DNA of 64,000 nucleotides from Actinomycetota bacterium. Its GTDB lineage: Bacteria; Actinomycetota; Acidimicrobiia; Acidimicrobiales; JAMCPD01. A program made the position numbers and the translations under genes. The stretch spans positions 3,382 to 67,381 of the forward strand of contig JAMCPD010000020.1 of the NCBI GenBank assembly GCA_023379935.1, given 5' to 3'. Under the pieces are notes generated by a model. That model had not been told where the DNA came from and did not search any database. It saw only the letters and a list, made by a program, of their open reading frames with translations. Of the stretch, positions 1 through 64,000 are shown piece by piece; the first letter of the stretch is position 1, and the number at the start of each line of letters is the position of its first letter.

Positions 1-1321
1 TTGGAACGCTTTATTACCGTCCAGTCCAATTTTACCCCAAGACGGCAGCGGCTCAATTTTTGATGTTGTAAAGCAGATAGTTGGTGAGGTTAAAAATCGC
101 GGTGATGGTGCGTTGAGCGAATTTTCCAGGCTGTTTGACGGAGTAGAACTTACCTTTGACAACGAAAACGCTGCAGCTGGTGTCCGCTCAGGTGCTGTCT
201 CCATTAAAGTTTCACGCGCTGAGATGGAAGACTCCTTTGACAGCATATCCACCGAGACAAAACAGGCGCTTTATGATGCGTATGCGAAGATATGGGACTA
301 TCACCGGTTTAGGATGCCCTCTGCCGGCGATACTTATTCCAAAGATATTTTACGCGGCGGAAAGATAGAGGTAAGCGAACTTTTGCTCCCGCTAAGACGA
401 GCAGGGCTGTATGCACCTGGAGGCAACGCCAGCTATCCTTCCAGCGTATTTATGTGTGCTATACCTCCGAAAGTAGCCGGTGTGGAAGAAATTGCACTCT
501 GCACGCCTCCCGGACCAAACGGAAAGGTGGCGGATGTTACCTTGGCCGCATGTGTGATAGCGGGGGTGGATGAGGTCTATCGTATAGGCGGCGCCCATGC
601 TATAGCGGCAATGGCTTATGGAACTGAAACGATATCGGCTGTGGACACCATAGTAGGTCCCGGCAATAATTATGTCGTACTTGCAAAGCTGCTGGTTTCC
701 GAGGTTGTCGGAACTCCCGGCGCATATGCCGGACCTTCTGAAGTAGTTGTAGTGGCTGATTCGTCGGCTCCTGCTTCCTTTGTGGCAATAGACCTTATCG
801 TGCAGGCCGAACACGGTCCTAATGGACTGGCATGGCTTGTATGTTGGGAGCCAGATATCGCTACTCAAGTCAACCGCGAGGTAGACAGATACCTCAACCG
901 GTCATCCAGGAAGCAGATACTTGAGTCCACCTTGGGTTCAAACGGTTATGCAGTCCTAGTGGATGGGGAAGCTGAAGCTGCCTGTGTAGTCAACACTGTA
1001 GCCCCCGAACACTTGGAGTTGATGGTGGCTTCTCCCTCATCCTTGCTTGGCTCAATCAAAAACGCCGGTGTCATTTTTTTGGGCCCTTATTCCCCTGCAA
1101 GTCTTGGGGACTATGTAGCAGGCCCGAATCATGTTCTGCCTACGGCAAGAACAGCACGTTTTCAAAGTGCATTGAGTGCAGGTGATTTTTTGAGGCGTAT
1201 TAATGTGATATCGGCTGATCGGGAGGGATTAGCTCAAGTATCTGATGTTATAAAAACATTAGCTGAGGCGGAAGGGCTCCAAGCTCATGGTGAGGCAATA
1301 AAGGAGAGGTTTTTAAAATGA
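1..1321 (+). CDS. hisD: Histidinol dehydrogenase (5' end runs off the window)
   Basis: The frame is open from position 2, upstream of the TTG at 113. Motifs GLYAPGG..YPSS, GPGN, AGPSE, QAEH, APEHLE and LGDYVAGPNHVLPT. ATGA overlap with hisC. Confidence 0.97.
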   Translation, partial: WNALLPSSPILPQDGSGSIFDVVKQIVGEVKNRGDGALSEFSRLFDGVELTFDNENAAAGVRSGAVSIKVSRAEMEDSFDSISTETKQALYDAYAKIWDYHRFRMPSAGDTYSKDILRGGKIEVSELLLPLRRAGLYAPGGNASYPSSVFMCAIPPKVAGVEEIALCTPPGPNGKVADVTLAACVIAGVDEVYRIGGAHAIAAMAYGTETISAVDTIVGPGNNYVVLAKLLVSEVVGTPGAYAGPSEVVVVADSSAPASFVAIDLIVQAEHGPNGLAWLVCWEPDIATQVNREVDRYLNRSSRKQILESTLGSNGYAVLVDGEAEAACVVNTVAPEHLELMVASPSSLLGSIKNAGVIFLGPYSPASLGDYVAGPNHVLPTARTARFQSALSAGDFLRRINVISADREGLAQVSDVIKTLAEAEGLQAHGEAIKERFLK

Positions 1322-2448
1322 GTTCATCAACTTCACAACAGTTCCCCATACTGCCTGCTTTGCATGTTGCGGCTCTGGATTATTATACGTCCCCACAACC
1401 TGAGGCAGCGATACGTCTGAATACCAATGAGTCCCCGTTGCCTCCGCCAGCGGATTTTATTGAAGAGTTAAAAAGCCTACTTCCGACTGTTTCATCAAAT
1501 CGTTACCCTGATAGGTATGTCGTCAAGTTGCGTCAAGCTCTGGCCGAGTTTCATGACGTTGAACCACAACAGATATTTTGCGCAAAAGGATCCAACGAAG
1601 TGCTCCAGTGTCTTATCATGGCTTTTGGTGGTCGCGGCAGGCGAGTCGTTACATTTGAACCCACTTATCCTATGCACAGCCATATAGCCAGGATATGTGC
1701 GACTGAAGTAGTTTCGGCAAAACGCAAGGAGGATTTTACCTTGGATTTAAATGAAGTAACAAGGGTTTTTTTAAAGTTCGATCCATCCATAAGTTTTTTG
1801 TGTTCTCCGAATAATCCAACCGGTATCTCAGAATCCCGCTCTGGTGTAGAGAAGGTACTTGAGTGTGCACCTGGATTAGTTATACTTGACGAGGCCTACG
1901 TACAGTTTGCATCCGGGACTGAATATATGTTAAATCCAGATTCTAATTTAACATATTCTAAAACCCCCTCGATGGTTGACAAGTTGGTCAGAGTGCGGAC
2001 CTTTTCCAAGACATGGGCTATGGCTGGTTGGCGCTTGGGTTATATGATAGCGCCATCTTATGTAGTAGATGCATGTTTCAAGGTTGCGCTCCCTTACCAC
2101 ATGGATGCTCTGTCTCAGTTGGCTGGTTTGGTTGCATTGAAGTATGTATCCCAGATGGAGCAAAGGGTTGATATGATAGTTAAAGAACGTACGCGGGTCA
2201 AAGAGGAACTGGACAAGTTGCCACTTCAAGTGTGGCCGTCAGAAGCAAACTTTATACTGTTCAAATCGCTTGCAGTTGATGGAACAAAGCTGTGGGAGGC
2301 TTTATTGAGGCGTTCGGTGTTGATAAGAGACTGTTCTACGTGGAATCAGTTGCAAGGGTTTTTACGTGTTACGGTTGGGACAAGAGAAGAAAACGATACT
2401 TTCCTGGCTGCAATGAAGGATAGCCTCGGAGAATTAGAAGGTTTATGA
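1318..2448 (+). CDS. hisC: Histidinol-phosphate aminotransferase
   Basis: LNTNESP, NRYPD, GSNE, SPNNPTG, DEAY and the PLP-lysine motif RTFSKTWAMAGWRLGY; his operon context. Confidence 0.96.
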   Translation: MSSSTSQQFPILPALHVAALDYYTSPQPEAAIRLNTNESPLPPPADFIEELKSLLPTVSSNRYPDRYVVKLRQALAEFHDVEPQQIFCAKGSNEVLQCLIMAFGGRGRRVVTFEPTYPMHSHIARICATEVVSAKRKEDFTLDLNEVTRVFLKFDPSISFLCSPNNPTGISESRSGVEKVLECAPGLVILDEAYVQFASGTEYMLNPDSNLTYSKTPSMVDKLVRVRTFSKTWAMAGWRLGYMIAPSYVVDACFKVALPYHMDALSQLAGLVALKYVSQMEQRVDMIVKERTRVKEELDKLPLQVWPSEANFILFKSLAVDGTKLWEALLRRSVLIRDCSTWNQLQGFLRVTVGTREENDTFLAAMKDSLGELEGL

Positions 2449-3059
2449 TGGAAAGACAACTTCGATCAGTAAAAGTAAAACGTGACACAAAAGAGACAAA
2501 TGTAGAAGTCGAGTTGTGCCTGGATGCCGATGCTACGGGCAGTAGTGAGCTTATTTCCACAGGGTTGCCGTTTTTTGATCACATGCTTTCACAGTTGTCC
2601 AAGCATGGGGGGTTTTCACTTAGGCTGTACGTAAAAGGGGATTTGCATGTTGATGCTCACCACAGCGTAGAAGATGCTGGACTCGCATTGGGCGAAGCTT
2701 TTTTGAAGGCACTTTCCAACAAGCAAGGTATACGCAGATTTTCATCCATAGCGGTTCCCTTGGATGAAGCGTTGGTCGAAGCGGCGCTGGATATTTCCGG
2801 TCGCCCGTATCTCCACTACGAATTAAACATGCCACCTGATCTCCCGCCACTCGGTGATCCCCCCTTCGATCCGCAACTTGCTGAGGAGTTCTGGAGGGCT
2901 TTTACGACCAAAGCTGGAATTTCTTTGCACTTGCAGAGGGTCAGAGGTCGTAATGTTCACCATGTCTTAGAAGCTTCATTTAAAGCGGTAGCTAGGGCTT
3001 TGCATGATGCCGTTCGTATAGAAAACAGTTCAATACCTTCCACAAAAGGAAAACTTTGA
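2445..3059 (+). CDS. hisB: Imidazoleglycerol-phosphate dehydratase
   Basis: RDTKET, TGLPFFDHML, DAHHSVED, PLDEAL, NVHHVLEA, C-terminal PSTKG. Confidence 0.97.
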   Translation: MMERQLRSVKVKRDTKETNVEVELCLDADATGSSELISTGLPFFDHMLSQLSKHGGFSLRLYVKGDLHVDAHHSVEDAGLALGEAFLKALSNKQGIRRFSSIAVPLDEALVEAALDISGRPYLHYELNMPPDLPPLGDPPFDPQLAEEFWRAFTTKAGISLHLQRVRGRNVHHVLEASFKAVARALHDAVRIENSSIPSTKGKL

Positions 3060-3736
3060 CCGAGCTTACCGTCAATCAAATGAGCCCAGCCAACCAGGAT
3101 GACTTCTTCATAGCTGTACTCGACTATGGGATAGGCAACCTTCGTTCCGCACAAAAGGCTTTTGAATTCGTCGGCGGGCGGGCCTGTCTGGTTGAAAGCC
3201 CTGCTCAAGCCAGAGGCGCTGGCGGTTTCGTGCTTCCGGGAGTTGGAGCGTTCGGACATTGTTTGAAAGCCTTGCGCGAAAGCAAGCTCGATAGAACCGT
3301 AGTTGAAGCCATTGACGCTTCTCTGCCGTTTCTGGGGATATGTGTCGGTCTCCAAATGCTATATGAAGGATCAGAAGAAACACCGGATGTCAAAGGTCTT
3401 GGAGTCATAGAGGGTGCGGTAAAGCAACTGTCGGGTACTCAAAAGCGGCCTCAAATGCAGTGGAATTGCATATCACGTACAGATGGGCGAAGACCGGCAC
3501 TCCTTCAAGGTGTTGGAGAAAACCCCTGGGTTTACTTCGTGCACTCATATGCACCACCTCTGAGTGACGTAGTTGTAGCTACTTGTAATTATGGCGGTGA
3601 TGTCACAGCCGCAATAGAAAGGGACAACCTGTGGGGAACACAGTTTCATCCTGAAAAATCCGGCGCCGTAGGACTGTCCATATTGGCCAATTTCGTTGCC
3701 TTGTGCCGGTCTCTAAATTTTCATTGGCATCTGTAG
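3056..3736 (+). CDS. hisH: Imidazole glycerol phosphate synthase glutaminase subunit
   Basis: DYGIGNLRS, LPGVGAF, GICVGLQ (catalytic Cys), YFVHSY, QFHPEKSG. Exact start codon uncertain. Confidence 0.96.
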   Translation: MTELTVNQMSPANQDDFFIAVLDYGIGNLRSAQKAFEFVGGRACLVESPAQARGAGGFVLPGVGAFGHCLKALRESKLDRTVVEAIDASLPFLGICVGLQMLYEGSEETPDVKGLGVIEGAVKQLSGTQKRPQMQWNCISRTDGRRPALLQGVGENPWVYFVHSYAPPLSDVVVATCNYGGDVTAAIERDNLWGTQFHPEKSGAVGLSILANFVALCRSLNFHWHL

Positions 3737-3906
3737 TAATTTTTTTTGCTACAATTGTCACTGTGCAATATGGTTAATAACGAAGGCGCTGATATGTTCC
3801 GGGAAATTTCAAATATGAGAACAGCCTGCTGCGAAAAGGCTTATGAAAATAACGACTTCAACAACCTTTACAGCTTGTTTTTGTACCAAGTGATAGCAGA
3901 TTTTAA

Positions 3907-4743
3907 ATGGACGTTTATCCCGCGATTGACATATTAGACGGTAGTTGTGTGAGGTTGGCGCAGGGCGATTTCAATCGCGTTACCGTTTATGGTGATCCTG
4001 TTGCCAAGGCATTGGAGCTACAAGCGTTGGGGGCAAAATGGATCCATGTGGTGGATTTAAACGCGGCACGTTCTAAAGGAGAGAACAGGGAAGTTGTGTT
4101 TGACATAGTGGGGCGGGTAAAGATACCTGTCCAGGTGGGAGGAGGAATAAGAGATGAGGCTTTCGCTGCGGAACTGTTGAATGGGGGAGTGGCAAGGATT
4201 GTGTTGGGTACAGCTGTGGTGGAGCAACCTGGTTTAATTGCATCTCTTTTAGCTAAATACCCTAAACGAATAGCGCTCGGGCTCGACTTTCGGGATGAGA
4301 AGTCCGGGGCGCAAGGCGAGGTCAGGCAAAATCCCAAGGCGGAGGTTAAAGCCACCATGGTGCATAGGTTGGTCACGAGGGGCTGGGCGAATACTTCCAG
4401 TTTAACTCTGGAAGGCGCCCTTGATAGTGTGACAAACTGGGGAGTTTCTGTCGTAGTTGTGACCGATACAAGCAAAGATGGGATGATGAGCGGGCCAAAC
4501 ATCGATACACTAAAGGATGTGTTGCGAGTAGCAGGACCTAACGGAGTTGGCGTGATTGCTTCGGGCGGTGTGCGTTGTATAGAAGATATTGCCAACTTAA
4601 CGGCAGTTGATGTAGGGGGGTATAGTTTGCTTGGCGTTATCGTAGGTAGGGCTTTGGCTGAAGGAGCTGTAGACTTGTCGGATGCAATGGACGCAACCCT
4701 GGGAGTGAATATGTCCGGATCCAAACAGCGACAGTTACCATGA
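3907..4743 (+). CDS. hisA: Phosphoribosylformimino-AICAR isomerase (HisA/PriA type)
   Basis: [38 protein letters not shown]. Carries a ~20-aa loop insertion. Confidence 0.94.
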
Positions 4744-5534
4744 GATGCATACGCCTGATACCGTGTCTGGATGTAGACAATGGCAGGGTTGTAAAAGGGG
4801 TCAATTTCGTCGGGCTTAGAGATGCTGGCGATCCCGCTGAATTAGCTGCCGCCTATGCAGATCAGGGTGCAGATGAGATTGTCTTTTTGGATATCAGTGC
4901 ATCTGTAGAGGGACGTAATACAATGGTTGAAACTGTAACCACAACGGCAGAGAGACTGTTTATCCCCTTATGTGTTGGCGGTGGTGTGCGAAGCGTAGAT
5001 GATGCCCGACGACTTCTTAGGGCAGGTGCCGACAAGGTGGCTGTTAATACTGCTGCAGTTGAACGCCCCTTTTTAATATCTGAAATTGCCGGGGAGTTCG
5101 GTTCCCAATGCGTGGTTGTGGCGATAGATGCCAAAAGAAGTACAAATGGCGAGACGAAACTGTCTGCGCCTGTAAAGTCGTGGCGGGTTTACACACATGG
5201 AGGACGTATTCCTACGGATCTGGATGTGTTCAAGTGGGCACACAAGTGCCAAGAGCTTGGGGCAGGTGAGATATTACTTACCTCAATGGATGCGGATGGG
5301 ACCAGGGAAGGCTTTGATATTGAACTTACAAAAGCCGTTAGTACTACCTGCTCCATACCGGTTATAGCCAGCGGGGGAGCAGGCAATTTAGAACATTTAA
5401 GTCGGATTGTGTTGGAGGGGGCGGCGGATGCAGTACTGGCGGCATCAATCTTTCATGACGGAGACTATACCATTGTACAGGCTAAGGAGTATTTAGCTGC
5501 CAGTGGCGTATGCGTCAGACCATATATTTGTTAA
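4740..5534 (+). CDS. hisF: Imidazole glycerol phosphate synthase cyclase subunit
   Basis: [55 protein letters not shown]. Confidence 0.98.
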
Positions 5535-5640
5535 TCCGTTACGCTCTGGAACGGAATTATTCAAAGACAAGCACATTTCAAGAAGTTGTGCTACAATAAA
5601 AAAATGCGTCATGAACATCACTCTATGATATAGGTCTTCG

Positions 5641-7017
5641 GTGCTTTCCAATTCCCGAGATATGCCCTTGTCAGTTGGGGATATTTATGAACAAATCAAA
5701 CGTATGGTTCGTGAAGGGTTTCCCAAGTGGGTATGGGTTGTAGGTGAAATAGCCAAAGTTGAGGTACGTAGGGGAAATTGCTGGATAGATCTTGTGGAAT
5801 CGAAGATGCCCGCTGTTTTGCATAACAGTCGTGAGCGCCAGCGTATGTTAAAACTGGTGGCATTCTCTTTTCAGGGCGGTGAGCTTTCAAAGAAGTTATC
5901 CGATTCCAATTTAGAACTTGCAAACGGAATGTTTATAAAGGTTTTAGGTGAGGTTTCCCTATGGGAGGGAGGTTCAATGTTACAGCTTGTTGTCCATGAC
6001 ATAGATGTTGAAGCCTTGCTTGGAGAACTTGCCGCGAGGCGCGAACGGTTGCGAAAGGCGCTCATTGCTGAAGGCTTACTGGGGGTGGGTAAGGGCAACA
6101 AAGCGTTGTTACTGCCTAAGCTGCCTCTCAAAGTCGGGCTGGTGGCATCTTACGGTACTCAAGGGTGGCATGACTTTTTAGGGCAAATCAGGGACTCGGG
6201 CTTTGGGTTTCATGTGAATTTTGTGGATACACCCGTTCAAGGGAGTGAAGCCGCCGCCGGTATTGTTCAAGCTGTTAGATCGTTGGGCATGCCAGAGGTG
6301 GACATTGACGTGATTGTTATTGTAAGAGGCGGTGGATCCAAGTCTGATCTTGCAGTGTTTGATTCCGAGGATGTGGTAAGGGCTGTGGCAAGTTCCTCAA
6401 AATGTGTTTGGACCGGCATAGGGCATACCCAAGATGTTTCTTTGACGGATGAAGTTGCCCATACATCCTTCATAACCCCCACCGAATGTGGACAGGGACT
6501 TGCCAGGGAGGTAAGTGGGTTTTGGGATGAAAGTGTTCAAAAGATGAACTATATATTCCAAACAGTTAATACTTGTCTGGAACGTTCTATAGGCGAGCTT
6601 TCCTCCCAAGCCGGAGTGCTTCGTACAAGAGGACTGGGTAGGTTGGAGGCAGCAACAGGTAATGTAAGTTCGCAAGTTAATACCATTGTTCGTCAATCGC
6701 GCTCGAATTTGGATGCCAACAGACGTGAGATCCTAAACAAAGCTGGCTTACTTCGATCAAGTTGGCTTCATTTCTCTAAGATGTTAGAAACACAAGTTTT
6801 GAATAAAAAAGCTCTTCTTTTTGCACATAATCCCACCCAGCAACTGATGAGAGGATGGTGCATGGTTAGGGATTCAAACGGAAAACTACTGCGTTCTGTA
6901 AATAATGTTAAGATTGGGGATAAGATCTCGACCAAGTTTTTCGATGGAATTCTCGACAGCGAGGTTTGCAAAGTTTATGAGGTGAAATATAACAGTGACA
7001 GCGAAGGAAACAGGTGA
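5641..7017 (+). CDS. xseA: Exodeoxyribonuclease VII large subunit
   Basis: N-terminal OB-fold (VWVVGEI), VQG, IVRGGGSKSDL, TGIGH..D, TPT, C-terminal P...L.RG. Confidence 0.93.
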   Translation: MLSNSRDMPLSVGDIYEQIKRMVREGFPKWVWVVGEIAKVEVRRGNCWIDLVESKMPAVLHNSRERQRMLKLVAFSFQGGELSKKLSDSNLELANGMFIKVLGEVSLWEGGSMLQLVVHDIDVEALLGELAARRERLRKALIAEGLLGVGKGNKALLLPKLPLKVGLVASYGTQGWHDFLGQIRDSGFGFHVNFVDTPVQGSEAAAGIVQAVRSLGMPEVDIDVIVIVRGGGSKSDLAVFDSEDVVRAVASSSKCVWTGIGHTQDVSLTDEVAHTSFITPTECGQGLAREVSGFWDESVQKMNYIFQTVNTCLERSIGELSSQAGVLRTRGLGRLEAATGNVSSQVNTIVRQSRSNLDANRREILNKAGLLRSSWLHFSKMLETQVLNKKALLFAHNPTQQLMRGWCMVRDSNGKLLRSVNNVKIGDKISTKFFDGILDSEVCKVYEVKYNSDSEGNR

Positions 7018-7348
7018 AGTAATGGAAGCGGCCGAAACGGGAGAAGTGACTGAACAGGTTGACCTGTCTGACTTGAGTTATTTGGCAATTGCACGCCAGT
7101 TGGATCAGATTATCCAAGAGTTGGATAAAGGACAAGTTGATGTAGATACACTTGACATCAGATTTAGCCAAGCCGTAGAGCTGGTCGAGGAGTTGAATCG
7201 TCGTATCAACAGGGCTAAAATGAAAGTCGAAGAGCTGACCCCCAGGCTGAAATCTGTGTTTGACACCCCTGCGGGTGATGATACCCCGACAACTTATGAC
7301 ATTTCGGCAACTTCCGATACCCAACCAACCAATGATCCTCCGTTCTAG
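6995..7348 (+). CDS. xseB: Exodeoxyribonuclease VII small subunit
   Basis: LSY...L..II..LD.G.VDVD.L helical pattern directly after xseA, with acidic N- and C-terminal extensions. Confidence 0.82.
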   Translation: MTAKETGEVMEAAETGEVTEQVDLSDLSYLAIARQLDQIIQELDKGQVDVDTLDIRFSQAVELVEELNRRINRAKMKVEELTPRLKSVFDTPAGDDTPTTYDISATSDTQPTNDPPF

Positions 7349-7378
7349 CTATAGGACCCCAACCATTGGGAAGTTTGA

Positions 7379-8512
7379 ATGCGTATAGCAGCAGTTGGTG
7401 ACGGGCACTTGGGACGCTCCTACTATCCGAGTGTTACAGACGAAGGGGTAAATACACGCGAAAGAGATTTCGAGATATCTTTCCTCAAAGCTATAGACAA
7501 AATATGTGAAAGTCAAGTTGATCTCGTCGTATGGCTTGGAGATATATTTGATCATCCGCGTCCCACCTATCGTTCTTTTCGGGTTGCCCAAGCCGGTCTC
7601 GTCAAGCTGCGTCAGTCGGGACTTCAATGTATTCTCATAAGCGGCAACCATGATACCCCGAGACTCCCCGGCACGGGCAACCCTTATTTAGTGTTGGCTG
7701 ACCGCTTTGAAGCTGACCCAACACGCAGCTCAGGGATGGGTTTTGCTACCACTTATTCCTATGAATGTTTCGACTTGGGCGATGTTGTTATACATGCTGT
7801 TCCCCAAATGTTATGTGTTGAAGATACGTTGAATGCTCTTGAGCAAGCCAAAACCAATCGTGCGGCAGATAAAGTAAATTTGTTGATAACTCATCCCCGT
7901 GTTCCTCAGGTCCAGCCCAGGTATTCAGATATAAATGAAATAGAGATAGATGCGGCCAAGTTGCAGTTTTGGGATTTTGTGCTCCTGGGACACTATCATA
8001 CGTTTACCACAGTGTATGAGCGTATGTGGTATGCAGGCGCGACTGATACCTTTAGTTTTGCTGATGACCCGACTGCTGCAAAAGGCTTTGTTATTCTTGA
8101 CACCGACACAGGTGTGTGTAGCCATTATCCCCTGGATAATCAGCGTCCTCTTATCACCGTGAACATCCCAGCCCTGGGGTGTTCTGCGAGTGAACTTACC
8201 CAACTTATTGCTAAGCAGTTGGAACCGCTGGACGAAGGGGCGGTAGTCAGGTGTTACTTAGATGGTGTACAAGCTCAGGACTACCGCTTGATTGATTCTG
8301 AGGTTGTACATGAAGCATCCAGGCACCTTTTACACTTAAAGTTGGATCCCAATTTTTTAGAGGTTAAAAATCAAGTAGAGTTGCCTACTCTTGATTCCAT
8401 GCAGGCAAGGTGGTCAAGGTATCTGCAACACCAGGACTTGAGCAGCTTTGACAAGTCTCAATTGGAAGAACTTGGCAATAAGTATTTAATTGAAGCTGTT
8501 GAGCGGGAATAA
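7379..8512 (+). CDS. sbcD: SbcD/Mre11-family metallophosphoesterase nuclease
   Basis: DGHLG, GDIFD, SGNHD, LGHYH and YAGA motifs; adjacent to an SMC-like ATPase. Confidence 0.9.
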   Translation: MRIAAVGDGHLGRSYYPSVTDEGVNTRERDFEISFLKAIDKICESQVDLVVWLGDIFDHPRPTYRSFRVAQAGLVKLRQSGLQCILISGNHDTPRLPGTGNPYLVLADRFEADPTRSSGMGFATTYSYECFDLGDVVIHAVPQMLCVEDTLNALEQAKTNRAADKVNLLITHPRVPQVQPRYSDINEIEIDAAKLQFWDFVLLGHYHTFTTVYERMWYAGATDTFSFADDPTAAKGFVILDTDTGVCSHYPLDNQRPLITVNIPALGCSASELTQLIAKQLEPLDEGAVVRCYLDGVQAQDYRLIDSEVVHEASRHLLHLKLDPNFLEVKNQVELPTLDSMQARWSRYLQHQDLSSFDKSQLEELGNKYLIEAVERE

Positions 8513-8525
8513 AGGTTGAGATCGC

Positions 8526-10673
8526 ATGAGGATTTTGCGATTACAGCTTGAAAACTACCGTGTTTATCAAAAACCTTTGGAACTTGATCTGCCAAGCGGC
8601 TTGGTCGGAGTATACGGACCAAATGGGGCAGGGAAGTCTTATTTAATCGAATCAATACCGTGGACATTATTTGGCAGATCTCGTACGTTGATGGCGGAGA
8701 TCAGAACTTCAGGGGTAACCGCTCCATGTGTAACAGAAGTGACTTTTGAACATGAAGGTCATCTTTACGTGGTCAAGCGTATACTGTCCGGCTCATCATC
8801 AGGTCACTCGCTTACGGTTAGAGCGCAGGTTTTTGCAGATGACAAACAAGTTTGTGAAGGAGCACGAGATACCGCAACTTACTTACAATCAATTCTTGGA
8901 ATGGATGACGTTTCATTTAGGGCAAGCGTATTTGCAGAGCAGAAGCAGTTGGATGCCTTTTCAAGTAGTCCCCCCGCTGTTCGGCGTCAACTAATTCTCG
9001 GGCTTTTGGGTATAACACCGCTAAACACCGCACGTGATACAGCGAGACGGGATGCCCGTGAGCTTATGGCTACTTTGTCCCATCAAAAGGAGCTTCTTCA
9101 AATGTTGGAGGATGGTTTGGCCGAACGCGATCTTGAAACGCTACAGGCAGAGTTGCATAGTGCAAACCTTCGCCTTAAATCATTTGAACAGGCGGAACTG
9201 GCTAAGCAGCAGTTGTTCCAACAATCAGAAGAACGTCTCAACGCTTACCAGGAACTACGTGTTAGATATGAGCGGTTGGTTTCAGAGGGCAAAGCAAAGG
9301 TTGCCCAGCTTGAAAAGCTCAGAGGTGAACACCGAAAAGCTTTGGCCGAATTAGATGAACTCAACAAGCTGGAGAGTTCTCTTACACCCGAGTTAGAAGA
9401 GATTGAGGGATCTAAAATGGTGGGACCACAGATGGCGCTTCGGGGAGTGATGCAACCGAATGAGGAAAGCTATAATCATTTGCAAGCTATGGTAGTGGAC
9501 GCTCAAAAGCAGCTGTCGGTTGTTGAGGGGCAACTTACTTGGCAAAAAGCACATGCCGCGGAGCTTGATAAGATGGTTGACAAGTCACTTTATGCCACAT
9601 CTAAAGAGACTCTTGAACCAAGTACAATGCCATCTTCAGAACCCATAGCCAACCGACGCTGCCCCCTCTGCGGGCAAGAGCTCGGCCAGTCTTATCTAAA
9701 GGTGCAAAGGCATCATGCCGAGGAGCTGGCGCTCGCTCGGCAAAAGATTTCTGAATTGGAAGAAGATTACTCCAAAGCGGCGAAGATACTAAGCGAACTT
9801 AGCAGCCAAAGGGACATTGAGAAACGCTCTTTGGATAAGCAAAAGGATGCTTTTTTGAAGTTTCAAAAACGTATTTCAGAGTTGGAGGGGATGAGGAATC
9901 GTTTGGAAAAGGTGATAAAAGAGTATGAGTCATTGACTTTGGAGATGGAAAAAGAGGTTGCAAGTTTACGGCAACAGACTAGAGACTTACAGTTTAGCAA
10001 CTCCCAGCTTGATCTACTCAAAGAGGAAGTTGACAACATGGCCGGTGAACTGAAGAGGAGAAGATTCGAAACCGCAGAGGCTGCGAAGCTGGTGGCCGGC
10101 TTGGCTGCAACATTGTCGGAGAAGGAAAGGCAAAAGGCTCAAGCAGATGCGATAACTCAAAAGGTCGCTTTGTTGGAGGAAAAAGCCAGGTGTGTTGCTA
10201 AGACATCGGAGCTGTTATCTGATTTTCGTGACATGGTTGTAGCCAGTGTGGGACCACGTCTTGATGCTATGTCCAGTGAGCTGTTTTTGGAACTTACAGA
10301 TCAGGAGTATGATGCTTTGCATATTGATCCGGAGACCTATGAGATTCAAATTTCTGATCATGGCTCCACATACGGTTTGGACAGGTTTTCAGGTTCAGAG
10401 GTTGACTTGGCCAACCTGGCGTTGCGCGTTGCGGTTTCCGAGCAAATTAGAATGTTTTCGGGAGGCTACGTGGGGCTACTTGTATTGGATGAGGTCTTTG
10501 GGTCATTGGATCATGATCGTAAAGAACGTATGCTGCTGGCGCTTGAACGCCTGAAAGCCAGGTTTGCACAAGTTCTGGTTGTAACCCATGATATGGAGAT
10601 AAAAGAGCAGCTTAGTCATGCCATAGAGGTAGTGAAGCTTCGCGGACGAAGGGCGACAGCTGTTTGCTCCTAG
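8526..10673 (+). CDS. sbcC: SbcC/Rad50-family SMC-like ATPase
   Basis: Walker A GPNGAGKS, long coiled coils, zinc-hook CPLCG, signature FSGSE, Walker B LVLDE, H-loop VTH. Confidence 0.9.
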   Translation: MRILRLQLENYRVYQKPLELDLPSGLVGVYGPNGAGKSYLIESIPWTLFGRSRTLMAEIRTSGVTAPCVTEVTFEHEGHLYVVKRILSGSSSGHSLTVRAQVFADDKQVCEGARDTATYLQSILGMDDVSFRASVFAEQKQLDAFSSSPPAVRRQLILGLLGITPLNTARDTARRDARELMATLSHQKELLQMLEDGLAERDLETLQAELHSANLRLKSFEQAELAKQQLFQQSEERLNAYQELRVRYERLVSEGKAKVAQLEKLRGEHRKALAELDELNKLESSLTPELEEIEGSKMVGPQMALRGVMQPNEESYNHLQAMVVDAQKQLSVVEGQLTWQKAHAAELDKMVDKSLYATSKETLEPSTMPSSEPIANRRCPLCGQELGQSYLKVQRHHAEELALARQKISELEEDYSKAAKILSELSSQRDIEKRSLDKQKDAFLKFQKRISELEGMRNRLEKVIKEYESLTLEMEKEVASLRQQTRDLQFSNSQLDLLKEEVDNMAGELKRRRFETAEAAKLVAGLAATLSEKERQKAQADAITQKVALLEEKARCVAKTSELLSDFRDMVVASVGPRLDAMSSELFLELTDQEYDALHIDPETYEIQISDHGSTYGLDRFSGSEVDLANLALRVAVSEQIRMFSGGYVGLLVLDEVFGSLDHDRKERMLLALERLKARFAQVLVVTHDMEIKEQLSHAIEVVKLRGRRATAVCS

Positions 10674-10992
10674 CCCAAGTTTTCTTACGGCTTCGGGTCG
10701 ATTGATTTAGCCATGTGGAAACTCCCCATAAAATGCTCGCTCTGCCTGCGGTTCTATTCGCGCACATTTTCTTACATCAATGCTGAATATGATATGGCGA
10801 CTAAGTATGGAATCTATCATATCCAAAAAAATAGATGGTTCCTCGGCGGACGTATGGGAAACTTCCGCCAAAAATCTGTTGACATACTATATTTGAATGG
10901 CATTTTGAGTTAAACCCAAGCATCACGAAGAAGTGACCATAAGAGGCTAGGCAGAAGCAGGTAATACAACGGGAGTGGCAACGATCAGTGTA

Positions 10993-11007
10993 TGCTATGG
11001 TTATAAT
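10993..11007 (+). promoter_or_regulatory. Extended -10 promoter, probably giving a leaderless SNF2 mRNA
   Basis: TG-c-TATGGT (10993-11001), then 6 nt, then ATG at 11008; no Shine-Dalgarno sequence. Confidence 0.45.
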
Positions 11008-14000
11008 ATGATTGCACTTCATGCTCAGTGGGTCCCTGCTCGGAAGCTTTTTCTCTGGGCTGAAGACGCTGTTGCTATGGCATCGCCGTCCAAGAGCCAG
11101 CCTCGCCGCAAGGGTAAGTCTGGTGGTGTGCCAAGGCATCCGTTCTCTGTATCTTCAGACGATCTTATTGTAACGCTTGGCATGCAGGCTCTCGGTGATC
11201 CCGCCGAAGTGGAGCTTTTACTGCCGGGTGCTTCCTCTCGCCCTTTTGCATCTCCGAGCGCCAAGCATATTGGCGACGAGCCACGTATCACCGCCAAACC
11301 GTCGCTGCGCCCGTGGCGGGTACCTGGTCTTTCCTATGATGCCCGGGCTGCACTGGAGGTTGCGTCCTTTCTCGCAACGCTTTTAGATCCTCATATTGCC
11401 CTTGATGACACTGTGAGATTCTTTGCTCAAGAGGTGGATGTGGCACTTGATCTTGTCGGGCGTGGTCGTGTCCTTCCGGGCATCGTACAACTTGATGATG
11501 GTGCCCCAGAGGCGCGGTGGATACCTATGCCCGCCGTCACGGATATGGTACGTGCGGTGAAACTGGCCGAGGCCATGCCCCCCCTGTACCGTGCTTGTGC
11601 GGGCGAGGCAGGCAATCCTGCAGCAATCGTGGCGGATACTTTGGCTGCACTTGTGGATGGTGCAGCGAGACTTGCGTGTGGGAATCTAAGTCTTCGCCGA
11701 TCATCGCGGCGTCTCCCCAAGCAAGACAAGAGTTTTGCTGATCGGCAACTTATCGAGGCATGGGTGGCAGGACTCAGCGGCAACAATCCTACAATCAATA
11801 TCGAATCCGCCGGGAGCGCTAAGGCGAGCAAGCAAGGCAGGATCGCCAAGGGCAAAAAGGCTGTTAAGTCGAGTGAGGTCGGTAAGGTGGGTGGTGCAAG
11901 CGAGGCAGCTGATATAGCCAAGATTGCGGGGATGATCCACGAGTGGCATCTAAGGGGCCGTGCCGGGGCGGCGATGCTGCGAACATGTTTTCGCCTTGTG
12001 GAACCGGTGGATGATCCAGAGGTCTCGGATCCTCCATGGAAGGTCGAGTTCCTTCTCCAGCCCGGCAGTGATCCAAGCGCCCTTGTACCAGCCGGAGAGG
12101 TCTGGAATGCCGGCCCTGCGGCCAAGGCGATTGAGGCAATCGATTATGGCGGTGAGAATACAGTACTACAGTTACTCACCGGTCTCGGCAGGGCTTCCCG
12201 GCTACTGCCGATGTTGGAAAGCGCTCTTCAGGTGGCACATCCTGAACAGCTTGAACTGGATACCGCCGGAGCGCTCGCCTTTCTGTCGGAGTATGCGCCA
12301 GTGCTTGAACAGGCTGGCTTCGGGGTGTTCGTACCGCAATGGTGGAGAACCAGATCGGCCCGTATCGGTGTCCGGATGCGAGCTTACCCGCGTGATTTCG
12401 ATGGCGATGGTGGTAGTAGTACGAGCCTGGTGGGGCTGGATGGACTCTGCAGCTACGATTATGAGGTGGCGCTCGGTGATGAGACGCTATCCATTGATGA
12501 ATTGCGGGCGCTGGCAGAAACGAAGATGTCTCTTGTTCAAGTGAGGGGGAAATGGGTTGAGATCAGCCACGACGATCTTAAACTCGCGATACACGCGTTG
12601 GAAGACCGCAGCCGGGGTATCGAGCCTTTCCAGATGGCACTCGGTGATTTGATACGTGCCGGTCTCGGGCTTGAGGATAGCAAGGTAGGTCTGCCGGTGG
12701 TGGATATCGTGGCTACGGGATGGTTGGGCAATCTGCTTGGTGCCTCCGATGCGGGTGAAGGGTGCCACTTTGAGTCGAGGGATACTCCGGGTGGTTTCGC
12801 GGGAAGCCTGCGCCCGTACCAAGAACGCGGCCTTGGGTGGTTATGGTACCTGGATCGACTGGGGTTGGGGGCATGCCTTGCTGATGATATGGGCCTTGGC
12901 AAGACCGCCCAACTTTTAGCACTGCTGCTGGCCGAGCGCGAAGACGGCAGTGAGCCAGAATGCTTTCATCCTACCCTGCTGGTCTGCCCGATGTCCGTTG
13001 TCGGCAACTGGCAACGCGAGGCGGCCCGCTTTGCGCAATCGCTTGCAGTGCATGTCCATCATGGTGGAAAGAGAGAGACCGGTAAGTCCTTCGCCAGAGT
13101 TGCAAAAAAAGCTGATCTCGTAGTAACTTCGTATTCACTCGTGGCACGTGACAGTGAGTTGTTGAAAGGCATTAAGTGGAGACGGGTGGTACTGGACGAG
13201 GCCCAGAACATTAAGAATCCCGGGACGAAACAGGCTCAGGCAGTAAGGATGCTTGATACGCCCCGGCGTGTTGCGCTCACAGGAACGCCTGTGGAGAACC
13301 GGCTTCGGGAGCTCTGGTCTATCATGACTTTCCTCGCTCCCGGGCTGCTCGGGAGCGAGGAGGCATTTCGAAAACAGTTTGCGGTTAAGATTGAGCGGTA
13401 CCATGACAATGAGGCAGCAATGAAGCTCAAGAAGATTACGGGACCCTTCATCTTACGGCGACTGAAGACTGATAAGTCCATCATTACCGATCTCCCTGAG
13501 AAGAACGAGATGAAAGTGTACTGCAACCTCACTAAGGAGCAAGCCACTTTGTACCAGGCGACTGTTTACGATATGCTCAGGCGTCTGGAAACGGCCATCG
13601 GTATGCAGCGCAAGGGAGTGATCCTTTCCTCCATCATGAAACTCAAGCAGGTCTGCAATCATCCGGCGCACTTTTTAGCAGATGGATCGCGACTTGCTGA
13701 CCGATCAGGCAAGCTTGCTCGGCTGGAGGAAATCGTAGAGGAGGCCGTATCAGAGGGTGACAGGATGCTGTGTTTCACTCAGTTTTCGGAGATGGGCCAC
13801 TTGTTGGTGCAACATCTTGAAGAACGACTGGGGTGCCGGATACCCTTCTTGCACGGAGGGAAGTCGAAACGTGATCGCGACGCCATGGTGGAGGAGTTTC
13901 AATCGGGTACCGGCTCACCGGTGTTTATTCTGTCTCTCAAGGCTGGTGGTGTCGGGCTGAACCTCACAGAGGCAAATCACGTGATCCATTACGATCGCTG

Positions 14001-14247
14001 GTGGAACCCGGCAGTGGAGGATCAGGCCACAGACCGGACCTTCCGGATTGGCCAACGCAAGGACGTACAGGTACGGAAGTTTATCTGTGTAGGTACCCTG
14101 GAGGAGAAGATAGATCAGATGATTGATCAGAAACGCGAACTCAGTGAGCTTATAATCGGTTCCGGTGAAGCGTGGCTTACCGAACTGTCGACGGATCAGA
14201 TTCGTGATATGGTTGCCCTGTCCGCCGATGCGGTTGCTGAGGCATAG
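11008..14247 (+). CDS. SNF2/SWI2-family helicase-like ATPase (HelZ/Rv2101-like)
   Basis: LRPYQ.RG, LADDMGLGKT, LDEAQ, LTGTPVEN, SLKAGGVGLNL, DRWWNPAVEDQATDR..RIGQ. Start moved from GTG 10975 to ATG 11008 (MIALHAQW). Confidence 0.95.
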   Translation: MIALHAQWVPARKLFLWAEDAVAMASPSKSQPRRKGKSGGVPRHPFSVSSDDLIVTLGMQALGDPAEVELLLPGASSRPFASPSAKHIGDEPRITAKPSLRPWRVPGLSYDARAALEVASFLATLLDPHIALDDTVRFFAQEVDVALDLVGRGRVLPGIVQLDDGAPEARWIPMPAVTDMVRAVKLAEAMPPLYRACAGEAGNPAAIVADTLAALVDGAARLACGNLSLRRSSRRLPKQDKSFADRQLIEAWVAGLSGNNPTINIESAGSAKASKQGRIAKGKKAVKSSEVGKVGGASEAADIAKIAGMIHEWHLRGRAGAAMLRTCFRLVEPVDDPEVSDPPWKVEFLLQPGSDPSALVPAGEVWNAGPAAKAIEAIDYGGENTVLQLLTGLGRASRLLPMLESALQVAHPEQLELDTAGALAFLSEYAPVLEQAGFGVFVPQWWRTRSARIGVRMRAYPRDFDGDGGSSTSLVGLDGLCSYDYEVALGDETLSIDELRALAETKMSLVQVRGKWVEISHDDLKLAIHALEDRSRGIEPFQMALGDLIRAGLGLEDSKVGLPVVDIVATGWLGNLLGASDAGEGCHFESRDTPGGFAGSLRPYQERGLGWLWYLDRLGLGACLADDMGLGKTAQLLALLLAEREDGSEPECFHPTLLVCPMSVVGNWQREAARFAQSLAVHVHHGGKRETGKSFARVAKKADLVVTSYSLVARDSELLKGIKWRRVVLDEAQNIKNPGTKQAQAVRMLDTPRRVALTGTPVENRLRELWSIMTFLAPGLLGSEEAFRKQFAVKIERYHDNEAAMKLKKITGPFILRRLKTDKSIITDLPEKNEMKVYCNLTKEQATLYQATVYDMLRRLETAIGMQRKGVILSSIMKLKQVCNHPAHFLADGSRLADRSGKLARLEEIVEEAVSEGDRMLCFTQFSEMGHLLVQHLEERLGCRIPFLHGGKSKRDRDAMVEEFQSGTGSPVFILSLKAGGVGLNLTEANHVIHYDRWWNPAVEDQATDRTFRIGQRKDVQVRKFICVGTLEEKIDQMIDQKRELSELIIGSGEAWLTELSTDQIRDMVALSADAVAEA

Positions 14248-14292
14248 GTGGAGAGATATCCATGCGTGATAGAGATATTAGGTACGATATAG

Positions 14293-15339
14293 ATGTCCAG
14301 GTATAACCGGTCTTATGAATGGTACCCCCAGCCGTCCCGGCCAAAGCCGGCCGATGGGTTGCGCGCCCGTAGCCAGCGGGGAGCCATAGGGGAGACTTGG
14401 TGGTCAAAGCGCTTCATTGATGTACTGGAGTCATTCCATATGGGTACTCGTCTCACCCGGGGGCGCACTTACGCCAGGGCGGGCCAGGTGCTCGGAGTGG
14501 AGGTGATGTCAGGAGAGGTTGCGTCACGTGTACAGGGTTCACGTTCCAAGCCCTACACAGTTTCCATCCGGCTATTGCCACTTTCTGCAAAGGACTGGGC
14601 GAAGGTGGAGAAGGCCATGGAGGAACGGGCGGTGTTCCTGGCAAAGCTGCTTGCCGGTGAGATGCCCCACGACATAGAAGAGGTCTTCTCGGCATGTCAG
14701 CTAAGTCTGTTCCCGGAATCCCTTCGCGATCTGGTAACGGATTGCTCCTGCCCCGATTGGTCCAACCCGTGTAAGCACATTGCGGCAACATTTTACCTGC
14801 TTGCAGAGACTTTTGACGAAGATCCCTTCCTTGTATTTCAGTGGCGAGGGCGCACCAAGAAGGAGCTTCTTTCCAGGCTGGCTTCGCGTGGCGGTATGCA
14901 AGACTATGCATCATATACAACCGAGCGCGTACCGTTTGACGGCGTGAAGTCTTGCGTTTCATCGGGTTCTCCTCAGACTTTCAGATTAGCCCAAGGGTCT
15001 GAGCAATACGGAGAGTCTCGCGACTCAAATAGTCTGTCCATGTCTGGCGGAGGGTTTGCCGTGACCCAAGAGCCGCCATCTACACTCTGGCCTATGCCAC
15101 TGTGCGGGATCCCGCCGCCTCTGGACGAGTGCATCGATACCTTTTACGAATGCGCCAAGGATATCGACGGCGTAAACTTTCACAATCCTGAAGGGATGCC
15201 GCACGATACAATATTGAACGAACTTGATGAGCTCCCACTCGAACTGGATGGCGTTCTCATCACTGATTTGCTGAGACCTGCCTACGACGCAATGGCGGAG
15301 TTGGTGGCGGGTTACGTAGCAAAGAGCACACCTGGTTAA
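14293..15339 (+). CDS. SWIM zinc-finger protein (Rv2102-like partner of SNF2)
   Basis: WWSKRFI..LE, RLTRGRTYAR, VQGS...PY, SWIM motif CSCPDWSNPCKH, DPF..F.WRG. Confidence 0.9.
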   Translation: MSRYNRSYEWYPQPSRPKPADGLRARSQRGAIGETWWSKRFIDVLESFHMGTRLTRGRTYARAGQVLGVEVMSGEVASRVQGSRSKPYTVSIRLLPLSAKDWAKVEKAMEERAVFLAKLLAGEMPHDIEEVFSACQLSLFPESLRDLVTDCSCPDWSNPCKHIAATFYLLAETFDEDPFLVFQWRGRTKKELLSRLASRGGMQDYASYTTERVPFDGVKSCVSSGSPQTFRLAQGSEQYGESRDSNSLSMSGGGFAVTQEPPSTLWPMPLCGIPPPLDECIDTFYECAKDIDGVNFHNPEGMPHDTILNELDELPLELDGVLITDLLRPAYDAMAELVAGYVAKSTPG

Positions 15340-15341
15340 TC

Positions 15342-16469
15342 TCAGCTGGACTGGGTGAAGCTGGCTACGTTCGGCACTTCTCCGGCGGTTGCCATTTCGG
15401 AAATCTGGGCGGTTTGTTGTTTTAAATAGGCATTCAAGAAATCGGTGGTTACCTGCCCGACAACTGATTCTGCTTGAGTTTGGGTGGTGTAAGGGGAGTA
15501 ATGACCTGCATTTAGCAGTTCCAGTAGGTATTTTGTGCCCGGATCCTCTTGGTATAGCTGGTTTGTAAATACAGGAGGGTTGATCTCGTCTTCCATCCCT
15601 TGCACCGCAAGCAAGGGCACAGGGGATGGCACATAGTATGAGCCGCTGCCTAAGTTAAGCTCTTGTCCCGACATTATTATGGCAGCCTTGATAAGGGAAT
15701 CACTGCAGCATGTGTCGTATGTGATGGCCATGGCGGTTTCCGCCCCGTCAGAGTGCCCCGCAACCGCTATTTCGGAAGGATTGATAAGGTTATACAAGAG
15801 GTTTGAAGGTGTAGAGTTTATTTTGAGGAGGCTTTGGATGACAAACGATATGTCGTAAGGTTGGTTCACAATATCATTTTCATAAGGACCGCCAGGCGTA
15901 TTCGGGTTGGTAAGGGGGAAAACCACCCCCGCTACCACATAGCCAGCTCTTGCCCAAGTCCGTAACAGGTGAGCATAGTCGTTTGGTACAAGGTCATACC
16001 CTGGGGCAAATACGACCAAGGGGTAGCCACCCTTTATATGCTCGGGTTTGGCACCTTGGTTATCTCCCGCACCGGGACTGCCGACTGCCGGGTAACGTAT
16101 ATAAGTGACTATCACTCTGGGCTCAGGGTTACCGGTTGAAGTATGAGGTGGGTATATCAAGCGATTTTCCGTGAAGTTCATTACGGACAGTCCCACGGCA
16201 AAAGGACCATTTGGATTAATCGGCGCCGTGCTAGTCGTTGTTGTTGGCGCAGTAGTTGACGAAGATGATATGGGCATTGATGGTTTAGTGGTGCCGCCTA
16301 CAGTGTTGAAAACATTCTTATAGTGCACAAGCAGTATAGTAAGTCCTATCAGAACTATAAGCAGTAGAAAACTGAACGAACGCAAAAGCCTTACCGGTCG
16401 TGAAGGGTATACCTTCTGTTTTTTGGTTGGCTTTTTACTTTTATCGCCTGCTTTACGACTTTTATTCAC
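15342..16469 (-). CDS. Membrane-anchored extracellular alpha/beta hydrolase
   Basis: Basic N-terminus, one TM helix, Thr/Ser linker, YPLVVFAPG, nucleophile elbow GHSDG, QG..D and AGH. Confidence 0.8.
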   Translation of the reverse strand: MNKSRKAGDKSKKPTKKQKVYPSRPVRLLRSFSFLLLIVLIGLTILLVHYKNVFNTVGGTTKPSMPISSSSTTAPTTTTSTAPINPNGPFAVGLSVMNFTENRLIYPPHTSTGNPEPRVIVTYIRYPAVGSPGAGDNQGAKPEHIKGGYPLVVFAPGYDLVPNDYAHLLRTWARAGYVVAGVVFPLTNPNTPGGPYENDIVNQPYDISFVIQSLLKINSTPSNLLYNLINPSEIAVAGHSDGAETAMAITYDTCCSDSLIKAAIIMSGQELNLGSGSYYVPSPVPLLAVQGMEDEINPPVFTNQLYQEDPGTKYLLELLNAGHYSPYTTQTQAESVVGQVTTDFLNAYLKQQTAQISEMATAGEVPNVASFTQSS

Positions 16470-16639
16470 TTTTTATAGGTTATCAAACAGCTGGCGGGTT
16501 GTTGTGGTTACATTGGATATACAACAAAAATGCCCTTGTTAAATTTGCGAAACTTGGTACAAATATAGAAGACTAGTGACAACAAACAGTTAGGATACCG
16601 ACTGGACAACAGTTGGAGTAAAAAAAGGAGTGTAAAACA

Positions 16640-16990
16640 ATGGCTGGTCTTTCAGCTATAGGTATAATAGTCTACTTAGCGGTAGTTGTCTTTTATATAG
16701 CTACTCTGTGGCGCATATTTGAAAAAGCCAACGAACCGGGTTGGGCTGCTATCATACCTATTTATAATACCTATATTCTTCTAAAAATAGTTAATCGTCC
16801 TGGATGGTGGCTTATATTATTATTCATTCCAGTTGTCGATATTGTAGTTTGGATTATCGTAACTAATGATCTGTCGAAAAGTTTCAATCATGGCACAGGA
16901 TTTACATTTGGGCTACTGCTTCTTGGCTTTATTTTCTATCCGATGTTGGCATTTGGCGAATCTCAATATACCAACATTGCCACCGCTTAG
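16640..16990 (+). CDS. Small membrane protein (DUF5684-like)
   Basis: WRIFEKA..PGWAAIIPIYN pattern, several TM helices, strong AAGGAG RBS. Confidence 0.75.
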   Translation: MAGLSAIGIIVYLAVVVFYIATLWRIFEKANEPGWAAIIPIYNTYILLKIVNRPGWWLILLFIPVVDIVVWIIVTNDLSKSFNHGTGFTFGLLLLGFIFYPMLAFGESQYTNIATA

Positions 16991-17048
16991 ATTGGGAAAG
17001 TTTGCTCAATGAAGTGTAGGCAACTGATCCAGCGTCTAAACTCAATGC

Positions 17049-17819
17049 GTGGATAAAAACAACAAAAATCACGAAACCCCAAAACCAACCGCCTTTTTGT
17101 CCTCAGCGAAATCATTGTCAAAGTCTATCGGCATTGCTCACCAGCGGAGGGTGTGGTCAAGGCGTTCGGAGTCGTGGGATCATGGAGACTTTCCAGGTAT
17201 TGACAAGTTGGTGGAACAGGTATTAAAGCTGGCGTGTCCGCAGTTAGATATGGTGGCAGTGGACTTAGGCTGTGGAAGCGGGCGCCTGAGCATTGCGTTG
17301 GCGCCCTTGGTATCACGAGTGATTGGAGTTGATGTCAGTTCAGCAATGTTGGATAGGTTGAACGAAAAAGCTCTGGAACAGGGAGTAGGTAACCTGGAGA
17401 CTAGGTTGGCGGCAATTGAAGACCTATCCTTTCAGTCTGGCAGTATCAGTTTGGTGGTTTCAAGTTATGCTCTCCACCACCTTAGGGATGACGATAAACA
17501 ACGGTTGGTTAAAGAAGCTGTTAGATGGTTACGGCCCGGCGGGCGCCTTGTGATAGGAGATATGATGCTTGGCAGAGGAGCAAGCAGGAAAGATCGCGAG
17601 ATTATTGCTTCAAAAGCAGCAGCTTTTTTGAAAAAAGGTCCTGGTGGATGGTGGAGACTTGTGAAGAATGCCGGACGCTTTCTGTTTCGGTTTCAAGAAC
17701 GGCCGATATCCGCGGATGCTTGGGTGAGACTGTTCAAGGAGAATGGTTTGGTCGATGTCCAGTCACATCCTGTTGTTGCTGAGGCCTGCGTGGTTTGCGG
17801 GAAGGTGCCAACCGGTTGA
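17049..17819 (+). CDS. Class I SAM-dependent methyltransferase
   Basis: VDLGCGSG, GVDVS..ML, SYALHHL, LRPGGRL. Confidence 0.9.
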   Translation: MDKNNKNHETPKPTAFLSSAKSLSKSIGIAHQRRVWSRRSESWDHGDFPGIDKLVEQVLKLACPQLDMVAVDLGCGSGRLSIALAPLVSRVIGVDVSSAMLDRLNEKALEQGVGNLETRLAAIEDLSFQSGSISLVVSSYALHHLRDDDKQRLVKEAVRWLRPGGRLVIGDMMLGRGASRKDREIIASKAAAFLKKGPGGWWRLVKNAGRFLFRFQERPISADAWVRLFKENGLVDVQSHPVVAEACVVCGKVPTG

Positions 17820-17821
17820 TT

Positions 17822-19270
17822 TCAAGTGAACCTTATTTTACTGCTGAAACTTCTTGAGGCAGACAAGATGCCGGCGATGACGAGAAACACCATGCAACCA
17901 TAAAAAGCGGAGTTCAGCCCATGGGTGAAAGGTGTAGACAGATCCTTGGAGAGATGGGTAGTGCCCACGAATATGGCAAATGCTAATCCCTTTGATATGG
18001 TTTCAGCAGATATCAACAAAGCTACCGAGAACGACATTACCATTCCAATATTTGAAAATGTCCGCAGCATTCCTGAAGCTATGCCGAACGATTCCGATGG
18101 CGAGGCTTTCATAACAGCGGAGTTGTTGGATGGGAAAAACAGTCCGCCGCCAATGCCGACCAGAGAGCTTCCCACTACAACAACAAATAAAGGAGTGCCA
18201 ATATGTAACTGGGCATAGACCAATAGTCCAACAGCTTGCAGACCCAACCCAACAGTCGCGGGAATGACGGGACCTATGCGATCAACCAACCGTCCCCCCA
18301 TTGGAGCTATGAACATTGTAAGCAGATAGCCGGGAACCAGTAAAAGCGAGGCATCCATGGGTGTTAGTTGGCGCACCCCCTGTAAGTACATGAGGACCAG
18401 AAAGAGGACTGCAAAGTTTGCCAGTCCCTGAAAAAAGCTGGCAAGGAGCGAAGGGGTCATGGTTGGTATCTTGAATAGAGACAGATGCAGCATCGGCTCA
18501 GACAGTACTCTCTCAAACAGGACAAACGCTCCGATCGAGATTGCACCACCTATGAATAGCAACAGAATTGTCAGGTTGAACGAGGAAGAGGAGGTGGTCA
18601 TCTTAGTCATAGCCCAAAGCAGGCAGAATAGCCCGACACCCAAAGTTATCATTCCTCCCCAATCAATTGAGTGAGAGCGCTGTTCGACTTTATCATGCAG
18701 TATTCGTATTGACAGCGCTATTACAGCTATGCCGATCGGAACGTTAATCCAAAATATCCACCGCCATGAGATATAGGTTATTATCACACCTCCTATCAGT
18801 ATTCCCAATATGGAGCCGATCGTCCACCCCATAGCTAAAAAGCCGTATGCCCGTCCGCGTTTTTGGATGGGGAATGTGTCCGCAATGATAGCGGAACTGT
18901 TTGCGGATACCAGTGCTCCCCCAATACCTTGAATAATTCTGAATAAGATAAGGAAACCTACTCCCCAAGACAGCGCACAGAGAAATGAAGCGGCAATGAA
19001 GATAATAAAACCAGTTTGATATATTCGCACTCGCCCAAACATATCCCCAAGTCGCCCTACCTGGGCAGCCAAGATAGTTACAACAAGCAGATAGCCAATG
19101 ATGACCCAAATAATTGTCGTTACCCCCGTTTGAAGAGCACGTTCAATGGTCGGTAGTGCCAGCACTACGATAGTGGTGTCAATGGCTACCATGAGTACTC
19201 CGGTCATAATGATCGCAAGAACCATGCCGGGGTGGGATGTCTGAACAGAGGCGGATTGTTTACTTTTCAT
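17822..19270 (-). CDS. MFS drug:H+ antiporter (DHA2/EmrB-like)
   Basis: DTTIV..ALP, motif A GRLGDMFGR, RIIQGIG, WRWIFWINVPIG; about 14 hydrophobic segments. Confidence 0.92.
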   Translation of the reverse strand: MKSKQSASVQTSHPGMVLAIIMTGVLMVAIDTTIVVLALPTIERALQTGVTTIIWVIIGYLLVVTILAAQVGRLGDMFGRVRIYQTGFIIFIAASFLCALSWGVGFLILFRIIQGIGGALVSANSSAIIADTFPIQKRGRAYGFLAMGWTIGSILGILIGGVIITYISWRWIFWINVPIGIAVIALSIRILHDKVEQRSHSIDWGGMITLGVGLFCLLWAMTKMTTSSSSFNLTILLLFIGGAISIGAFVLFERVLSEPMLHLSLFKIPTMTPSLLASFFQGLANFAVLFLVLMYLQGVRQLTPMDASLLLVPGYLLTMFIAPMGGRLVDRIGPVIPATVGLGLQAVGLLVYAQLHIGTPLFVVVVGSSLVGIGGGLFFPSNNSAVMKASPSESFGIASGMLRTFSNIGMVMSFSVALLISAETISKGLAFAIFVGTTHLSKDLSTPFTHGLNSAFYGCMVFLVIAGILSASRSFSSKIRFT

Positions 19271-19336
19271 TGTTACCTTTCATAATATGTTTATTATCTA
19301 CTATAGCCGGATTGCCTTGAACTATTACAGCAGGAT

Positions 19337-20359
19337 TCAATGCGATAGTTTTAACAGTTTTTCAAGTGCCTCGGCGGCCATAATTATTGGTTCTAAGCGA
19401 TAGACATTGTGAATGGAGAATATCATTCCGTCCAGCCCCGTCGCCAAGTACTCTGCTACTTGTTCACTAACCTGATTTAGATCACCGGCTATTAAAGTTC
19501 CAGAGGTTTGTTGTGGCGGTACTCCTCGATCAGCTGCTTGGGCAATCAGTTTGGTACTTTCTCGCTTTGCATCAGCATTGGTATCCGCTATAACCAGTAC
19601 TCCAAGTCGGGTCTTGGTTATTTCACTCGGATCCCTTGCCACTTGCTCGCAGTGGTGATTCAAGACGCTCAGTTTGTGAGCGATAGTTGGAACATCTCCA
19701 AACAGGTTGCATGCATTTGCATATTTAGCCACCAGTTTTAAGGTTTTTCTTTCTCCGCTTCCGCCTATCAGGATTGGGGGACCCCCGGGGCGCAAAGGTT
19801 GTGGCAGATTCATGGCATCAACCAACCGGTAGTGATTACCGAGAAAAGTAGTGGATGGCGATTTAAACATAGAGCGACAGATTTGCAAGGCTTCTTCCAA
19901 CATCTCAAACCTTTGCTTTACAGGAGGAAAGGCGATACCCATGCTTTCATGTTCTTGTTGGTTCCAGGCAGCCCCAATTCCAAGTATGGCTCTTCCTGAC
20001 GAAATTACATCCAGCGTTGTTACGGTTTTTGCCACCAAGGCGGGGTTTCTGTGTGTGACACCTGTGACCAATGCACCGAGATTGATTGATTTAGTATGTG
20101 GTACAAGCGCGCTAAGTAAGGTATACGCCTCCATCATAGGGTCAGTACTGGGACCCACCATCGGTATTTGTTGAAAATGATCCATAACCCATATTGAATC
20201 AAACCCTGTTTCTTCAGCAGTTTTGGCTATTTTGACAATCCTGTCAAACAACTGGCTGTCGGAGACATTGCTGTATGTAAAGTTTGGTATCTGCAGTCCG
20301 AGGCGGGTCAAAGGTTTTGGGGATTGGGCGGTTTTTGGAGATGTTGTAGGTTCAGCCAT
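19337..20359 (-). CDS. LLM-class F420-dependent oxidoreductase
   Basis: GFDSIWVMDHF, EAYT.L, RNPA.VAK...TLD..S.GR..LGIGAAW, ILIGGSGE.KTL. Confidence 0.88.
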   Translation of the reverse strand: MAEPTTSPKTAQSPKPLTRLGLQIPNFTYSNVSDSQLFDRIVKIAKTAEETGFDSIWVMDHFQQIPMVGPSTDPMMEAYTLLSALVPHTKSINLGALVTGVTHRNPALVAKTVTTLDVISSGRAILGIGAAWNQQEHESMGIAFPPVKQRFEMLEEALQICRSMFKSPSTTFLGNHYRLVDAMNLPQPLRPGGPPILIGGSGERKTLKLVAKYANACNLFGDVPTIAHKLSVLNHHCEQVARDPSEITKTRLGVLVIADTNADAKRESTKLIAQAADRGVPPQQTSGTLIAGDLNQVSEQVAEYLATGLDGMIFSIHNVYRLEPIIMAAEALEKLLKLSH

Positions 20360-20393
20360 ATTATAAAAAAAGTATACTATTTTATTTTGACTA

Positions 20394-20428
20394 TTGACTT
20401 ACAACTAAAAATATGATAAAGTTGATCT
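20394..20428 (+). promoter_or_regulatory. Sigma70-type promoter for a leaderless DUF4395 transcript
   Basis: TTGACT (20394-20399), 17-nt spacer, TG-a-TAAAGT (20414-20422), ATG 6 nt later at 20429. Confidence 0.6.
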
Positions 20429-20944
20429 ATGAAGTCATATATAATAAAACTGTTCTCCTTTCCGAGTTCGGTAAATGAAGTGGCATCGCGTGTGGTAGCG
20501 GGATGTGTTGCAGCACTGTCTCTTGGGGCGGTTTTTCTGGCGCAGCCTTGGATAGTTATCCTACTTGCTTATGGGTTTTGGGCTCGCGTCCTTACCGGCC
20601 CGTCTCTTAGCCCGCTTGCCCAGCTTGCGTTGCGTGTAGTGTCACCCAGGATAACTTCACATCCGCGTCTTGTCCCCGGTCCTCCGAAACGTTTTGCGCA
20701 AGGAATCGGCGTCGTCTTTTCAAGTTTAGCTTTGTTGTCATACTACGGGCTTGGGTCAAGGCCGCTTACTTGGACACTGCTCATTTTACTTGGGTGTGCT
20801 GCTTTTTTGGAGGCTGCTTTTGCCTATTGCCTTGGTTGCAAAATCTTCGGTTTTTTGATGAGGCATGGGTTTGTTCCTGAAAAAGTTTGTGAGGAATGTG
20901 CCGATCTTAGCTCACGTTATGCCGGTCATGCTCCCATGGCATGA
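20429..20944 (+). CDS. DUF4395-family membrane protein
   Basis: FSFP..VNE..SR, PGPPKRFAQ.IG, LEA.F.YCLGC, C-terminal CEEC. Confidence 0.8.
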   Translation: MKSYIIKLFSFPSSVNEVASRVVAGCVAALSLGAVFLAQPWIVILLAYGFWARVLTGPSLSPLAQLALRVVSPRITSHPRLVPGPPKRFAQGIGVVFSSLALLSYYGLGSRPLTWTLLILLGCAAFLEAAFAYCLGCKIFGFLMRHGFVPEKVCEECADLSSRYAGHAPMA

Positions 20945-21717
20945 AATCCACCATCGACATGGATAATTTCGCCTGTGGTTGCAGGGAATAGATCTGAAAA
21001 CAGTGCAACACAAGCACGCGCTACCGCTTCGGTTGCTGTTTGTGTGTCCCAGACAAGTGGTGAACGGGCTTGCCATATATCGTCTAAGTTTTCAAAACCC
21101 GGAATCCCTTTAGCCGCCATTGTTTTTACCGGGCCGGCAGCCACTAAGTTAACTCGGATACGGTCTTTACCCAGATCACGGGCAAGGTAACGGGCCAAGG
21201 ATTCCAGAGAGGCTTTCGCCACCCCCATCCAGTCGTATATAGGCCAGGCTATTTGAGAATCAAAGTCCAAGCCTACTATCGATGCGCTGTTAGCGGCGCG
21301 AAGAAGAGGTAAAAAGGCTTCTACTAAGGCCTTTAGGGAGTATGCTGAAATATGTAGAGCTTGAGATACCCCATCCCAGTTTGCCTTCATAATGTCTCCG
21401 CCGAGACATTCTGAGGGAGCAAATGCAATAGCATGCAGTATCCCGTCAAGACATTCCCACTGTTTTTGAATTTGATCTGCGCACTCTTGCAGTTGTTCTG
21501 GTTTGGTTACATCCAGTTCGAGAACCTGAAGAGGCTTGTTGCCATTCATCAACCTCTTCGCGCTGCGTTTTGTAATAGATAAACCTCTTCCGGCACCGCT
21601 CAACACTATCTCGGCACCTTCTTGTTGGGCCAGCTTAGCTACGCCAAAAGCTAAAGACGCATCTGTGAGCACACCTGTTATAAGTAAACGCTTTCCATCT
21701 AAAAGGTTCATAAGCAA
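20926..21717 (-). CDS. fabI: Enoyl-ACP reductase (FabI/InhA type)
   Basis: GKRLLITGV, HAIAFAP, YDWMGVAKASLES, RVNLVAAGP, TTGEIIHVDGG. Confidence 0.93.
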   Translation of the reverse strand: MLMNLLDGKRLLITGVLTDASLAFGVAKLAQQEGAEIVLSGAGRGLSITKRSAKRLMNGNKPLQVLELDVTKPEQLQECADQIQKQWECLDGILHAIAFAPSECLGGDIMKANWDGVSQALHISAYSLKALVEAFLPLLRAANSASIVGLDFDSQIAWPIYDWMGVAKASLESLARYLARDLGKDRIRVNLVAAGPVKTMAAKGIPGFENLDDIWQARSPLVWDTQTATEAVARACVALFSDLFPATTGEIIHVDGGFHAMGA

Positions 21718-21782
21718 GTTTTTTGCTGTTTTTGTAGCATTGGAGTCGGTTGCATTACTATTAGAGGATAGTATATAGAACT

Positions 21783-22463
21783 ATGATAACACAAATATCC
21801 AACGTTGGAATTTTGGGAGGAACAGGTCCCGCCGGACGCGGTTTGGCTTTGCGGATTGCTTTAGCCGGTATTCCGGTTGTGTTGGGGTCTCGTTCCGCAG
21901 AAAAGGCCCAAGGAGTCGTAGGTGAGATGTTAAAATCGTGGAGTGAATTCGAACTTGCGATAACCGGTGCCGACAACCCTACTGCCGCACTTGGGGAGGT
22001 TGTTGTAGTGGCAACACCCTGGGAGTCAGCTGCATACACCGTCGGAGCACTTAGACAACAGCTGAACGGTAAGGTTGTTGTATGTATGGCAAATGCTTTG
22101 GCAAAGGTAGGCACACCCGGGGGCGGCTCAGAAATACAGGCCCTCGGTGTATCTGAGGGGTCAATCGCTAATGCTGTCCAAGGTGGGTTACCGGAATCTA
22201 AGGTAGTCGGAGCGTTTCATCACCTCCCTGCTGAAGGGTTGGTCAAGTTAGATGCTCCGCTGGACTCCGATGTCCTGCTCTGTTCTGATCATTTAGATGC
22301 CATAGAAGTTGTTGAGGGGCTGGTGGAAAAGATACCGGGACTTAGGCCTCTTCGCGCGGGAAGTCTGGCGCAATCAGCTGCCATAGAAGCTTTTACCGCT
22401 GTGCTGGTAGCTTTGAACAGAAACTATAAGGCATACACCGCACTTAGAATAACAGGAATATGA
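21783..22463 (+). CDS. npdG: NADPH-dependent F420 reductase
   Basis: GGTGPAGRGLA.R, GSRS.EKA, VVGAFHH.PA, IEAFTAVL..LN..YK. Confidence 0.85.
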   Translation: MITQISNVGILGGTGPAGRGLALRIALAGIPVVLGSRSAEKAQGVVGEMLKSWSEFELAITGADNPTAALGEVVVVATPWESAAYTVGALRQQLNGKVVVCMANALAKVGTPGGGSEIQALGVSEGSIANAVQGGLPESKVVGAFHHLPAEGLVKLDAPLDSDVLLCSDHLDAIEVVEGLVEKIPGLRPLRAGSLAQSAAIEAFTAVLVALNRNYKAYTALRITGI

Positions 22464-22518
22464 CAGAATGGGAATATCAAGACAAGAGGACGGTTGGCAA
22501 TGTGTTTGGGCATAGGCA

Positions 22519-23664
22519 ATGCGGCTGTTTGATACTGCTCGCCAAGCTGTAGTTCCGTTTGAACCGCATACTCCGGTGGTTACAATGTATACGTGTGGCA
22601 TTACTCCTTATGATGCAGCACATATGGGGCATGCGGCGGTTTATATAATCTATGACGTCTTACAAAGGCGTCTCTACGACATGGGTTTCAAGGTTCAATG
22701 CGTGCGCAACATAACCGATGTTGATGATGATATTCTTGCAAAGTCTCGTGAATTGGGTGTTCATTATCTGGACTTAGCGGCTGAAGAAATAGCGCGTTTT
22801 GATGCAGATATGTCTGCTTTAGGTCTGCTGCCCCCTTTTTCTGAACCGAGAGCGACATCCGCCATTCCTGACATATTAGGATTTATCGGGATGGTATTAG
22901 ATTCGGGCCATGCTTACTATTCCGACGGGGGTGTTTATTTTGATGTTTCCTCCTTTTCCCGCTTTGGGCAGATAAGCCATTTGGACAGGGACGAAATGCT
23001 TCGTCTTGCCGAGGAAAGAGGCGGACATATCGACGATCCGGCTAAAAGAGACCCCCTTGACTTCGTACTATGGCAGCCTTCACGCCAAGATGAGCCTTCG
23101 TGGGACTCTTTATGGGGGAAGGGAAGGCCGGGGTGGCACATAGAATGTTCTGCCCTTGCTTTGAGGGAGTTGGGCAAGACTATAGATCTGCATGGAGGTG
23201 GTCAAGACTTGATCTTTCCTCATCATGAATGCGAAACCGCACAATCGGAGGCGGCAACCGGTGAGGAGTTTGTACGTCACTGGATGCATATAGGTATGGT
23301 GCATTTTGAGGGTGAAAAGATGTCAAAATCTCTCGGAAATCTGGTTTTTATACATGACTTATTAAAAGATTGGGATCCGGATGTGATTCGCCTTGAGATA
23401 CTGTCTCATCACTATAGATCCAACTGGGAATGGGACACCAATCAACTGGAGGTTGCCCGGGCTCGTTATATGGCTTGGAATGTGCCGGGCGCTAAGGCAG
23501 ATACCGGCGATGATACTTTAAACGAGGTGCGCAGTTGTTTGGATGATGACTTGAATACACCGGAGGCGCTCCTAGTACTCGATGAAGCGGCCAAAAAAGG
23601 TTATGACATTTCCAAAGCAGTAGCGTTGTTAGGATTTATATTTCACGATAGTGTTGGTGATTAA
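22519..23664 (+). CDS. mshC: Cysteine:GlcN-Ins ligase of mycothiol synthesis (CysRS paralogue)
   Basis: CGITPYDAAHMGH, GRPGWHIEC, DLIFPHHE and KMSKS. At 381 aa it lacks the anticodon-binding C-terminus of CysRS. Confidence 0.75.
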   Translation: MRLFDTARQAVVPFEPHTPVVTMYTCGITPYDAAHMGHAAVYIIYDVLQRRLYDMGFKVQCVRNITDVDDDILAKSRELGVHYLDLAAEEIARFDADMSALGLLPPFSEPRATSAIPDILGFIGMVLDSGHAYYSDGGVYFDVSSFSRFGQISHLDRDEMLRLAEERGGHIDDPAKRDPLDFVLWQPSRQDEPSWDSLWGKGRPGWHIECSALALRELGKTIDLHGGGQDLIFPHHECETAQSEAATGEEFVRHWMHIGMVHFEGEKMSKSLGNLVFIHDLLKDWDPDVIRLEILSHHYRSNWEWDTNQLEVARARYMAWNVPGAKADTGDDTLNEVRSCLDDDLNTPEALLVLDEAAKKGYDISKAVALLGFIFHDSVGD

Positions 23665-23666
23665 TT

Positions 23667-25436
23667 ATGATATCTGCTTCCGCGGTTAATTCTGAAAACA
23701 GTCTTGATACACTACGTCATTCCACCGCCCATGTACTCGCACAAGCCGTACTTGATCTGTGGCCAGGCACTTTTATCGCCATAGGCCCTCCCGTCGAAGA
23801 CGGCTTTTACTATGATTTTTATCTGCCTGGCGGCAAGCATTTCACCCAAGAAGATTTAGCGCTAATAGAAACTAAGATGCGCGATATCGTTGCTCAAGAT
23901 CAACCTTTTATACGAAAAGAGTGCAGCACGAAAGAAGCTCTGAATCTTTTCAAAAACCAGCCTTTCAAACAAGAAATTATAGAAACTATCCAAAATGAAA
24001 ATACCGGGGACAAAAAGGTCAGCTTATACTACAATCCACCCGGGGAGTTTGTGGACTTGTGCCGAGGTCCACATGTGGAATCCACAGGCAAACTCGGGGC
24101 TTTTAAGTTGATCAGGATCTCAGGTGCTTATTGGCGGGGGGACGAGCATCGCGAACAGTTACAACGTATATACGGTACGGCGTTCAACACGCGAGAAGAG
24201 TTGGAAAGCTACTTGGCCCAACTTGTGGAGGCTGAAAAGAGAGATCACAGGAAGCTTGGGGCAGAACTGGACATGTTTTATTTTTTGCCTGAAATAGGTG
24301 GGGGACTTCCCGTGTTCAGTCCAAAAGGCGCGCTGGTGCGGCATTTGATGGAAGCATACTCCGTCGAAAAGCATTTGGCATCAGGCTATCAGCTGGTATG
24401 GACACCCCATTTGGCCAGGTCGGAGCTTTTCGAGACTTCCGGGCATTTGCAATGGTATCAGGAAAATATGTATCCGCCTATGGAAATGGAGGGCGTCACT
24501 TACTATCCAAAGCCAATGAACTGTCCTTTGCATATCTCGCTTTACGCTAATAAGCTCCATTCCTATAAGGAACTGCCCTTGAGGCTGTTTGAATTTGGTA
24601 CCGTTTATCGTTTTGAGCGCTCAGGTGTGCTCCATGGACTGACGCGGGTAAGGGGGTTGACGCAAGACGATTCACATATTTTTTGTGCCCCAGAGCAACT
24701 TGGACATGAGTTGACGGGTGTGCTTGAGTTCGTAGTTCAAATGCTTGGCGCATTCGGGCTACGAGAGTTTGATGCCGAACTCGCAACCAGACCTGACAAG
24801 TTTGTTGGGGATATTGCGGAATGGAATTTTGCCGAAGAAGCCTTAAGGCAAGCGCTTGGCGCAAGTGGAATTGACTACTCGGTAGCTGAAGGTGAAGGCG
24901 CCTTTTATGCCCCAAAGATTGATATTCATCTAAGAGATGCTATCGGTAGGCGTTGGCAGGTTTCCACCATACAGGTAGATCTGCAACTGCCACAGCGTTT
25001 TGATCTCTCTTATATAGGCCCAGACAATACCAAACACCGGCCTTTCATGTTACATAGGGCCCTTTTTGGTTCAGTTGAGAGGTTCATGGCTATCTTAATC
25101 GAACACTATGCAGGTGCTCTTCCAACCTGGCTTTCCCCTGTGCAGGTCAAGGTTTTAGCGGTAAGAGATACCCACGAAGAGTATGCCAAGTACGTCGTCT
25201 TCCATCTGCGCGAAAGATCTTTCAGGGCGGAGGTTTCTTTGGCAGATGAGCCCCTTGGAGCTAGGGTGCGTTCTGCTAAGTTGGAGAAGATACCTTATGT
25301 GTTGGTGGTGGGGGATGATGATGTCAATGGTCATACTGTGGGGGTGAATGCCAGAGGTTCCTCCAAAGCTCTTCGCGGAGTAGGGTTGGAGGAGTTTTAT
25401 CAGCGCTTGGAACAGGAAGTGGTTTCACATGGGTGA
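23667..25436 (+). CDS. thrS: Threonine--tRNA ligase
   Basis: RHSTAH, DLCRGPH, RDHRKLG, KPMNCP, RVRGLTQDD, GAFYAPK. Confidence 0.98.
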   Translation: MISASAVNSENSLDTLRHSTAHVLAQAVLDLWPGTFIAIGPPVEDGFYYDFYLPGGKHFTQEDLALIETKMRDIVAQDQPFIRKECSTKEALNLFKNQPFKQEIIETIQNENTGDKKVSLYYNPPGEFVDLCRGPHVESTGKLGAFKLIRISGAYWRGDEHREQLQRIYGTAFNTREELESYLAQLVEAEKRDHRKLGAELDMFYFLPEIGGGLPVFSPKGALVRHLMEAYSVEKHLASGYQLVWTPHLARSELFETSGHLQWYQENMYPPMEMEGVTYYPKPMNCPLHISLYANKLHSYKELPLRLFEFGTVYRFERSGVLHGLTRVRGLTQDDSHIFCAPEQLGHELTGVLEFVVQMLGAFGLREFDAELATRPDKFVGDIAEWNFAEEALRQALGASGIDYSVAEGEGAFYAPKIDIHLRDAIGRRWQVSTIQVDLQLPQRFDLSYIGPDNTKHRPFMLHRALFGSVERFMAILIEHYAGALPTWLSPVQVKVLAVRDTHEEYAKYVVFHLRERSFRAEVSLADEPLGARVRSAKLEKIPYVLVVGDDDVNGHTVGVNARGSSKALRGVGLEEFYQRLEQEVVSHG

Positions 25437-26028
25437 CTTGGAGCGTTTATGGGCGGGGTGGCGAATGCCTTACGTAACCGAAGCTGCGATAAACCAAGAT
25501 AAGGGGGAGGCTGGCGGGGGAGGAACTGAGGTTGTCATCGGAATCGGAGATGGGGAGAAAACAGGTGATGATAAGGACGGTTGTGTATTTTGTGCTATTG
25601 GTGCCGATTCCGACAGGATGAATATTGGCGCTGTTTCCGACCGTGACGTTATGCACTATGTTTTATGGCGAGGGGAGTACTGTTTTTGTGTGCTGAATGC
25701 TTATCCATATGCCAGCGGGCATATGTTGATTATGCCGATACGTCATGTTGCAGGATTGGAGGAGGTGGTTGGTGATGAGGCGTTGGAGCTGTGGGGAGGA
25801 CTGCAAAAGGCGATTGTGGCAATCAAGAAAGCCTATAAGCCCGAAGGACTCAATGTCGGGGCTAATCTAGGAAGGGCAGGTGGAGCTGGTATACCTGGAC
25901 ATGTCCATCTGCACCTGCTTCCACGCTGGTGCGGAGATACCAACTTCATGACTGCGGTAGCGGGAGTAAGAGTTATGCCGGAATGTCTTGATGATACCTA
26001 TAAACGCTTGAGGGAGGTTTGGGAGTGA
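25429..26028 (+). CDS. HIT-family protein (Ap4A phosphorylase, Rv2613c-like)
   Basis: LWAGWRM.Y, CVFC, LNAYPY..GH, HVHLH.LPRW.GD.NFM; directly after thrS. Confidence 0.9.
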   Translation: MGDLERLWAGWRMPYVTEAAINQDKGEAGGGGTEVVIGIGDGEKTGDDKDGCVFCAIGADSDRMNIGAVSDRDVMHYVLWRGEYCFCVLNAYPYASGHMLIMPIRHVAGLEEVVGDEALELWGGLQKAIVAIKKAYKPEGLNVGANLGRAGGAGIPGHVHLHLLPRWCGDTNFMTAVAGVRVMPECLDDTYKRLREVWE

Positions 26029-26068
26029 GTGCAATTATGAAACTGGTTCCTCAGCCATTACGCTCTTT

Positions 26069-26497
26069 TCAACGGTTGGCAACCCCTATGAAGCTAAAGC
26101 GCACCCGTCTTTTTTGATTGTCCCTGTTGCAGTCGACTAGTACCAAGCTCTGCCAGGTTCCAAGCATGACCTTATCACCAATAACTGGCAAGGTGAGGGA
26201 AGGACTGATGAATACCGGCAGAAGATGATCTGCACCGTGCCCTTTGCTCCCATGAGCATGAACATACCTGTCATCCTTCGGAAAAAGTCGGTCGAGAAGT
26301 TGGTTGAGGTCAGTTTCAGAACCTGAACCTAACTCCATAAGTGCAAGTCCGGCGGTAGCATGAGGAGCAAATACATGCAAGATCCCATCACCTTTCCCAA
26401 CACAGAATTCAGTTGCATAAGGTGTCAGGTCGGTAACGGGTTGTTTTCTACCATCCGCAACTTTTTCGGTAACTATGTTGATCTCCAAAGTTTCCAT
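26069..26497 (-). CDS. yjbQ: YjbQ/UPF0047 family protein
   Basis: PHATAG, H.HG..GHGADH, LGTWQS. ATG at 26497 preferred over the overlapping start at 26545. Confidence 0.85.
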   Translation of the reverse strand: METLEINIVTEKVADGRKQPVTDLTPYATEFCVGKGDGILHVFAPHATAGLALMELGSGSETDLNQLLDRLFPKDDRYVHAHGSKGHGADHLLPVFISPSLTLPVIGDKVMLGTWQSLVLVDCNRDNQKRRVRFSFIGVANR

Positions 26498-26513
26498 GCT
26501 ATTTCCGAGCGGA

Positions 26514-28661
26514 TCACAGATGTGTTCCGGCTTCCGCCAACTCACCTCGTTTTGGTAGCTTTTGTGCTATCTGTTGTGGAACTACATCGTAGTGGTCATG
26601 GCGCAAGGTAAATTTTCCTCTTCCCCGCGTAAGTGCTCGCAGATCAACAGCATATCTGAGTACTTCAGCTTCGGGCACCAATGCTATAACAACCTGTTGT
26701 CCGTCTTCACCACTTTCTGTGCCAACTATTCTGGCACGCCGTGAATTGAGGTCCCCAAGCACCTCTCCTTGATAGACAGAGGGAATAGTGACCTCAATAC
26801 GAGATATAGGTTCTAATAAAACAGGGGCCGCAGCACCAACAGCCTCCTTAAAGCCCAGCAACCCAGCCATTTTGAAACTCATTTCTGAAGAATCAACAGG
26901 GTGATACTTACCGTCATAGCATATGGCTTTCACGTCTACCACTGGATAGCCGAATATCGGACCTTGTTCCATCGCTTCACGGATTCCTTTTTCAACTGCC
27001 GGTATGAACTGCTTGGGTATGGCACCTCCAACTACCTGATCCACAAAGACAAAGCCTTCACCTCGTTTAAGTGGCTCAACCTTTAAGTTGGCAACTCCGA
27101 ATTGCCCATGTCCGCCGCTCTGTTTCTTATACTTACCTTCTCCTTGGCCTTTGATTGTTATAGTCTCTCTGTAAGCAATTTGAATCTCTTCTGTAACTAT
27201 CTCAACTGAAAACTTTGTCTTTAGCCGTTCACAGGCTATAGCTAAGTGTGTTTCTCCGCTACCGTATATGACTGTTTGTTTTGTTTCATCGTTTCTGTTT
27301 ACTACAAGGTATGTATCTTCTTCACACAGCCGGTGTAGTGCGGTCATCAACTTGTCATCGTCTCCTTTTGCTTTCGGATGTATGGCTATCCCGATTACAG
27401 GAGGTTCGTGCTGGACTACAGGGATTATTGCCGGGGTATTCTTAGGTGCCAGTGTATCACCTGTTAGTGTATTGCCCAGTTTTGGCAACGCAACTATTTC
27501 ACCTGCAGTGGCCTCGGATATATTGATGTGCTCTTTCCCGCGCATGGTGGCCAGAGCATGTATGCGTTCTTCATGATGAGTACGAGGATTGATGAATGTA
27601 CTGTCGGGCTTCAATGTTCCGGTTACGACTTTCAGCAATGATACTTTTCCCATGTAAGGATCTACTATAGTTTTGAAAACCTTGAGCAAGGGGTTTGCTG
27701 TCGCGTCTGGTGATATCTCGTGAAGGGTGTCGCCTGCTTGCACTAAGGTAGGCTTAGCCTCCAGCTGACAAGGCATTGTCTCGCATATCAAAGAAGCAAG
27801 CCTGTCTATTCCAACCAGTTTGGTTGCCGATCCACATACGACAGGGAATATACTGCCGGCGACTATACCTTTTGAAAGTGCATGGCGAAGTTGTTCTGCA
27901 GGTAATGGGTTGCCTGCCAGGTAGTTTTCCATCAAAGTGTCATCGGCTACTACCACTCCTTCGACAAACATATCCTTGAGTTCTTCAAAGTCTGCCGAAG
28001 TTGCCAACTCTTCCGGTATTGGTTCGCCGGTAATTTTGTTTGTACCTCCTTTTCCACCCGTATTTCCCTTCCCGTCCGTACCTCTTAGACTGTTGAAAAA
28101 CGCTTTGTTTTGGAGTAAATCGACTATCCCTGCTAAGTTTTCGAAATTGCCGATTGGTATTTGAAGGGGTACCACATTGGGACCGAAGGCTGCTCTCAAC
28201 TGCTTTAAAGCTTGGCTGAAGTCGGCATTTTCTCTGTCAAGTTTGTTGACAAATATCATTCTAGGCAGCTTTAATTTTTCAGCTAACTTCCAAACCGCCT
28301 CAGTCTGCACTTCTACCGCATCAACTGCACTTACCACCACCAGAGCCGACTCGACCACGCTTAATGCCGTGGCGACTTCTCCGATAAAATCCGCATAGCC
28401 GGGGGTGTCGAGTAGATTAATCTTACAGTTGTCGACTTCTGGCTGAGCAACTTCAATGGGTGCCAGTGACATTGATACCGACATATGCCGTTTGATAGCT
28501 TCAGGTTCAAAGTCGCAAACAGTTGTACCATCTTGAATGTTACCCATCTTTGTAGTGGCTTTTGACACAAAAAGCAGTGCCTCGACCAAAGTGGTTTTTC
28601 CTGTTCCGCCATGGCCTATAACAGCTAAATTACGAATATTCCCAGAAGGGTAATTTTTCAT
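26514..28661 (-). CDS. Elongation factor G-like paralogue (EF-G2 type)
   Basis: GHGGTGKTT, DTPGY, NKLD, KKQSGGHGQ, H.VDSSE..F. The canonical RGITI is replaced by RHMSV, and the gene lies outside the rpsL-rpsG operon. ATG 28661 has a GGGAG RBS. Confidence 0.9.
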   Translation of the reverse strand: MKNYPSGNIRNLAVIGHGGTGKTTLVEALLFVSKATTKMGNIQDGTTVCDFEPEAIKRHMSVSMSLAPIEVAQPEVDNCKINLLDTPGYADFIGEVATALSVVESALVVVSAVDAVEVQTEAVWKLAEKLKLPRMIFVNKLDRENADFSQALKQLRAAFGPNVVPLQIPIGNFENLAGIVDLLQNKAFFNSLRGTDGKGNTGGKGGTNKITGEPIPEELATSADFEELKDMFVEGVVVADDTLMENYLAGNPLPAEQLRHALSKGIVAGSIFPVVCGSATKLVGIDRLASLICETMPCQLEAKPTLVQAGDTLHEISPDATANPLLKVFKTIVDPYMGKVSLLKVVTGTLKPDSTFINPRTHHEERIHALATMRGKEHINISEATAGEIVALPKLGNTLTGDTLAPKNTPAIIPVVQHEPPVIGIAIHPKAKGDDDKLMTALHRLCEEDTYLVVNRNDETKQTVIYGSGETHLAIACERLKTKFSVEIVTEEIQIAYRETITIKGQGEGKYKKQSGGHGQFGVANLKVEPLKRGEGFVFVDQVVGGAIPKQFIPAVEKGIREAMEQGPIFGYPVVDVKAICYDGKYHPVDSSEMSFKMAGLLGFKEAVGAAAPVLLEPISRIEVTIPSVYQGEVLGDLNSRRARIVGTESGEDGQQVVIALVPEAEVLRYAVDLRALTRGRGKFTLRHDHYDVVPQQIAQKLPKRGELAEAGTHL

Positions 28662-28802
28662 TTCGCTCCCATCTTCTAATAAGTGTAGACTACTTGATAA
28701 TGTGCTAGTATAACAGTAGTATAGTACAAAGGACATAATGGAAGTTTTGGATAGTTTAAATAACCTGTTTTACCGTAGGTTTTATCGGGAGTACTAGAGC
28801 GC

Positions 28803-29873
28803 ATGTTTGACGGTCACTGGAGATCCTCAGTGAACAAGGGAACTGAACCTATTGGGAGAGTATTGAAGCGTTGTGGCATAAAGCCCAATGTTTTAACTTT
28901 GGGAGGGCTTGTTTTAGCCGGAATATCCGCTTTTTATATAGCTAACGGTGATTTGCATATCGGCTTGATTTTCTTGGTGCTATGTGGGTTCTCTGATCTC
29001 TTGGATGGCCCATTGGCAAAGGCATGGGGCACAGCTTCGGCCCAGGGTGCTTTTTTGGATTCCGTTGTTGATCGTGTCTCTGATGCGTTTCTATTGGGCG
29101 GTGTTGGGTGGTACCTGATTATCACCAAAGCCGGGTTGTACTTGAGCACATACCATAGTGTGGCCGGTGGTGCTGTTGGCGCAAAAAGCCGACTTGCACT
29201 TGATGGCGTATTACCGTTGGCAGTTTTGGGAATTACCTTTCTAGTTTCTTATCAACGGGCAAAAGCGGAATCACTTGGATTCAATGCCAAGGGCGGGTTA
29301 ATGGAACGAGCTGAGAGGTTTGTACTGTTGGGGTTTGGCCTACTGGTCGGATCATTGTTGCTTTGGGTGTTATGGATACTGCTCATACTTACTCTGGTTA
29401 CTGCGTTACAGCGTTTTTTTGTTGTATGGAAACAGGCCGGTATGTCCCAAGGAAGCCGGACATCTAAATATCAGATATCCAAATACTGGACACCTAAACT
29501 TCAGATACTGAAATACCAGATGCCGGATATCTCTCAGATGAAGAGGTTTGAGATGCGCTTTGTTGCTTGGCAAGCCAAGACGCAAGCCAGGCAAGCCAAA
29601 GCAGAAGAACGCAGGGCGGCAAGGAGGCGCTCAAGAGAACTGGCAAGGCATACCAGGGTAAGGCATTTGCCTAGGCGAAAGGAGCTGTTTTCATTTAAGC
29701 GTTCCGCCAGACTAAGTAGTTCTGCCAGTTCCAGTTCTGCCACTTCCAGTTCTGCCAGTTCCAGTTCTGCCAGTTCCAGTTCTGCCAGTTCCAGTTCTGC
29801 CAGTTCCAGCAAGTTAGCCGAGCACGACCGGTTTGATGACTCCAGTCATTTCAACACCGATAATTTTGGATAA
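28803..29873 (+). CDS. pgsA: Phosphatidylinositol phosphate synthase (CDP-alcohol phosphatidyltransferase) with a long C-terminal tail
   Basis: PN.LT, DLLDGPLA...G.FLDSVVDR.SD, SY.RAKAE, ERAER; first gene of the PIM cluster. Confidence 0.9.
   Translation: MFDGHWRSSVNKGTEPIGRVLKRCGIKPNVLTLGGLVLAGISAFYIANGDLHIGLIFLVLCGFSDLLDGPLAKAWGTASAQGAFLDSVVDRVSDAFLLGGVGWYLIITKAGLYLSTYHSVAGGAVGAKSRLALDGVLPLAVLGITFLVSYQRAKAESLGFNAKGGLMERAERFVLLGFGLLVGSLLLWVLWILLILTLVTALQRFFVVWKQAGMSQGSRTSKYQISKYWTPKLQILKYQMPDISQMKRFEMRFVAWQAKTQARQAKAEERRAARRRSRELARHTRVRHLPRRKELFSFKRSARLSSSASSSSATSSSASSSSASSSSASSSSASSSKLAEHDRFDDSSHFNTDNFG
29718..29807 (+). repeat. 15-bp tandem repeat x6 encoding (SSASS)n in pgsA
   Basis: Six copies of AGTTCTGCCAGTTCC, with one substitution in copy 2. 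Confidence 0.97.
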
Positions 29874-30846
29874 ACAACCGGCAGTTTTGGATAAACAACC
29901 GACGAAATCCCATAAACAACGGTATAGCTACCTGACTTATCGTTGTATATCAACTCTGATAGAACATTCACCGCGGCTTTTAAACTTGGCGGTGGCAAAA
30001 GTATCAGGTTTAATCATGTACCTATCCCGCCCTTCACAACATAGAGTTGTTCGCAATAATATGATTGCGGTTGTCGGTTCAAAATCCTCCTGTGATGGGC
30101 TTGGCGGCAAGTTGATCTTGGAGCTTACCGTTCTTAGAGCTTACCTTTCTTACGCACGCTATTGGGTTGAATCAGCTCAAATTAGATCGGATGATACGGC
30201 GACAATAAATAGCTCCATGAGCTATGTGGAGGGTTTCAGTTACATAACTCAAGGTGTACTCAAGGGTAAAGGAGTTATACTTGCTCTTCCCCACTTGGGA
30301 AACTGGGATTTTGGAGGAGCATGGTTCGCTCTCCAGGGATATCCTTTAACAACGGTTGGCGAGATACTTGAACCTTATGAACTGTTTGAGTGGTTTGTAG
30401 AAAAGAGGCGATTGAATGGCATAGATGTTCTTCCTCTGGACTCTAAGGCTGGAAAAGCGCTGTTGAATGTTTTGGAATCGGGAGGAGTAATCGCACTGGT
30501 ATGCGACAGGGATTTGGTTGGTAATGGTGTAGAGGTCAGCTTTTTCGGTAAGAAAACAACCGTTCCGGCAGGACCTGCAGTGTTAGCTCTTAGAACAGGA
30601 GCGGCGTTGATACCCGTAGCTGTTTATACCGGCACGAGTACTCACCACTATGCCACTATAAGAGCACCTTTAGAAGTTTGTCGAACCGGTTCATTCCGTT
30701 TGGATGTAACACGTTTGACTCAAACCCTTGTGCACGAGCTTGAATACCTTATATATAAAGAGCCTCACCAATGGCATGCATTTCAGGAGATTTGGGATGG
30801 GAGCGAGACAAAAGCGGTGGAAGACTCAAATGGCACTAAACGATGA
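29833..30846 (+). CDS. patA: Phosphatidylinositol mannoside acyltransferase
   Basis: SYARYW.E, LPHLGNWD, L.CDRD, V.FFG, P.GPA.LA, P.QWH. Lies between pgsA and pimA. The start may be TTG 29866. Confidence 0.85.
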   Translation: MMTPVISTPIILDKQPAVLDKQPTKSHKQRYSYLTYRCISTLIEHSPRLLNLAVAKVSGLIMYLSRPSQHRVVRNNMIAVVGSKSSCDGLGGKLILELTVLRAYLSYARYWVESAQIRSDDTATINSSMSYVEGFSYITQGVLKGKGVILALPHLGNWDFGGAWFALQGYPLTTVGEILEPYELFEWFVEKRRLNGIDVLPLDSKAGKALLNVLESGGVIALVCDRDLVGNGVEVSFFGKKTTVPAGPAVLALRTGAALIPVAVYTGTSTHHYATIRAPLEVCRTGSFRLDVTRLTQTLVHELEYLIYKEPHQWHAFQEIWDGSETKAVEDSNGTKR

Positions 30847-32098
30847 CGGCGAGGTGATTTCAAAGTTGCGTATCGCCATGGTATGTCCTTATAGCTTAGA
30901 TGTTGCAGGCGGTGTGCAGTCTCAGGTTCTTGGGCTGTCTCGCCTATTGCAGGACAAAGGTCACTTTGTCGCACTGCTAGCTCCGGGTGCCAAGAGCGAT
31001 CAAGATCAGGAACCAAGAGGTGTTTATGCGCCAATCTTAGATGAGCTGGGTAAGAACGGAAGAGTTGAGTTTTTTGGACGGACTGTAAAAGTTCCGGCTA
31101 ACGGTTCTGTTGCTCCTGTAAGTTTGAGTCTGAAAGCTTCCAAGAAGTTGCTTACCATACTCCACGACGGCAACTTTGATGTAGTGCACTTTCATGAACC
31201 GTTAGTACCCGGTCCGACCCTGATAGCTTTTTGGCGTTCCGGGTTGCCCACGATAGCAACCTTTCATCGTTGTGGAGTAAGCTTGGCATATCGCTTCCTT
31301 GGTATTTTTGCCCGTTTTATGTTGCATGATTCCAACATATATGTTGCGGTTTCACAACATGCCAGTGACACGGCTCATACGATCGTCGGAGTAGATTGTA
31401 GAATTGCTTTCAATGCTGTTGATGTGGATCAGTTTAATGGGGAATCTCATGTCAAACTTCCTCTTCTCCTACAAACCCCTTTGAATGGCGACAAATCCGA
31501 CAATCAGCCCGGCAAGACTCGTCGAAACAGCATACTGTTTTTGGGCCGTCATGAACAACGCAAGGGGCTGGAGTATCTGTTGGAAGCATTTGATATTTTG
31601 ACGGATACCTATAGCTGGAGTGTTGAAACCGAAGTCTATAAAGAACCCGAGCTGTGGATAGCCGGCGAGGGACCGCAAACCTTGAAGTTGCAACAACGCT
31701 ATCAACACAACCGGGCAATCAAATGGCTTGGAGTAATAGACGAACGTGAAAAAGTGGAGTGCCTCTTACGAGCTAAAGTGGTATGCGTTCCTTCCCTGCA
31801 CGGTGAATCTTTCGGGCTTGTTTTGTTGGAGGCATTAGCTGCAGGTGCGCTAGTGGTTGCCAGCGATATTCCTGCATACCGGGAGGTTTTAGGCGGTTAC
31901 GGGGTTTATGTTCCCCCGAAAGATACCCACAAGCTTGTTGGTGCATTGAGAGAAGCTCTAAAAACCGAGAAGGCAGCTGGACTTGAGGAAACAACCGAAA
32001 GTAAGCTTCAGCCGGCTAAAGCGTATGTTGAGAAGTTTTCCTTTAATGCTTTGAGCAACTACTATGCGGACCTTTATGAACGACTGTTGGGTTTGTAA
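30830..32098 (+). CDS. pimA: GT4 phosphatidyl-myo-inositol alpha-mannosyltransferase
   Basis: CPYSL...GGVQ, NGSVAP, H.HEP..P, ATFH, FLGRHE.RKG, GESFG.VLLEA. Confidence 0.85.
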   Translation: MALNDDGEVISKLRIAMVCPYSLDVAGGVQSQVLGLSRLLQDKGHFVALLAPGAKSDQDQEPRGVYAPILDELGKNGRVEFFGRTVKVPANGSVAPVSLSLKASKKLLTILHDGNFDVVHFHEPLVPGPTLIAFWRSGLPTIATFHRCGVSLAYRFLGIFARFMLHDSNIYVAVSQHASDTAHTIVGVDCRIAFNAVDVDQFNGESHVKLPLLLQTPLNGDKSDNQPGKTRRNSILFLGRHEQRKGLEYLLEAFDILTDTYSWSVETEVYKEPELWIAGEGPQTLKLQQRYQHNRAIKWLGVIDEREKVECLLRAKVVCVPSLHGESFGLVLLEALAAGALVVASDIPAYREVLGGYGVYVPPKDTHKLVGALREALKTEKAAGLEETTESKLQPAKAYVEKFSFNALSNYYADLYERLLGL

Positions 32099-32225
32099 GG
32101 ATTTGAGCAGCGATTTGGCTGGGATTGGCGCGAATTGGATAAGTGTGACGGACAGTCAGCGTATTAGTGAATTTGTTGGGCGGGTTTTGTCAAACTGTTT
32201 TATAATAGAGGTTAAGGAGTGAAAT

Positions 32226-33065
32226 ATGCATAAAGCTGTCAAGGCAACACCCAAAAAACTCAAGCAAACCTCCCGCACTACATATCTGTGGGAGCAAGGT
32301 CTCCCGCGATTAGTTAAGTCCAACAAACGCGCGGCATTAACTCCCGCCGTTCTACTGGCGGTGGTTACCGGTTGTGTGGTGGGTGCGGTTTTGCTGGCTA
32401 TTTTTGGCAACATCCCTATCGCTGTCTTGGTTGGATTTTTTATAGCCCTCTGCTTAGCTGGCATTATTGTTTTTTACAGTACCCCACTTCTTTTCAATGC
32501 TGTGGATCGAGCCCTACGCTTGGAGCCCGGGTCAGAACATGAACAACCCGGGTTATACAACTTTTTGAACTACTTATGCCCATCATTGGGGCTTCCAGTT
32601 CCCACTGCTTATATAGCGAAAACGTCAAAGATGAATATATGTGCCATAGGCCGTACTCCCGCTACGGGTGTGTTAATTGTAACTACCGGACTACTTGAAC
32701 AACTGAGTATGATAGAGCTTGAAGCCGTGTTGTCTCATGAGTTGATGCATATAAAGAGAAACGATATATTTCCTGCAACGGTACTGGCTTTTTTGAAAAC
32801 CTTTTTACACTTGACGATGTTGAGGGTATTTCCCAGTTCGGATCGGGAGATCATGGTAGACATTTCAGCCGTATCCCTTACGCGTTATCCACCTGCATTA
32901 CGTATGGCACTTGATAATCTGCAAAAAGGTGACGGACATACCTTGTTGGCTGACTGCCCTCGTCTATATGGCCCAATGAGCTCACTTTGGATTATTCCTC
33001 AGTTGCCAAAGGAGCAGATGGTGCACGATTTGAATCTTAGAATGCAGGTATTGGATGAAATTTAG
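32226..33065 (+). CDS. M48/HtpX-like membrane zinc metalloprotease
   Basis: Two N-terminal TM helices, N..A.GR, TTGLL..L...ELEAVLSHELMH, downstream RE..D. Confidence 0.75.
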   Translation: MHKAVKATPKKLKQTSRTTYLWEQGLPRLVKSNKRAALTPAVLLAVVTGCVVGAVLLAIFGNIPIAVLVGFFIALCLAGIIVFYSTPLLFNAVDRALRLEPGSEHEQPGLYNFLNYLCPSLGLPVPTAYIAKTSKMNICAIGRTPATGVLIVTTGLLEQLSMIELEAVLSHELMHIKRNDIFPATVLAFLKTFLHLTMLRVFPSSDREIMVDISAVSLTRYPPALRMALDNLQKGDGHTLLADCPRLYGPMSSLWIIPQLPKEQMVHDLNLRMQVLDEI

Positions 33066-33087
33066 TTAGTATTAAAGTGGTGAAAAG

Positions 33088-33975
33088 ATGAAACAAAACA
33101 GTTTTGATGATAATTTCAGAGTTAAGCGTGGCCTGGCGGAAATGCTAAAAGGTGGGGTAATAATGGATGTAGTTACGGTAGAGCATGCAAAGATAGCTGA
33201 AGATGCCGGTGCCGTATCTGTAATGGCGCTTGAAAGAGTACCTGCTGATATTCGTCGTTCTGGCGGAGTGGCGCGTATGGCGGATCCCGCTTTGATCGAG
33301 TCGATAAAAAACGCGGTAACCATACCCGTAATGGCAAAAGTGAGGATTGGTCATTTTGCGGAAGCTCAAATATTAGAAGCTTTACAGGTTGATTTTATCG
33401 ATGAAAGCGAAGTATTGACCCCTGCGGATGAGGAGTATCATATAGATAAGACCCCATTCAAGACGCCTTTTGTCTGTGGTGCCACCAACTTAGGTGAAGC
33501 ACTCCGGCGCATTTCGGAAGGTGCCGCTCTTATACGCTCAAAAGGTGAAGCCGGAACCGGTGATATAGTCGAAGCCGTAAGACATTTGCGTTCCATTACA
33601 TCGGATATAAAGGCTTTGTCATCTGCAGGGCCACAAGAACTTTTTGGTTTTGCAAAAAGATTACAAGCTCCATTGGAACTGGTGCAAGAGGTCGCAGCAA
33701 CCGGATGGTTGCCGGTTCCGCTGTTTTGTGCAGGGGGTATAGCTACTCCTGCAGATGCAGCTTTGGTCATGCAACTCGGCGCCGAGGCTGTCTTTGTAGG
33801 CTCAGGGATTTTCAAAAGTGAGAATCCCGCCAAAACAGCAAAGGCGATAACAGAAGCTGTAGCTCACTTAGAACAACCTGATATCTTGGTGAAGGTTAGC
33901 AGCGGACTTGGGACGCCAATGGAGGGTAAAACTGTACAGTCTTTAGATGTTCACATGGCGAGTCGTGGTTGGTGA
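33088..33975 (+). CDS. pdxS: Pyridoxal 5'-phosphate synthase lyase subunit
   Basis: [47 protein letters not shown]-terminal RGW. Confidence 0.98.
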
Positions 33976-34583
33976 GTCCAAAAAAGGATGCAACTTATAT
34001 AGGTGTACTTGCACTCCAAGGTAACTTTAGGATGCATGAATATGCAGTTGAACGTCTTGGTGCAACACCTATCGAAGTTAAACTACCAAGTGACTTGGAC
34101 ATAGTTCAAGGTTTAATTATTCCGGGCGGTGAGTCGACGACCATGTCCATCCTGCTCGCAACTTCGGAGCTTATCGAACCAATGTCAAAACTGATTGAAG
34201 ATGGACTGCCGGTTTTCGGCACTTGTGCGGGAATGATTTTATTGGCATCAAACCTATCAGATGGGCGCAGTGATCAGATATCCTTGGGTGCAATAGATAT
34301 TTCCGTACAACGCAATGCATTCGGTCGCCAGCCCAACTCTTTTGAGTGTGATCTTTCTGTTGCGAAAATCGGTTTACATCCTTTTAGGGGAGTGTTTATC
34401 AGAGCTCCCCTTGTCTATTCCGTCGGACGGGATGTAGAAGTGTTGTCTAGGCTTTCTGATGAGCGGGGAGCAAGCCCTGTGTTGTGTAAACAAGATAATA
34501 TATTGGTTGGATCGTTTCATCCGGAATTAACGGGAGATGATAGAATACATAAACTGTTTTTGTCGATGGTATATTCACAGTGA
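33969..34583 (+). CDS. pdxT: Pyridoxal 5'-phosphate synthase glutaminase subunit
   Basis: GVLALQG, PGGEST, GTCAG, RNAFGRQ, FIRAP, FHPEL. Confidence 0.97.
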
Positions 34584-34645
34584 GTTTATAAGTTAAATCA
34601 CGGTGAGTTCTATAAGTCAATCATGAATTAAAGTAGGTAAAAGAT

Positions 34646-35404
34646 ATGTCAGGTCATTCTAAGTGGGCTACAACCAAGTACCGCAAAGGTGCCCAAGATA
34701 AAGCAAGGGCGAAGCTGTTTGCAAAGTTAATTCGGCAGTTGGAGGTTGCTGCCCGTGAAGGCGGTACGGATATGGAGGTCAATGCTACATTGCGTACGAT
34801 GTACGAGAAAGCCCGCGATGCTTCTGTTCCTTTAGATACTATAGAGCGGGCGATCAAGAGGGGATCGGGTGAGTTAGAAGGCGTCAACTACGAAGTCGTT
34901 ACATACGAAGGGTATGCTGCAGATGGGGTAGCGGTAGTAGTAGAATGCATGACCTCAAACAGGAACAGGACTGCCGCCGATGTACGAAATATATTTTCCA
35001 GAAATGGCGGCTCAATTGCTTCACCCGGTTCGGTGCTGTGGCAGTTTGACCGCAAGGGTATTTTGAGAGTGGACGGTAAAGTACCGGAAGAAGATTTATT
35101 GTCTGTGGCTGTCGATGCGGGAGCTGAAGATATATCCAATCAACAGGATCATTGGCTCATAACCTGTTCAGCGAAGGAGCTTCCAGCATGCAAAGCGGCT
35201 TTGGAGGCAGCAGGCATAAAGGTCATCGCTGCTGAACTTGATATGCTTGCCACCACTGAAGTAAAGGTAGACCAAGAAGTTGAGGCTCGTAAAGTATTGA
35301 GGGTGTTGGATGCATTGGATGATCATGAGGATGTGCAAAATGTCTACTCCAATTTCGACATTCCTGATGAGATCTTAGAAAAGATTACATCTGAAGACAG
35401 CTAA
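34646..35404 (+). CDS. yebC: YebC/PmpR family protein
   Basis: MSGHSKW, YEGY, NRNRT, DDHEDVQNVYSN. Confidence 0.96.
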   Translation: MSGHSKWATTKYRKGAQDKARAKLFAKLIRQLEVAAREGGTDMEVNATLRTMYEKARDASVPLDTIERAIKRGSGELEGVNYEVVTYEGYAADGVAVVVECMTSNRNRTAADVRNIFSRNGGSIASPGSVLWQFDRKGILRVDGKVPEEDLLSVAVDAGAEDISNQQDHWLITCSAKELPACKAALEAAGIKVIAAELDMLATTEVKVDQEVEARKVLRVLDALDDHEDVQNVYSNFDIPDEILEKITSEDS

Positions 35405-35416
35405 AGACAGAACAGG

Positions 35417-36976
35417 CTAGCCATTGGATCTCACTGCCGCACCAACCATTTTCACCACCGACCAAGTTCCCGGTATCCGTTGTTCATTTTCTGCCAAAAC
35501 TCTGTACCAGAGTGATGTTGCGGGAGCGTTTCGATCTGTCCAAGGCGTACTGTCATCAGTGGCGCAACGGTTGCACACTGTAGACCAGGGGCCGCTTGGT
35601 CCCGCAGTTGAACGTTCAATGCTATATGTAGCTGCATCCGTTGTTCCGCGCCAAGCGATCTCTACAGAAGAACTACGGTGTTTGTCTGTTTTGGCTATCC
35701 GCCGGGCAAGTGTTATGAGCGGCTCGCCCGGAGGAGGCTCAAGCGGTTCATAACCACCCCCGATTCCTCGTGTTTTTTGAATAGCATAGTCGAATTTACG
35801 GATAAGGTGATCTCGCTTGCGCATTAGGGGGGATATACCCGGATAATGGAGTGTTTCTCCGTCGTTATGCTGTTCGTAGCCGTAAGTGTCAAGGTGGGCA
35901 AATAAGGACCAAAATGCCCAACCCGCAATCTTATGATCTTTTTCTATCGTTCTGAACAGTTGCGCATTAGCGAATATTGATCCGTACTCTCCGGCAATGA
36001 AAACCTTGCCTGCGTTCGTTACTTGGTTGGCATCCGCTATTACGTTTGGGATAATTGGTGGGTAAAAGTGTGCGTCAACGATATCGATAAGAGGAGCGGT
36101 TAGCGTTGCAGGATTAATGCCGAACTGTTCTCCGGCAGCTATCAGTTGATCTGGTGCCAGGTGGTGTATGAATGCAGCGATTGTGTCAATCCATGATGGA
36201 GTCATACCGTTCAGCTCATTGCCAAGTTCCCACGCCATGATTGTCGGATCGTTTCGGAGCTCAAGTCCGGTATAAGGGTTTTTATGATCAAGTAATACGG
36301 TTATATACTGTTCAAAGGCCGAGATTGCCTGTTGATCGGTGTAAAAGGCTTGAGAGGGAATCTTGAGCCAGTGTGTGAAGTCATGATAACTCCCTTCGTA
36401 ATAATGCCAGTTGTCTGTCAGTGGAATTATCAATCGAATTCCAAGATGACAGGCTTGGTCAACAGCGTAGTCAACTGTTCGAAATGCTTGGCTGTTGAAG
36501 TGTCCGAGAGATGGTTCAAGGCTGTCCGGATTGCCGGTAGAAATACCCAAGGTATGCGATCTAACTACGGTTACACCCATGTCCAAAGCGGTTTTTAAAG
36601 CATCGCGAATTCTAAAATCTGTAGGATATGCTATTCCCCCTACATTTTCATCCAGCCCAAGCCAGTAGATGTTAGCTCCCCCGAAACGAAATGGATGGTC
36701 ATTGAGCACCAATGTCGAACCTTTGCGTGTTATGTAAGCATTTGTTGGCGGTATCTGGCCGGTGGATGGCGTTGGAGAGCAATCAATAGGAGGGTTTGGT
36801 GCGGGGAAATGTCTTGGCACCAGAGCCATGTTGGAGTGTGGTGCACAGCTTGTGCTAAGAAGTATAATGGCAAACAGTACACACCACAGTAGAAGTCTTA
36901 GATGTCTTGGGCGCATAGATGTAAAATGTTCACAGTCAGCCTTAGCATGATTGGCGCTACAGGCATATGTCTTCAT
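35417..36976 (-). CDS. Secreted/lipoprotein GH5 glycoside hydrolase (beta-mannanase-like) with an FN3-like C-terminal domain
   Basis: F.GAN.YWLG, acid/base AWELGNE, H.Y, nucleophile AGEYG, FWSL; possible lipobox LSTSC; C-terminal WRG...Y.IERS...YRV.A.N. Confidence 0.8.
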   Translation of the reverse strand: MKTYACSANHAKADCEHFTSMRPRHLRLLLWCVLFAIILLSTSCAPHSNMALVPRHFPAPNPPIDCSPTPSTGQIPPTNAYITRKGSTLVLNDHPFRFGGANIYWLGLDENVGGIAYPTDFRIRDALKTALDMGVTVVRSHTLGISTGNPDSLEPSLGHFNSQAFRTVDYAVDQACHLGIRLIIPLTDNWHYYEGSYHDFTHWLKIPSQAFYTDQQAISAFEQYITVLLDHKNPYTGLELRNDPTIMAWELGNELNGMTPSWIDTIAAFIHHLAPDQLIAAGEQFGINPATLTAPLIDIVDAHFYPPIIPNVIADANQVTNAGKVFIAGEYGSIFANAQLFRTIEKDHKIAGWAFWSLFAHLDTYGYEQHNDGETLHYPGISPLMRKRDHLIRKFDYAIQKTRGIGGGYEPLEPPPGEPLITLARRIAKTDKHRSSSVEIAWRGTTDAATYSIERSTAGPSGPWSTVCNRCATDDSTPWTDRNAPATSLWYRVLAENEQRIPGTWSVVKMVGAAVRSNG

Positions 36977-37110
36977 AGGCAGCTATTATAGCCGTCTTGG
37001 GAGTGGTTGGGTTGACCAAGGCGGGAAGGCAAGGGAAAAACCTGTTTTTGTGAGTTATTGATAAAATTTTAAAAGGATATCCACCGGTTAATTGATTTAA
37101 TGCACTAAAC

Positions 37111-37126
37111 TCAAACATATGTTTGT
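37111..37126. promoter_or_regulatory. LexA/SOS-box-like palindrome overlapping the ruvC start codon
   Basis: TCAAAC-ATAT-GTTTGT, with a perfect 14-bp palindrome CAAACATATGTTTG. Resembles the actinobacterial TCGAAC-N4-GTTCGA. A -10 TAAACT lies immediately upstream. Confidence 0.5.
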
Positions 37127-37655
37127 ATTAGGTATAGACCCCGGACTATCACGATGTGGTTATGGGTGTGTTGATGACGGTTGGGTGTTGGCGGATGCAG
37201 GCGTAATCTCTACCCACCACAGGTTAGAGTTGCCAAAGCGACTTGAATACTTATTTGAGGAGTTGAAACGGCTTATGTTACGGTTGCAACCGCAAGTCGT
37301 GGCAGTGGAAAGAGTGTTTTTTCAAGTAAATGCCCGCACCGCCATGCCAACAGCCCAAGCAGGAGGGTTGGCTTTGTTGGCCGCTCAACAGGCAGGCTGT
37401 AAAGTAGTTCAATATACCTCCAATGAAGTGAAAATGGCTGTTGTAGGTTATGGTGGTGCCACCAAGGCTCAAGTTCAGAATATGGTAATGATGTTGTTGA
37501 GTTTGGATGAGATACCACAACCGGCTGATGTTGCGGATGCTCTTGGTTTGGCAATCTGCCACTTAAGTTCGCTACCGCTGCAAAGGGCGTTGTCGAAGTC
37601 AACTACCCCGCCCTCACGGACGGGGCTTGCGGAAGGTTCCGGAAGCCCAGGTTGA
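37119..37655 (+). CDS. ruvC: Holliday junction resolvase RuvC (last 18 aa encoded by the inserted element)
   Basis: GIDPG, VERVFF, Y...VK.AV.GYG.A.K.QV, D.ADA..AICH. Confidence 0.96.
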   Translation: MFVLGIDPGLSRCGYGCVDDGWVLADAGVISTHHRLELPKRLEYLFEELKRLMLRLQPQVVAVERVFFQVNARTAMPTAQAGGLALLAAQQAGCKVVQYTSNEVKMAVVGYGGATKAQVQNMVMMLLSLDEIPQPADVADALGLAICHLSSLPLQRALSKSTTPPSRTGLAEGSGSPG

Positions 37656-37940
37656 CCAGACCGAGATATTAAAGAAAGAAGGTGAGACAGATATCTACGT
37701 TACATGCAAGTAAGAAGACCTATCCTGGGATGCTTCCTCAGTCCCAGGCTCTAGAATCCGCGTCAGTAGACAACCGTAAGGGCAAGGACGAAACGGGGCG
37801 TGGAGGTTGTGGATACACAACAACTGGCATGCAACATGGTCGAGGGGATCGTTCTTTGGAGTTCACCTCTCTAAAGAACAGTCACCCCGTGACTTCGGAG
37901 AAATCCGGGGGAGCAGGAGCAAGGAGCGTTGTTGCTCCAT
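37578..37940 (+). ncRNA. omega-RNA (HEARO-like scaffold) with a 5' guide taken from the flanking ruvC sequence
   Basis: GTCAAC...GTTGACCAG stem, CTACGTT, CCTGGGATGCTTCCTCAGTCCCAGGCTCT hairpin, CAACATGGTCGAGGGGA, terminal hairpin 37916-37938; directly upstream of the PLMP-like domain. Boundaries approximate. Confidence 0.8.
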
Positions 37941-39397
37941 TTAGTACCCAATCACGGGTGTTTGTGGTTGACAGCCACGGCAACCCTCTCGTTCCCTGTC
38001 ATCCAGCCAGGGCACGGAAATTGCTAAAGTCCAGGCGAGCCAGAGTCCACCATTTGGCTCCGTTTGTCATTAAATTGGTGGATAGGGAAGTAGAGCAGTG
38101 TGAGGTTCCGGGAGTTGTCGTGAAGATTGACCCTGGCTCCAAATACACCGGTATTGTTTGCGCTCGCGTGGATGAGGCCGGTATAACTCATGGGCTGGTG
38201 TCGATCCAGCTTGATCATCGCGGGCAGTTGATTCACAAAAAGATGGGACAGCGGTCCAGCTATCGCCGACGCAGACGGTCAACCAATTTACGTTATCGTG
38301 CACCACGATGGAGAAATCGCCACCCACAGGCTTGTCGGACATGTGGAAAAAATGCAAAACATGGAAGTCGATATTGTGGAACGTGTCTTGAGAGTCGTAA
38401 TTTCATAGATAATGGATATCGCCAATACCGACTTCCACCAAGCCTTTTCCATCGAGTTGCGACCTCCATATCATGGATAAATCGTTTGTCCAGGTGGGCT
38501 CCGGTTACAAGATTGGCGATGGAGCTGGTGAGCTTTGATACCCAGGTGATGCAGAACCCTGAGATATCCGGTGTTCAGTATCAACAAGGTACCCTGGCGG
38601 GCTACGAGGTACGGGAGTATCTTCTTTGTAAGTGGGGGAGGAGGTGTGCATACTGTGGAGATGCCAACACACCTCTACAAATTGAGCACATTCTGGCTCG
38701 CTCCAAAGGTGGAACGAATCGAATCTCAAATCTTACCCTTGCCTGTAGGAAATGTAACGAATCCAAAGGCTCTCTAGCTGTAGATGCTTGGTGCAAGCGA
38801 TATTTCGGAGAACAAAAGGGAAGGAAAATTGTTGCCAGAGTCACCGGCCAGGCCAAAGCTCCCTTGACGGATGCAGCGGCGGTCAATTCCACCCGTTGGG
38901 CATTGTGGCGGGAGCTTGTTAAGACAGGGCTACCAGTTGAGACCGGTACGGGTGGGCGAACTAAATGGAATCGTAGTCGGCAGAACATCCCTAAGTCTCA
39001 TACATTGGATGCTCTGTGTGTAGGTGTGACCGATATCGTCGGTGCAGTGCCAAGCAGTGCACTAACTGTCACCTGCACAGGACGAGGCCAACACCAGAGG
39101 ACAAGACCCAATAGATATGGTTTTGTCCGTCTAAGACTACCTCGACAAAAGACCCATCACGGCTTACGTACAGGTGATTATGTGCGGGCAGTGATGCCAA
39201 AAGGCAAATACAAAGGAGTTCATGTTGGACGTATAAGTGTGCGATCATCTGGAAGCGTTCGAGTAGGAAAGACAGACGGCATTTCTGCGAAGAATTGCAC
39301 GGTTTTGCAACGAGCAGATGGTTATGGATATGAGAGAAAGGAGGAAACGCCTCTCCTCCCCGCCCTTACGGACGAGGTATCCGAGGCGTGAAAATTG
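37598..39397 (+). mobile_element. Non-autonomous IS200/IS605-family OMEGA element (omega-RNA + iscB, no tnpA)
   Basis: Begins GTCAACTACCCCGCCC. Matching subterminal hairpins CCCCGCCCTCACGGACGGGG (37606-37625) and CCCCGCCCTTACGGACGAGG (39358-39377). No target-site duplication. Excision restores the ruvC stop/ruvA start. Confidence 0.92.
37682..39391 (+). CDS. iscB: RNA-guided endonuclease IscB
   Basis: PLMP-like VFVVD..GNPLVPCHPARAR.LL, RuvC-I IDPGSK, Arg-rich bridge helix, RuvC-II ELVSFD, HNH CAYC..IEHI..RSKGG.N..SNL.LAC..CN..K, RuvC-III SH.LDA, C-terminal LQRADGY.Y. The true start may be GTG 37958. Confidence 0.95.
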   Translation: MRQISTLHASKKTYPGMLPQSQALESASVDNRKGKDETGRGGCGYTTTGMQHGRGDRSLEFTSLKNSHPVTSEKSGGAGARSVVAPFSTQSRVFVVDSHGNPLVPCHPARARKLLKSRRARVHHLAPFVIKLVDREVEQCEVPGVVVKIDPGSKYTGIVCARVDEAGITHGLVSIQLDHRGQLIHKKMGQRSSYRRRRRSTNLRYRAPRWRNRHPQACRTCGKNAKHGSRYCGTCLESRNFIDNGYRQYRLPPSLFHRVATSISWINRLSRWAPVTRLAMELVSFDTQVMQNPEISGVQYQQGTLAGYEVREYLLCKWGRRCAYCGDANTPLQIEHILARSKGGTNRISNLTLACRKCNESKGSLAVDAWCKRYFGEQKGRKIVARVTGQAKAPLTDAAAVNSTRWALWRELVKTGLPVETGTGGRTKWNRSRQNIPKSHTLDALCVGVTDIVGAVPSSALTVTCTGRGQHQRTRPNRYGFVRLRLPRQKTHHGLRTGDYVRAVMPKGKYKGVHVGRISVRSSGSVRVGKTDGISAKNCTVLQRADGYGYERKEETPLLPALTDEVSEA

Positions 39398-40252
39398 ATG
39401 ATAGCATTCCTTGACGGTAGATTGATCTCCAAGTTAACACTTGCCGATAATGTCTCCGAAGTTGTAGTCGATGTCGGTGGAATAGGTTATCAAGTATTTG
39501 TCGCTGATCAGACCTTTGCCAAATTACCGGCTTCAACGGACAGAGTGCAGTTATGGATACATACCTATGTCAGAGAAGAAACCTTTGCGCTTTATGGATT
39601 TCTTGATCCAATAGAGAGAAAGTTTTTCCAAATTTTATTGACGGCCCGCGGTGTCGGTCCTTCGCTTGGGCTTTCATTGTTGTCGCTGCATTCGCCACTT
39701 ACGATATGGGAGGCGGTAACGGTAGAAGATGTGGATTTGTTGTCCTTGGTGCCAGGCATTGGACCTAAGACTGCCGCCCGGTTGTGCTTGGAGTTGAAGA
39801 ATCGTTTGCCGGATCGCCATGTGTTGGAGAGTTGGTCGGTAGGTTTATCGGCTTTGGGCTATGAAGCAGATGAGGGGAAAACGAATAAGGACGCAACAGA
39901 CGAAGGTGCGCCAAGCACGGACAAGGCGGTTCTTGTTCCGAAGCCAGCCGGGGACAAGAATGAAAAGAGCGGATCAGTGATTCTTGGGGTGGACGGGCCG
40001 GGGAATGGTTCTGCACTGGTAGATCTAAAGGGCGCCTTAGAGGAGTTGGGATATACACCAAAGGAGATTCGGTTTGCACTCTCGGCTATTTATTCATCAC
40101 AACTGAATGCAAGTATGCTAAATGGTGGAAAACAAGGCAGTGATTCTATGGATAGCCGCCAAAGCAAAGCAAGCCTGCAAGAGTTGTTGCGTTTTGCACT
40201 AAGTGAATTGAGACAGAAAAACGGAAATATAGAAAGGAACAGATCATGGTGA
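39398..40252 (+). CDS. ruvA: Holliday junction branch migration protein RuvA
   Basis: MIAFLDG, DVGGIGY, VRE...LYGF, GVGP, VPGIGPKTA.R..LELK, AL..LGY; long inserted linker. Confidence 0.93.
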   Translation: MIAFLDGRLISKLTLADNVSEVVVDVGGIGYQVFVADQTFAKLPASTDRVQLWIHTYVREETFALYGFLDPIERKFFQILLTARGVGPSLGLSLLSLHSPLTIWEAVTVEDVDLLSLVPGIGPKTAARLCLELKNRLPDRHVLESWSVGLSALGYEADEGKTNKDATDEGAPSTDKAVLVPKPAGDKNEKSGSVILGVDGPGNGSALVDLKGALEELGYTPKEIRFALSAIYSSQLNASMLNGGKQGSDSMDSRQSKASLQELLRFALSELRQKNGNIERNRSW

Positions 40253-41280
40253 GCGAGTTCAATGACAGTGAGGTTTCGTTAGTACGTACTTTGGATCCCC
40301 ACTCCGACCTTGAAGAGTCTTATCAAGAAATAGCTTTAAGACCCAAATATCTGAGAGATTTTGTGGGACAAACTTCGCTAAAAGATCATCTTGATATCAT
40401 GTTAACGGCAGCCAAGCAGCGTGAGTTATCCCTTGACCACCTTTTGTTTGTCGGCCCTCCCGGTCTTGGTAAGACCTCCTTGGCTCACATCGTTGCCACT
40501 GAACTTGGCGTGGGGTTTCATGTTACTTCAGGCCCTGTTCTGGTGCGAGGTGGGGATTTGGTGTCCATACTTACCGGGCTACAACCAGGCGATGTCCTGT
40601 TTATAGATGAACTGCATCGTCTCAGTAGAGCAGTAGAGGAGATTTTATATCCTGCCATGGAGGACTTTCAAGTTGACCTTCTTATAGGCAAAGGCCCGAC
40701 AGCTCGCTCTATACGCTTGGATGTGCCTCCGTTCACTTTGATCGGCGCTACTACCCGTACGGGGCTTATAACGGGTCCTTTGAGAGATCGTTTCGGTTTC
40801 GTGTCCCGCCTTGATTATTACAGTATTGGCGAGTTAAAAGATATCATACTGCGCTCTGCGCAGATATTGAAGGTGTCCATTAAACCTGAAGCGGCCCTGG
40901 AAATTGCTACACGAAGTCGGGGAACTCCTAGGATAGCAAACCGGCTTCTTAGGAGGATAAGAGATTTTGCTGAAGTACGCGCTAACGGTTGCATAACCAC
41001 TCAAGTGGCCGAAACGGGGTTGGATCTTTTTGAAGTAGACAAACTTGGACTTGACAAGTTGGATCGTGCTATACTTGAAACTCTTATCCTGCGTTTTGAA
41101 GGACGTCCGGTAGGACTGACTACTTTGGCGCAGTCTGTAGGAGAAGAGATGGATACTCTTCAGTATGTTTATGAACCTTTTCTACTCCAACAAGGGCTGT
41201 TGATAAGAACTGGAAAGGGAAGAGTTGCTACCTCGGCTGCTTTTAGGCACTTGGGCGTAGACTATGATCTTGATAAGTAG
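40246..41280 (+). CDS. ruvB: Holliday junction branch migration helicase RuvB
   Basis: LRP....FVGQ, GPPGLGKT, FIDE.HRL, GATTR.G, RGTPRIANRLLRR. Confidence 0.98.
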   Translation: MVSEFNDSEVSLVRTLDPHSDLEESYQEIALRPKYLRDFVGQTSLKDHLDIMLTAAKQRELSLDHLLFVGPPGLGKTSLAHIVATELGVGFHVTSGPVLVRGGDLVSILTGLQPGDVLFIDELHRLSRAVEEILYPAMEDFQVDLLIGKGPTARSIRLDVPPFTLIGATTRTGLITGPLRDRFGFVSRLDYYSIGELKDIILRSAQILKVSIKPEAALEIATRSRGTPRIANRLLRRIRDFAEVRANGCITTQVAETGLDLFEVDKLGLDKLDRAILETLILRFEGRPVGLTTLAQSVGEEMDTLQYVYEPFLLQQGLLIRTGKGRVATSAAFRHLGVDYDLDK

Positions 41281-41390
41281 TTAAATAAATAGTTAAACGG
41301 TGACAGTTAGTTAATGGTGAGTTAATCGAATGATTAGTCAGATGATGAAAAATTTTTCAAAATATCTGGTAGTCTTCATTGAGGTGATTT

Positions 41391-41858
41391 ATGTTTGAAG
41401 CTTTATTCTTTATTGCAGCGGCTAGTAAAGGGTCGTCAACTGCGTCTTCAGGGAGTGCTGTTGGCAGTATACTGTTTTTTGTCCTCATCTTTGCCGTTGG
41501 CTACCTGCTGTTTATCCGCCCCCAACAGCAAAAGGTAAAGCGGCAACGCTCCTTGGCGCAAGCTGTTGATGTAGGCGATAAAGTTGTGACATCAGGAGGG
41601 ATAATTGGGGAGATTGAGCGGTTTGAAGACGACATCGCTATCCTAGAAATAGCACCCAATATCTCCATAGAGGTTGCCCGCGCTTACATAGTACAGAAAC
41701 TGCTTCCCCCTGCGGCGGATTGGAATGAGGATGATTTACCGGATACGGATGAATCATTCGACGATGAGGTGGATGATATGACAGATGAACAAAAGGACGC
41801 AGATCCACAAGAAGACAGCGCTAGATCAAGCGGAGAAGATGAAGATCAGAATGGATAA
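41391..41858 (+). CDS. yajC: Preprotein translocase subunit YajC
   Basis: TM helix, then IRPQQ.K and GD.VVT.GGI.G; acidic tail; upstream of secD. Confidence 0.9.
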   Translation: MFEALFFIAAASKGSSTASSGSAVGSILFFVLIFAVGYLLFIRPQQQKVKRQRSLAQAVDVGDKVVTSGGIIGEIERFEDDIAILEIAPNISIEVARAYIVQKLLPPAADWNEDDLPDTDESFDDEVDDMTDEQKDADPQEDSARSSGEDEDQNG

Positions 41859-41898
41859 GTCTAATAGCAAGTATACGGTTAGTGGAGGAAACGGTTAG

Positions 41899-43398
41899 TT
41901 GAAAAAGGGACCTCTTATTATATCGACGGCTATTGTAATAGCTGTCTCCTTTGGGTTTTTACTCTCTGCCGTGCTTGCCAACTGGTCACCCCTTTTGGGC
42001 CTTGACCTTCAGGGCGGACTTTCAGTGGTCTATCGTCCATCGCATAAGGTTACCTCCAGTACGCTTACTGAGGTGATAAATATTATGAACAACCGTGTGA
42101 ATGGTTTGGGAATATCCCAACCAAACATCACAACCCAGTCAGGTGACGTACTTGTACAGTTACCCGGCATCAAAGACCCCCAAAAAGCACTTTCTGTTAT
42201 CGGTGAAACTGCTCAAATGCTATTTCGCCCCGTACTATGCCTGGCTCCTCCATATACGCCGCCTGTTGCCAAGAAAAACACTACGACTACTACAATCCCT
42301 CCTACGGCGCCACTACCGTCTTGTGGAACTTACACAGAGACCTCATCCAATACGATCAACAATACGGCAGGCATTGATCCTGCATTTGCCACATATCCCT
42401 CTACTCCCCGTTCAGCTGATGTTGCCTCCAAAACCGTACTTTTGCCTGCTTCCTCCTCCTCGGGGGTAACCGGATTGCGATATGTTTTAGGTCCCGCTCC
42501 CTTGACGGGTAAGGCTATAACGACTGCCAGTGCAGCCATCAATCCCACAACCGGCCAATGGTTTGTAAATTTCAACCTTACCGGCTCTGGGACCGGACAA
42601 TGGAATAGCCTTGCACAGCAGAACTTTCATAAGGAAGTTGCAATGGATTTGGATGCCCAAGTTGTATCTGCTCCCATTATTGACAAAACCAATTCCACGT
42701 TTACACCGTTCAATGGCAGTGGTCAAATAACGGGTACGTTTACCTCTGCTCAAGCTAAATCGCTGGCTTTAGCGCTGCGTTATGGTGCTTTGCCGGTTCG
42801 CCTGGTTAAGTTAACAGTCCAGACGGTTTCTGCCACTCTTGGTAAGTCTTCACTGAGAGCCGGGTTGGCAGCAGGCTTGCTTGGACTGCTTCTTGTTATG
42901 CTTTATGTGGTACTGTATTATAGGGCATTGGGTTTGGTGGTGGTTTTTGGGCTTGTAACAACTGCGGCACTGCTATGGGGAGTTATATCTACCTTAAGTC
43001 ATACATATGGGCTTACACTGGATCTTTCGGGAGTTACCGGGATTATAGTATCTATTGGTATTACGGTTGATTCCTATATAGTCTACTTTGAACGCCTCAA
43101 AGATGAAGTTCGCGCTGGACGTTCTATCCGTTCTTCGGTCGATAAGGGTTTCACGCGAGCATTCCGTACAATAGTTGCGGCAGACTTGGTGTCATTAATC
43201 GGTGCAATACTACTCTATTTCTTGGCAATAGGGGCGGTAAAAGGATTCGCTTTTTTCTTGGGACTTGCAACAGTAATAGATGTGTTCACTGCTTATTTTT
43301 TCACCAGACCAATAGTTATTTTGGTGGGAAGAACCGAACTGTTTACCAATGCTCGCTGGTTAGGAGTGGCCAGGGGGCTGGCTGCGGAGAGAGCCTAG
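41899..43398 (+). CDS. secD: Protein translocase subunit SecD
   Basis: LGLDLQGG, RVNGLG, L.YGALP, IG.TVDS.IVYFER. Confidence 0.96.
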   Translation: MKKGPLIISTAIVIAVSFGFLLSAVLANWSPLLGLDLQGGLSVVYRPSHKVTSSTLTEVINIMNNRVNGLGISQPNITTQSGDVLVQLPGIKDPQKALSVIGETAQMLFRPVLCLAPPYTPPVAKKNTTTTTIPPTAPLPSCGTYTETSSNTINNTAGIDPAFATYPSTPRSADVASKTVLLPASSSSGVTGLRYVLGPAPLTGKAITTASAAINPTTGQWFVNFNLTGSGTGQWNSLAQQNFHKEVAMDLDAQVVSAPIIDKTNSTFTPFNGSGQITGTFTSAQAKSLALALRYGALPVRLVKLTVQTVSATLGKSSLRAGLAAGLLGLLLVMLYVVLYYRALGLVVVFGLVTTAALLWGVISTLSHTYGLTLDLSGVTGIIVSIGITVDSYIVYFERLKDEVRAGRSIRSSVDKGFTRAFRTIVAADLVSLIGAILLYFLAIGAVKGFAFFLGLATVIDVFTAYFFTRPIVILVGRTELFTNARWLGVARGLAAERA

Positions 43399-43438
43399 AT
43401 ATGCTGGGTGTAGAACAAGTGTCGGAGGAAGTTTAATC

Positions 43439-44944
43439 GTGGATTCAACTATGGTGGAAGAGAAAAACAGTACGGATTCAACTCAGCACCGTTCTATGGC
43501 ATCGTTGTTGAAATCCTCGCTGGCTCCGTGGGTTAGGTTGTATAGGGGTGGGACATCCTTCGATTTTGTCGGCAAGCGCAAACGATGGTTTGTCTTTTCA
43601 AGTGTTGTTATCATGGCCGGTCTTGTTTCTTTAGGAGTCAAGGGGCTCAATTTCGGGATTGACTTTAGTGGCGGAACTTCTTGGCAGGTATCGGCACCGG
43701 GTGTCAGTGTAGCTAAAGCTCGCAGTGTACTTACTCCCATCGGACTCGGAGGATCCCAGATTGTAATACTTGGCGGGCGTACTTTAAGTGTAGAAACGAA
43801 CTTGAACAGCTTATCAAGCACAAAGAGGTCTCAACTGGAGAGCGAGGCTACTACCGCATTGGCTGCCCTCGCTCACGTGCCTTCCTCTGAGGTCAGTATT
43901 ACCGATATCGGACCTACTTGGGGGGGGCTGATTACTCAAAAGGCGCTGATAGCTTTAATCGCCTTCTTTTTAGGGATAACTCTTTATATAACACTGCGTT
44001 TTGAGTGGAAGATGGCAATGGCGGCTTTAATAGCTGTGGTTCACGATATTTTAGTTGCTGTTGGCATCTATTCAATATCCGGTTTTCAAGTTACACCTGA
44101 CACAGTTGTAGCCTTTTTGACCATTTTGGGGTACTCACTTTATGACACTATTGTCGTGTTTGACAGAGTAGAAGAAAATGCCAAAGGACTGGGGGCAACA
44201 GGAAAGTTCACTTATTCTGATACTGTAAATCTATCGATGAACCAGGTATTGGCCCGATCAATCAACACTTCACTGGCTGCAATTTTGCCGATAATGTCAG
44301 TGTTAGTACTTGGTGCGTATATTTTGGGAGCTATTACGTTGCAGTATTTTGGTCTTGCATTGTTGATCGGACTGCTTTCGGGTGCGTATTCATCAATCTT
44401 TATAGCCTCTCCTCTCTTGGCAGTTTTCAAGGAACATGAGCCTCGCTATGCCACCATAAGACAACGTCTGAGCGCCAAAGGTGAGCTTACCGGTATTTTA
44501 ACTCCAAAGTCGGCAGCTTTGGCAACAGGCGGAGTTTCCGGTTCTCTAGGTATTGGCGGGGTCGCAGGAGGCGGCGGTTCTCGCGGTGGATTGTCGCGCA
44601 GTGGGGGAGCTGGTGTACTTAGACCACAAGCTAGAACCAAGATCGGTGTTGCCAAGACCAGCACTACCGCCAGAACTGGTACCGCCAGAACTGGTACCGC
44701 CGGAACTGGTACCGCCAGAACTGGCGTACGAAATACACAAGGTACACAGAAAACGGAGGTGCAACCGGGGACTCAAACGATATCCCCCTCGGGAAACTCC
44801 CAGCCGGAGAACTCCCCCTCGGGACAGTCTCTTGGGGGCATTAGCGCCAGTAGGGCAGCCAGTAGGCCTAATCGATCTGGAGGCAGTTCAAAGGCAAAAG
44901 CCCGTAGTAAGTCAACGCGTAAAAAGAGCAAAAAACACCGCTAA
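43439..44944 (+). CDS. secF: Protein translocase subunit SecF with a low-complexity basic tail
   Basis: GIDFSGG, HD, LTILGYSLYDT.VVFDR, RSINTS, GAYSSIFIA. Confidence 0.96.
   Translation: MDSTMVEEKNSTDSTQHRSMASLLKSSLAPWVRLYRGGTSFDFVGKRKRWFVFSSVVIMAGLVSLGVKGLNFGIDFSGGTSWQVSAPGVSVAKARSVLTPIGLGGSQIVILGGRTLSVETNLNSLSSTKRSQLESEATTALAALAHVPSSEVSITDIGPTWGGLITQKALIALIAFFLGITLYITLRFEWKMAMAALIAVVHDILVAVGIYSISGFQVTPDTVVAFLTILGYSLYDTIVVFDRVEENAKGLGATGKFTYSDTVNLSMNQVLARSINTSLAAILPIMSVLVLGAYILGAITLQYFGLALLIGLLSGAYSSIFIASPLLAVFKEHEPRYATIRQRLSAKGELTGILTPKSAALATGGVSGSLGIGGVAGGGGSRGGLSRSGGAGVLRPQARTKIGVAKTSTTARTGTARTGTAGTGTARTGVRNTQGTQKTEVQPGTQTISPSGNSQPENSPSGQSLGGISASRAASRPNRSGGSSKAKARSKSTRKKSKKHR
44666..44725 (+). 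repeat. 15-bp tandem repeat x4 encoding (TARTG)n in the secF tail
   Basis: ACCGCCAGAACTGGT x4 with two substitutions. Confidence 0.95.
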
Positions 44945-45026
44945 GAAGTTTGTCGCTGCCAAGATCTTTGTTCAAATAAGCTGAGGTTAATCCTAAACTC
45001 GTTCTAGTCGTTTCTATGCTGATATG

Positions 45027-45035
45027 TGCTATAAT
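45027..45035 (+). promoter_or_regulatory. Extended -10 promoter upstream of rel
   Basis: TG-c-TATAAT, a consensus match in the secF-rel intergenic region. Confidence 0.55.
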
Positions 45036-45064
45036 GAAAAAAGGTGAAGTATGCAAGTATTTAA

Positions 45065-45103
45065 ATTGCACTGTGACATTGGACTGTAACATTGCACTGT
45101 GAC
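45065..45103 (+). repeat. 13-bp tandem repeat x3 in the rel leader
   Basis: ATTGCACTGTGAC / ATTGGACTGTAAC / ATTGCACTGTGAC. Confidence 0.9.
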
Positions 45104-45195
45104 AAGAGTTTTTCTGGGTGCATTTCGATGTATAGCTGTGAACGGTTACCCGGGTTCTCGGATATGACTAAAGCGGGTTCTCTCGTCCAAAGGCC

Positions 45196-47601
45196 ATGAC
45201 CCAAGTTCAACTTTCGAAACCATTGAAACCCCCCCCGGGGGCTGTTTCGCCGGATGATAAGCTGGTTGATGAACTGCTTGATAAGGTCGTCTCGACTTTT
45301 CTCCTCCATTATCCAAGCGGTGATGTTTCTTTGATAGTCGGGGCAACCCGCTTGGCAGCCAAAGCCCACAGCGGGCAGTTTCGGAGATCGGGTGACCCTT
45401 ACATAACCCATCCCGCTGAGGTCGCATTTATCGTAGCCGACTTGGGTTTAGATGCTGTTTCTGTAGCCAGTGCGATGTTACATGATGTTTTAGAAGACAC
45501 AAACCTTGCCAAGTCTGAGTTGTTGAAGCAACTGCCTGCCAATGCCGCTCCGGCTATAGTTGCAATAGTTGAGGGAGTCACCAAGCTGGATGCTTTACAC
45601 TTTGATTCTCAAGAGCTACGCCAAGCTGCAACTATGCGCAAGATGTTGGTTGCTATGGCAAAAGATTGGCGGGTATTGATAATAAAACTTGCAGATCGTC
45701 TTCATAATATGCAAACCTTGTCGGCTATGCCTGTTGAAACACAGAGGCGTATCGCAAGGGAAACAATGGATATATATGCCCCCTTGGCGCATCGTCTCGG
45801 TATGAGCCAGGTCAAATGGCAACTGGAAGACTTAGCTTTTGCCACTCTTCAACCCAAACGCTATGAAGAGATAGCCAAGATGATTTCAACCAGAGTTTCA
45901 ACCGAAGTTGTAACCGGAGCCACCACCGCGGACTCCTCCCCGCTTTGCGACCACCTTACGCCTCCAACTCATCAGCTCGAACGTCAGGAGCAGTTGACGC
46001 AGATAATTGATCAAGTTAAGCAACGGCTTGATCTTGCCGGTATCAGTGCTGAAGTAACGGGAAGACCGAAACACCTTTGGAGTATATACGAGAAGATGGT
46101 GTTAGCGGCAAAAGAGTTTGATGAAATATATGATTTGCTTGGTATAAGGGTTATTGTGGAAAGTGAGAAAGGCTGTTGGGAAGTTCTCGGGATTATTCAC
46201 GGAATGTGGCAGCCGGTTCAAGGTCGTTTCAAGGACTACATAAGCAGCCCAAAATTCAATCTGTATCAGTCGTTACACACTACTGTTATGGTTGGGTCAA
46301 AGCCATTGGAGGTGCAAATACGTACTCAACAAATGCACAAAATAGCTGAATACGGCATAGCGGCACATTGGGGTTACAAAGAGAGTGGGCAAACCCCCTT
46401 ACCCCAAGAGGTTGCCTGGGTGTCGCGTATGTTGCAATGGCAAAATGATACCGAAGGGCCACTGGAGTTTCTGGAGACTTTGAAGTCTGACCTACAGACT
46501 GATGAAATATACGTCTTTACCCCAAAAGGCAAAGTTATTACCCTCCCAACCGGAGCTACTCCCATAGATTTTGCTTATGCAGTTCATACAGAAATTGGAC
46601 ATCACTGCATAGGTGCTAAACTCAACGGACGCTTGGTTCCGCTGCAAACTCCGCTTTCTTCCGCTGATACTTTGGAGATAATCACCACTAAGTCTGTAGT
46701 GGCCGGACCTTCTGCAGATTGGATACATTTCGTGGCAACCCCCAAAGCTCGCAGTAAAATACGCCAGTGGTTTAATGTTCGTCATAAAAAAGACGTGAAA
46801 GATCTCGGCAGAGAAGAACTGATAAGAGAACTGCACAGGCAGGGAATCCCGCTTTCAAAACAAACGGCCACCGAAGAGCTGACCAAGCTGGCTGAATTGT
46901 TGAAGTATGAAACGTTGGACGGGATGTATGTCGATGTAGCGGATGGGCATATTACGCCTCGTGTTATCGTGGATCGCTTGGCAAAACTACTGCGCGAAGG
47001 CAAGTCAAACTCTGAAGAGCAACTACCGGCGGTTGTGCAGCCTTTTGGACGTGCCGGTATGGCACGCGGCACTTTTGGTGGCACGGCAAAGAGACAGTCA
47101 AGAAAAACTTCTGATATTGGTATATGGGTAGAGGGGCTTGATGATGTTATGGTGCGTCTTGCACGTTGTTGTGCGCCGGTGGCGGGGGATGAGATAGTAG
47201 GTTTTGTTACCAAAGGACGTGGGATATCGGTACATCGTTCGGACTGTGCTAATGGGATATGGCTTGGGGCGAAGTCCAACCAACAACTAATAGAGGTTGA
47301 GTGGAACAGAGAAGCTAAAGGGGTATTTCCGGTTCAAATAGAGGTTGTTGCTTTTGATCGTTCACATTTGTTGGCTGATGTTACAACATCTCTATCCGAC
47401 CACCACCTAAACATTATTTCAAGTCATACCTCTACCAATACCAATCGTATTACCAAGATGCGTTTTGAATTTGAACTGGCTGACTTGGATCATTTAGGGG
47501 CATTGATTTCATCATTGCAACATATAGACAGTGTTTTCGACGTTTATAGGATAATGCCAAGAAGCTTACCCAAGGTAGTTACCCCCAAAGCTATTACTTG
47601 A
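45196..47601 (+). CDS. relA: Bifunctional (p)ppGpp synthetase/hydrolase Rel
   Basis: R.SGDPYI.HP, intact HD motif LHDVLED, ADRLHNM, RPKH, YQSLHT, EVQIRT, TGS (FTPKG), CC.P..GD, C-terminal ACT. Confidence 0.97.
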   Translation: MTQVQLSKPLKPPPGAVSPDDKLVDELLDKVVSTFLLHYPSGDVSLIVGATRLAAKAHSGQFRRSGDPYITHPAEVAFIVADLGLDAVSVASAMLHDVLEDTNLAKSELLKQLPANAAPAIVAIVEGVTKLDALHFDSQELRQAATMRKMLVAMAKDWRVLIIKLADRLHNMQTLSAMPVETQRRIARETMDIYAPLAHRLGMSQVKWQLEDLAFATLQPKRYEEIAKMISTRVSTEVVTGATTADSSPLCDHLTPPTHQLERQEQLTQIIDQVKQRLDLAGISAEVTGRPKHLWSIYEKMVLAAKEFDEIYDLLGIRVIVESEKGCWEVLGIIHGMWQPVQGRFKDYISSPKFNLYQSLHTTVMVGSKPLEVQIRTQQMHKIAEYGIAAHWGYKESGQTPLPQEVAWVSRMLQWQNDTEGPLEFLETLKSDLQTDEIYVFTPKGKVITLPTGATPIDFAYAVHTEIGHHCIGAKLNGRLVPLQTPLSSADTLEIITTKSVVAGPSADWIHFVATPKARSKIRQWFNVRHKKDVKDLGREELIRELHRQGIPLSKQTATEELTKLAELLKYETLDGMYVDVADGHITPRVIVDRLAKLLREGKSNSEEQLPAVVQPFGRAGMARGTFGGTAKRQSRKTSDIGIWVEGLDDVMVRLARCCAPVAGDEIVGFVTKGRGISVHRSDCANGIWLGAKSNQQLIEVEWNREAKGVFPVQIEVVAFDRSHLLADVTTSLSDHHLNIISSHTSTNTNRITKMRFEFELADLDHLGALISSLQHIDSVFDVYRIMPRSLPKVVTPKAIT

Positions 47602-47666
47602 GATAAACCTCGTCCGCCCCTAAAGAGTATGCCGGCTTTTTGGGTATATCATCCATTTCTTTACCT

Positions 47667-48749
47667 TTAGACATACCAACCGGTTACATCCACAACCAGG
47701 TTTGCAGAACCTTGATACAGTCCGATACTTATATCGCCTGAAGCAGAAAGTGCAACTGTAACAGAGTTTGCTATTACCTCACCTGCTACAAAGTTCAGGT
47801 TTGATACGGTTGGTTGAGATAAACCTTTAGGCCAAACAGTTATATATCCTGATGCAGTTGGATCTATAGCCGTTACGTTGACTACTACAGCTTTGGCATT
47901 AGAAGGTATTGGTCCTATACCGGCTAAGCTAAGCGTAAGTGGGGTAGAAGAGACAAGGGGAGATCCCGAACAAGGAGTCGCATAACCTACCATTGTTGCA
48001 TCTCTTGTATCGCATGCTCTATATGGAGCTGTTCCTACAAAACTTACTCCGGTTGTCGAAGCAGAAAAGTACCCTGTTACATCAACGGTTACATCTGTGT
48101 TTCCGTAGAAGTTGTAGATAGATATTTCACCCGGAGATGAACCTGTAGATAAAGGCACTACAACAGCGTTTGGAACGGTTTCACCACTTGTAAAGTTTAG
48201 ATTTGATGCGGTTGGTTGAGATAAACCTTCAGGCCAAACAGTCAGATAACCCGATGTAGTTGGATCTATTGCCGTTACGTTCAGTACTACAGCGCTAGCA
48301 GTTGTAGGAACAGGGGTTTGTCCTGAAGGTAGATATGGACTGTTATACCCTGAAACTTCTACATTTAGGGTCTGTTTTGCTCCAATTGGAGATGCACCGT
48401 TTATATTGCACTGGTTTTGTAAGATTGAACTGGTTTTGGGTACTCTTGTGTCACATATTCTATAAGGGGTAATTGGGGAAAAGGTAGCTCCACCAGAGGG
48501 TGGTCCATAGTATCCTTCAACATCAACCACAACATCTGATGAGGCATAAGAGTATATAGAGATACAGCCCGTACACGAAGTTGTTGTACCAAGTGCAACC
48601 TCACTCAGATTGGGAACGGTTTCACCAGATGTGTAGTTGAGTGAAGAAGCGGTAGGTTTAACTTCTCCCGCAGGCCAAACAGTCAGATAACCCGATGCAG
48701 TTGGATCTATAGCCGTTATATTCAGTACTACAGCGCTAGCAGTTGTTGG
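47667..48749 (-). repeat. Copy A of a 1083-bp direct repeat (C-terminal module)
   Basis: Aligns without gaps to 61839-62921 (offset 14172); about 33 mismatches by manual count. Confidence 0.97.
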
Positions 48750-50963
48750 GATTTCGGCAAGCCCCGCAACTTCTACACTTAGGGTCTGTTTTGCACTGAG
48801 TGTACTAAGTGAAGAGTTGGCATTTGGCAGGTTTTCTCCGGTACAAAGCCCCGGTTGTGGGTACGTAGAGCAGCGAGTGTCAACTATACGGGCAGGGGTT
48901 AACGGGATATATGCAGATCCAGCATATGTAGTTGTACTGACAAGATGGGTATCGAAAAATGACAGGGTTGAGGGGAACTCTGTGGGGTAGTAAGCAAATG
49001 CATGAGCACAGAGGTTATTTATATCCATTTGCACCGTCAATATCTCAGAGTTTGCTCTTTGCTGAACCTCCTCAGCTTGGCGGGGTGGCACTATTTCACA
49101 AGTACCAACTCCTGTGAAATCAGACGATGCGGCAACTAAGATAGGGGGATCACTAGGCGATTGCGAAGGAGATGGATCGATGAATTGAGCGGGTGATGCC
49201 TCTTCAAATCGGTTAAGACAGATATTTGCTGTCAGATTCCATGTTTGACTCCAAGGGTCGCTGCAGCCAATATACTCGGCCCAGCTGGTATTTGCCAAGT
49301 TAAATCCACTGTTTTGCTGATACTCTCCAATAAGCTCGAACGTATCTGTTGTTCCAGACCAACTTGCCACCGCCTGTACGATGGCTGAGGGTTGTATAAA
49401 CGGCGCAGACAAAGCAGCAGAAAGTGCCAGATTCCCGCCGGCTGATCCACCCCAGAGACCGATTTCATTGGGGTTGATTTTATAGAGGTTTGCATTGGAG
49501 CGTACCCAACTGACAGCGTTCATAACGTCGTAAACTGGGTTTGGAAAGGTGGGCTGGGTTTGAGTGGCGAGTGGATAATCGACCGCGAATGCTGCGATAC
49601 CATGTTGGGCAAGGGCGATTGACTCGGTTGCCACATCGCACTTGTCGCCGCTGATATGACCACCGCCATGAACGACTACTACGGCCGGGATAGAGGCGGA
49701 TATTGTTTGTGGCAAATAAGCATCAAGGTAGAGAGGGCTGTTGAAGTCATTACCATATACTATATTCGGTGTATAAGTTACAGCCGATCCTGCCGGAGGC
49801 AAACATGTAGATGGCGGGGTTATGAGTGTAACTCCTGTTATTGGCGGAGGAAGTGGTGATGGTGGAGGAGCTGAGATTGGATTACCATCAAGTTGTTGCT
49901 CTAACCATGTCGTTGTATTTTCAAGCATGGTTCCGCTTCCCGGAGGAGATATAGGGTCGTTCGCATAGGCTAATGAATGAGCACACGCGCTTGTTGTCTG
50001 TACTGTAACTGCTACACCATGGGTTGTCAGAGCAGTTGCCATTTCAACAGTGTTCTGGGGATTGATTATTTCACACTGACCCGGAGAAGTTCCTGCATCT
50101 GTACTTGTAACGAGGAGGGATGGTGGGTCGCCTCTAGTGACATGGGTTATGGGTGATGAGCCAAGGAGATTTCCAAAACAGGGGCTGTCAGTCATGTTAC
50201 TGCAGCCAATGTACTCTTCCGCCGCTTGAGTAGCAGCCGGTTGTGCGGCAGCATCCGCATAATAAAAGGTGACCCAATCATAAGGACCCGACCATCCGGC
50301 TATAGCCTGTACCCGAGCCGGAGCATCTGAGAGCTGTGCTTCATATGCAGCATCAAAAGCTATGGGAGCACCGGCAGAAGTTCCCCACAATGCCAGCTTA
50401 TTTGCCATTACGCCTAAGCTTGATGCATAGGTTCGTACCCATTGTACCGAAAGCTGAGTATCGGCTGGAGCTTCGGTAAAGGTGGGCTGAGTTGTAGTAG
50501 CCAGCGGATAGTCAATTGAGAATACGGCCAAGCCATGCTGGGCCATGTATATTTGCTCTGTCCCGCCGTTACACTTGCTGCCTCCGATAAAGGCACCACC
50601 ATGGACATAGATGACAGCGGGAACAGGACCATTTGTACTTTGTGGTAAGTATGCATCAAGATAGAGATTTGTATTTAGATTTATATCATGTCCGTATAGC
50701 AGGTTGCCGTAGAAATTGACACCGGGACTAGAGGAAGGACAGCATGTTGGCGTGAGAGGTCCTGAATTACATGTACCGGCAGTTGGTAAGTTAGGTGCAG
50801 GACCTAAGAGTGGGGGACTGTCGGCTTGCAGATTAGCCCCGGTTGTACCGGTAGTAATCTCTGCCGAAGTGAACTTTCCAACCCCGATCCCCGCTATAGT
50901 TATCACACTCAACAACATCATCAGGATGAAACTTTTGATCATGGTGCTTTCAAATTTTCTCAT
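47667..50963 (-). CDS. Secreted protein with two tandem HGGG-type esterase domains and three C-terminal surface-protein repeat units
   Basis: Signal peptide; VHGGAF/GTSAG and VHGGGH/GGSAG; three ~120-aa units (P.R..DTR...AVV.N.TA...GY.TVWP...LN...N...V.VDV.G.Y). Confidence 0.85.
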   Translation of the reverse strand: MRKFESTMIKSFILMMLLSVITIAGIGVGKFTSAEITTGTTGANLQADSPPLLGPAPNLPTAGTCNSGPLTPTCCPSSSPGVNFYGNLLYGHDINLNTNLYLDAYLPQSTNGPVPAVIYVHGGAFIGGSKCNGGTEQIYMAQHGLAVFSIDYPLATTTQPTFTEAPADTQLSVQWVRTYASSLGVMANKLALWGTSAGAPIAFDAAYEAQLSDAPARVQAIAGWSGPYDWVTFYYADAAAQPAATQAAEEYIGCSNMTDSPCFGNLLGSSPITHVTRGDPPSLLVTSTDAGTSPGQCEIINPQNTVEMATALTTHGVAVTVQTTSACAHSLAYANDPISPPGSGTMLENTTTWLEQQLDGNPISAPPPSPLPPPITGVTLITPPSTCLPPAGSAVTYTPNIVYGNDFNSPLYLDAYLPQTISASIPAVVVVHGGGHISGDKCDVATESIALAQHGIAAFAVDYPLATQTQPTFPNPVYDVMNAVSWVRSNANLYKINPNEIGLWGGSAGGNLALSAALSAPFIQPSAIVQAVASWSGTTDTFELIGEYQQNSGFNLANTSWAEYIGCSDPWSQTWNLTANICLNRFEEASPAQFIDPSPSQSPSDPPILVAASSDFTGVGTCEIVPPRQAEEVQQRANSEILTVQMDINNLCAHAFAYYPTEFPSTLSFFDTHLVSTTTYAGSAYIPLTPARIVDTRCSTYPQPGLCTGENLPNANSSLSTLSAKQTLSVEVAGLAEIPTTASAVVLNITAIDPTASGYLTVWPAGEVKPTASSLNYTSGETVPNLSEVALGTTTSCTGCISIYSYASSDVVVDVEGYYGPPSGGATFSPITPYRICDTRVPKTSSILQNQCNINGASPIGAKQTLNVEVSGYNSPYLPSGQTPVPTTASAVVLNVTAIDPTTSGYLTVWPEGLSQPTASNLNFTSGETVPNAVVVPLSTGSSPGEISIYNFYGNTDVTVDVTGYFSASTTGVSFVGTAPYRACDTRDATMVGYATPCSGSPLVSSTPLTLSLAGIGPIPSNAKAVVVNVTAIDPTASGYITVWPKGLSQPTVSNLNFVAGEVIANSVTVALSASGDISIGLYQGSANLVVDVTGWYV

Positions 50964-51033
50964 GGTGTTTCCTCGTCTTCCTGGTGGACTACATTTGTTC
51001 TCTTCATATATTGGTTAACAATTTTTATGGCTA

Positions 51034-51120
51034 CTCAGATATCCTGTCTTTACAGTTAGAAGGAGTTTTCGCTCTTGAAATCTGATGACACTTAGAATAA
51101 AGTCATACAGGATATCTGAG
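51034..51120. mobile_element. 87-bp MITE-like element or long inverted repeat
   Basis: Perfect inverted repeats CTCAGATATCCTGT (51034-51047) and ACAGGATATCTGAG (51107-51120), flanked by TA on both sides. The empty site would read CTAG. Confidence 0.6.
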
Positions 51121-51142
51121 TAGTTGTGCCGTAGTTAGCCGT

Positions 51143-52048
51143 TTATGACTTGCGAATATCTTTTATGATCTCCCAGAAATCGTTGCGTACGGTATGCAGA
51201 TACCCAACACCACCCACGAGATTGTTTCTGGCTTGCACAAATATCGTCTTGTTGCCCGGGTATCCTTGTGGGGTTGCTTCAAGCACATTGTTTGTTGCGC
51301 TAGCTGTGTCAGAATCTGCTTGAGATAATGCCGAGTTTAGGTTCTGGAGGGTTGCTTCTGCTGAGCCAACGTTTAAACCTTGTTGTTGTGCAGTGGTGAT
51401 AGCAGCTTGGATTTCTGGAATAACTGCGGCTATCTGCAGCTCGACATAGCTTTCCCTGTCTTTAGCCATGGTCAGTTCCACTTGAGGTGACATTACCATA
51501 AAAACTCGGTAGTTTTCTATCATTGAGCGAGCATATACCTGAAGCTGATAACGATCAGTAGTTGCTTGCACTTCCCCCAGTAGTGTTTCCATGCCGGATG
51601 TCTCATTGCTCAAAAGATTATCCAAAGCGGACTTATCGGTGGTCGTAAGAGTTGCAGATGCATTTACCCTTGCAGTTAGTTTACTCAGTTGCAAAAGGCG
51701 AATGTTTATCTGTTGTTCGACTCTTTGTTGCAACTCCATACAAGGTGTAGTTGTCGACGAACCGCTTACACTTGAACTCTGCGGGACGACATTACTTGAA
51801 ACCGATGTACTACTCGTAGCAGCATTCGGCAATGTAGATGCAGTTACGCATGGGCCTAAATGGGGAACTCTGGGAACCCTTGGAGATAGCTGTGCGCCTG
51901 CCGCAGATGGGGTAAGTCCTATTATGGTTGCAATAACCAGCACCGACGATAATAAGACTACGTTTTTTTTAAATATAAAAGTTTTCATGATTGTTCTCCT
52001 TGTTCTTTTGACTCTTCCTGTTTTCATAGCTGTTTTCATAGTTATCAT
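51143..52048 (-). CDS. Secreted helical/coiled-coil hypothetical protein
   Basis: Basic N-region, hydrophobic core with AGA cleavage site, Ser/Thr linker, heptad-like helices. ATGA-coupled to the upstream lipoprotein. Confidence 0.75.
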   Translation of the reverse strand: MITMKTAMKTGRVKRTRRTIMKTFIFKKNVVLLSSVLVIATIIGLTPSAAGAQLSPRVPRVPHLGPCVTASTLPNAATSSTSVSSNVVPQSSSVSGSSTTTPCMELQQRVEQQINIRLLQLSKLTARVNASATLTTTDKSALDNLLSNETSGMETLLGEVQATTDRYQLQVYARSMIENYRVFMVMSPQVELTMAKDRESYVELQIAAVIPEIQAAITTAQQQGLNVGSAEATLQNLNSALSQADSDTASATNNVLEATPQGYPGNKTIFVQARNNLVGGVGYLHTVRNDFWEIIKDIRKS

Positions 52049-52365
52049 CCTTCCTTACCCGACATGTCGTTTGCAGCATTGTTCAAGTGCTGGGTTATCG
52101 AAGAAAGCTCAGAATCAATTTGAGCCAGCCCGATAGAATTGATTGGCAATGCCGATGGGGGAGTTGAAAAGCTGGATTTTGTTACAACTCCAGAACCTTG
52201 CCTACGAGAGGTTATGGTTTTTGCAACTGTGGTAACCGTAGAACTACCAGCTGATGCTTGTTTGGATACCCCGGCACAACCACTCAGCGTTGTTCCAACT
52301 ATCATTATGACTATAGGCAGCATAATCAAGAATGATTTTTTCATGTTCCTAAATTTTTTATTCAT
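52045..52365 (-). CDS. Small lipoprotein
   Basis: AAGGAG RBS, signal peptide with lipobox LSGC. Confidence 0.75.
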   Translation of the reverse strand: MNKKFRNMKKSFLIMLPIVIMIVGTTLSGCAGVSKQASAGSSTVTTVAKTITSRRQGSGVVTKSSFSTPPSALPINSIGLAQIDSELSSITQHLNNAANDMSGKEG

Positions 52366-52519
52366 TTTGTCTCCTTTTTAAATAAACTGCTGTTTTAGCA
52401 ACTGTAATTAATTATCGAGTAGGAAAGTTAACATATGATGATCAGTTTGTTAGGGTATTGTTAGCAGTTTTGTCTGCTACAAGCAATACAATTTACTGAG
52501 CAGTTATAGTTAGATAACG
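52346..52519 (-). promoter_or_regulatory. Promoter cassette copy 1 (OmpR-type direct-repeat boxes)
   Basis: Near-identical to 52923-53096 and, in its core, to 55411-55535; TGTTA-N6-TGTTA; GATAAT on the minus strand. Confidence 0.75.
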
Positions 52520-52695
52520 GTAACTACAGAGCTCAAAGAGAAACTAAAGCTAGATCTGACACGTAAATTTATCACCTTGGGCGAAATTAAAAAATTATCG
52601 GACAAACAAAAAAAGGTCCTTATCCACAATGACTTTTATCACAAAATAAAACCGTAAGATCCTTATGCCAACAGGCTAAAGGAGGAGTTTTATAA

Positions 52696-52899
52696 ATGTT
52701 AACTGCCAGAGTTAATATAGATGACAACATCGTGACATACCTGTACAACCTGGCAAAAAGGGAAAAGCGGGTGATGAACCTAAAAGGGGGGCGAACAGTT
52801 CATCATCCGCTTTCCAACGCCAACTTAATCGGTAGGTTGCCGGAACATTTCAACGATTGTCTACTGGCGCTCGAGGATCATCAAAAAATATCCTCCTAG
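52696..52899 (+). CDS. Short hypothetical ORF or gene remnant
   Basis: Strong AAGGAGGAG RBS before the ATG; no recognisable motif. Confidence 0.3.
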   Translation: MLTARVNIDDNIVTYLYNLAKREKRVMNLKGGRTVHHPLSNANLIGRLPEHFNDCLLALEDHQKISS

Positions 52900-52942
52900 A
52901 GCTCTTACGACGCCAGGCCCACTTCCTAAATTTTTTATTCAT
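52850..52942 (-). CDS. 30-aa cationic ORF behind the duplicated promoter/RBS (not in the ORF track)
   Basis: MNKKFRKWAWRRKSSRRIFFDDPRAPVDNR*. The RBS and first 6 codons are copied from the 52365 lipoprotein gene. Confidence 0.35.
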   Translation of the reverse strand: MNKKFRKWAWRRKSSRRIFFDDPRAPVDNR

Positions 52943-53096
52943 TTTGTCTCCTTTTTTAAATAAACTGCTGTTTTAGCAACTGTAATTAATTATCGAAGAA
53001 GAAAGTTAACATATGATGACCATTTTGTTAGGGTATTGTTAAAGCTTTGCCTGTTACAAGCAATAAAATTTACTGAGCAGTTGTAGTTGGGCAACG
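52923..53096 (-). promoter_or_regulatory. Promoter cassette copy 2
   Basis: Direct repeat of 52346-52519, including the RBS and start codon. Confidence 0.75.
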
Positions 53097-53102
53097 AAAG
53101 CT

Positions 53103-54134
53103 TCATGATTTGACATATTTTAAAGCGAAGTTAATCGAATCTTGCATTACGGTTTTGTTGACAGGTGCACTCGGAATTGATTCTTCCGGAGATTGATCCG
53201 TAAATTTATAAAAAGCGTAACCGCTGGCATGACGGTCGGTATCGGGAATTCTCAGCCAGTTAACAATCCCGTTTTGGGTGAGCGCACCTGCATAGTCAAT
53301 TGCATTCAGGGGGCTGATAAATTCACTGAGTCCGTTTGCTATGTACTGAGGTGCCATAGCCGAATTAATCCGGTGCATGGGGTCGCCAAATTTTTCGACG
53401 TCAGATCCCGGAGAAGCTCTCATATATCGGTCAAAAACAGAATTTGGGTAATTTCCTGCTTCACTTACATCAGGCAGCCCTGACCAACCTACAACTGCAC
53501 TGATAGGAACTCCGGCAATTTGGGTAGCACCAACCATATATGCGTTGTGAGCGCCCGACGATGCGCCAAAAATTACAACGCCTAATGTCGGATCGGCACC
53601 GTACTTTGCGGGATCGTTGCTCAAAAAATATCTGATTGCCGGTTTGATGTCAATCTGAACCGTTCCGTCGGCAATATTCTTCCATTTTCCCGCACCGGGA
53701 TAGCTAACGTTGCCATAAAGACCGTTTGCAAATCCGTGATATTCGATATTTACAGCCACAAAACCTTTTTTTGCCCAGTTGGCCATTATGCCGTTAAAGC
53801 CCAAATACTCAGGATAGCTGCTTCCCTGTGAACAGCCGGCAGACCCTTGAAACCCTGTACCGCCCATCCCAAACACTATCGGATGCAGTCCAGTTGTATC
53901 TGGAGAAATAACCGTATAGCTAAGAGCATCGGTCCCGCTACAGGTCTGTTGACTGTATCCATCGTGCTCATAAGTAACCTCCGGCCAAATGTGTACCGCT
54001 GAGGATATACCTGCTCCCGTAGTCGTTGTTGAGACAGAACTGCCGGTAGATTGGGTCGATTTTGTGCATGAGGAAAGAGATACACTGCAGTACACCAAAA
54101 TCATGACAATAGCAGCAATCTGTTTGAAGATCAT
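53103..54134 (-). CDS. Lipoprotein alpha/beta hydrolase (esterase-like)
   Basis: Start at ATG 54134, next to the upstream stop; lipobox LSSC, Thr/Ser linker, GF.AVNIEY, nucleophile GASSG, WSG, C-terminal RHA. Confidence 0.75.
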   Translation of the reverse strand: MIFKQIAAIVMILVYCSVSLSSCTKSTQSTGSSVSTTTTGAGISSAVHIWPEVTYEHDGYSQQTCSGTDALSYTVISPDTTGLHPIVFGMGGTGFQGSAGCSQGSSYPEYLGFNGIMANWAKKGFVAVNIEYHGFANGLYGNVSYPGAGKWKNIADGTVQIDIKPAIRYFLSNDPAKYGADPTLGVVIFGASSGAHNAYMVGATQIAGVPISAVVGWSGLPDVSEAGNYPNSVFDRYMRASPGSDVEKFGDPMHRINSAMAPQYIANGLSEFISPLNAIDYAGALTQNGIVNWLRIPDTDRHASGYAFYKFTDQSPEESIPSAPVNKTVMQDSINFALKYVKS

Positions 54135-54135
54135 C

Positions 54136-55356
54136 TCAGGTCCCTTGTGCGATGTTCCGGTATGCCTGGTATGAAGCCTTTGTTTCATAGTTTGAATATG
54201 CCAATCCTGCTCCGAATCCTTCAGAAAAAGTCTTATTGTATGAGGAATCTGGAGGCGGAGTTTGAGCAGTGTTTGGATCAATCATAAACGTCCAGTCGAT
54301 TCCGGTTACATTGGAGTCTTTAGCCAAAGCATTAAACGTATCGGTGAGGAAATCTGCCTGACCTACCTCGCCCCCCCTATACTTCCCCCCCAGTTCGATA
54401 CTGTAAACAGCTGAATTCTGAAGCGAAGGAGTTGAAGGGTATCCTACTTCGGTTACCCAAACAGGCAAATGACGGCCGCCGTCACAGCTTGTAACAGCCT
54501 TTTCGGAAGCATCAACTATCTGGGGCGAATAAATCGGTCCGTGATCTCCAACATGGATATCCAATATATCTATAGAATCGCACCACTGAGGATTGGAATA
54601 CAAAGACCGTGCAAATGCGCTCACCTCATTTTCATAGGGAGTGATCGGGCCTAAGCGTGACCGGATGGCTTCAAGCGAGAGCGGAACAGCTTCTGTTCCT
54701 CCGTTTAATATTTTGATGCCAGGGTCTGCCGTATGTGCTGTTTGAAAAACAACCTGTTGAAAATGGGCAAATGTCGCCGCGCTTCCGCCCACCCAGTTCT
54801 TATTAAAATTTTGAGGTTCATTACGCGTAATTATATACTGAAGGCCCTCTGACTTACAGTGGTTAACAAGTGCGGTTACATAATTTTTCACTGAGCTGCA
54901 TGAAGCAGTTGTACTGTTGCAGTCTATCGGAGGCGCACTGGTGTTCCCTCCCGTTGCATCCCACACAGGCTCATTTCCGAGTTCAAACAGTACAGTCAAT
55001 TTGTCTGCTTGCGCCAATGAAAATAATCTGTCGATTGCCGTCCAATTAAACATACCGTTTGACGGCTCAGTACCTGCCCAATTGCCTCCGATCCTTACTG
55101 CAGCTCCCCCGGCCTCCTCGATAAGCTTTAGGACTTTTGCCAGATTGGAAGCGCCGATATCGCTGTCAAACTGGTTAACGTCGATACCATAAACAGTTTG
55201 GAGCGGCGGATTTGGATTTGTGACCGTTGCTGGCGAGGTACTTGGTGAAGTGCCTGTTGTTGCATTGACAGTGACGTTAGGAGAGGTTGAACGCCCGCAT
55301 GCCGACATTGTTAACAGTAACGCTATGGATAAACAAAAAATTATATGCTTTCTCAT
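54136..55356 (-). CDS. Lipoprotein clan GH-A glycoside hydrolase (GH39/GH5-like)
   Basis: Lipobox MSAC; W...EP..G.FNW...D; acid/base NEP; nucleophile VWVTEVG. Confidence 0.78.
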   Translation of the reverse strand: MRKHIIFCLSIALLLTMSACGRSTSPNVTVNATTGTSPSTSPATVTNPNPPLQTVYGIDVNQFDSDIGASNLAKVLKLIEEAGGAAVRIGGNWAGTEPSNGMFNWTAIDRLFSLAQADKLTVLFELGNEPVWDATGGNTSAPPIDCNSTTASCSSVKNYVTALVNHCKSEGLQYIITRNEPQNFNKNWVGGSAATFAHFQQVVFQTAHTADPGIKILNGGTEAVPLSLEAIRSRLGPITPYENEVSAFARSLYSNPQWCDSIDILDIHVGDHGPIYSPQIVDASEKAVTSCDGGRHLPVWVTEVGYPSTPSLQNSAVYSIELGGKYRGGEVGQADFLTDTFNALAKDSNVTGIDWTFMIDPNTAQTPPPDSSYNKTFSEGFGAGLAYSNYETKASYQAYRNIAQGT

Positions 55357-55410
55357 AATTTCTAACTTAAATCAAATCCCTGAGTTTTAATACGAAGTGC
55401 AACACTTCTC

Positions 55411-55535
55411 GTTTTAGCAACTGTAATTAATTATTGAGGAGGGAAGTTAACATATGATGATCATTTTGTTAGGGTATTGTTAAAGTTTTGTCTGTTACAA
55501 GCAATACAATTTACTGACAGTTATAGTTGGGTAAT
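55411..55535. promoter_or_regulatory. Promoter cassette copy 3, in the divergent region between the GH gene and the response regulator
   Basis: TGTTA at 55467 and 55478 (11-bp period) and AGTTA at 55445 (22 bp earlier); homologous to copies 1 and 2. Confidence 0.75.
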
Positions 55536-55572
55536 AAAAGCTGCAATGAAGAACTAGGAATGTACCGATATC

Positions 55573-56262
55573 ATGACACCAAAAGCATCACCAAAATCAT
55601 TAGGGACTATTATTGTCGTGGAAGATGATCACAACATATCTGATTTAGTGGCAACTTATCTTAGAAATGAGGGTTACAGAGCTGTTCAGGTAGAAGAAGG
55701 GGAGAAAGTTTTACAAATTTTCGAACGTGAAACTCCGCGTCTTGTTGTCTTAGATATAGGTCTAAGTGGGACACTGGATGGCTTGGATGTTTGTCGCAAG
55801 TTGCGTTCAATTAATTCAACGCCAATTTTGATACTTACCGCACGCGACAGCGAACTTGATCGTATTATTGGTTTGGAACTTGGTGCAGACGATTATGTTA
55901 CCAAGCCATTTTCTCCCAGGGAGTTAGTTGCGCGCATCAAGGCTATTTTACGTCGTAGTGACCCAGATCTGCAAACTTCTATATTGGTATCGGGAGATAT
56001 AGTAGTAGATGTTACAAGGCACCAAGTTCGGGTAGCTGAAGAAGTAATAGATCTTGCTGCCCAGGAGTTTGATCTGCTAACCTATTTACTCCGACACAAA
56101 GGTGTAGTCCTTAGCAGACGTCAGATATTAGATGGAGCTTGGGAGTTTGGTTGGTTTGGTGATGAGCGTACTGTTGATGTTCATATTCGCCAGCTTCGTA
56201 AAAAACTAGGGGATGCACTTCTGATACATACTGTATGGGGAGTGGGATATAGGTTAGGATAA
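55573..56262 (+). CDS. OmpR/PhoB-family response regulator
   Basis: VEDD, VVLDI, LTAR, GADDYVTKPFS.RELVAR, winged-helix RTVDVHI..LR.KL, TVWGVGY. Confidence 0.97.
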   Translation: MTPKASPKSLGTIIVVEDDHNISDLVATYLRNEGYRAVQVEEGEKVLQIFERETPRLVVLDIGLSGTLDGLDVCRKLRSINSTPILILTARDSELDRIIGLELGADDYVTKPFSPRELVARIKAILRRSDPDLQTSILVSGDIVVDVTRHQVRVAEEVIDLAAQEFDLLTYLLRHKGVVLSRRQILDGAWEFGWFGDERTVDVHIRQLRKKLGDALLIHTVWGVGYRLG

Positions 56263-56265
56263 AAC

Positions 56266-57771
56266 TTGATCACTTCCGGTGCTCGCTCTTTACGTATGCA
56301 GCTTAGCCTATGGTCTATTGGAATCGCCTTTGTAGGTTTTATTTTAATCGGTTTTGTATCGATTTTTTTAGAACATAAGGCAGTAGTGGCTAATGAGCAG
56401 TCGGAACTACTTGCTCAGACTAAGACAGTTGCTTCAGATATGCATCTTATTCGCTCGCCATCAATACTTAAGCCTATAGCGCGAACCTTGAAGGTTACAG
56501 GATATTCCCTCATGTTCTATCGTTGGAATGGAACTATTATAGTTGGCGCACAGTCAACTCTTCCCGCTCCTTTAGTCCCCTCCGACATACCTCCACAGGC
56601 GGTTTTAGATGCAACCCCCATAAGCGCCACTGTAGGCAAGGTGATATTTGCTGCAGTTCCGGCACAGATCAGCTTGCATAATATCTTCTCTATTGCAATT
56701 ACCAAGTGCGCAGCTATTCCATCGGCTAAAGCTCGTCGCAATTGCCAAGTGGCGCTTAAGAAAAAATCCTCCTTTCTAAGTACGGTGGAAGGAGTAGTAG
56801 TTGTTTTTGCACGACAAGAAAGTGGTTTTGGCGACAGCATTATTTATTTTTTAGTTGCCTCATCCCTGGCGCTTATTGTTGTCATAGCACTGGTGCTGAC
56901 CTTTAGCAGACGGATTACCAGATATCTAACCAACGCAGCCCGCGTTACAGTACAAATAGCCAATGGTGATTTAACAGCCAGGGTTCCTCTGGAGGATAGC
57001 CGGTATTCAGAGATCGTTTCACTTGCTCACTCAATCAATATAATGGCTGACTCCCTCAGTAATGCCCAAGCGGCTCAACATAACTTTTTGCTTTCAATAT
57101 CTCATGACTTACGCACCCCACTGACCTCCATTCGCGGTTTCACAGAAGCAATTATTGACGGTGTTGTTGACGATGTTGTAAAAGCAGGAGAAGTAATACT
57201 GGATCAGGAGCAGCGCCTTGAGCGTTTAATTGGTGACTTACTTGATTTGACGAAACTGGATACCAATCAGTTTACCCTTGATATGAAGCCCATAAATATC
57301 TCTCAAGTTGTTTCAAATAGTGTTAGAGGATTTCAGCAAGCTTTTGACACAGAGGGTTTGAGATTGTCGCTTGGGATTGCGGATGAAAACCTTTGGGTTA
57401 ATGCCGACACTGATCGCCTCAGCCAGGTATTTTCGAATTTAATTGAAAATGCTTTTAAGTTTGCTCGTAACTATGTAGACATTCGGGTTGAGCGTAATCA
57501 AAGTGATGCAGTGGTATCTATTGAAGATGACGGCCCGGGAATACCCGCTAAAGATCTACCCTATATTTTTGAACGTTTGTATTCTTCATCATCAACTCCC
57601 GCCAGACAAATAGGGACTGGGCTTGGTTTGACGATAGTTTTAGAACTATTGAATGCAATGGGAGGGAGCATACGGGCAGTTTCTCCACCTGATGCCAATG
57701 GTTATGCCACCAGGGAAGGTGTCGCTAAGGGTGGTACTCTTATGGTAGTCAAGATGCCTTTGTTGGGTTGA
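56266..57771 (+). CDS. HAMP-domain sensor histidine kinase
   Basis: Two TM helices, HAMP, H-box SHDLRTPLT, N-box NLIENAFK, DDGPG, GTGLGL. Confidence 0.96.
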   Translation: MITSGARSLRMQLSLWSIGIAFVGFILIGFVSIFLEHKAVVANEQSELLAQTKTVASDMHLIRSPSILKPIARTLKVTGYSLMFYRWNGTIIVGAQSTLPAPLVPSDIPPQAVLDATPISATVGKVIFAAVPAQISLHNIFSIAITKCAAIPSAKARRNCQVALKKKSSFLSTVEGVVVVFARQESGFGDSIIYFLVASSLALIVVIALVLTFSRRITRYLTNAARVTVQIANGDLTARVPLEDSRYSEIVSLAHSINIMADSLSNAQAAQHNFLLSISHDLRTPLTSIRGFTEAIIDGVVDDVVKAGEVILDQEQRLERLIGDLLDLTKLDTNQFTLDMKPINISQVVSNSVRGFQQAFDTEGLRLSLGIADENLWVNADTDRLSQVFSNLIENAFKFARNYVDIRVERNQSDAVVSIEDDGPGIPAKDLPYIFERLYSSSSTPARQIGTGLGLTIVLELLNAMGGSIRAVSPPDANGYATREGVAKGGTLMVVKMPLLG

Positions 57772-57797
57772 GGCTACTTACAGGGTTTTTGTCTTTA

Positions 57798-57836
57798 TCA
57801 TATATACTAACCGATTACATCCACAACAACATTCGT
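57798..57836 (-). pseudogene. Relic of the 3' end of a third surface-module gene
   Basis: Translates TNVVVDVIG*YI*, against ANLVVDVTGWYV* in the two intact genes (TGG to TAG). Confidence 0.6.
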
Positions 57837-58012
57837 TGTCTTGGCTGTTGCCGAAGTTCACAGTAGTTTTCAAGCTATTTATAAAGATGGAGATGAACCA
57901 CACAAGGCTATTGCTCCGTTCAACAAATGACTACAACAAGAAAGCAACCGTTTTGATATGGTTGCATCAACCGTCAAGGTGGTAGTACAATGTACAAAAG
58001 GAGAACTAAATA

Positions 58013-58618
58013 ATGAATACCTTAGAGACTATTACTGAGATGAGACAAAACCAAAGTTTAGCAAAAACGGTGTGCTGTTTTGGGTTGGTCAAGAGGCCTT
58101 TGGAGTTTGGTGCAAAAGTTGTACACACAGATAAGAGTCTCGAGAGACTAACAGAGCTATCCAAACGCTACGAGAGCCATCTTGATCGCATAGAGAACCT
58201 GGCTGAGCGCCACGAGAAGTCCTTGGCTAAATTGCCGGAGATTTCCAAACACTGTAAAAGACAGTTTGTTTACGTAAAGAACGATACTGCTCAGGCGAAA
58301 GGCAGATTTTTTGAAGATAAATGGAGCAAAAATGCGATCTCTTACTTAGGCTGCAAAGAACCGGGATCAGCGCGTTTTATTGATAAGGAGGCTTTAGCCG
58401 ATTTGCTTGATAAAACTGAGGTTGAAGATGGTATCCTCCTTGTGGACGTGGTTCATTCGCCAATTCCGATTCTGCACCATGCCGAGCTTTTAGAGCCGGT
58501 TGCGAAGAGAGAAACCATCTCTTGTGCACCAGGTGTGACGATTGATACATCAGCTCAAAGGCCGGTAGATCAACAGTGGGGCGGCAGAAGTTCAACAGAG
58601 CGATCAAATAGCTTATAA
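58013..58618 (+). CDS. Hypothetical coiled-coil protein, possibly degraded
   Basis: AAGGAG RBS; heptad repeats (L.EL..R.E..L..) followed by D....KG..FE; the C-terminus looks non-conserved. Confidence 0.45.
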   Translation: MNTLETITEMRQNQSLAKTVCCFGLVKRPLEFGAKVVHTDKSLERLTELSKRYESHLDRIENLAERHEKSLAKLPEISKHCKRQFVYVKNDTAQAKGRFFEDKWSKNAISYLGCKEPGSARFIDKEALADLLDKTEVEDGILLVDVVHSPIPILHHAELLEPVAKRETISCAPGVTIDTSAQRPVDQQWGGRSSTERSNSL

Positions 58619-58633
58619 GAAGCTCCTAGCTGA

Positions 58634-59920
58634 ATGAATCCATTATCTGCGCCAATAGGAACAAAAGATATACTGGCGCCCGAGTCCGGGTATTTAGAGT
58701 TGCTCATCCACCACTTTCAAAAAATTGTGCGTAGAGCGGGATATCGCCTCGTGGTTACACCAGTTTTTGAAGATGTGCAGTTGTTTACCAGAGGAATTGG
58801 ATCAGACAACGAGCTTGTGACAAAAGAGATGTATGAATTTTTGGATAAGTCCGGGCGAAACATGGCGCTTAAGCCGGAGGGGACTGCTTCTGTGATTAGA
58901 GCGTTTATCCAGCATCACCTGTCCGAAGAATCAAAGGTATTTAAGGCGTGGTACTGCACACCGGTTTTTCGTTACGAGAGGCCTCAAGCCGGACGGCTCC
59001 GCCAACACCATCAACTGGGATTGGAAGCACTGGGAACCGCTGATCCAGAATTGGACATAGAGGTAGTGGGGCTGGCAGCATCATATCTCGGCTCACTTGG
59101 GCTTAAAAACTACACTTTAAATATCAATTCGATGGGTGACTTGGAGTGCCGGATGGGCTTTATAAAGTTACTAAACCGGTTCTTGGATCACCATGCCGAC
59201 GAGTTGTGCAACCAGCATTGCAAGCGTTACAGGCTTAATCCGTTGAGAGTTTTTGATTGCAAAAAACAAGAGTGTGTGGACGTTATGTCAACTGCACCCA
59301 AGCTTAAAGAACATCTTTGTGATAAGTGTGGGGAGCATTTTGCGACGGTCACACAAGGGTTGACAGATTTGGGATTTGTTTACGAAATATCTGACAAACT
59401 GGTCAGGGGGTTTGATTACTATACGAGAACCACCTTTGAGTTCAACTCCAATGCCTTGAACACTGCACAAAATGCAATTGGTGGCGGTGGGCGTTACGAC
59501 GGGCTGGTAGAGGCTTTGGGCGGTCAATCAACTCCCGGGGTTGGATTTGGTATTGGACTGGAAAGGTTACTTTTAGCTTCTTCTGCTGAAGGCATATGGA
59601 GCGATACCACCCCTTCGGCTTTTAGCTCTGTAGATATTTTTGTGATTGGATTGGAATCCGGCAGTGATAAGGCCGTGAGAGAAGTGGTGTTTTCCTTGCG
59701 TAATGCCGGCTATCAAGTAGATCAAGCTTTTGGTTCGCGCTCGTTGAAGGCTCAACTCCGTACGGCAGATCGCTCCGGTGCTCTTGTGGCGCTTATCATT
59801 GGGCCCAAAGAGGTTGAAGAGTCGAGTGTAACATTGAAACCACTACGCAGTTCAGAATCACAATCTCAACTGCCACGTGAAAAGTTGTTAGAGAAGATGT
59901 CGGAGATATACTCCAAATGA
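58634..59920 (+). CDS. hisS: Histidine--tRNA ligase
   Basis: GTKD, KEMY.F.D, L.PEGTA, FRYERPQAGR.RQ, LVRG.DYY, GGGGRYD, GLER. Confidence 0.98.
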   Translation: MNPLSAPIGTKDILAPESGYLELLIHHFQKIVRRAGYRLVVTPVFEDVQLFTRGIGSDNELVTKEMYEFLDKSGRNMALKPEGTASVIRAFIQHHLSEESKVFKAWYCTPVFRYERPQAGRLRQHHQLGLEALGTADPELDIEVVGLAASYLGSLGLKNYTLNINSMGDLECRMGFIKLLNRFLDHHADELCNQHCKRYRLNPLRVFDCKKQECVDVMSTAPKLKEHLCDKCGEHFATVTQGLTDLGFVYEISDKLVRGFDYYTRTTFEFNSNALNTAQNAIGGGGRYDGLVEALGGQSTPGVGFGIGLERLLLASSAEGIWSDTTPSAFSSVDIFVIGLESGSDKAVREVVFSLRNAGYQVDQAFGSRSLKAQLRTADRSGALVALIIGPKEVEESSVTLKPLRSSESQSQLPREKLLEKMSEIYSK

Positions 59921-61707
59921 TGCGAACTGATTTTTGCGGCGAACTGCGCTTGAGCGATGTTGAAAAAAAGGTGAGCTTGTGCGGATGGGTGTCGCACTAT
60001 CGTGAGCATGGTGAGCATCTTGTTTTCGTGGACTTGCGTGATCGCAGCGGGATAGTCCAATGTGTAGTTGACGCCTCAATCCAACTTAGGGTAGAGCATG
60101 TCCTCTTAGTCCATGGAACTGTAAAACGAAGACCAACCGGTACTGAGAATCCAACCTTACCCACAGGGGAGATTGAGGTGACAGACTGCGAGATAAGTGT
60201 ATTATCTGAGTCCGATCCTATACCTTTCGTGTTGTCGGAATATACGGGCACGGATGAGGCGTTGCGACTTAAGTATCGTTTCTTGGACCTGCGACGTCCT
60301 CGCCTTTACGCCAACCTAGCCCTTAGAGCTAAGGCAATTTCTGCCTTGCGTTCTTCAATGGAGAGACAGGGATTTATGGAGGTTGAAACTCCGTTGTTAT
60401 GGACGCCAACTCCCGAGGGTGCAAGAGAGTTTACAGTTCCGTCTCGGCTCAACCCCGGTTCGTTTTATGTACTTCCTCAAAGCCCGCAGTTGGCAAAGCA
60501 GCTCTTGATGGTTGCCGGGATTGATCGCTACTACCAAGTAGCCAAGTGCTTGCGCGATGAGGACTTAAGAGCTGATCGTCAGTTTGAGTTCACCCAACTT
60601 GATCTTGAAGCGTCATTCGTAACCGACCTTGATATCCGAGAAATCGTTACAAGCGCTGTGGCGGACTGTTTTTACCAAGTTGCCGAGCTTGGGGCGGGTT
60701 GTGATATCTCTTGGGATACAATGACTTGGGAGACAGCCATAGATACTTACGGCACCGACAAGCCTGATTTGCGCTATAACATTAAGTTGCTTGATCTAAC
60801 CGACTTATTTCTCCGCTTGGAGGTAAGGGCTTTAAAAGCACCGCGTGTAAAGGCGATTAAAATACCATTCGAGATGTTTGATGACGCTACGACCGTGGCA
60901 GGCGGGAGAACTTCCGGTCCAACCAGGAGTTGGTTGGATGCGCTAACTGAAAAGGCAAAATCTTTTGGTGCAAAGGGTTTGGCTTGGTTTAAGGTTACAT
61001 CGGAAGGGTTGGACTCACCGTTGTCCAAATTTATAAGTTCAGATGATTCTCACGCTATCATTGATGCCACCGGTGCCAAAAGTGGTGATCTATTATTGGC
61101 TGTTGCAGATGAATGGAAGATCGCATGTCAGGTATTGGGGCGTTTGAGAATGGAGATCATTTCAAACCTGGAGGCACCAGTCAAGGTAAAAACCGAAACA
61201 TCCACCAACCCGACCCCTTACCGCTTTGTCTGGGTGGTGGACTTTCCGATGTTTGAAGGTACTGATGATACAGGAAATTTAGTTTCGGCTCATCACCCAT
61301 TTACCATGCCCCACCCGGATGATTTGGACAAGATTGCAGATGATCCCCTCAGTGTGCGCTCATTAGCTTATGATTTGGTACTGAACGGATGGGAGCTGGG
61401 TTCCGGCAGTATTAGGATACACAGAATTGATATCCAAAAGCGTATCTTCAAAGCACTGGGTATATCAGATGAACAAGCTAAAGAGCGCTTCGGCTTCCTG
61501 CTGGAGGCATTTAGATATGGAGCACCGCCACATGGGGGATTTGCAATAGGGTTGGATCGGTTTATAGCGTTGTTGACCGGGTCAAGCAGCATAAGAGATG
61601 TTATAGCATTCCCAAAGACTCAATCAGGAATTGATCCGATGACGGGAGCACCAAAACCCCTTAGCGAAAAGGCCTTAACAGAACTTGGGATCAAACTCCG
61701 CTCGTGA
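59917..61707 (+). CDS. aspS: Aspartate--tRNA ligase (probably non-discriminating Asp/Asn)
   Basis: F.DLRD, TPEGAR, LPQSPQ, RDEDLRADRQ.EFTQLD, GSIRIH, GAPPHGG, FPKT. His and Gly at the anticodon-domain positions associated with non-discriminating enzymes (inference). Confidence 0.97.
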   Translation: MMRTDFCGELRLSDVEKKVSLCGWVSHYREHGEHLVFVDLRDRSGIVQCVVDASIQLRVEHVLLVHGTVKRRPTGTENPTLPTGEIEVTDCEISVLSESDPIPFVLSEYTGTDEALRLKYRFLDLRRPRLYANLALRAKAISALRSSMERQGFMEVETPLLWTPTPEGAREFTVPSRLNPGSFYVLPQSPQLAKQLLMVAGIDRYYQVAKCLRDEDLRADRQFEFTQLDLEASFVTDLDIREIVTSAVADCFYQVAELGAGCDISWDTMTWETAIDTYGTDKPDLRYNIKLLDLTDLFLRLEVRALKAPRVKAIKIPFEMFDDATTVAGGRTSGPTRSWLDALTEKAKSFGAKGLAWFKVTSEGLDSPLSKFISSDDSHAIIDATGAKSGDLLLAVADEWKIACQVLGRLRMEIISNLEAPVKVKTETSTNPTPYRFVWVVDFPMFEGTDDTGNLVSAHHPFTMPHPDDLDKIADDPLSVRSLAYDLVLNGWELGSGSIRIHRIDIQKRIFKALGISDEQAKERFGFLLEAFRYGAPPHGGFAIGLDRFIALLTGSSSIRDVIAFPKTQSGIDPMTGAPKPLSEKALTELGIKLRS

Positions 61708-61838
61708 TACTTCAATTTTCCGAGTTAATAAATGCGGGCCTTTTGATAGATTGGCCTTCCGATAGTTAAACATTTATCTTGAATACAATATCTAAACTTA
61801 CAATAACCCGGGATTACCAACCGAATTATTCCGTATTT

Positions 61839-62921
61839 TTAGACATACCAACCGGTTACATCCACAACCAGATTTGCAGAACCTTGATACAGTCCTATAC
61901 TTATATCGCCTGAAGCAGAAAGTGCAACTGTAACAGAGTTTGCTACTACCTCACCTGCTACAAAGTTCAGGTTTGATACGGTTGGTTGAGATAAACCTTC
62001 AGGCCAAACAGTTATATATCCTGATGCAGTTGGATTTATAGCCGTTACGTTCACTACTACAGCTTTGGCATTAGAAGGAATAGGTCCTATACCAGCTAAG
62101 CTAAGGGTAAGTGGGGTAGAAGAGACAAGGGGAGATCCCGAACAAGGAGTCGCATAACCTACCATTGTTGCATCTCTTGTATCGCATGCTCTATATGGAG
62201 CTGTTCCTACAAAACTTACTCCAGTTGTTGAAGTAGAAAAGTACCCTGTTACATCAACGGTTACATCTGTGTTTCCGTAGAAGTTGTAGATAGATATTTC
62301 ACCCGGAGATGAACCTGTAGATAAAGGCACTACAACAGCGTTTGGAACGGTTTGTCCTGCTCTAAAGTTTAGATTTGATGCGGTTGGTTGAGATAAACCT
62401 TCAGGCCAAACAGTCAGATAACCCGATGTAGTGGGATCTATTGCCGTTACGTTCAGTACTACAGCGCTAGCAGTTGTAGGAACAGGGGTTTCACCTGAAG
62501 GTAGATATGGACTGTTATACCCTGAAACTTTTATATTTAGGGTCTGTTTTGCTCCAACTGGTGATGAACCGTTTATATTGCACTGGTTTTGTAAGATTGA
62601 ACTGGCTTTGGGTACTCTTGTGTCACATATTCTATAAGGGGTAATTGGGGAAAAGGTAGCTCCACCAGAGGGTGGTCCATAGTATCCTTCAACATCAACC
62701 ACAACATCTGATGAGGCATAAGAGTATATAGAGATACAGCCCGTACACGAAGTTGTTGTACCAAGTGCAACCTCACTCAGATTGGGAACGGTTTCTCCAG
62801 ATGTGTAGTTGAGCAAAGAAGCGGTAGGTTTAACTTCTCCCGCAGGCCAAACAGTCAGATAACCCGATGCAGTTGGATCTATTGCCGTTATGTTCAGTAC
62901 TACAGCGCTAGCAGTTGTTGG
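61839..62921 (-). repeat. Copy B of the 1083-bp direct repeat
   Basis: Ungapped ~97% match to 47667-48749. Confidence 0.97.
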
Positions 62922-64000
62922 AACAGGGGTTTCACCTGGAGCCAGATATGGACTTTTATACCCTGAAACTTCTATATTTAGGGTCTGGTTTGCTCCAACT
63001 GGAGATGCACCGTTTATATTGCACTGGTTTTGTAAGATTGAACTGCCTTTAGGCGTTCGGCTGTCACATATTCTATAAGGAACAAGGGGATAGTAGTTCG
63101 TGCCTGTTTGAGGTGTTGAAGGAAGATAGGTATACACGACTGAGTTGGAGTTGTTGGCGTTTACAGTGATAAACACACCGACGGTATCGGGCAAGGTTGC
63201 ACCATGTGGAGCGGGTGGAGATAGGGCGGTGCATGAGGTCGTAGAAGAACAAGACACAGAAGTTGCGGCAGTTGATCCAAACACAACAGTTGTTCCACCT
63301 TGGGCTGTGGAAAAATCGGTGCCGGTTAGGGTTACGGTTGTACCGCCTGAGGCAGGTCCTGAAGTCGGAGAGATAGAGGAAAGGGTCGGAGCTGTGGTGG
63401 TAGGAGTGGTGGTGTAAGAGATGGCATTTCCGGCACTGTCTATTGCCTCGCAGAATGCAGATGAGGGACAAGATACGGAGGTAATACCATATTGACCGGG
63501 AGTAAAATCAATTTTTATTGGTTTGGACCATATAGTGCCGTTGAATTCTAAGGCGTTGCCAAAGTTATCCACCGCCATACAGAAATCAGGGGAAGCGCAT
63601 GATACGGCATTTAGACGGGCAGTAGTTGTGTCGGTTATGGCAGGGGTTGACCATGAGCTACCGTTATATTCAAGGGTGTAACCCTGATCATCTGTTGCCA
63701 TACAAAAGTCACCTCCAGATCCACTGTTGGATGTACATGATACGGAGACAAGATTGGCATTAGCGTCAATCGATATCGGTTTTGACCATGTAGCGCCGTT
63801 GTAGGAAATGGCGTTACCGTAAAAGTCTGTTGCCATACAAAAGGTTGAAGATACACATGAAACAGAAGTTAGTCCGCCGCCATTCGGGTCGATGTTTGCT
63901 GAGGTGGTCCAAGAAGTTCCGTTGAATGTAATAACGTTACCTCCGCTGTCAACAGCGATACAGAAGCTCGATGAGACACATGAGACAGATGTTATCTCGC
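61839..64000 (-). CDS. Large surface protein: Cys-containing beta-propeller-like repeats, IPT/TIG domain and three C-terminal module units (5' end outside the window)
   Basis: Frame open to the window edge; ~40-aa repeats SVSC.S..FC.A.D..G...(Y/F)NG..W; IPT motif SISPTSGPASGGTTVTLTGT.F; C-terminal module shared with 47667-48749. Confidence 0.85.
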   Translation of the reverse strand, partial: EITSVSCVSSSFCIAVDSGGNVITFNGTSWTTSANIDPNGGGLTSVSCVSSTFCMATDFYGNAISYNGATWSKPISIDANANLVSVSCTSNSGSGGDFCMATDDQGYTLEYNGSSWSTPAITDTTTARLNAVSCASPDFCMAVDNFGNALEFNGTIWSKPIKIDFTPGQYGITSVSCPSSAFCEAIDSAGNAISYTTTPTTTAPTLSSISPTSGPASGGTTVTLTGTDFSTAQGGTTVVFGSTAATSVSCSSTTSCTALSPPAPHGATLPDTVGVFITVNANNSNSVVYTYLPSTPQTGTNYYPLVPYRICDSRTPKGSSILQNQCNINGASPVGANQTLNIEVSGYKSPYLAPGETPVPTTASAVVLNITAIDPTASGYLTVWPAGEVKPTASLLNYTSGETVPNLSEVALGTTTSCTGCISIYSYASSDVVVDVEGYYGPPSGGATFSPITPYRICDTRVPKASSILQNQCNINGSSPVGAKQTLNIKVSGYNSPYLPSGETPVPTTASAVVLNVTAIDPTTSGYLTVWPEGLSQPTASNLNFRAGQTVPNAVVVPLSTGSSPGEISIYNFYGNTDVTVDVTGYFSTSTTGVSFVGTAPYRACDTRDATMVGYATPCSGSPLVSSTPLTLSLAGIGPIPSNAKAVVVNVTAINPTASGYITVWPEGLSQPTVSNLNFVAGEVVANSVTVALSASGDISIGLYQGSANLVVDVTGWYV

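Follow-up and report, generated by a model that had tools for sequence, protein, structure and literature searches.

A predicted LexA operator at the ruvC start ahead of an IscB element inserted in the ruvC/ruvA junction

An IscB element in the ruvC/ruvA junction

The window, the whole 64,000-nucleotide stretch of Actinomycetota DNA analysed here, carries ruvC, a HEARO-type ωRNA, iscB, ruvA and ruvB in this order and all on the + strand, an arrangement described in an earlier note made from the sequence alone and reproduced by our Pfam and Rfam searches. ruvC (37119..37655) encodes a Pfam RuvC domain over residues 3-148 (7e-46). ruvA (39398..40252, in an ORF at 39395-40252; Pfam RuvA) begins 6 nt downstream of the iscB stop codon, and ruvB (40246..41280; Pfam RuvB) overlaps the ruvA end. 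For comparison we searched 40 order-level relatives, for 29 of which ruvC loci were returned. Their ruvC/ruvA junctions are ATGA, GTGA or TGATG overlaps, and none of the 29 has an insertion between the two genes.

Between ruvC and ruvA of the window lies an IS200/IS605-type IscB element of ~1797 bp (37598..39394, +). Its boundaries are defined by a second copy behind an FGGY sugar-kinase gene, a 1805-bp block of 100% identity at C22:20316-22120, with the identity beginning at 37597/37598. Both copies are flanked by A on the left and TTGATGA on the right, and their 5′ flanks differ (n = 2 only). The target/TAM-like TTGATGA (39395..39401, +), the identical flank at both copies, contains the original ruvC stop codon (TGA) together with the ruvA ATG. 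The element is inserted precisely at the coupled ruvC-stop/ruvA-start junction, adjoining TTGATGA, and the insertion point is explained by the coincidence of this motif with the stop/start overlap. At both sites the motif supplies an in-frame TGA to the host gene, ruvC or the kinase gene. The last 58 nt of ruvC come from the element and give RuvC a foreign tail of ~19 residues ending in …STTPPSRTGLAEGSGSPG; at the second copy, the kinase gene carries this same tail as a fusion. A GATGA-type core motif also follows related elements. Reading the sequence near the element ends, we found a subterminal hairpin-forming repeat, CCCCGCCCTCACGGACGGGG (37606..37625, +), and a second subterminal repeat near the other end (39358..39377, +) that is identical to it at 18 of 20 positions. 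As this case shows, 1.8 kb of mobile DNA can be accommodated between two translationally coupled genes of a Holliday-junction operon while the operon stays whole.

A search of the 90.8%-complete assembly for the Y1 (HUH) TnpA transposase family (PF01797) gave no match. We consider the element non-autonomous for this reason, and there would therefore currently be nothing to excise it and create a homing target. We rejected a domesticated IscB cooperating with RuvABC on account of the identical copy at an unrelated gene and the typical transposon ends, and no other observation spoke for it. In the contigs of four DNA runs (X3, X9, X10 and X11) from two studies distinct from the likely source study, no joint across the element, as expected of an empty site, was found; run contigs drop rare variants, and all that follows is the presence of the insertion in those samples. 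These contigs extend just 29-30 letters into the element at the left junction, where our criterion was 31 letters, and the right junction is spanned by a single contig (X10, record 6).

The ωRNA scaffold (37598..37855, +) matches Rfam HEARO (RF02033) over the full model (1-211 of 211) at 102.9 bits (E = 3.6e-21; gathering score 83). The predicted guide, set by the copy boundary and by a length of 16 nt assumed by analogy with known IscB systems, is host sequence from the ruvC 3′ end (37582..37597, +); it lies inside the ruvC ORF, in line with the earlier placement of the guide within ruvC mRNA, is unique in the genome and differs between the two copies. iscB encodes 477 aa from the GTG at 37958 (37958..39391, +), with an upstream in-frame ATG at 37829 inside the ωRNA. 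The product contains RRXRR (PF14239, 4e-56) and HNH (PF01844/PF14279, ~1e-11) domains and is homologous to the solved structures of TbaIscB (9k30, 2e-53) and OgeuIscB (7utn/7xht, 2e-19), aligned from residue 1. Its translation also shows motifs that look catalytic. The gene is apparently intact and would encode an active nuclease. A scan of genome contigs for this IscB returned just two distant relatives.

A predicted LexA operator at the ruvC start

A perfect 14-nt palindrome, CAAACATATGTTTG, was read from the sequence at 37112-37125, centred on the ruvC ATG (37119-37121). The palindrome had already been noticed as overlapping a probably leaderless start, and the upstream sequence fits that description: a TAnnnT-type hexamer, TAAACT (37106..37111, +), ends 7 nt before the ATG, matching the expectation for a leaderless start, and would serve as the -10-like element of the ruvC promoter. 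The window and 17 of the 29 relatives have a TAnnnT hexamer at -13..-8. Further upstream, a conserved TCCACC motif (37080..37085, +) lies exactly at -39 relative to the ruvC start in the window and in seven of the 29.

Compared with the Cheo-type CGAAC-N4-GTTCG, the ruvC box (CAAAC-ATAT-GTTTG) is perfectly symmetric and has A in place of G in each half, the two symmetric departures from GAAC-N4-GTTC pointed out previously. This double substitution likely makes the operator weaker; single A-variant halves are common among the relatives' lexA promoters. Orthologous boxes are widespread. In 26 of the 29 relatives a Cheo-type box occupies the exact -7 position of ruvC, as RAAC-N4-GTTY in 20 and as CGTAC-N4-GTTCG in six, and among the remaining three the box lies further upstream in two and no box is found in one. 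In 20 of the 29, the non-coding upstream half, CGAAC, is conserved to the same degree as the coding half.

The genome encodes both LexA (215 bits, above the cut-off) and RecA (556 bits). Its own lexA promoter shows the same A-variant, with sites CAAACTAATGTTTG and CAAACATATGTTCG, and its recA promoter has the site AGAACATTTGTTTG. CAAAC-N4-GTTTG occurs eight times in the whole 1.9-Mb genome, the ruvC site included, and another of these sites lies ~48 nt upstream of lexA. We built a LexA matrix from the lexA promoters of the relatives; those of the 29 hold 96 boxes, 2-5 in each, the proximal one often being TCGAAC-N4-GTTTG. With this matrix, the window's own genome gave 18.9, 12.7 and 12.2 bits at lexA, 14.1 bits at recA and 16.8 bits at ruvC, so that the motif is present at both promoters from which the earlier note had suggested deriving it. 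The ruvC site ranks second in the 1.9-Mb genome, and the four top intergenic matches are those at lexA, ruvC, dnaB and recA. A score of 16.8 bits is not rare by itself, because five first-order Markov genomes yielded 0, 2, 3, 1 and 7 sites scoring at least as high as the ruvC box; the operator argument is carried by position and orthology, not by score. Other low-GC genomes of the phylum also contain the identical 14-mer. Positional orthology, the presence of the motif at the genome's own lexA and the matrix rank together make the palindrome very probably a genuine LexA operator, a firmer assignment than the putative SOS operator first proposed.

Predicted transcription of the guide and the nuclease

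A simple scan of both strands at 36980-37960, which also missed the ruvC promoter itself, gave no sigma-70-like promoter, and the two terminator-like sites in between are weak (1.3 expected). Neither a consensus promoter nor a convincing terminator lies between the ruvC start and iscB. An approximate form of the RecA-independent promoter motif had no match in the window or in locus L164, a negative of little weight. As host sequence lying upstream of the element, the guide can be produced only by transcription that begins outside the element. According to the Meers 2023 preprint, IscB guide RNAs depend on transcription from outside the element, and iscB elements show a co-orientation bias with the upstream host gene (10.1101/2023.03.14.532601).

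Since the guide consists of the last ruvC bases and neither a consensus promoter nor a convincing terminator intervenes, SOS co-induction of ruvC, ωRNA, iscB and ruvAB is likely on the basis of the sequence. In the mechanism that we propose, the guide-bearing transcript would be the leaderless ruvC mRNA, starting at the centre of the LexA operator. In undamaged cells LexA would hold ruvC, ωRNA, iscB and ruvAB low, and DNA damage would cause RecA-stimulated LexA cleavage and their joint derepression. The scaffold begins 479 nt after the predicted transcription start, which makes a 5′ processing step necessary, and the ωRNA would then have to be released from the 5′ portion of the ruvC mRNA. LexA binding, co-transcription, ωRNA processing and nuclease activity are what we infer for this locus. 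The mycobacterial precedent invoked for LexA control of ruvC holds in that M. tuberculosis ruvC has an SOS box, yet most of its damage induction is reported to be RecA-independent (PMC3381160).

IscB elements at LexA boxes and repair genes

Comparable arrangements were found elsewhere in the phylum. In G421 and G1251, a box of 18.4 bits lies 55 nt upstream of an ωRNA, inside TTGACC-17-TAATAT, and is followed by iscB, dnaE2 and dinB; it is the single CRAAC-N4-GTTYG site of G421. The IscB of these genomes is 26% identical to that of the window. In G1292 and G1293, which hold five and four CRAAC-N4-GTTYG-type sites in total, dnaE2 is split by IscB at different codons and preceded by a box, of 16.4 and 19.3 bits, respectively. 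These are three independent IscB insertions in LexA-box dnaE2/dinB units, with 26-67% identity among the IscBs, and because such insertions occur behind LexA boxes elsewhere in the phylum, the predicted SOS coupling of IscB is more than a one-off.

By our own estimate, ~0.1 locus of this kind would be expected among the 22 loci of the phylum. Further repair-gene neighbours in the phylum are adnA-IscB-adnB, IscB-recA and recJ-IscB, in a category that was set only after the first examples had been seen. Outside the phylum, a repair-gene neighbour was present at only two of 23 IscB loci, and IscB was found in none of 400 further genomes of the phylum of G437. The association of IscB with LexA-box and repair operons in the phylum looks non-random. 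Since unrelated IscB elements recur behind LexA boxes or in repair operons beyond chance, residence in damage-inducible operons is probably favoured, either at insertion or by retention, and is probably no single accident.

Interpretation

We favour, with moderate confidence, the explanation that an IscB element in the ruvC/ruvA junction is derepressed in the SOS response through the ruvC promoter and that residence in damage-inducible operons is probably favoured. The strongest rival is plain accident, in which the TTGATGA/GATGA target happened to coincide with the stop/start overlap, read-through keeps ruvAB on and SOS dependence is inconsequential, while the excess of repair genes would come from insertions tolerated in dispensable, mostly silent genes and from post-hoc counting. 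The identical second copy at the kinase gene, where motif and in-frame stop are the same and no matrix match exceeds 7 bits over the upstream 6 kb, is what accident would produce, as are the GATGA-type motif after related elements and the location of other elements between gatA/gatB and parA/parB, which suggests that any coupled operon may serve. A box of at least 14 bits lies upstream of none of the seven other IscB loci of the window's own order, repair genes adjoin none of the eight plasmid IscB loci examined, and the genome, 90.8% complete, gave no TnpA match. We nevertheless judge accident rather unlikely, given the three independent insertions in a LexA-controlled dnaE2 operon in genomes holding just 1-5 boxes each, where only ~0.1 such locus was expected among 22 by our estimate; moreover, tolerance alone leaves unexplained why damage-inducible units, not the many other dispensable genes, are occupied.

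It is improbable that ωRNA and iscB have a constitutive promoter of their own, within the element or towards the ruvC 3′ end, that makes LexA irrelevant to them. In its favour, a functional guide would be expected to begin near 37582, a long way from the ruvC start, and promoters of the phylum often have no recognisable -35, so that the scan may overlook them, as it did the ruvC promoter; against it, the scanned region contains no sigma-70-like site, the guide DNA differs between the copies, so that a chance pre-existing promoter would be needed in both host genes, and the published analysis concludes in favour of outside transcription (10.1101/2023.03.14.532601). That the palindrome is only the context of a leaderless start or another regulator's operator is very improbable, for although it departs from GAAC-N4-GTTC in both halves, is partly constrained by Met-Phe-Val codons and has equals in random genomes, its non-coding half is as conserved as the coding one, each relative has its motif 2-5 times in the lexA promoter, and the same A-variant and the identical 14-mer are found at the own lexA and in other low-GC genomes, respectively.

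Returning to SOS derepression through the ruvC promoter, a further step would be that IscB preferentially persists in LexA-repressed, damage-inducible repair operons (ruvCAB, dnaE2-dinB, adnAB, near recA, recJ) as a damage-gated homing drive, which we regard as possible but doubtful. Guide and nuclease would appear only when damage yields the ssDNA that permits IS200/IS605 excision, the recombination machinery for copying the element back would be induced simultaneously, and LexA repression would keep the cost low otherwise. The interpretation in the earlier note stands as regards the operator, the operon order and the guide location; its damage-coupled homing circuit, taken as a selected arrangement, is doubtful in view of the identical copy behind a sugar-kinase gene without a box and the lack of a Y1 transposase match in the 90.8%-complete genome.

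IscB is the ancestor of Cas9, and to our knowledge its natural regulation is almost unknown. The window names a host promoter and a signal, predicted to be LexA and the SOS response, for an IscB guide. If the recurrence holds, it would link the timing of excision and of nuclease synthesis to the availability of recombination and would account for the low cost at which a host keeps an element that bears a nuclease.

Comparison with known systems

The IscB/ωRNA elements of the IS200/IS605 superfamily, reportedly described by Altae-Tran in 2021, are the closest known system. The window's element resembles known IscB elements in its RRXRR/RuvC and HNH nuclease, in the HEARO ωRNA directly upstream and in a guide encoded outside the element, co-oriented with and dependent on transcription of the upstream host gene (10.1101/2023.03.14.532601). 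tnpA is stated there to accompany ~1.5% of iscB genes, and like most iscB elements ours has no tnpA nearby. Unlike the published elements, its host promoter can be named, as a predicted LexA-operated leaderless ruvC promoter, and it is located inside a Holliday-junction resolution operon; in the phylum, IscB elements both related and unrelated to it recur in LexA-box or repair operons. In the literature outside subscription journals, we found no paper linking IscB or TnpB with LexA, SOS or mitomycin.

The ruvC-ruvA-ruvB order is described for M. tuberculosis (PMC3381160) and S. venezuelae (PMC9380542); the ruvC promoter there contains an SOS box, at which LexA ChIP peaks were reported, the S. 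venezuelae box being given as TCCACCCCGAGAAC. The window shares the gene order and the box in the ruvC promoter. It differs in that the box is centred on the leaderless start codon, as in the window's order, has A for G twice and is followed by a 1.8-kb element between ruvC and ruvA.

For ISDra2 of Deinococcus radiodurans, irradiation is reported to trigger IS200/IS605 transposition, with excision requiring the ssDNA made during repair; the trigger is substrate availability, and no damage-induced transposase expression was observed (Pasternak 2010, PMC2806898). Both systems tie DNA damage to IS200/IS605 activity, in the window by prediction. Unlike in ISDra2, the predicted link in the window is transcriptional, through LexA, and acts on guide RNA and nuclease, no transposase having been found. 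Integron integrases are repressed by LexA. The Tn5 transposase is likewise cited as a LexA-repressed mobile-element gene (in PMC2806898). In both, a LexA operator gates a mobile-element enzyme to the SOS response, and the same is predicted for the window; whereas Tn5 and integron elements carry their own operator, the window's element would borrow that of the host operon through its insertion site.

Structure of the ruv locus and of the inserted IscB element

The earlier note had described a palindrome on the ruvC start, followed on one strand by ruvC, an omega-RNA, iscB, ruvA and ruvB, and this description proved correct throughout. The perfect 14-nt palindrome CAAACATATGTTTG (37112–37125), read directly from the sequence, has the ATG of ruvC (37119–37121) at its centre. 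ruvC (178 codons from 37119, plus strand, as are the omega-RNA, iscB, ruvA and ruvB) encodes a full RuvC domain (Pfam 7e-46, residues 3–148). Downstream lies a complete HEARO omega-RNA, the guide RNA of IscB nucleases (37598–37855; Rfam 102.9 bits against a gathering score of 83), whose predicted guide occupies 37582–37597 within ruvC. iscB extends from a GTG at 37958 to 39391 and encodes the Pfam RRXRR and HNH domains; from this GTG, the alignment to solved IscB structures begins at residue 1 (9k30, 2e-53; 7utn/7xht, 2e-19). ruvA (39398–40252) begins 6 nt past the iscB stop, and ruvB (40246–41280) is followed by yajC and secD. A GH5 cellulase-family gene (519 aa, 35417–36976, minus strand) is divergent from ruvC, and the 142-nt gap between them contains the ruvC promoter.

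The 1805-bp block at 37597–39401 is 100% identical to positions 20316–22120 of contig C22 of the same genome, where it lies behind an FGGY sugar-kinase gene. The 5' flanks of the two copies are unlike; an A precedes both and TTGATGA terminates both. Deletion of 37598–39394, or its equivalent, restores the in-frame TGA of the upstream host gene at both copies (ruvC in the window, the kinase gene on C22), and in silico it also restores a TGATG stop/start overlap of ruvC and ruvA. These two genes overlap or nearly overlap in all 29 order-level relatives (spacing −20 to +88 nt; the junction usually reads ATGA, GTGA or TGATG), and an insertion between them was found in none of the 29. Because of the copy comparison, the restored TGA and the uninterrupted junction in relatives, we take the element proper to be approximately 1797 bp, inserted beside TTGATGA, of which the GATGA core is also found 3' of related elements in other records. 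The ATG of ruvA is preserved despite the insertion, and ruvC extends 58 nt into the omega-RNA, which gives it a foreign tail that the kinase gene also carries. A hairpin-forming 20-nt repeat lies near both element ends (37606–37625 and 39358–39377, 18/20 identical), and the guides of both copies are each unique in the genome. Judged by its sequence, the nuclease is part of a recently mobile element. At another locus (L039; 5211, 5683), a sigma-factor gene 3' of one IscB copy has the same …STTPP tail and is followed by two more omega-RNA-like starts; at least three copies of IscB, with 79% identity to that of the window, are present on the 190-kb contig together with additional omega-RNA starts.

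The same element junctions are present in DNA contigs from other studies; an empty site, that is, an element-free junction, was not seen in these contigs, which drop rare variants. In three of four metagenome runs, the summed depth at the element ends (37488–37634 and 39252–39398) exceeded the interior depth 5–20-fold (X9: left end only). Many differing loose ends in metagenome contigs begin at 37597/37598 and 39401, and in some contigs GTCAACTA runs straight into the hairpin at 39358. The end-depth excess, the loose ends and these joints suggest that the communities hold many more insertion sites, or short derivatives consisting of the ends only.

A predicted LexA operator at the ruvC start

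The genome encodes both lexA and recA, and its gene order ruvC-ruvA-ruvB and box type are as published for Actinomycetota (PMC3381160, PMC9380542), to which phylum it was assigned on this ground as probable. A ruvC search in 40 order-level relatives returned loci for 29. RAAC-N4-GTTY, with the start codon (ATG or GTG) likewise at its centre, is found in 20 of the 29 and CGTAC-N4-GTTCG at the same ruvC position in another six; two have a box 46–55 nt upstream of ruvC and one has none. The window and 17/29 relatives carry TAnnnT at −13 to −8 of ruvC, a placement that agrees with leaderless mRNAs. The earlier note had suggested deriving the genome's own LexA motif from its lexA and recA promoters, and the same box type was found at both: lexA has CAAACTAATGTTTG approximately 48 nt 5' of its ATG and CAAACATATGTTCG farther upstream, and recA carries AGAACATTTGTTTG.

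The lexA promoters of the 29 relatives contain 96 boxes, the gene-proximal one often TCGAAC-N4-GTTTG. The boxes of these promoters, selected by a pattern with a fixed core, served as the training set of a scoring matrix, with ruvC and this genome both outside it. The ruvC site scored 16.8 bits and ranked second genome-wide, after lexA (rank 1) and ahead of sites upstream of dnaB (rank 3) and at recA (rank 5). Since five Markov genomes gave 0, 2, 3, 1 and 7 sites that scored at least as high, the case for an operator is made by position and orthology. The same 14-mer is also present, letter for letter, in further genomes of low GC content from the phylum. LexA ChIP peaks have been reported at ruvC in M. 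tuberculosis, where ruvC induction is described as mostly RecA-independent (PMC3381160), and ruvC-ruvA belong to the LexA regulon of S. venezuelae (PMC9380542). The palindrome is thus very probably a LexA operator.

Other features of the regulon were also observed. TCCACC (37080–37085) lies exactly 39 nt 5' of the ruvC start in the window and in 7/29 order-level relatives, many of the rest having close variants, and may be a second conserved ruvC promoter or operator element in the phylum; in S. venezuelae, TCCACCCCGAGAAC is given as the validated ruvC 'SOS box' (PMC9380542). Outside the window, a strong LexA-type box is found directly 5' of each of two genes, one for a replicative DnaB-like helicase (contig C19, position 57375; 15.0 bits) and one for an ArdC-like/metalloprotease (C18, 69521; 12.8 bits). 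Both genes, annotated by eye from translation, are candidates for membership in the small SOS regulon of the genome. The predicted recognition helix of its LexA (L001, contig C10) reads STVQSHL, compared with STVH.HL in 26/29 relatives and the same Q in one (L064); the H-to-Q change might be linked to the A-for-G variant seen in its operators.

Predicted transcription of guide and nuclease

A preprint by Meers et al. (10.1101/2023.03.14.532601) describes the omega-RNA scaffold as derived from a transposon end, with the guide outside the element, and therefore IscB omega-RNA transcription must begin outside the element. The same source reports that genes upstream of iscB are preferentially co-oriented and that tnpA is nearby for only ~1.5% of iscB genes. 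In a simple scan of 36980–37960, no sigma-70-like promoter was found on either strand, and terminator-like sites were weak and at chance level only. The only upstream start seen is that of ruvC under the predicted LexA site, 479 nt 5' of the scaffold. Because the guide lies inside ruvC, no internal promoter was found and only the ruvC start is upstream, ruvC, the omega-RNA, iscB and ruvAB would be expected on a single LexA-repressed transcript, with the 5' end of the omega-RNA made by a 5' processing step that this mechanism requires. SOS-dependent expression of guide and nuclease is therefore predicted with moderate confidence.

IscB loci elsewhere and the question of a selected circuit

IscB is rare in the window's phylum (5/401 genomes, including this one), and was found in 6/401 genomes of the window's order, again including this one, and in 7/87 of the class of G421. 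Among 22 independent loci of the phylum set, the window copy left out, three strong upstream boxes were observed, whereas by our estimate approximately 0.1 locus would have a box within 2.5 kb by chance, given 1–6 boxes per 1–2 Mb. The congeners G421 and G1251, counted as one event, share a box of 18.4 bits that lies 55 nt 5' of the omega-RNA within a promoter-like TTGACC-17-TAATAT, from which the transcript would start approximately 24 nt before the scaffold. Downstream of iscB come dnaE2, which is intact in G1251 and reduced to a fragment in G421, and dinB; the box is the sole CRAAC-N4-GTTYG site in G421, whose IscB is 26% identical to that of the window. G1292 and G1293, which belong to different species of a single genus, have boxes scoring 16.4 and 19.3 bits at 60–80 nt 5' of a dnaE2 split by IscB. 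The elements are different (L144, C54 and L146, C78) and interrupt different codons, about 566–596 and 483–499 of the intact homologue; such box sites number five and four per genome, respectively. A third copy in G1293 splits a rarA-like gene with a 14.5-bit box ahead, and the first ORF downstream of one G246 copy is ssb. In the window's order, none of seven other IscB loci has an upstream box of at least 14 bits.

Outside the phylum, repair-gene neighbours were found at 2/23 loci: one IscB, 79% identical to that of the window, lies 19 nt 5' of a recA, and at the other a recJ is fused to an omega-RNA. Eight plasmid loci, each from a different genus and drawn from 62 hit records, lie in conjugation or partition operons, all eight co-oriented with the upstream gene and none with a repair-gene neighbour. 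The gene-based repair count, 8/53 loci without the window copy, serves as a lead rather than a test, because what counts as a repair gene was settled only once the first cases had been seen; the box-based count is cleaner. On balance, we lean toward a non-random association of IscB with LexA-box or repair operons. Elements were also seen exactly between gatA and gatB (L145, G1252:C158), between an adnA-like and an adnB-like gene, at an overlap that reads GATGA, in a genome of the window's own order (L164, G1312:C59; IscB 59% identical, no box), and between parA and parB on a Deinococcus plasmid (L173). Such positions between partner genes of coupled operons are consistent with a target motif similar to a stop/start overlap.

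The earlier note had read the ruv locus as a damage-coupled homing circuit. This reading is supported in part: the guide lies inside ruvC, the palindrome is very probably a LexA operator and the scan found no internal promoter, but several observations speak against a designed circuit. The insertion can be explained as an accident, in which the TTGATGA target motif accounts for the precise location at ruvC/ruvA; in the 6 kb ahead of the second copy, on C22, there is no box, and no Y1 transposase that would create a homing target was found in the 90.8%-complete genome. Against a mere accident stands the excess of strong boxes upstream of IscB loci in the phylum set. Weighing both sides, we regard damage-gated homing under selection as less likely than not, and retain the predicted SOS-dependent expression.

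Comparison with known systems

Neither the element, as a member of the IscB/IS200-IS605 kind, nor an SOS box at the ruvCAB operon in this phylum is out of the ordinary. What is new is that the host promoter feeding the guide of an IscB can be identified and, by its predicted operator, is LexA-operated; that the element lies between translationally coupled Holliday-junction genes; and that unrelated IscB elements recur in LexA-box operons. Our literature search found no paper reporting a transcriptional SOS link for an IscB nuclease and its guide. A likeness is seen in ISDra2, whose IS200/IS605 excision is described as damage-triggered via single-stranded DNA, with transposase expression reported there as not induced (PMC2806898). 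In ISDra2, damage acts via single-stranded DNA, whereas the link predicted for the window element is transcriptional, through the SOS response, and acts on nuclease and guide.

Follow-up and report, generated by a model that had tools for sequence, protein, structure and literature searches.

Members of one clade of IscB elements are found predominantly at the start codons of host genes, and the element described here, which occupies positions 37598-39397 on the + strand of the window (the whole 64,000-nucleotide stretch of DNA that was analysed), lies precisely at the boundary of the ruvC stop and the ruvA start. This non-autonomous IS200/IS605 element is 1,800 bp long and encodes an omegaRNA together with an intact iscB; no transposase gene was found within these 1,800 bp. 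The interest of the case is in where the element and its relatives sit, the element itself being ordinary, and the placement pattern of the family suggests how such elements insert without breaking genes.

Identity and ends of the element

The following features were assigned to the element and its immediate flanks:

37598..39397, + strand, IscB element; in transposase terms RE is at 37598 and LE at 39397
37582..37597, + strand, presumed omegaRNA guide segment, host sequence directly 5' of the element
37598..37855, + strand, omegaRNA scaffold (Rfam HEARO RF02033; cmscan 102.9 bits, E 2e-21, gathering score 83)
37606..37625, unstranded, RE subterminal hairpin, a 20-nt imperfect palindrome (minus-strand DNA fold), 8 nt from the element end
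37958..39391, + strand, iscB, 477 aa from GTG 37958 (inferred start), stop TGA at 39389-39391
39358..39377, unstranded, LE subterminal hairpin, matching the RE hairpin (minus-strand DNA fold, z = -2.45), 20 nt from the end
39398..39402, + strand, target-adjacent motif (TAM) ATGA(T), with the ruvA start as its ATG and, before insertion, the ruvC stop as its TGA

Judged from its sequence, the element is an ordinary member of the HEARO/IscB (OMEGA) family, in agreement with the preliminary description, which had assigned it to IscB and IS200/IS605. Positions 1-211 of the HEARO model were aligned, with the first base exactly at 37598, and the omegaRNA, which probably extends beyond 37855 towards the iscB start, begins at the element end and immediately precedes iscB, with which it shares its strand. 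The encoded protein carries the Pfam domains RRXRR (E 4e-56) and HNH (E 2.5e-11), as expected of an IscB protein, in which an HNH domain interrupts a RuvC-like fold and a PLMP-type segment lies at the N terminus. In alignment A1 (47 sequences) the columns D58, E189, H244, H348 and D351, which we take to be catalytic-type residues of IscB, are invariant or nearly so. At E <= 1e-20 there were 7,977 homologues, thousands of which are labelled RNA-guided endonuclease IscB by their sources. The open frame of iscB extends upstream to 37682, across the omegaRNA; frames that stay open through this RNA lead routine annotation to call both iscB and the upstream gene too long. A promoter and terminator scan of 36900-40300 revealed no excess of sites over shuffled sequences.

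The guide was given the extent 37582..37597 on the assumption of an IscB guide length of about 16 nt. Its location is presumed from the start position of the omegaRNA together with the guide geometry described in PMC10055086.

Subterminal hairpins are present at both ends on one strand, without terminal inverted repeats, as is characteristic of IS200/IS605 elements; the LE hairpin falls within the 3' end of iscB. The ends were fixed by an identical second copy (see below), by the start of the HEARO model, by the family right-end profile and by breaks in metagenome contigs. The base preceding the element varies among relatives (A in 15, T in 14, C in 12 and G in 12; n=53), which places the element start at 37598. 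In four other metagenome runs (X9-X12), contigs break at 37597/37598 and 39394/39401, and their loose ends carry differing left and right flank sequences. Target duplication is absent at both copies, each of which is followed by ATGA, the flanks being otherwise without shared sequence. The alternative that ATGA is part of the element was rejected, as it would deprive ruvA of its start and ruvC of its stop and conflicts with the junction seen in relatives.

The ruvC/ruvA junction and the rebuilt empty site

The host genes around the insertion are:

37119..37655, + strand, ruvC in its present form, 178 aa (ORF list), native part to 37597
39398..40252, + strand, ruvA, 284 aa, ATG at 39398; Pfam RuvA_N at residues 1-67 against profile positions 1-61
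40246..41280, + strand, ruvB, the next operon gene (NCBIfam ruvB equivalog, E 4e-145)

The preliminary description had placed the element exactly at an ATGA overlap of ruvC and ruvA and had proposed that the empty site can be rebuilt; the sequence, the open reading frames and the A/GTGA junction of relatives all agree with this. When 37597 is joined to 39398, the result is a ruvC of 160 codons whose stop, a TGA, shares bases with the ruvA ATG. Insertion turns the split ruvC codon from AAA into AAG, a silent change. With the element present, RuvC gains, as had also been stated, only an 18-aa tail (37598-37652, stop TGA at 37653-37655), and ruvA keeps its ATG. The Pfam RuvC domain spans residues 3-148, and the RuvC proteins of relatives are 159-221 aa long. 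The insertion parts the ribosome-binding site of ruvA from its ATG; the iscB stop lies 6 nt before this ATG, with a GAGG 10 nt upstream. ATGA overlaps described elsewhere in the window are likewise real (hisD/hisC at 1318, hisC/hisB at 2445, hisA/hisF at 4740 and hisS/aspS at 59917).

None of the 29 same-order relatives has an insert between ruvC and ruvA, which are neighbours in every one of them. An A/GTGA overlap of the two genes was detected by script in at least 22 of the 29 (ATGA in 11, GTGA in 11), and two further overlaps (L019 and L033) were seen by eye; RuvA begins with M/V-I-G in these relatives. The nearest genomes compared belong to the same order only and share at most 65% identity in RuvC; no base-for-base empty allele was seen among them. 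The 37597-39398 join was absent from the contigs of X9-X12, four of the 13 metagenome runs found, these being assembled contigs, which drop rare forms.

A second copy and evidence of mobility

The same genome carries a second copy of the element, which is 100% identical over window positions 37597-39401 and has unrelated flanks. This copy, too, occupies a stop/start overlap of the ATGA type, here formed by a sugar kinase gene and a PLP decarboxylase gene, and the motif following it is ATGAA. Only two HEARO matches were found in the genome, one per element copy. At both copies the upstream gene acquires the same 18-aa tail and the split-codon change is silent. The earlier claim of a fixed frame outcome holds by geometry at overlap sites; the harmlessness to the host that had been attached to it ('benign') may apply.

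The two copies, together with the varying contig flanks, are what is expected of a mobile element. The preliminary description had suggested a search for a tnpA acting in trans; the genome, at 90.8% completeness, yielded no Y1 transposase (PF01797/tnpA; four candidates were scored, with 0 matches), so that current mobility is unproven. Nevertheless, a missing TnpA does not exclude membership in IS200/IS605, since most iscB elements have no tnpA nearby according to PMC10055086, where the proportion that do is about 1.5%.

Insertion sites of the family

A scan of genome contigs with the single IscB protein gave two loci only. Most of the family data come from one metagenome scan, from which the best 80 of 542 were used. 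These 80 sources with a defined left end yielded 53 distinct insertions resolved at both ends; the right end remained unresolved in 27 of the 80 sources. Right ends were set by a family right-end profile, which replaced matching to the element's own RE hairpin, as the latter resolved just 28 of 52.

The flanking motif of the 53 resolved insertions is ATGA in 45, ATGG in seven and GTGA in one, although the profile itself ends in ATGA and this frequency may be overstated. Occurring after both copies and after these 45 relatives, ATGA is part of the target and functions as the TAM, as had been proposed; the corresponding TTCAT is printed in PMC10055086. With the +5 base counted, ATGAA follows 28 of the 45 ATGA relatives.

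The ATG of the motif opens a host ORF of at least 60 codons at 40 of 50 scorable insertions (32 of 38 in a stricter tier), whereas 401 of 1,435 control ATGA sites in the same flanks do so (28%; Fisher p of about 1e-13). In this comparison ORF length stands in place of gene calls, and the controls are other ATGA sites rather than neutral insertion data. Pfam domains were recognised in 21 of 38 downstream ORFs, and for several ORFs the profile match starts close to residue 1 (MazE, LacI, the XseA OB fold, MFS and DUF480). Positions -18 to -4 of the host flank contain a ribosome-binding-like 4-mer at 17 of 52 sites vs 178 of 1,466 controls. Two further genomes fit the pattern, L133 representing a start site and L134 a true overlap.

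Target bases supply the iscB stop in 21 of 50 elements (in 15 it is the TGA of ATGA, in six it is TG plus A, giving TGATG), which would recreate a coupled junction; in 20 of 50 the stop is separated from the ATG by more than 30 nt. A ribosome-binding-like motif occurs in the last 20 nt of only 7 of 52 elements. The scarcity of this motif and the 20 distant stops mean that translational coupling to iscB cannot explain the family as a whole.

We conclude that, as a rule, elements of this IscB clade dock immediately 5' of a start codon that reads ATG-A, stop/start overlaps being a subset of such sites. The association may originate from a preference at insertion or from the survival of harmless insertions.

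Alternative explanations

According to the preliminary description, the elements are steered to stop/start overlaps, i.e. ATGA overlaps would themselves be the preferred target over other ATGA sites and ordinary start codons. The genome under study seems at first to agree: both of its copies lie in overlaps, although only 232 of its 16,129 ATGA sites (1.4%) are overlap-like (p of about 2e-4 for uniform choice, n=2; p 0.004-0.017 when start-like sites are considered), and L056, L059 and L134 are further true overlaps. Moreover, in 42 of 52 elements the frame entered from an overlapping gene stops after exactly five codons, in the loop of the RE hairpin, while the two other frames into the element run for a median of 15 and 11 codons to a stop. 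Nonetheless, this claim was not supported by the comparison with controls, since true overlaps account for 4 of 53 insertions vs 54 of 1,409 control ATGA sites (Fisher p = 0.155) and their share among start-like sites is not higher either (4 of 40 vs 54 of 401); it is the start codon that is enriched. A long upstream ORF ending in ATGA was detected at only 5 of 43 sites, and the case from this genome amounts to two insertions. A preference for overlaps as such is therefore unlikely. It is less probable still that the copy is immobile or domesticated, with IscB and its RNA serving the host (e.g. in ruvCAB expression) and the site being a frozen accident. The lack of a PF01797 match in the genome would fit this, as would the rarity of IscB relatives (matches in 5 of 401 genomes of the order and 7 of 401 of the phylum) and the state of L051, a close relative (79% identical) that has lost the LE hairpin and the terminal sequence; against it stand the two identical copies at unrelated sites, the intact ends and hairpins, the additional flanks in metagenome contigs and the lack of an element at ruvC/ruvA in all 29 same-order relatives (0/29).

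A stronger competitor, which we regard as a real possibility if not a probable one, is that selection alone produced the pattern: the transposase would insert at any ATGA/TTCAT, and the survivors would be those insertions that break no gene and are transcribed from outside, with no adaptation to start codons. The TAM comprises just 4-5 nt, no flank preference was seen beyond the A at +5, 10 of the 50 scorable sites have no long ORF, and PMC10055086 already argues that transcription has to come from outside. On the other hand, harmlessness would predict about 30% of insertions at starts, as opposed to the 80% seen, by a rough cross-genome extrapolation from a crude genome count (497 start-like and 1,153 intergenic sense ATGA sites), and the iscB frame ends in target bases in the 21 of 50 elements mentioned above. 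Both of these points fit selection with some adaptation, and selection alone is compatible with both.

Proposed mechanism and significance

We consider it highly probable that a non-autonomous IscB element was put beside ATGA by a transposase acting in trans, following the start-codon rule of its clade. A Y1 transposase supplied in trans would place the element next to the ATGA formed by the ruvA start and the former ruvC stop. The omegaRNA, which would have no promoter of its own, would be read from the ruvC transcript and take the final bases of ruvC as its guide. The empty site, with its guide match plus ATGA, would be cleaved by IscB carrying this guide, and recombination would bring back a copy that had been lost (homing).

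Within the clade, elements would dock in sense orientation, separating the host ribosome-binding site from the ATG, and stop/start overlaps would be the cases in which the upstream gene ends in that ATGA. Damage would be limited in that all reading frames are left unbroken, that an overlapping upstream gene gains a short tail only, and that the end of iscB coincides with the host ATG or is only a few bases away from it, so that translation of the host gene could be coupled to iscB. More tentatively, and with doubts as strong as those attached to selection alone, the ATGA of this clade could have evolved to match both the bacterial start codon and the ATGA/TGATG stop-start junction. The gene occupied would then be a transcribed one, the guide would come from the host leader, the iscB stop would be the TGA of the target, and iscB would be the upstream partner in a coupled junction. 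Transposase, nuclease, host start and iscB stop would all make use of the same four bases. If true, this would explain the same-orientation bias of iscB in a way other than that given in PMC10055086.

Should the start-codon rule hold in annotated genomes, it would explain how RNA-guided transposons can survive in genomes that are small and gene-dense while leaving the genes unbroken, and it would provide a second reason for the reported orientation bias of iscB. Host genes downstream of such elements would then be predicted to be translated by coupling to iscB. The literature searched contained no statement on the start-codon position of IscB elements.

Comparison with known systems

The HEARO RNA and IscB are said to go back to Weinberg (2009) and Altae-Tran (2021). 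HEARO is unmentioned in PMC2864571. Structurally, the present element does not differ from this family (RF02033), the RNA model being matched end to end and the protein having RRXRR and HNH.

The closest parallel is ISGst5 of Geobacillus stearothermophilus (Meers et al., preprint PMC10055086), an iscB-only IS200/IS605 element with an omegaRNA upstream of iscB, bounded by RE, and a guide taken from the flank. The TAM reported for its IscB is TTCAT, the reverse complement of ATGAA; on the iscB strand this is the very motif that follows the second copy here. According to the same preprint, ISGst5 was mobilised in trans, and the genes upstream of iscB elements are strongly biased to the same orientation, which was attributed to a need for transcription from outside. 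The two accounts differ in that ATGAA, operon, ribosome and 'start codon' are absent from the text of PMC10055086 that was searched, where translation appears in a reference title only. According to a search listing, 'start codon' occurs once in the bioRxiv copy of Meers et al.

IsrB of Desulfovirgula thermocuniculi, from a sister nuclease family, has an NTGA/TTGA TAM that accepts ATGA, on the same side of the target; in contrast to IscB, it is missing the HNH domain and only nicks (PMC9581776). According to PMC13565253, IStrons are IS200/IS605 relatives whose junction sequences have several roles and which limit the harm to host genes. However, IStrons are inserted within genes and are spliced out of the RNA, whereas the present element stays in the RNA and, by its position at a start codon, keeps clear of the reading frames.

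Gene order and identity of the inserted element

Annotation of the region 36900-40300 (ORF list, Pfam and NCBIfam) revealed the order ruvC, inserted block, ruvA and ruvB. The features concerned, including a second copy of the element, are listed below.

37119 to the TGA at 37653-37655, plus strand: ruvC, 178 aa; Pfam RuvC over residues 3-148
37598-37855, plus strand: omegaRNA; end-to-end alignment with Rfam HEARO at 102.9 bits (gathering score 83)
GTG at 37958 to 39391, plus strand: iscB, 477 aa (start taken by us); RRXRR and HNH domains (Pfam)
ATG at 39398, plus strand: start of ruvA; Pfam RuvA_N, residues 1-67 against profile positions 1-61
Source genome, between genes for an FGGY-family sugar kinase and a PLP-dependent decarboxylase: second copy of the element

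The HEARO model represents the omegaRNA of IscB. Among 8,000 candidates scored, 7,977 were IscB homologues at E <= 1e-20, many of them named RNA-guided endonuclease IscB, and the residues of the encoded protein fall in columns that are invariant, or nearly so, in a 47-sequence IscB alignment. The iscB frame is open back to 37682, about 90 codons upstream of the GTG (37682-37957), only because it passes through the omegaRNA. Most of the database homologues (P0001-P0120) are called at 530-600 aa rather than at about 477 aa; the conserved "N-terminal extension" of the alignment is translated omegaRNA, and the long calls are probably a routine over-call by gene finders. On contig C10 of the source genome, a 39-nt stretch (C10:5915-5950, opposite strand) is 87% like omegaRNA 37653-37691 and is possibly a relic fragment.

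Ends of the element

The ends of the element (37598-39397) are fixed by four independent lines of evidence: the RNA model, the second copy, the flanking bases of related elements and contig breaks. The HEARO model begins at 37598. In the source genome (1.9 Mb, 25 contigs, 90.8% complete), the second copy is 100% identical across 37597-39401, with unrelated flanks. Among relatives, the base preceding the element varies (A 15, T 14, C 12, G 12) and the ATGA following it is conserved; thus, the single A common to both copies at the left is due to chance, and the ATGA at the right is the target motif. In four mine-drainage runs from another study, contigs diverge at 37597/37598 and at 39394/39401, beyond which they read into different sequence.

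DNA folding placed like hairpins at both ends on the minus strand, separated from the termini by 8 nt and 20 nt, and no target duplication accompanies the insertion. Near-identical DNA was detected in 13 sequencing runs (X1-X13; metagenomes of mine tailings, sediment and mine drainage, three studies), at least half of the sampled words being present in ten of them. One contig of run X11 joins 39338, just before the hairpin of the iscB-side end, to 37606, in the hairpin of the omegaRNA-side end, with 19 other letters between; the link may represent a short element of the same kind, or the hairpin common to both ends may have misled the assembly.

The rebuilt empty site

Joining 37597 to 39398 restores a 160-codon ruvC whose TGA overlaps the ATG of ruvA, as the preliminary description had proposed; the split ruvC codon changes silently from AAA to AAG. 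Two further details of that proposal also held: RuvC has gained 18 residues (178 aa versus 160 codons) and ruvA keeps its own ATG at 39398. The nearest genomes are of the same order, their RuvC being no more than 65% identical; in all 29 examined, ruvA lies next to ruvC and no insert is present. A script found overlaps of the ATGA type in 11 and of the GTGA type in 11, two more were seen by eye, and the RuvA N-terminus reads M/V-I-G. Within the order, this operon therefore normally has the junction that was rebuilt here. The empty site itself was not seen among the contigs of the four mine-drainage runs. In one relative (L019), the junction carries three tandem copies of a short unit that opens with ATGA and the initial codons of ruvA.

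The window contains five other ATGA stop/start overlaps between long ORFs (1318, 2445, 4740 and 59917 on the plus strand, 52048 on the minus strand), none of them occupied. Four are the hisD/hisC, hisC/hisB, hisA/hisF and hisS/aspS junctions, which had been correctly recognized earlier.

Removal of the second copy again yields an ATGA stop/start overlap; the change in the split codon (CAA to CAG) is silent here too, and the 18-aa tail of the kinase is the same as that of RuvC. In all, 232 of the 16,129 ATGA sites in the source genome (1.4%) resemble such overlaps, so that finding both copies (2/2) there has p of about 2e-4 under uniform choice, or 0.004-0.017 when only start-like sites are counted. 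With n=2, this is a hint of overlap preference, not a law.

Related insertions and their targets

Relatives were collected in one metagenome scan with the 47-sequence alignment (best 80 of 542, 45-79% identical). Of these 80 loci, 51 scored at or above the HEARO gathering score, and a profile of the first 110 nt located the left end in 21 others as well as in six loci obtained by separate searches; counting the window element and its second copy, 80 sources had a left end. The right ends share a common hairpin and a short conserved tail, and a profile of them yielded 53 distinct insertions resolved at both ends (in 39 the alignment extended through the final ATGA, and 14 were placed by a looser rule); in the remaining 27 sources the contig stopped short or the end had diverged or was missing. 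The following motif was ATGA in 45, ATGG in seven and GTGA in one, counts perhaps somewhat inflated, since the profile itself ends in ATGA; the ORF tests are independent of this. The base after ATGA was A in 28/45. IscB relatives are rare in related genomes (7/401 genomes searched in the phylum, 5/401 in the order).

Some loci showed particular arrangements. The closest metagenome relative (L051:4270-4500; 79% identical, 190-kb contig) is without the iscB-side hairpin and terminal sequence, having unrelated sequence past the iscB 3' end and then a host-like AAGGAG and ATGA; this copy may be immobilised. Two same-strand HEARO matches 4.1 kb apart on one contig (L115:2748-2958 and 6858-7070; 140 and 150 bits) suggest two neighbouring elements. 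At L065, whose site is not among the resolved insertions, about 26 nt of left flank are repeated just past the right-end region, which could reflect a tandem or nested arrangement. Genes for tmRNA (L055:1263-1686, L061:67-425) are found upstream of two related elements, within about 0.5-0.9 kb of them and on the opposite strand.

Once the element is taken out, an open frame of at least 60 codons starts at the motif ATG in 40/50 scorable sites (three ran off contigs) and in 32/38 of a stricter tier, versus 401/1,435 (27.9%) of all other ATGA sites on both strands of the same flanks (Fisher p 1e-13 against 40/50). When an in-frame stop within 30 codons upstream was added, 28/50 family sites and 158/1,435 controls remained. 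The downstream frames are real, diverse host genes: 21/38 have Pfam domains at E <= 1e-5, several of which begin at the profile start (MazE, LacI, XseA, MFS, DUF480). Ribosome-binding-like 4-mers occur at -18 to -4 in the host flank left of the element in 17/52 cases versus 178/1,466 controls (12.1%), which places the elements between ribosome-binding site and start codon. Two additional genomes found in the search of the order fit this pattern, one having a plain start site and the other a true overlap.

Start codons, overlaps and the cause of the bias

The preliminary description had regarded operon overlaps as the preferred, safe-harbour target. Across the family this was not upheld: true overlaps (both ORFs at least 60 codons) account for 4/53 insertions versus 54/1,409 controls (p = 0.155). 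Among start-like sites their share (4/40) is no higher than in the control (54/401), indicating that insertion into overlaps is about as frequent as expected from their proportion among ATG-A starts. The TGA of the motif terminates a long upstream ORF at 5/43 scorable sites, and by manual count a co-directional ORF of at least 60 codons ends in the motif or within about 40 nt upstream in 19/53. What speaks for overlap preference is that the frame entered by an overlapping upstream gene meets a stop after exactly five codons, in the hairpin loop of the omegaRNA-side end, in 42/52 elements, whereas the two remaining frames have medians of 15 and 11 codons; this could, however, be a one-in-three coincidence. 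The window element lacks the five-codon stop, hence the 18-aa tail.

Docking at start codons might also arise purely by selection of harmless insertions. A crude gene map of the source genome (497 start-like and 1,153 intergenic sense ATGA sites) leans against this, as harmlessness alone predicts about 30% at starts versus the 80% seen, although this is a rough map of one genome applied across genomes. A need for outside transcription of the guide, which PMC10055086 argues from same-orientation bias, would likewise make positions immediately upstream of start codons advantageous.

Translation of the host gene may be coupled to iscB. In 15/50 elements the TGA of the target ATGA serves as the iscB stop, and in 6/50 this stop consists of TG followed by the first base of the ATG; these 21/50 rebuild an ATGA or TGATG junction in which iscB is the upstream partner. 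In the window, 6 nt separate the iscB stop from the ATG of ruvA, which is in the same frame, and GAGG occurs 10 nt upstream. However, the stop is more than 30 nt from the ATG in 20/50 elements and a ribosome-binding-like motif occurs in the last 20 nt of only 7/52, and coupling is thus not the whole answer.

Comparison with known elements

No Y1 transposase was found in the source genome (90.8% complete); the two identical copies nevertheless suggest that the element moved recently, using a transposase supplied from another source. Docking at start codons with a shared stop was not found in the literature searched; two founding papers or the supplements may already record it. The searched text of PMC10055086 mentions neither ATGAA, operons nor ribosomes, and translation only in a reference title. 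The element type itself (IscB, IS200/IS605) is known: hairpin ends without target duplication are the standard IS200/IS605 build, and the right end in transposase terms lies on the omegaRNA side (37598), as it does for the iscB elements in PMC10055086.

Follow-up and report, generated by a model that had tools for sequence, protein, structure and literature searches.

[quoted passage not shown] (2025, Nat Biotechnol; PMC13180657), who report it as homologous to the REC zinc finger of type II-D Cas9. It is located between the FNNR and LTP motifs, where Cas9 has its REC lobe, and has been proposed to have given rise to the zinc finger found at the REC lobe base in type II-D Cas9. Supplementary Table 1 of PMC13180657 provides the sequences of CzcbIscB, DthIscB1, MauIscB-1, and PbaIscB-1, all with the same finger, and a cryo-EM structure of TbaIscB with omega RNA and target DNA (9K30) was deposited by Nagahata et al. 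(2026), as cited in PMC13622844. The Cas9 recognition lobe is believed to have grown out of this REC-like finger, which has also served to extend the effective guide in engineered IscB editors. In type II-D Cas9 proteins (Cas9d MG34-1, NbaCas9, and YnpsCas9), the zinc finger is part of REC3/REC2. IsrB and OgeuIscB have short linkers at the same topological position, which fit between omega RNA stems and the heteroduplex but, unlike the finger, carry no zinc site and share no sequence similarity with it.

Here, we analyzed a 64,000-nucleotide stretch of DNA (the window) in which the list of open reading frames and the raw sequence revealed a long + strand frame between ruvC (37119-37655) and ruvA (start at 39395/39398). 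This frame is the iscB gene (37958..39391, + strand), which is intact and encodes a 477-aa protein (P0001) when translated from the GTG at 37958. A longer frame called by the gene finder from GTG 37682 was rejected as spurious; it reads through the omega RNA. Homologues of P0001 retrieved in a word-index search bear the name "RNA-guided endonuclease IscB," and the source names of the close ones are mostly Acidimicrobiales metagenome-assembled genomes (MAGs). The protein matches the Pfam family RRXRR (PF14239; E = 8.1e-56) in two stretches with a break at the finger site, as well as HNH (PF01844; E = 2e-11) and HNH_5 (PF14279) at residues 230-273. It has a PLMP/RRXRR region with RuvC-I, an arginine-rich bridge helix, and an HNH domain inserted in a split RuvC, with the catalytic residues D58 (within IDPG), E189, H244, H348, and D351 all in place, the last four being invariant or nearly so in aligned IscBs. 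A HEARO omega RNA is encoded directly upstream on the same strand. An AlphaFold2 model of P0001, built on an alignment of 100 sequences (mean pLDDT 86.8), adopts the overall fold of solved IscB/IsrB proteins, including the C-terminal TAM-interacting domain. The best Foldseek matches are IscB/IsrB structures (9nvu and 8csz; E = 6e-24 to 1e-22), and VIA-align ranked solved IscB/IsrB complexes at the top (Z = 22-24 across model residues 1-460); these whole-model searches confirm IscB, the 36-aa finger being beyond their resolution. By its domains, its upstream RNA, and its predicted fold, the window protein is an intact IscB, in agreement with the first-pass annotation of this DNA.

The finger insert (38321..38431, + strand) comprises residues 122-158 of P0001 (HPQACRTCGKNAKHGSRYCGTCLESRNFIDNGYRQYR), residue 122 beginning at 38321 and residue 158 ending at 38431, precisely the interval and peptide singled out in that annotation. 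It was delimited from sequence, alignment, conservation, the structural model, and subthreshold Pfam matches, and is flanked by RAPRWRNR at the end of the bridge helix and LPPSL at the start of RuvC-II. The bridge helix (38222..38320, + strand), which ends in RYRAPRWRNR (the FNNR motif), includes a helix at residues 89-109 of the model; R99, R106, R107, and R114 are invariant and R117, N120, and R121 nearly invariant among 100 aligned IscBs. On the other side, alignment and model delimit the RuvC-II start (38432..38527, + strand), with the LPPS/LTP motif, a helix at 161-180, and catalytic E189. The insert is thus located at the REC position as annotated, between the FNNR and LTP motifs, like the Cas9 REC lobe. 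P0001 has 36 aa between RWRNR and RLPPSL, whereas most relatives have 5 aa. The cysteines C126, C129, C140, and C143 form a CxxC-x10-CxxC pattern with a first knuckle C126-x2-C129 (38333..38344, + strand; TGT at 38333-38335 and 38342-38344), invariant in 46/46 finger-bearing proteins, and a second knuckle C140-x2-C143 (38375..38386, + strand; TGT at 38375-38377 and 38384-38386), in which C140 is invariant. In the AlphaFold2 model, where the finger has a pLDDT of 75-90, a short knuckle carries the first pair, and the second pair opens a helix (141-146). These cysteines are indeed separate from those of the HNH domain (38645..38773, + strand), whose own putative CxxC...CxxC zinc site (C230, C233, C263, and C266) was recognized from the Pfam HNH/HNH_5 matches and from columns that are invariant or nearly so across the 100 aligned IscBs.

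Searches with the insert alone against the Pfam zinc-ribbon families DZR_2, DZR, and Zn_ribbon_15 yielded subthreshold matches only (20.0 bits versus a cutoff of 27 for DZR_2 and 16.3 versus 27.3 for DZR), which leaves the insert outside these families. As far as its sequence goes, "zinc ribbon" is a statement of resemblance to a ribbon or knuckle, with no family assignment. The finger-coding DNA also contains a 15-nt inverted repeat (38362-38376/38423-38437; 14/15 complementary). It keeps only 2 to 10 of 15 Watson-Crick pairs in five relatives, was rejected as a feature, and is probably due to chance.

To describe the conservation of the finger, 270 proteins were aligned with MAFFT, namely, P0001, the top 120 among some 8,000 hits in the word index, and 149 representatives of 50%-identity clusters. 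Twenty of these do not cover the finger site, and counts refer to the remaining 250. As anticipated in the first-pass annotation for compact IscBs, 174 of the 250 have 12 residues or fewer at the site, typically five (e.g., TRPKG), the Cys pattern occurs in 65, and inserts of other kinds, 14 to 132 aa long, are found in 11. The finger is present in 11 among the 150 cluster representatives listed. An alignment of 46 finger-bearing proteins shows no variation at C126, C129, or C140 and at least 90% conservation at C143, which is replaced by H in two of them. The x10 spacing is kept in 60 of 61 distinct inserts, the last ligand being C in 59 and H in 2. Conservation extends beyond the predicted ligands to P123, G130, N132, A133, H135, Y139, R147, and the tail F-V-D-N-G-Y-R, so that finger-bearing proteins share a further motif consisting of P, CG-N-A, and RxFVDNGYR. 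Among 45 distinct 36-aa inserts, C126, C129, N132, A133, and C140 occur in 45/45; C143, P123, and R155 in 44/45; Y139 and G153 in 42/45; and D151 in 40/45. The mean net charge is +4.8 (range, +2 to +11). The four-cysteine insert is therefore real, conserved, and more than a chance arrangement, and its cysteine pattern and the conservation of these residues are consistent with the zinc-finger-like character initially assigned to it.

Three further observations concern variation at this site. In the IscB representative P0196, which has a 57-aa insert, the knuckles are 24 residues apart instead of 10, and the expansion falls between the ligand pairs, where Cas9d has its helical REC insertion. P0223 and P0240 have Cys-free inserts of 106 to 132 aa at the same site, a different REC-like insertion. 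Finally, P0032, P0033, and P0038 carry a finger close to that of the window clade, while the rest of the protein groups with finger-less IscBs (support, 0.29 to 0.32), a pattern that may reflect recombination of the linker region.

Comparison with published proteins identifies the window segment as the REC-like zinc finger known from a subset of IscBs (CzcbIscB, DthIscB1, MauIscB-1, PbaIscB-1, and TbaIscB). P0001 has an insert between the FNNR and LTP/LPPS motifs, four predicted zinc ligands (CxxC...CxxC/H), and a finger sequence homologous to those of published members. CzcbIscB, DthIscB1, MauIscB-1, and PbaIscB-1 resemble it in site, length (36 to 37 aa), and CxxC-x10-CxxC spacing, and CzcbIscB-type systems share PLMP, RuvC, HNH, and a HEARO-type omega RNA with the window. 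Aligned by eye with the printed supplement, the window and CzcbIscB fingers are identical at 22/37 residues. The window IscB is nonetheless a different ortholog, with homologues named after Acidimicrobiales MAGs, whereas the published proteins come from an anaerobic digester and Firmicutes. The best PDB match of P0001 is TbaIscB (9K30), with E = 1e-53 for the single sequence and 5.3e-96 for a profile of finger-bearing proteins, and a 91-aa fragment around the finger alone retrieves it at E = 6e-10. TbaIscB, which also retains the PLMP domain, aligns across the whole finger with no gaps, its four ligand positions being occupied by C, C, C, and H. VIA aligned 369 residues of the two proteins (Z = 22.6; 26% identity). 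TbaIscB differs in its fourth ligand, His rather than Cys (CCCH), and in the tail after the finger. The window protein, for its part, is carried by a transposon.

In type II-D Cas9 nucleases, a zinc motif follows the bridge helix at the position homologous to the window finger, and NbaCas9 (9K32) has FNNR, four residues, and then CxxCGKN, as in the window. The same 91-aa fragment produced a weak match to NbaCas9 (E = 1.3), aligned to the first knuckle of the window finger. In Cas9d, however, a helical REC insertion, about 76 residues long, interrupts the ligand set (C182, C187, C264, and H267), there is no PLMP domain, and the guide is a CRISPR RNA, whereas the window protein has no helical REC lobe. 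We rejected classification of the window protein as a type II-D Cas9, as PLMP/RRXRR is present, the insert comprises no more than 36 aa and a single short helix, and the guide is a HEARO omega RNA in a mobile element. A phmmer alignment to OgeuIscB sets the nonhomologous linker of that protein opposite the finger.

Among the REC grafts printed in Supplementary Table 3 of PMC13180657 are inserts that match those of P0010, P0094, and P0050 letter for letter, P0010 being 79% identical to P0001. Because inserts of its own clade are in print, the finger belongs to a characterized clade and is not novel, and the first-pass annotation has to be corrected in this respect. On the strength of these alignments, the finger is one already described, and the window protein is an ordinary further example in which the finger was not independently acquired. 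The feature, its position, the proposed homology to the Cas9 REC finger, and the insert sequences of the clade having all been published, the locus opens no new question. It offers one more natural ortholog, apparently active as judged from its intact catalytic residues and the two identical copies in a 1.9-Mb genome, which might be of use as a candidate compact editor or be paired with a finger-less protein for a natural comparison with and without the finger.

As to function, it is very likely that this known IscB REC-like zinc finger acts as a zinc-held module contacting the omega RNA scaffold and the guide:target duplex, by analogy with its homologues. The four cysteines (C126, C129, C140, and C143) would hold one zinc ion, around which some 36 residues would form a small knuckle-plus-helix module, strongly basic and located beside the bridge helix. 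Judging from its homologues, this module would touch the scaffold of the omega RNA as well as the guide:target heteroduplex at its backbone, and such contacts may stabilize or check the R-loop. In a cryo-EM structure of an engineered IscB, the homologous finger is described as touching the duplex, the omega RNA scaffold, and RuvC-II, which renders plausible the contact with the guide:target duplex suggested for the window finger at the outset. The zinc motif of Cas9d is reported to bind sgRNA stem 3, and its mutation to reduce or abolish cleavage; an Asn three residues past the second Cys and nearby basic residues bind the RNA backbone (PMC11903963). In the window protein, N132 is three residues past C129 and invariant in 45/45 inserts. 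The IsrB structure is reported to have a 17-aa linker at this place that fits omega RNA grooves and the heteroduplex. Because of these contacts in engineered IscB, Cas9d, and IsrB, the finger most likely represents a zinc-stabilized basic REC linker that would bridge omega RNA and heteroduplex.

The distribution of the finger was assessed on a midpoint-rooted FastTree phylogeny of 214 proteins with the insert columns masked; the other 56 of the 270 aligned proteins were excluded for insufficient length or lack of coverage at the finger site. The finger-bearing proteins are spread over more than one clade of this 214-leaf tree, for which Fitch parsimony counts 10 finger changes, versus a mean of 52 and a minimum of 43 upon shuffling. 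Single finger-less proteins are the sisters to finger-bearing clades of 9 and 19 members (supports, 0.94 and 0.95), and close finger-less relatives (57 to 60% identity) have omega RNAs much like those of finger-bearing loci. The motifs shared across distant lineages argue, at the sequence level, for one origin with losses or exchange over repeated invention. Among the best 80 loci recovered from one genome per GTDB species, the finger occurs in 1 of 73 site-readable ones, in an Actinomycetes MAG (L004). Of 100 further genomes from the order to which the window belongs, two gave a match at E ≤ 1e-30, both with the finger, and a metagenome scan retrieved 14 loci, of which three have the finger, all on one contig. 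One genome of the same order (G037) contains several fragmentary or stop-interrupted copies of a finger-bearing IscB (L085-L090), with one TGA and one TAG inside the matches; these are decaying IscB copies.

In the known layout of IscB omega RNAs, the 5' guide lies outside the element end. The omega RNA scaffold of the window (Rfam HEARO, RF02033; 37598..37855, + strand) was detected by cmscan with 102.9 bits, compared with a gathering score of 83 (E = 2.2e-21; model positions 1-211 of 211), and was aligned with the omega RNAs of 12 related loci. The RNA probably extends to about 37957, and, from the known layout, its presumed guide segment would correspond to the flanking DNA at the ruvC 3' end (37581..37596, + strand). 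A search of 20 loci gave HEARO hits at or above the gathering score in 13. When the omega RNAs of this small sample, 6 finger-bearing and 7 finger-less, were aligned with MAFFT, no indel or hairpin tracked the finger; the 6 finger-bearing RNAs come from three lineages, with three on one contig and one beside a broken gene. HEARO lengths are 241 to 258 nt with the finger and 229 to 269 nt without it. The omega RNA of L005, the nearest finger-less relative with DNA in hand (57% identity), is much like the finger-bearing ones. A hairpin at 37664-37696 is an insertion relative to the HEARO model, and its loop contains the Shine-Dalgarno-like GAAGGTGA/GGAGGTGA. This loop is kept in finger-bearing loci and in some finger-less ones (L005, L012, and L017), and the start codon of the spurious long frame (GTG 37682) falls inside the hairpin.

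The approximately 10 gains or losses, together with the similar omega RNAs of finger-less relatives, indicate that basic IscB function does not require the finger, whose contribution may be small. We propose only tentatively that a broad IscB branch (Actinomycetota, Firmicutes, and the Tba/Cas9 lineage) has long possessed the finger as a plug-in module, and that about ten times this module has been cleanly removed, or put back by recombination, with no matching change in the omega RNA. If so, natural sister pairs with and without the finger would differ mainly in effective guide length or mismatch checking, and the origin of the Cas9 REC lobe would be older and more reversible than the single "acquisition step" of current schemes. 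The same evidence could be read as a sign that the zinc site only rigidifies the connection between bridge helix and RuvC-II, making no important contact with nucleic acid and being near neutral, as this too would be in line with at least 10 gain/loss events on 214 leaves, with finger-less sisters at nodes supported at 0.94 to 0.95, and with the lack of an omega RNA indel tracking the finger in 6 finger-bearing and 7 finger-less loci. We regard such a purely structural role as rather unlikely, given that surface-type residues other than the ligands (N132, H135, R147, and DNGYR) are strongly conserved, that the net charge is about +5, and that polar and basic residues of the homologous Cas9d motif are reported to bind RNA, with loss of activity in the mutants (PMC11903963).

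The first-pass annotation had instead interpreted the insert as an independently acquired mini-REC zinc ribbon, which would be previously undescribed and specific to the window clade. The scattering of finger-bearing proteins over the tree and the rarity of the finger in GTDB species genomes (1 of 73 readable loci) are compatible with independent acquisition. Nevertheless, the same length, ligand spacing, and P..C..CG.NA...C..C/DNGYR motifs recur in distant lineages and in CzcbIscB, DthIscB1, MauIscB-1, and PbaIscB-1, TbaIscB aligns without gaps, and the clade's own inserts are those printed in PMC13180657. This reading is already contradicted and is, in our opinion, highly improbable. Of the checks suggested together with it, alignment and phylogeny were run: they found the finger in published IscBs and distributed over more than one clade, and neither the supposed independence, at odds with the gapless match to TbaIscB, the by-eye identity with CzcbIscB, and the first-knuckle match to NbaCas9, nor the supposed novelty, at odds with Supplementary Table 3, was upheld. 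The REC-like finger shared with these published IscBs remains our preferred interpretation.

The omega RNA and iscB make up the entire content of a 1,805-bp mobile element located between ruvC and ruvA (37597..39401, + strand). The genome (1.9 Mb in 25 contigs, 90.8% complete) carries a second copy on another contig, and the two loci are 100% identical over exactly 1,805 bp (L001 1140-2944 and L002 1140-2944) and have unrelated flanks. No Y1 transposase (IS200/605 TnpA, PF01797) was found in this 90.8%-complete genome (G000), so that the element, if mobile, would depend on a transposase outside what was seen. The finger has scarcely any chance of being a docking or regulatory site for a host factor or a transposase acting in trans, or a redox/zinc sensor, a role for which nothing specific speaks beyond this missing transposase and against which stands the lack of a partner gene within the 1,805-bp element.

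Both copies are placed exactly at a gene junction, ruvC/ruvA in the window and a sugar-kinase-like ORF/PLP-enzyme-like ORF in L002. The upstream ORF of both ends in the same omega RNA-encoded tail (..STTPPSRTGLAEGSGSPG), and the identical block ends in TTGATGA, at which the downstream gene of both starts. This arrangement suggests insertion beside an ATGA-type target/TAM overlapping the start codon, and our guess is that the ...ATGA common to the right end of both copies would fit an RTGA-type TAM. A 20-nt, hairpin-like subterminal repeat (direct repeat D1) is found near both ends of the element, its left copy at 37606..37625 (+ strand) and its right copy at 39358..39377 (+ strand), with 18/20 identical positions. 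These repeats are GC rich and in direct orientation, the right copy falling in the last codons at the iscB 3' end, and they look like the subterminal hairpins of IS200/605-type elements.
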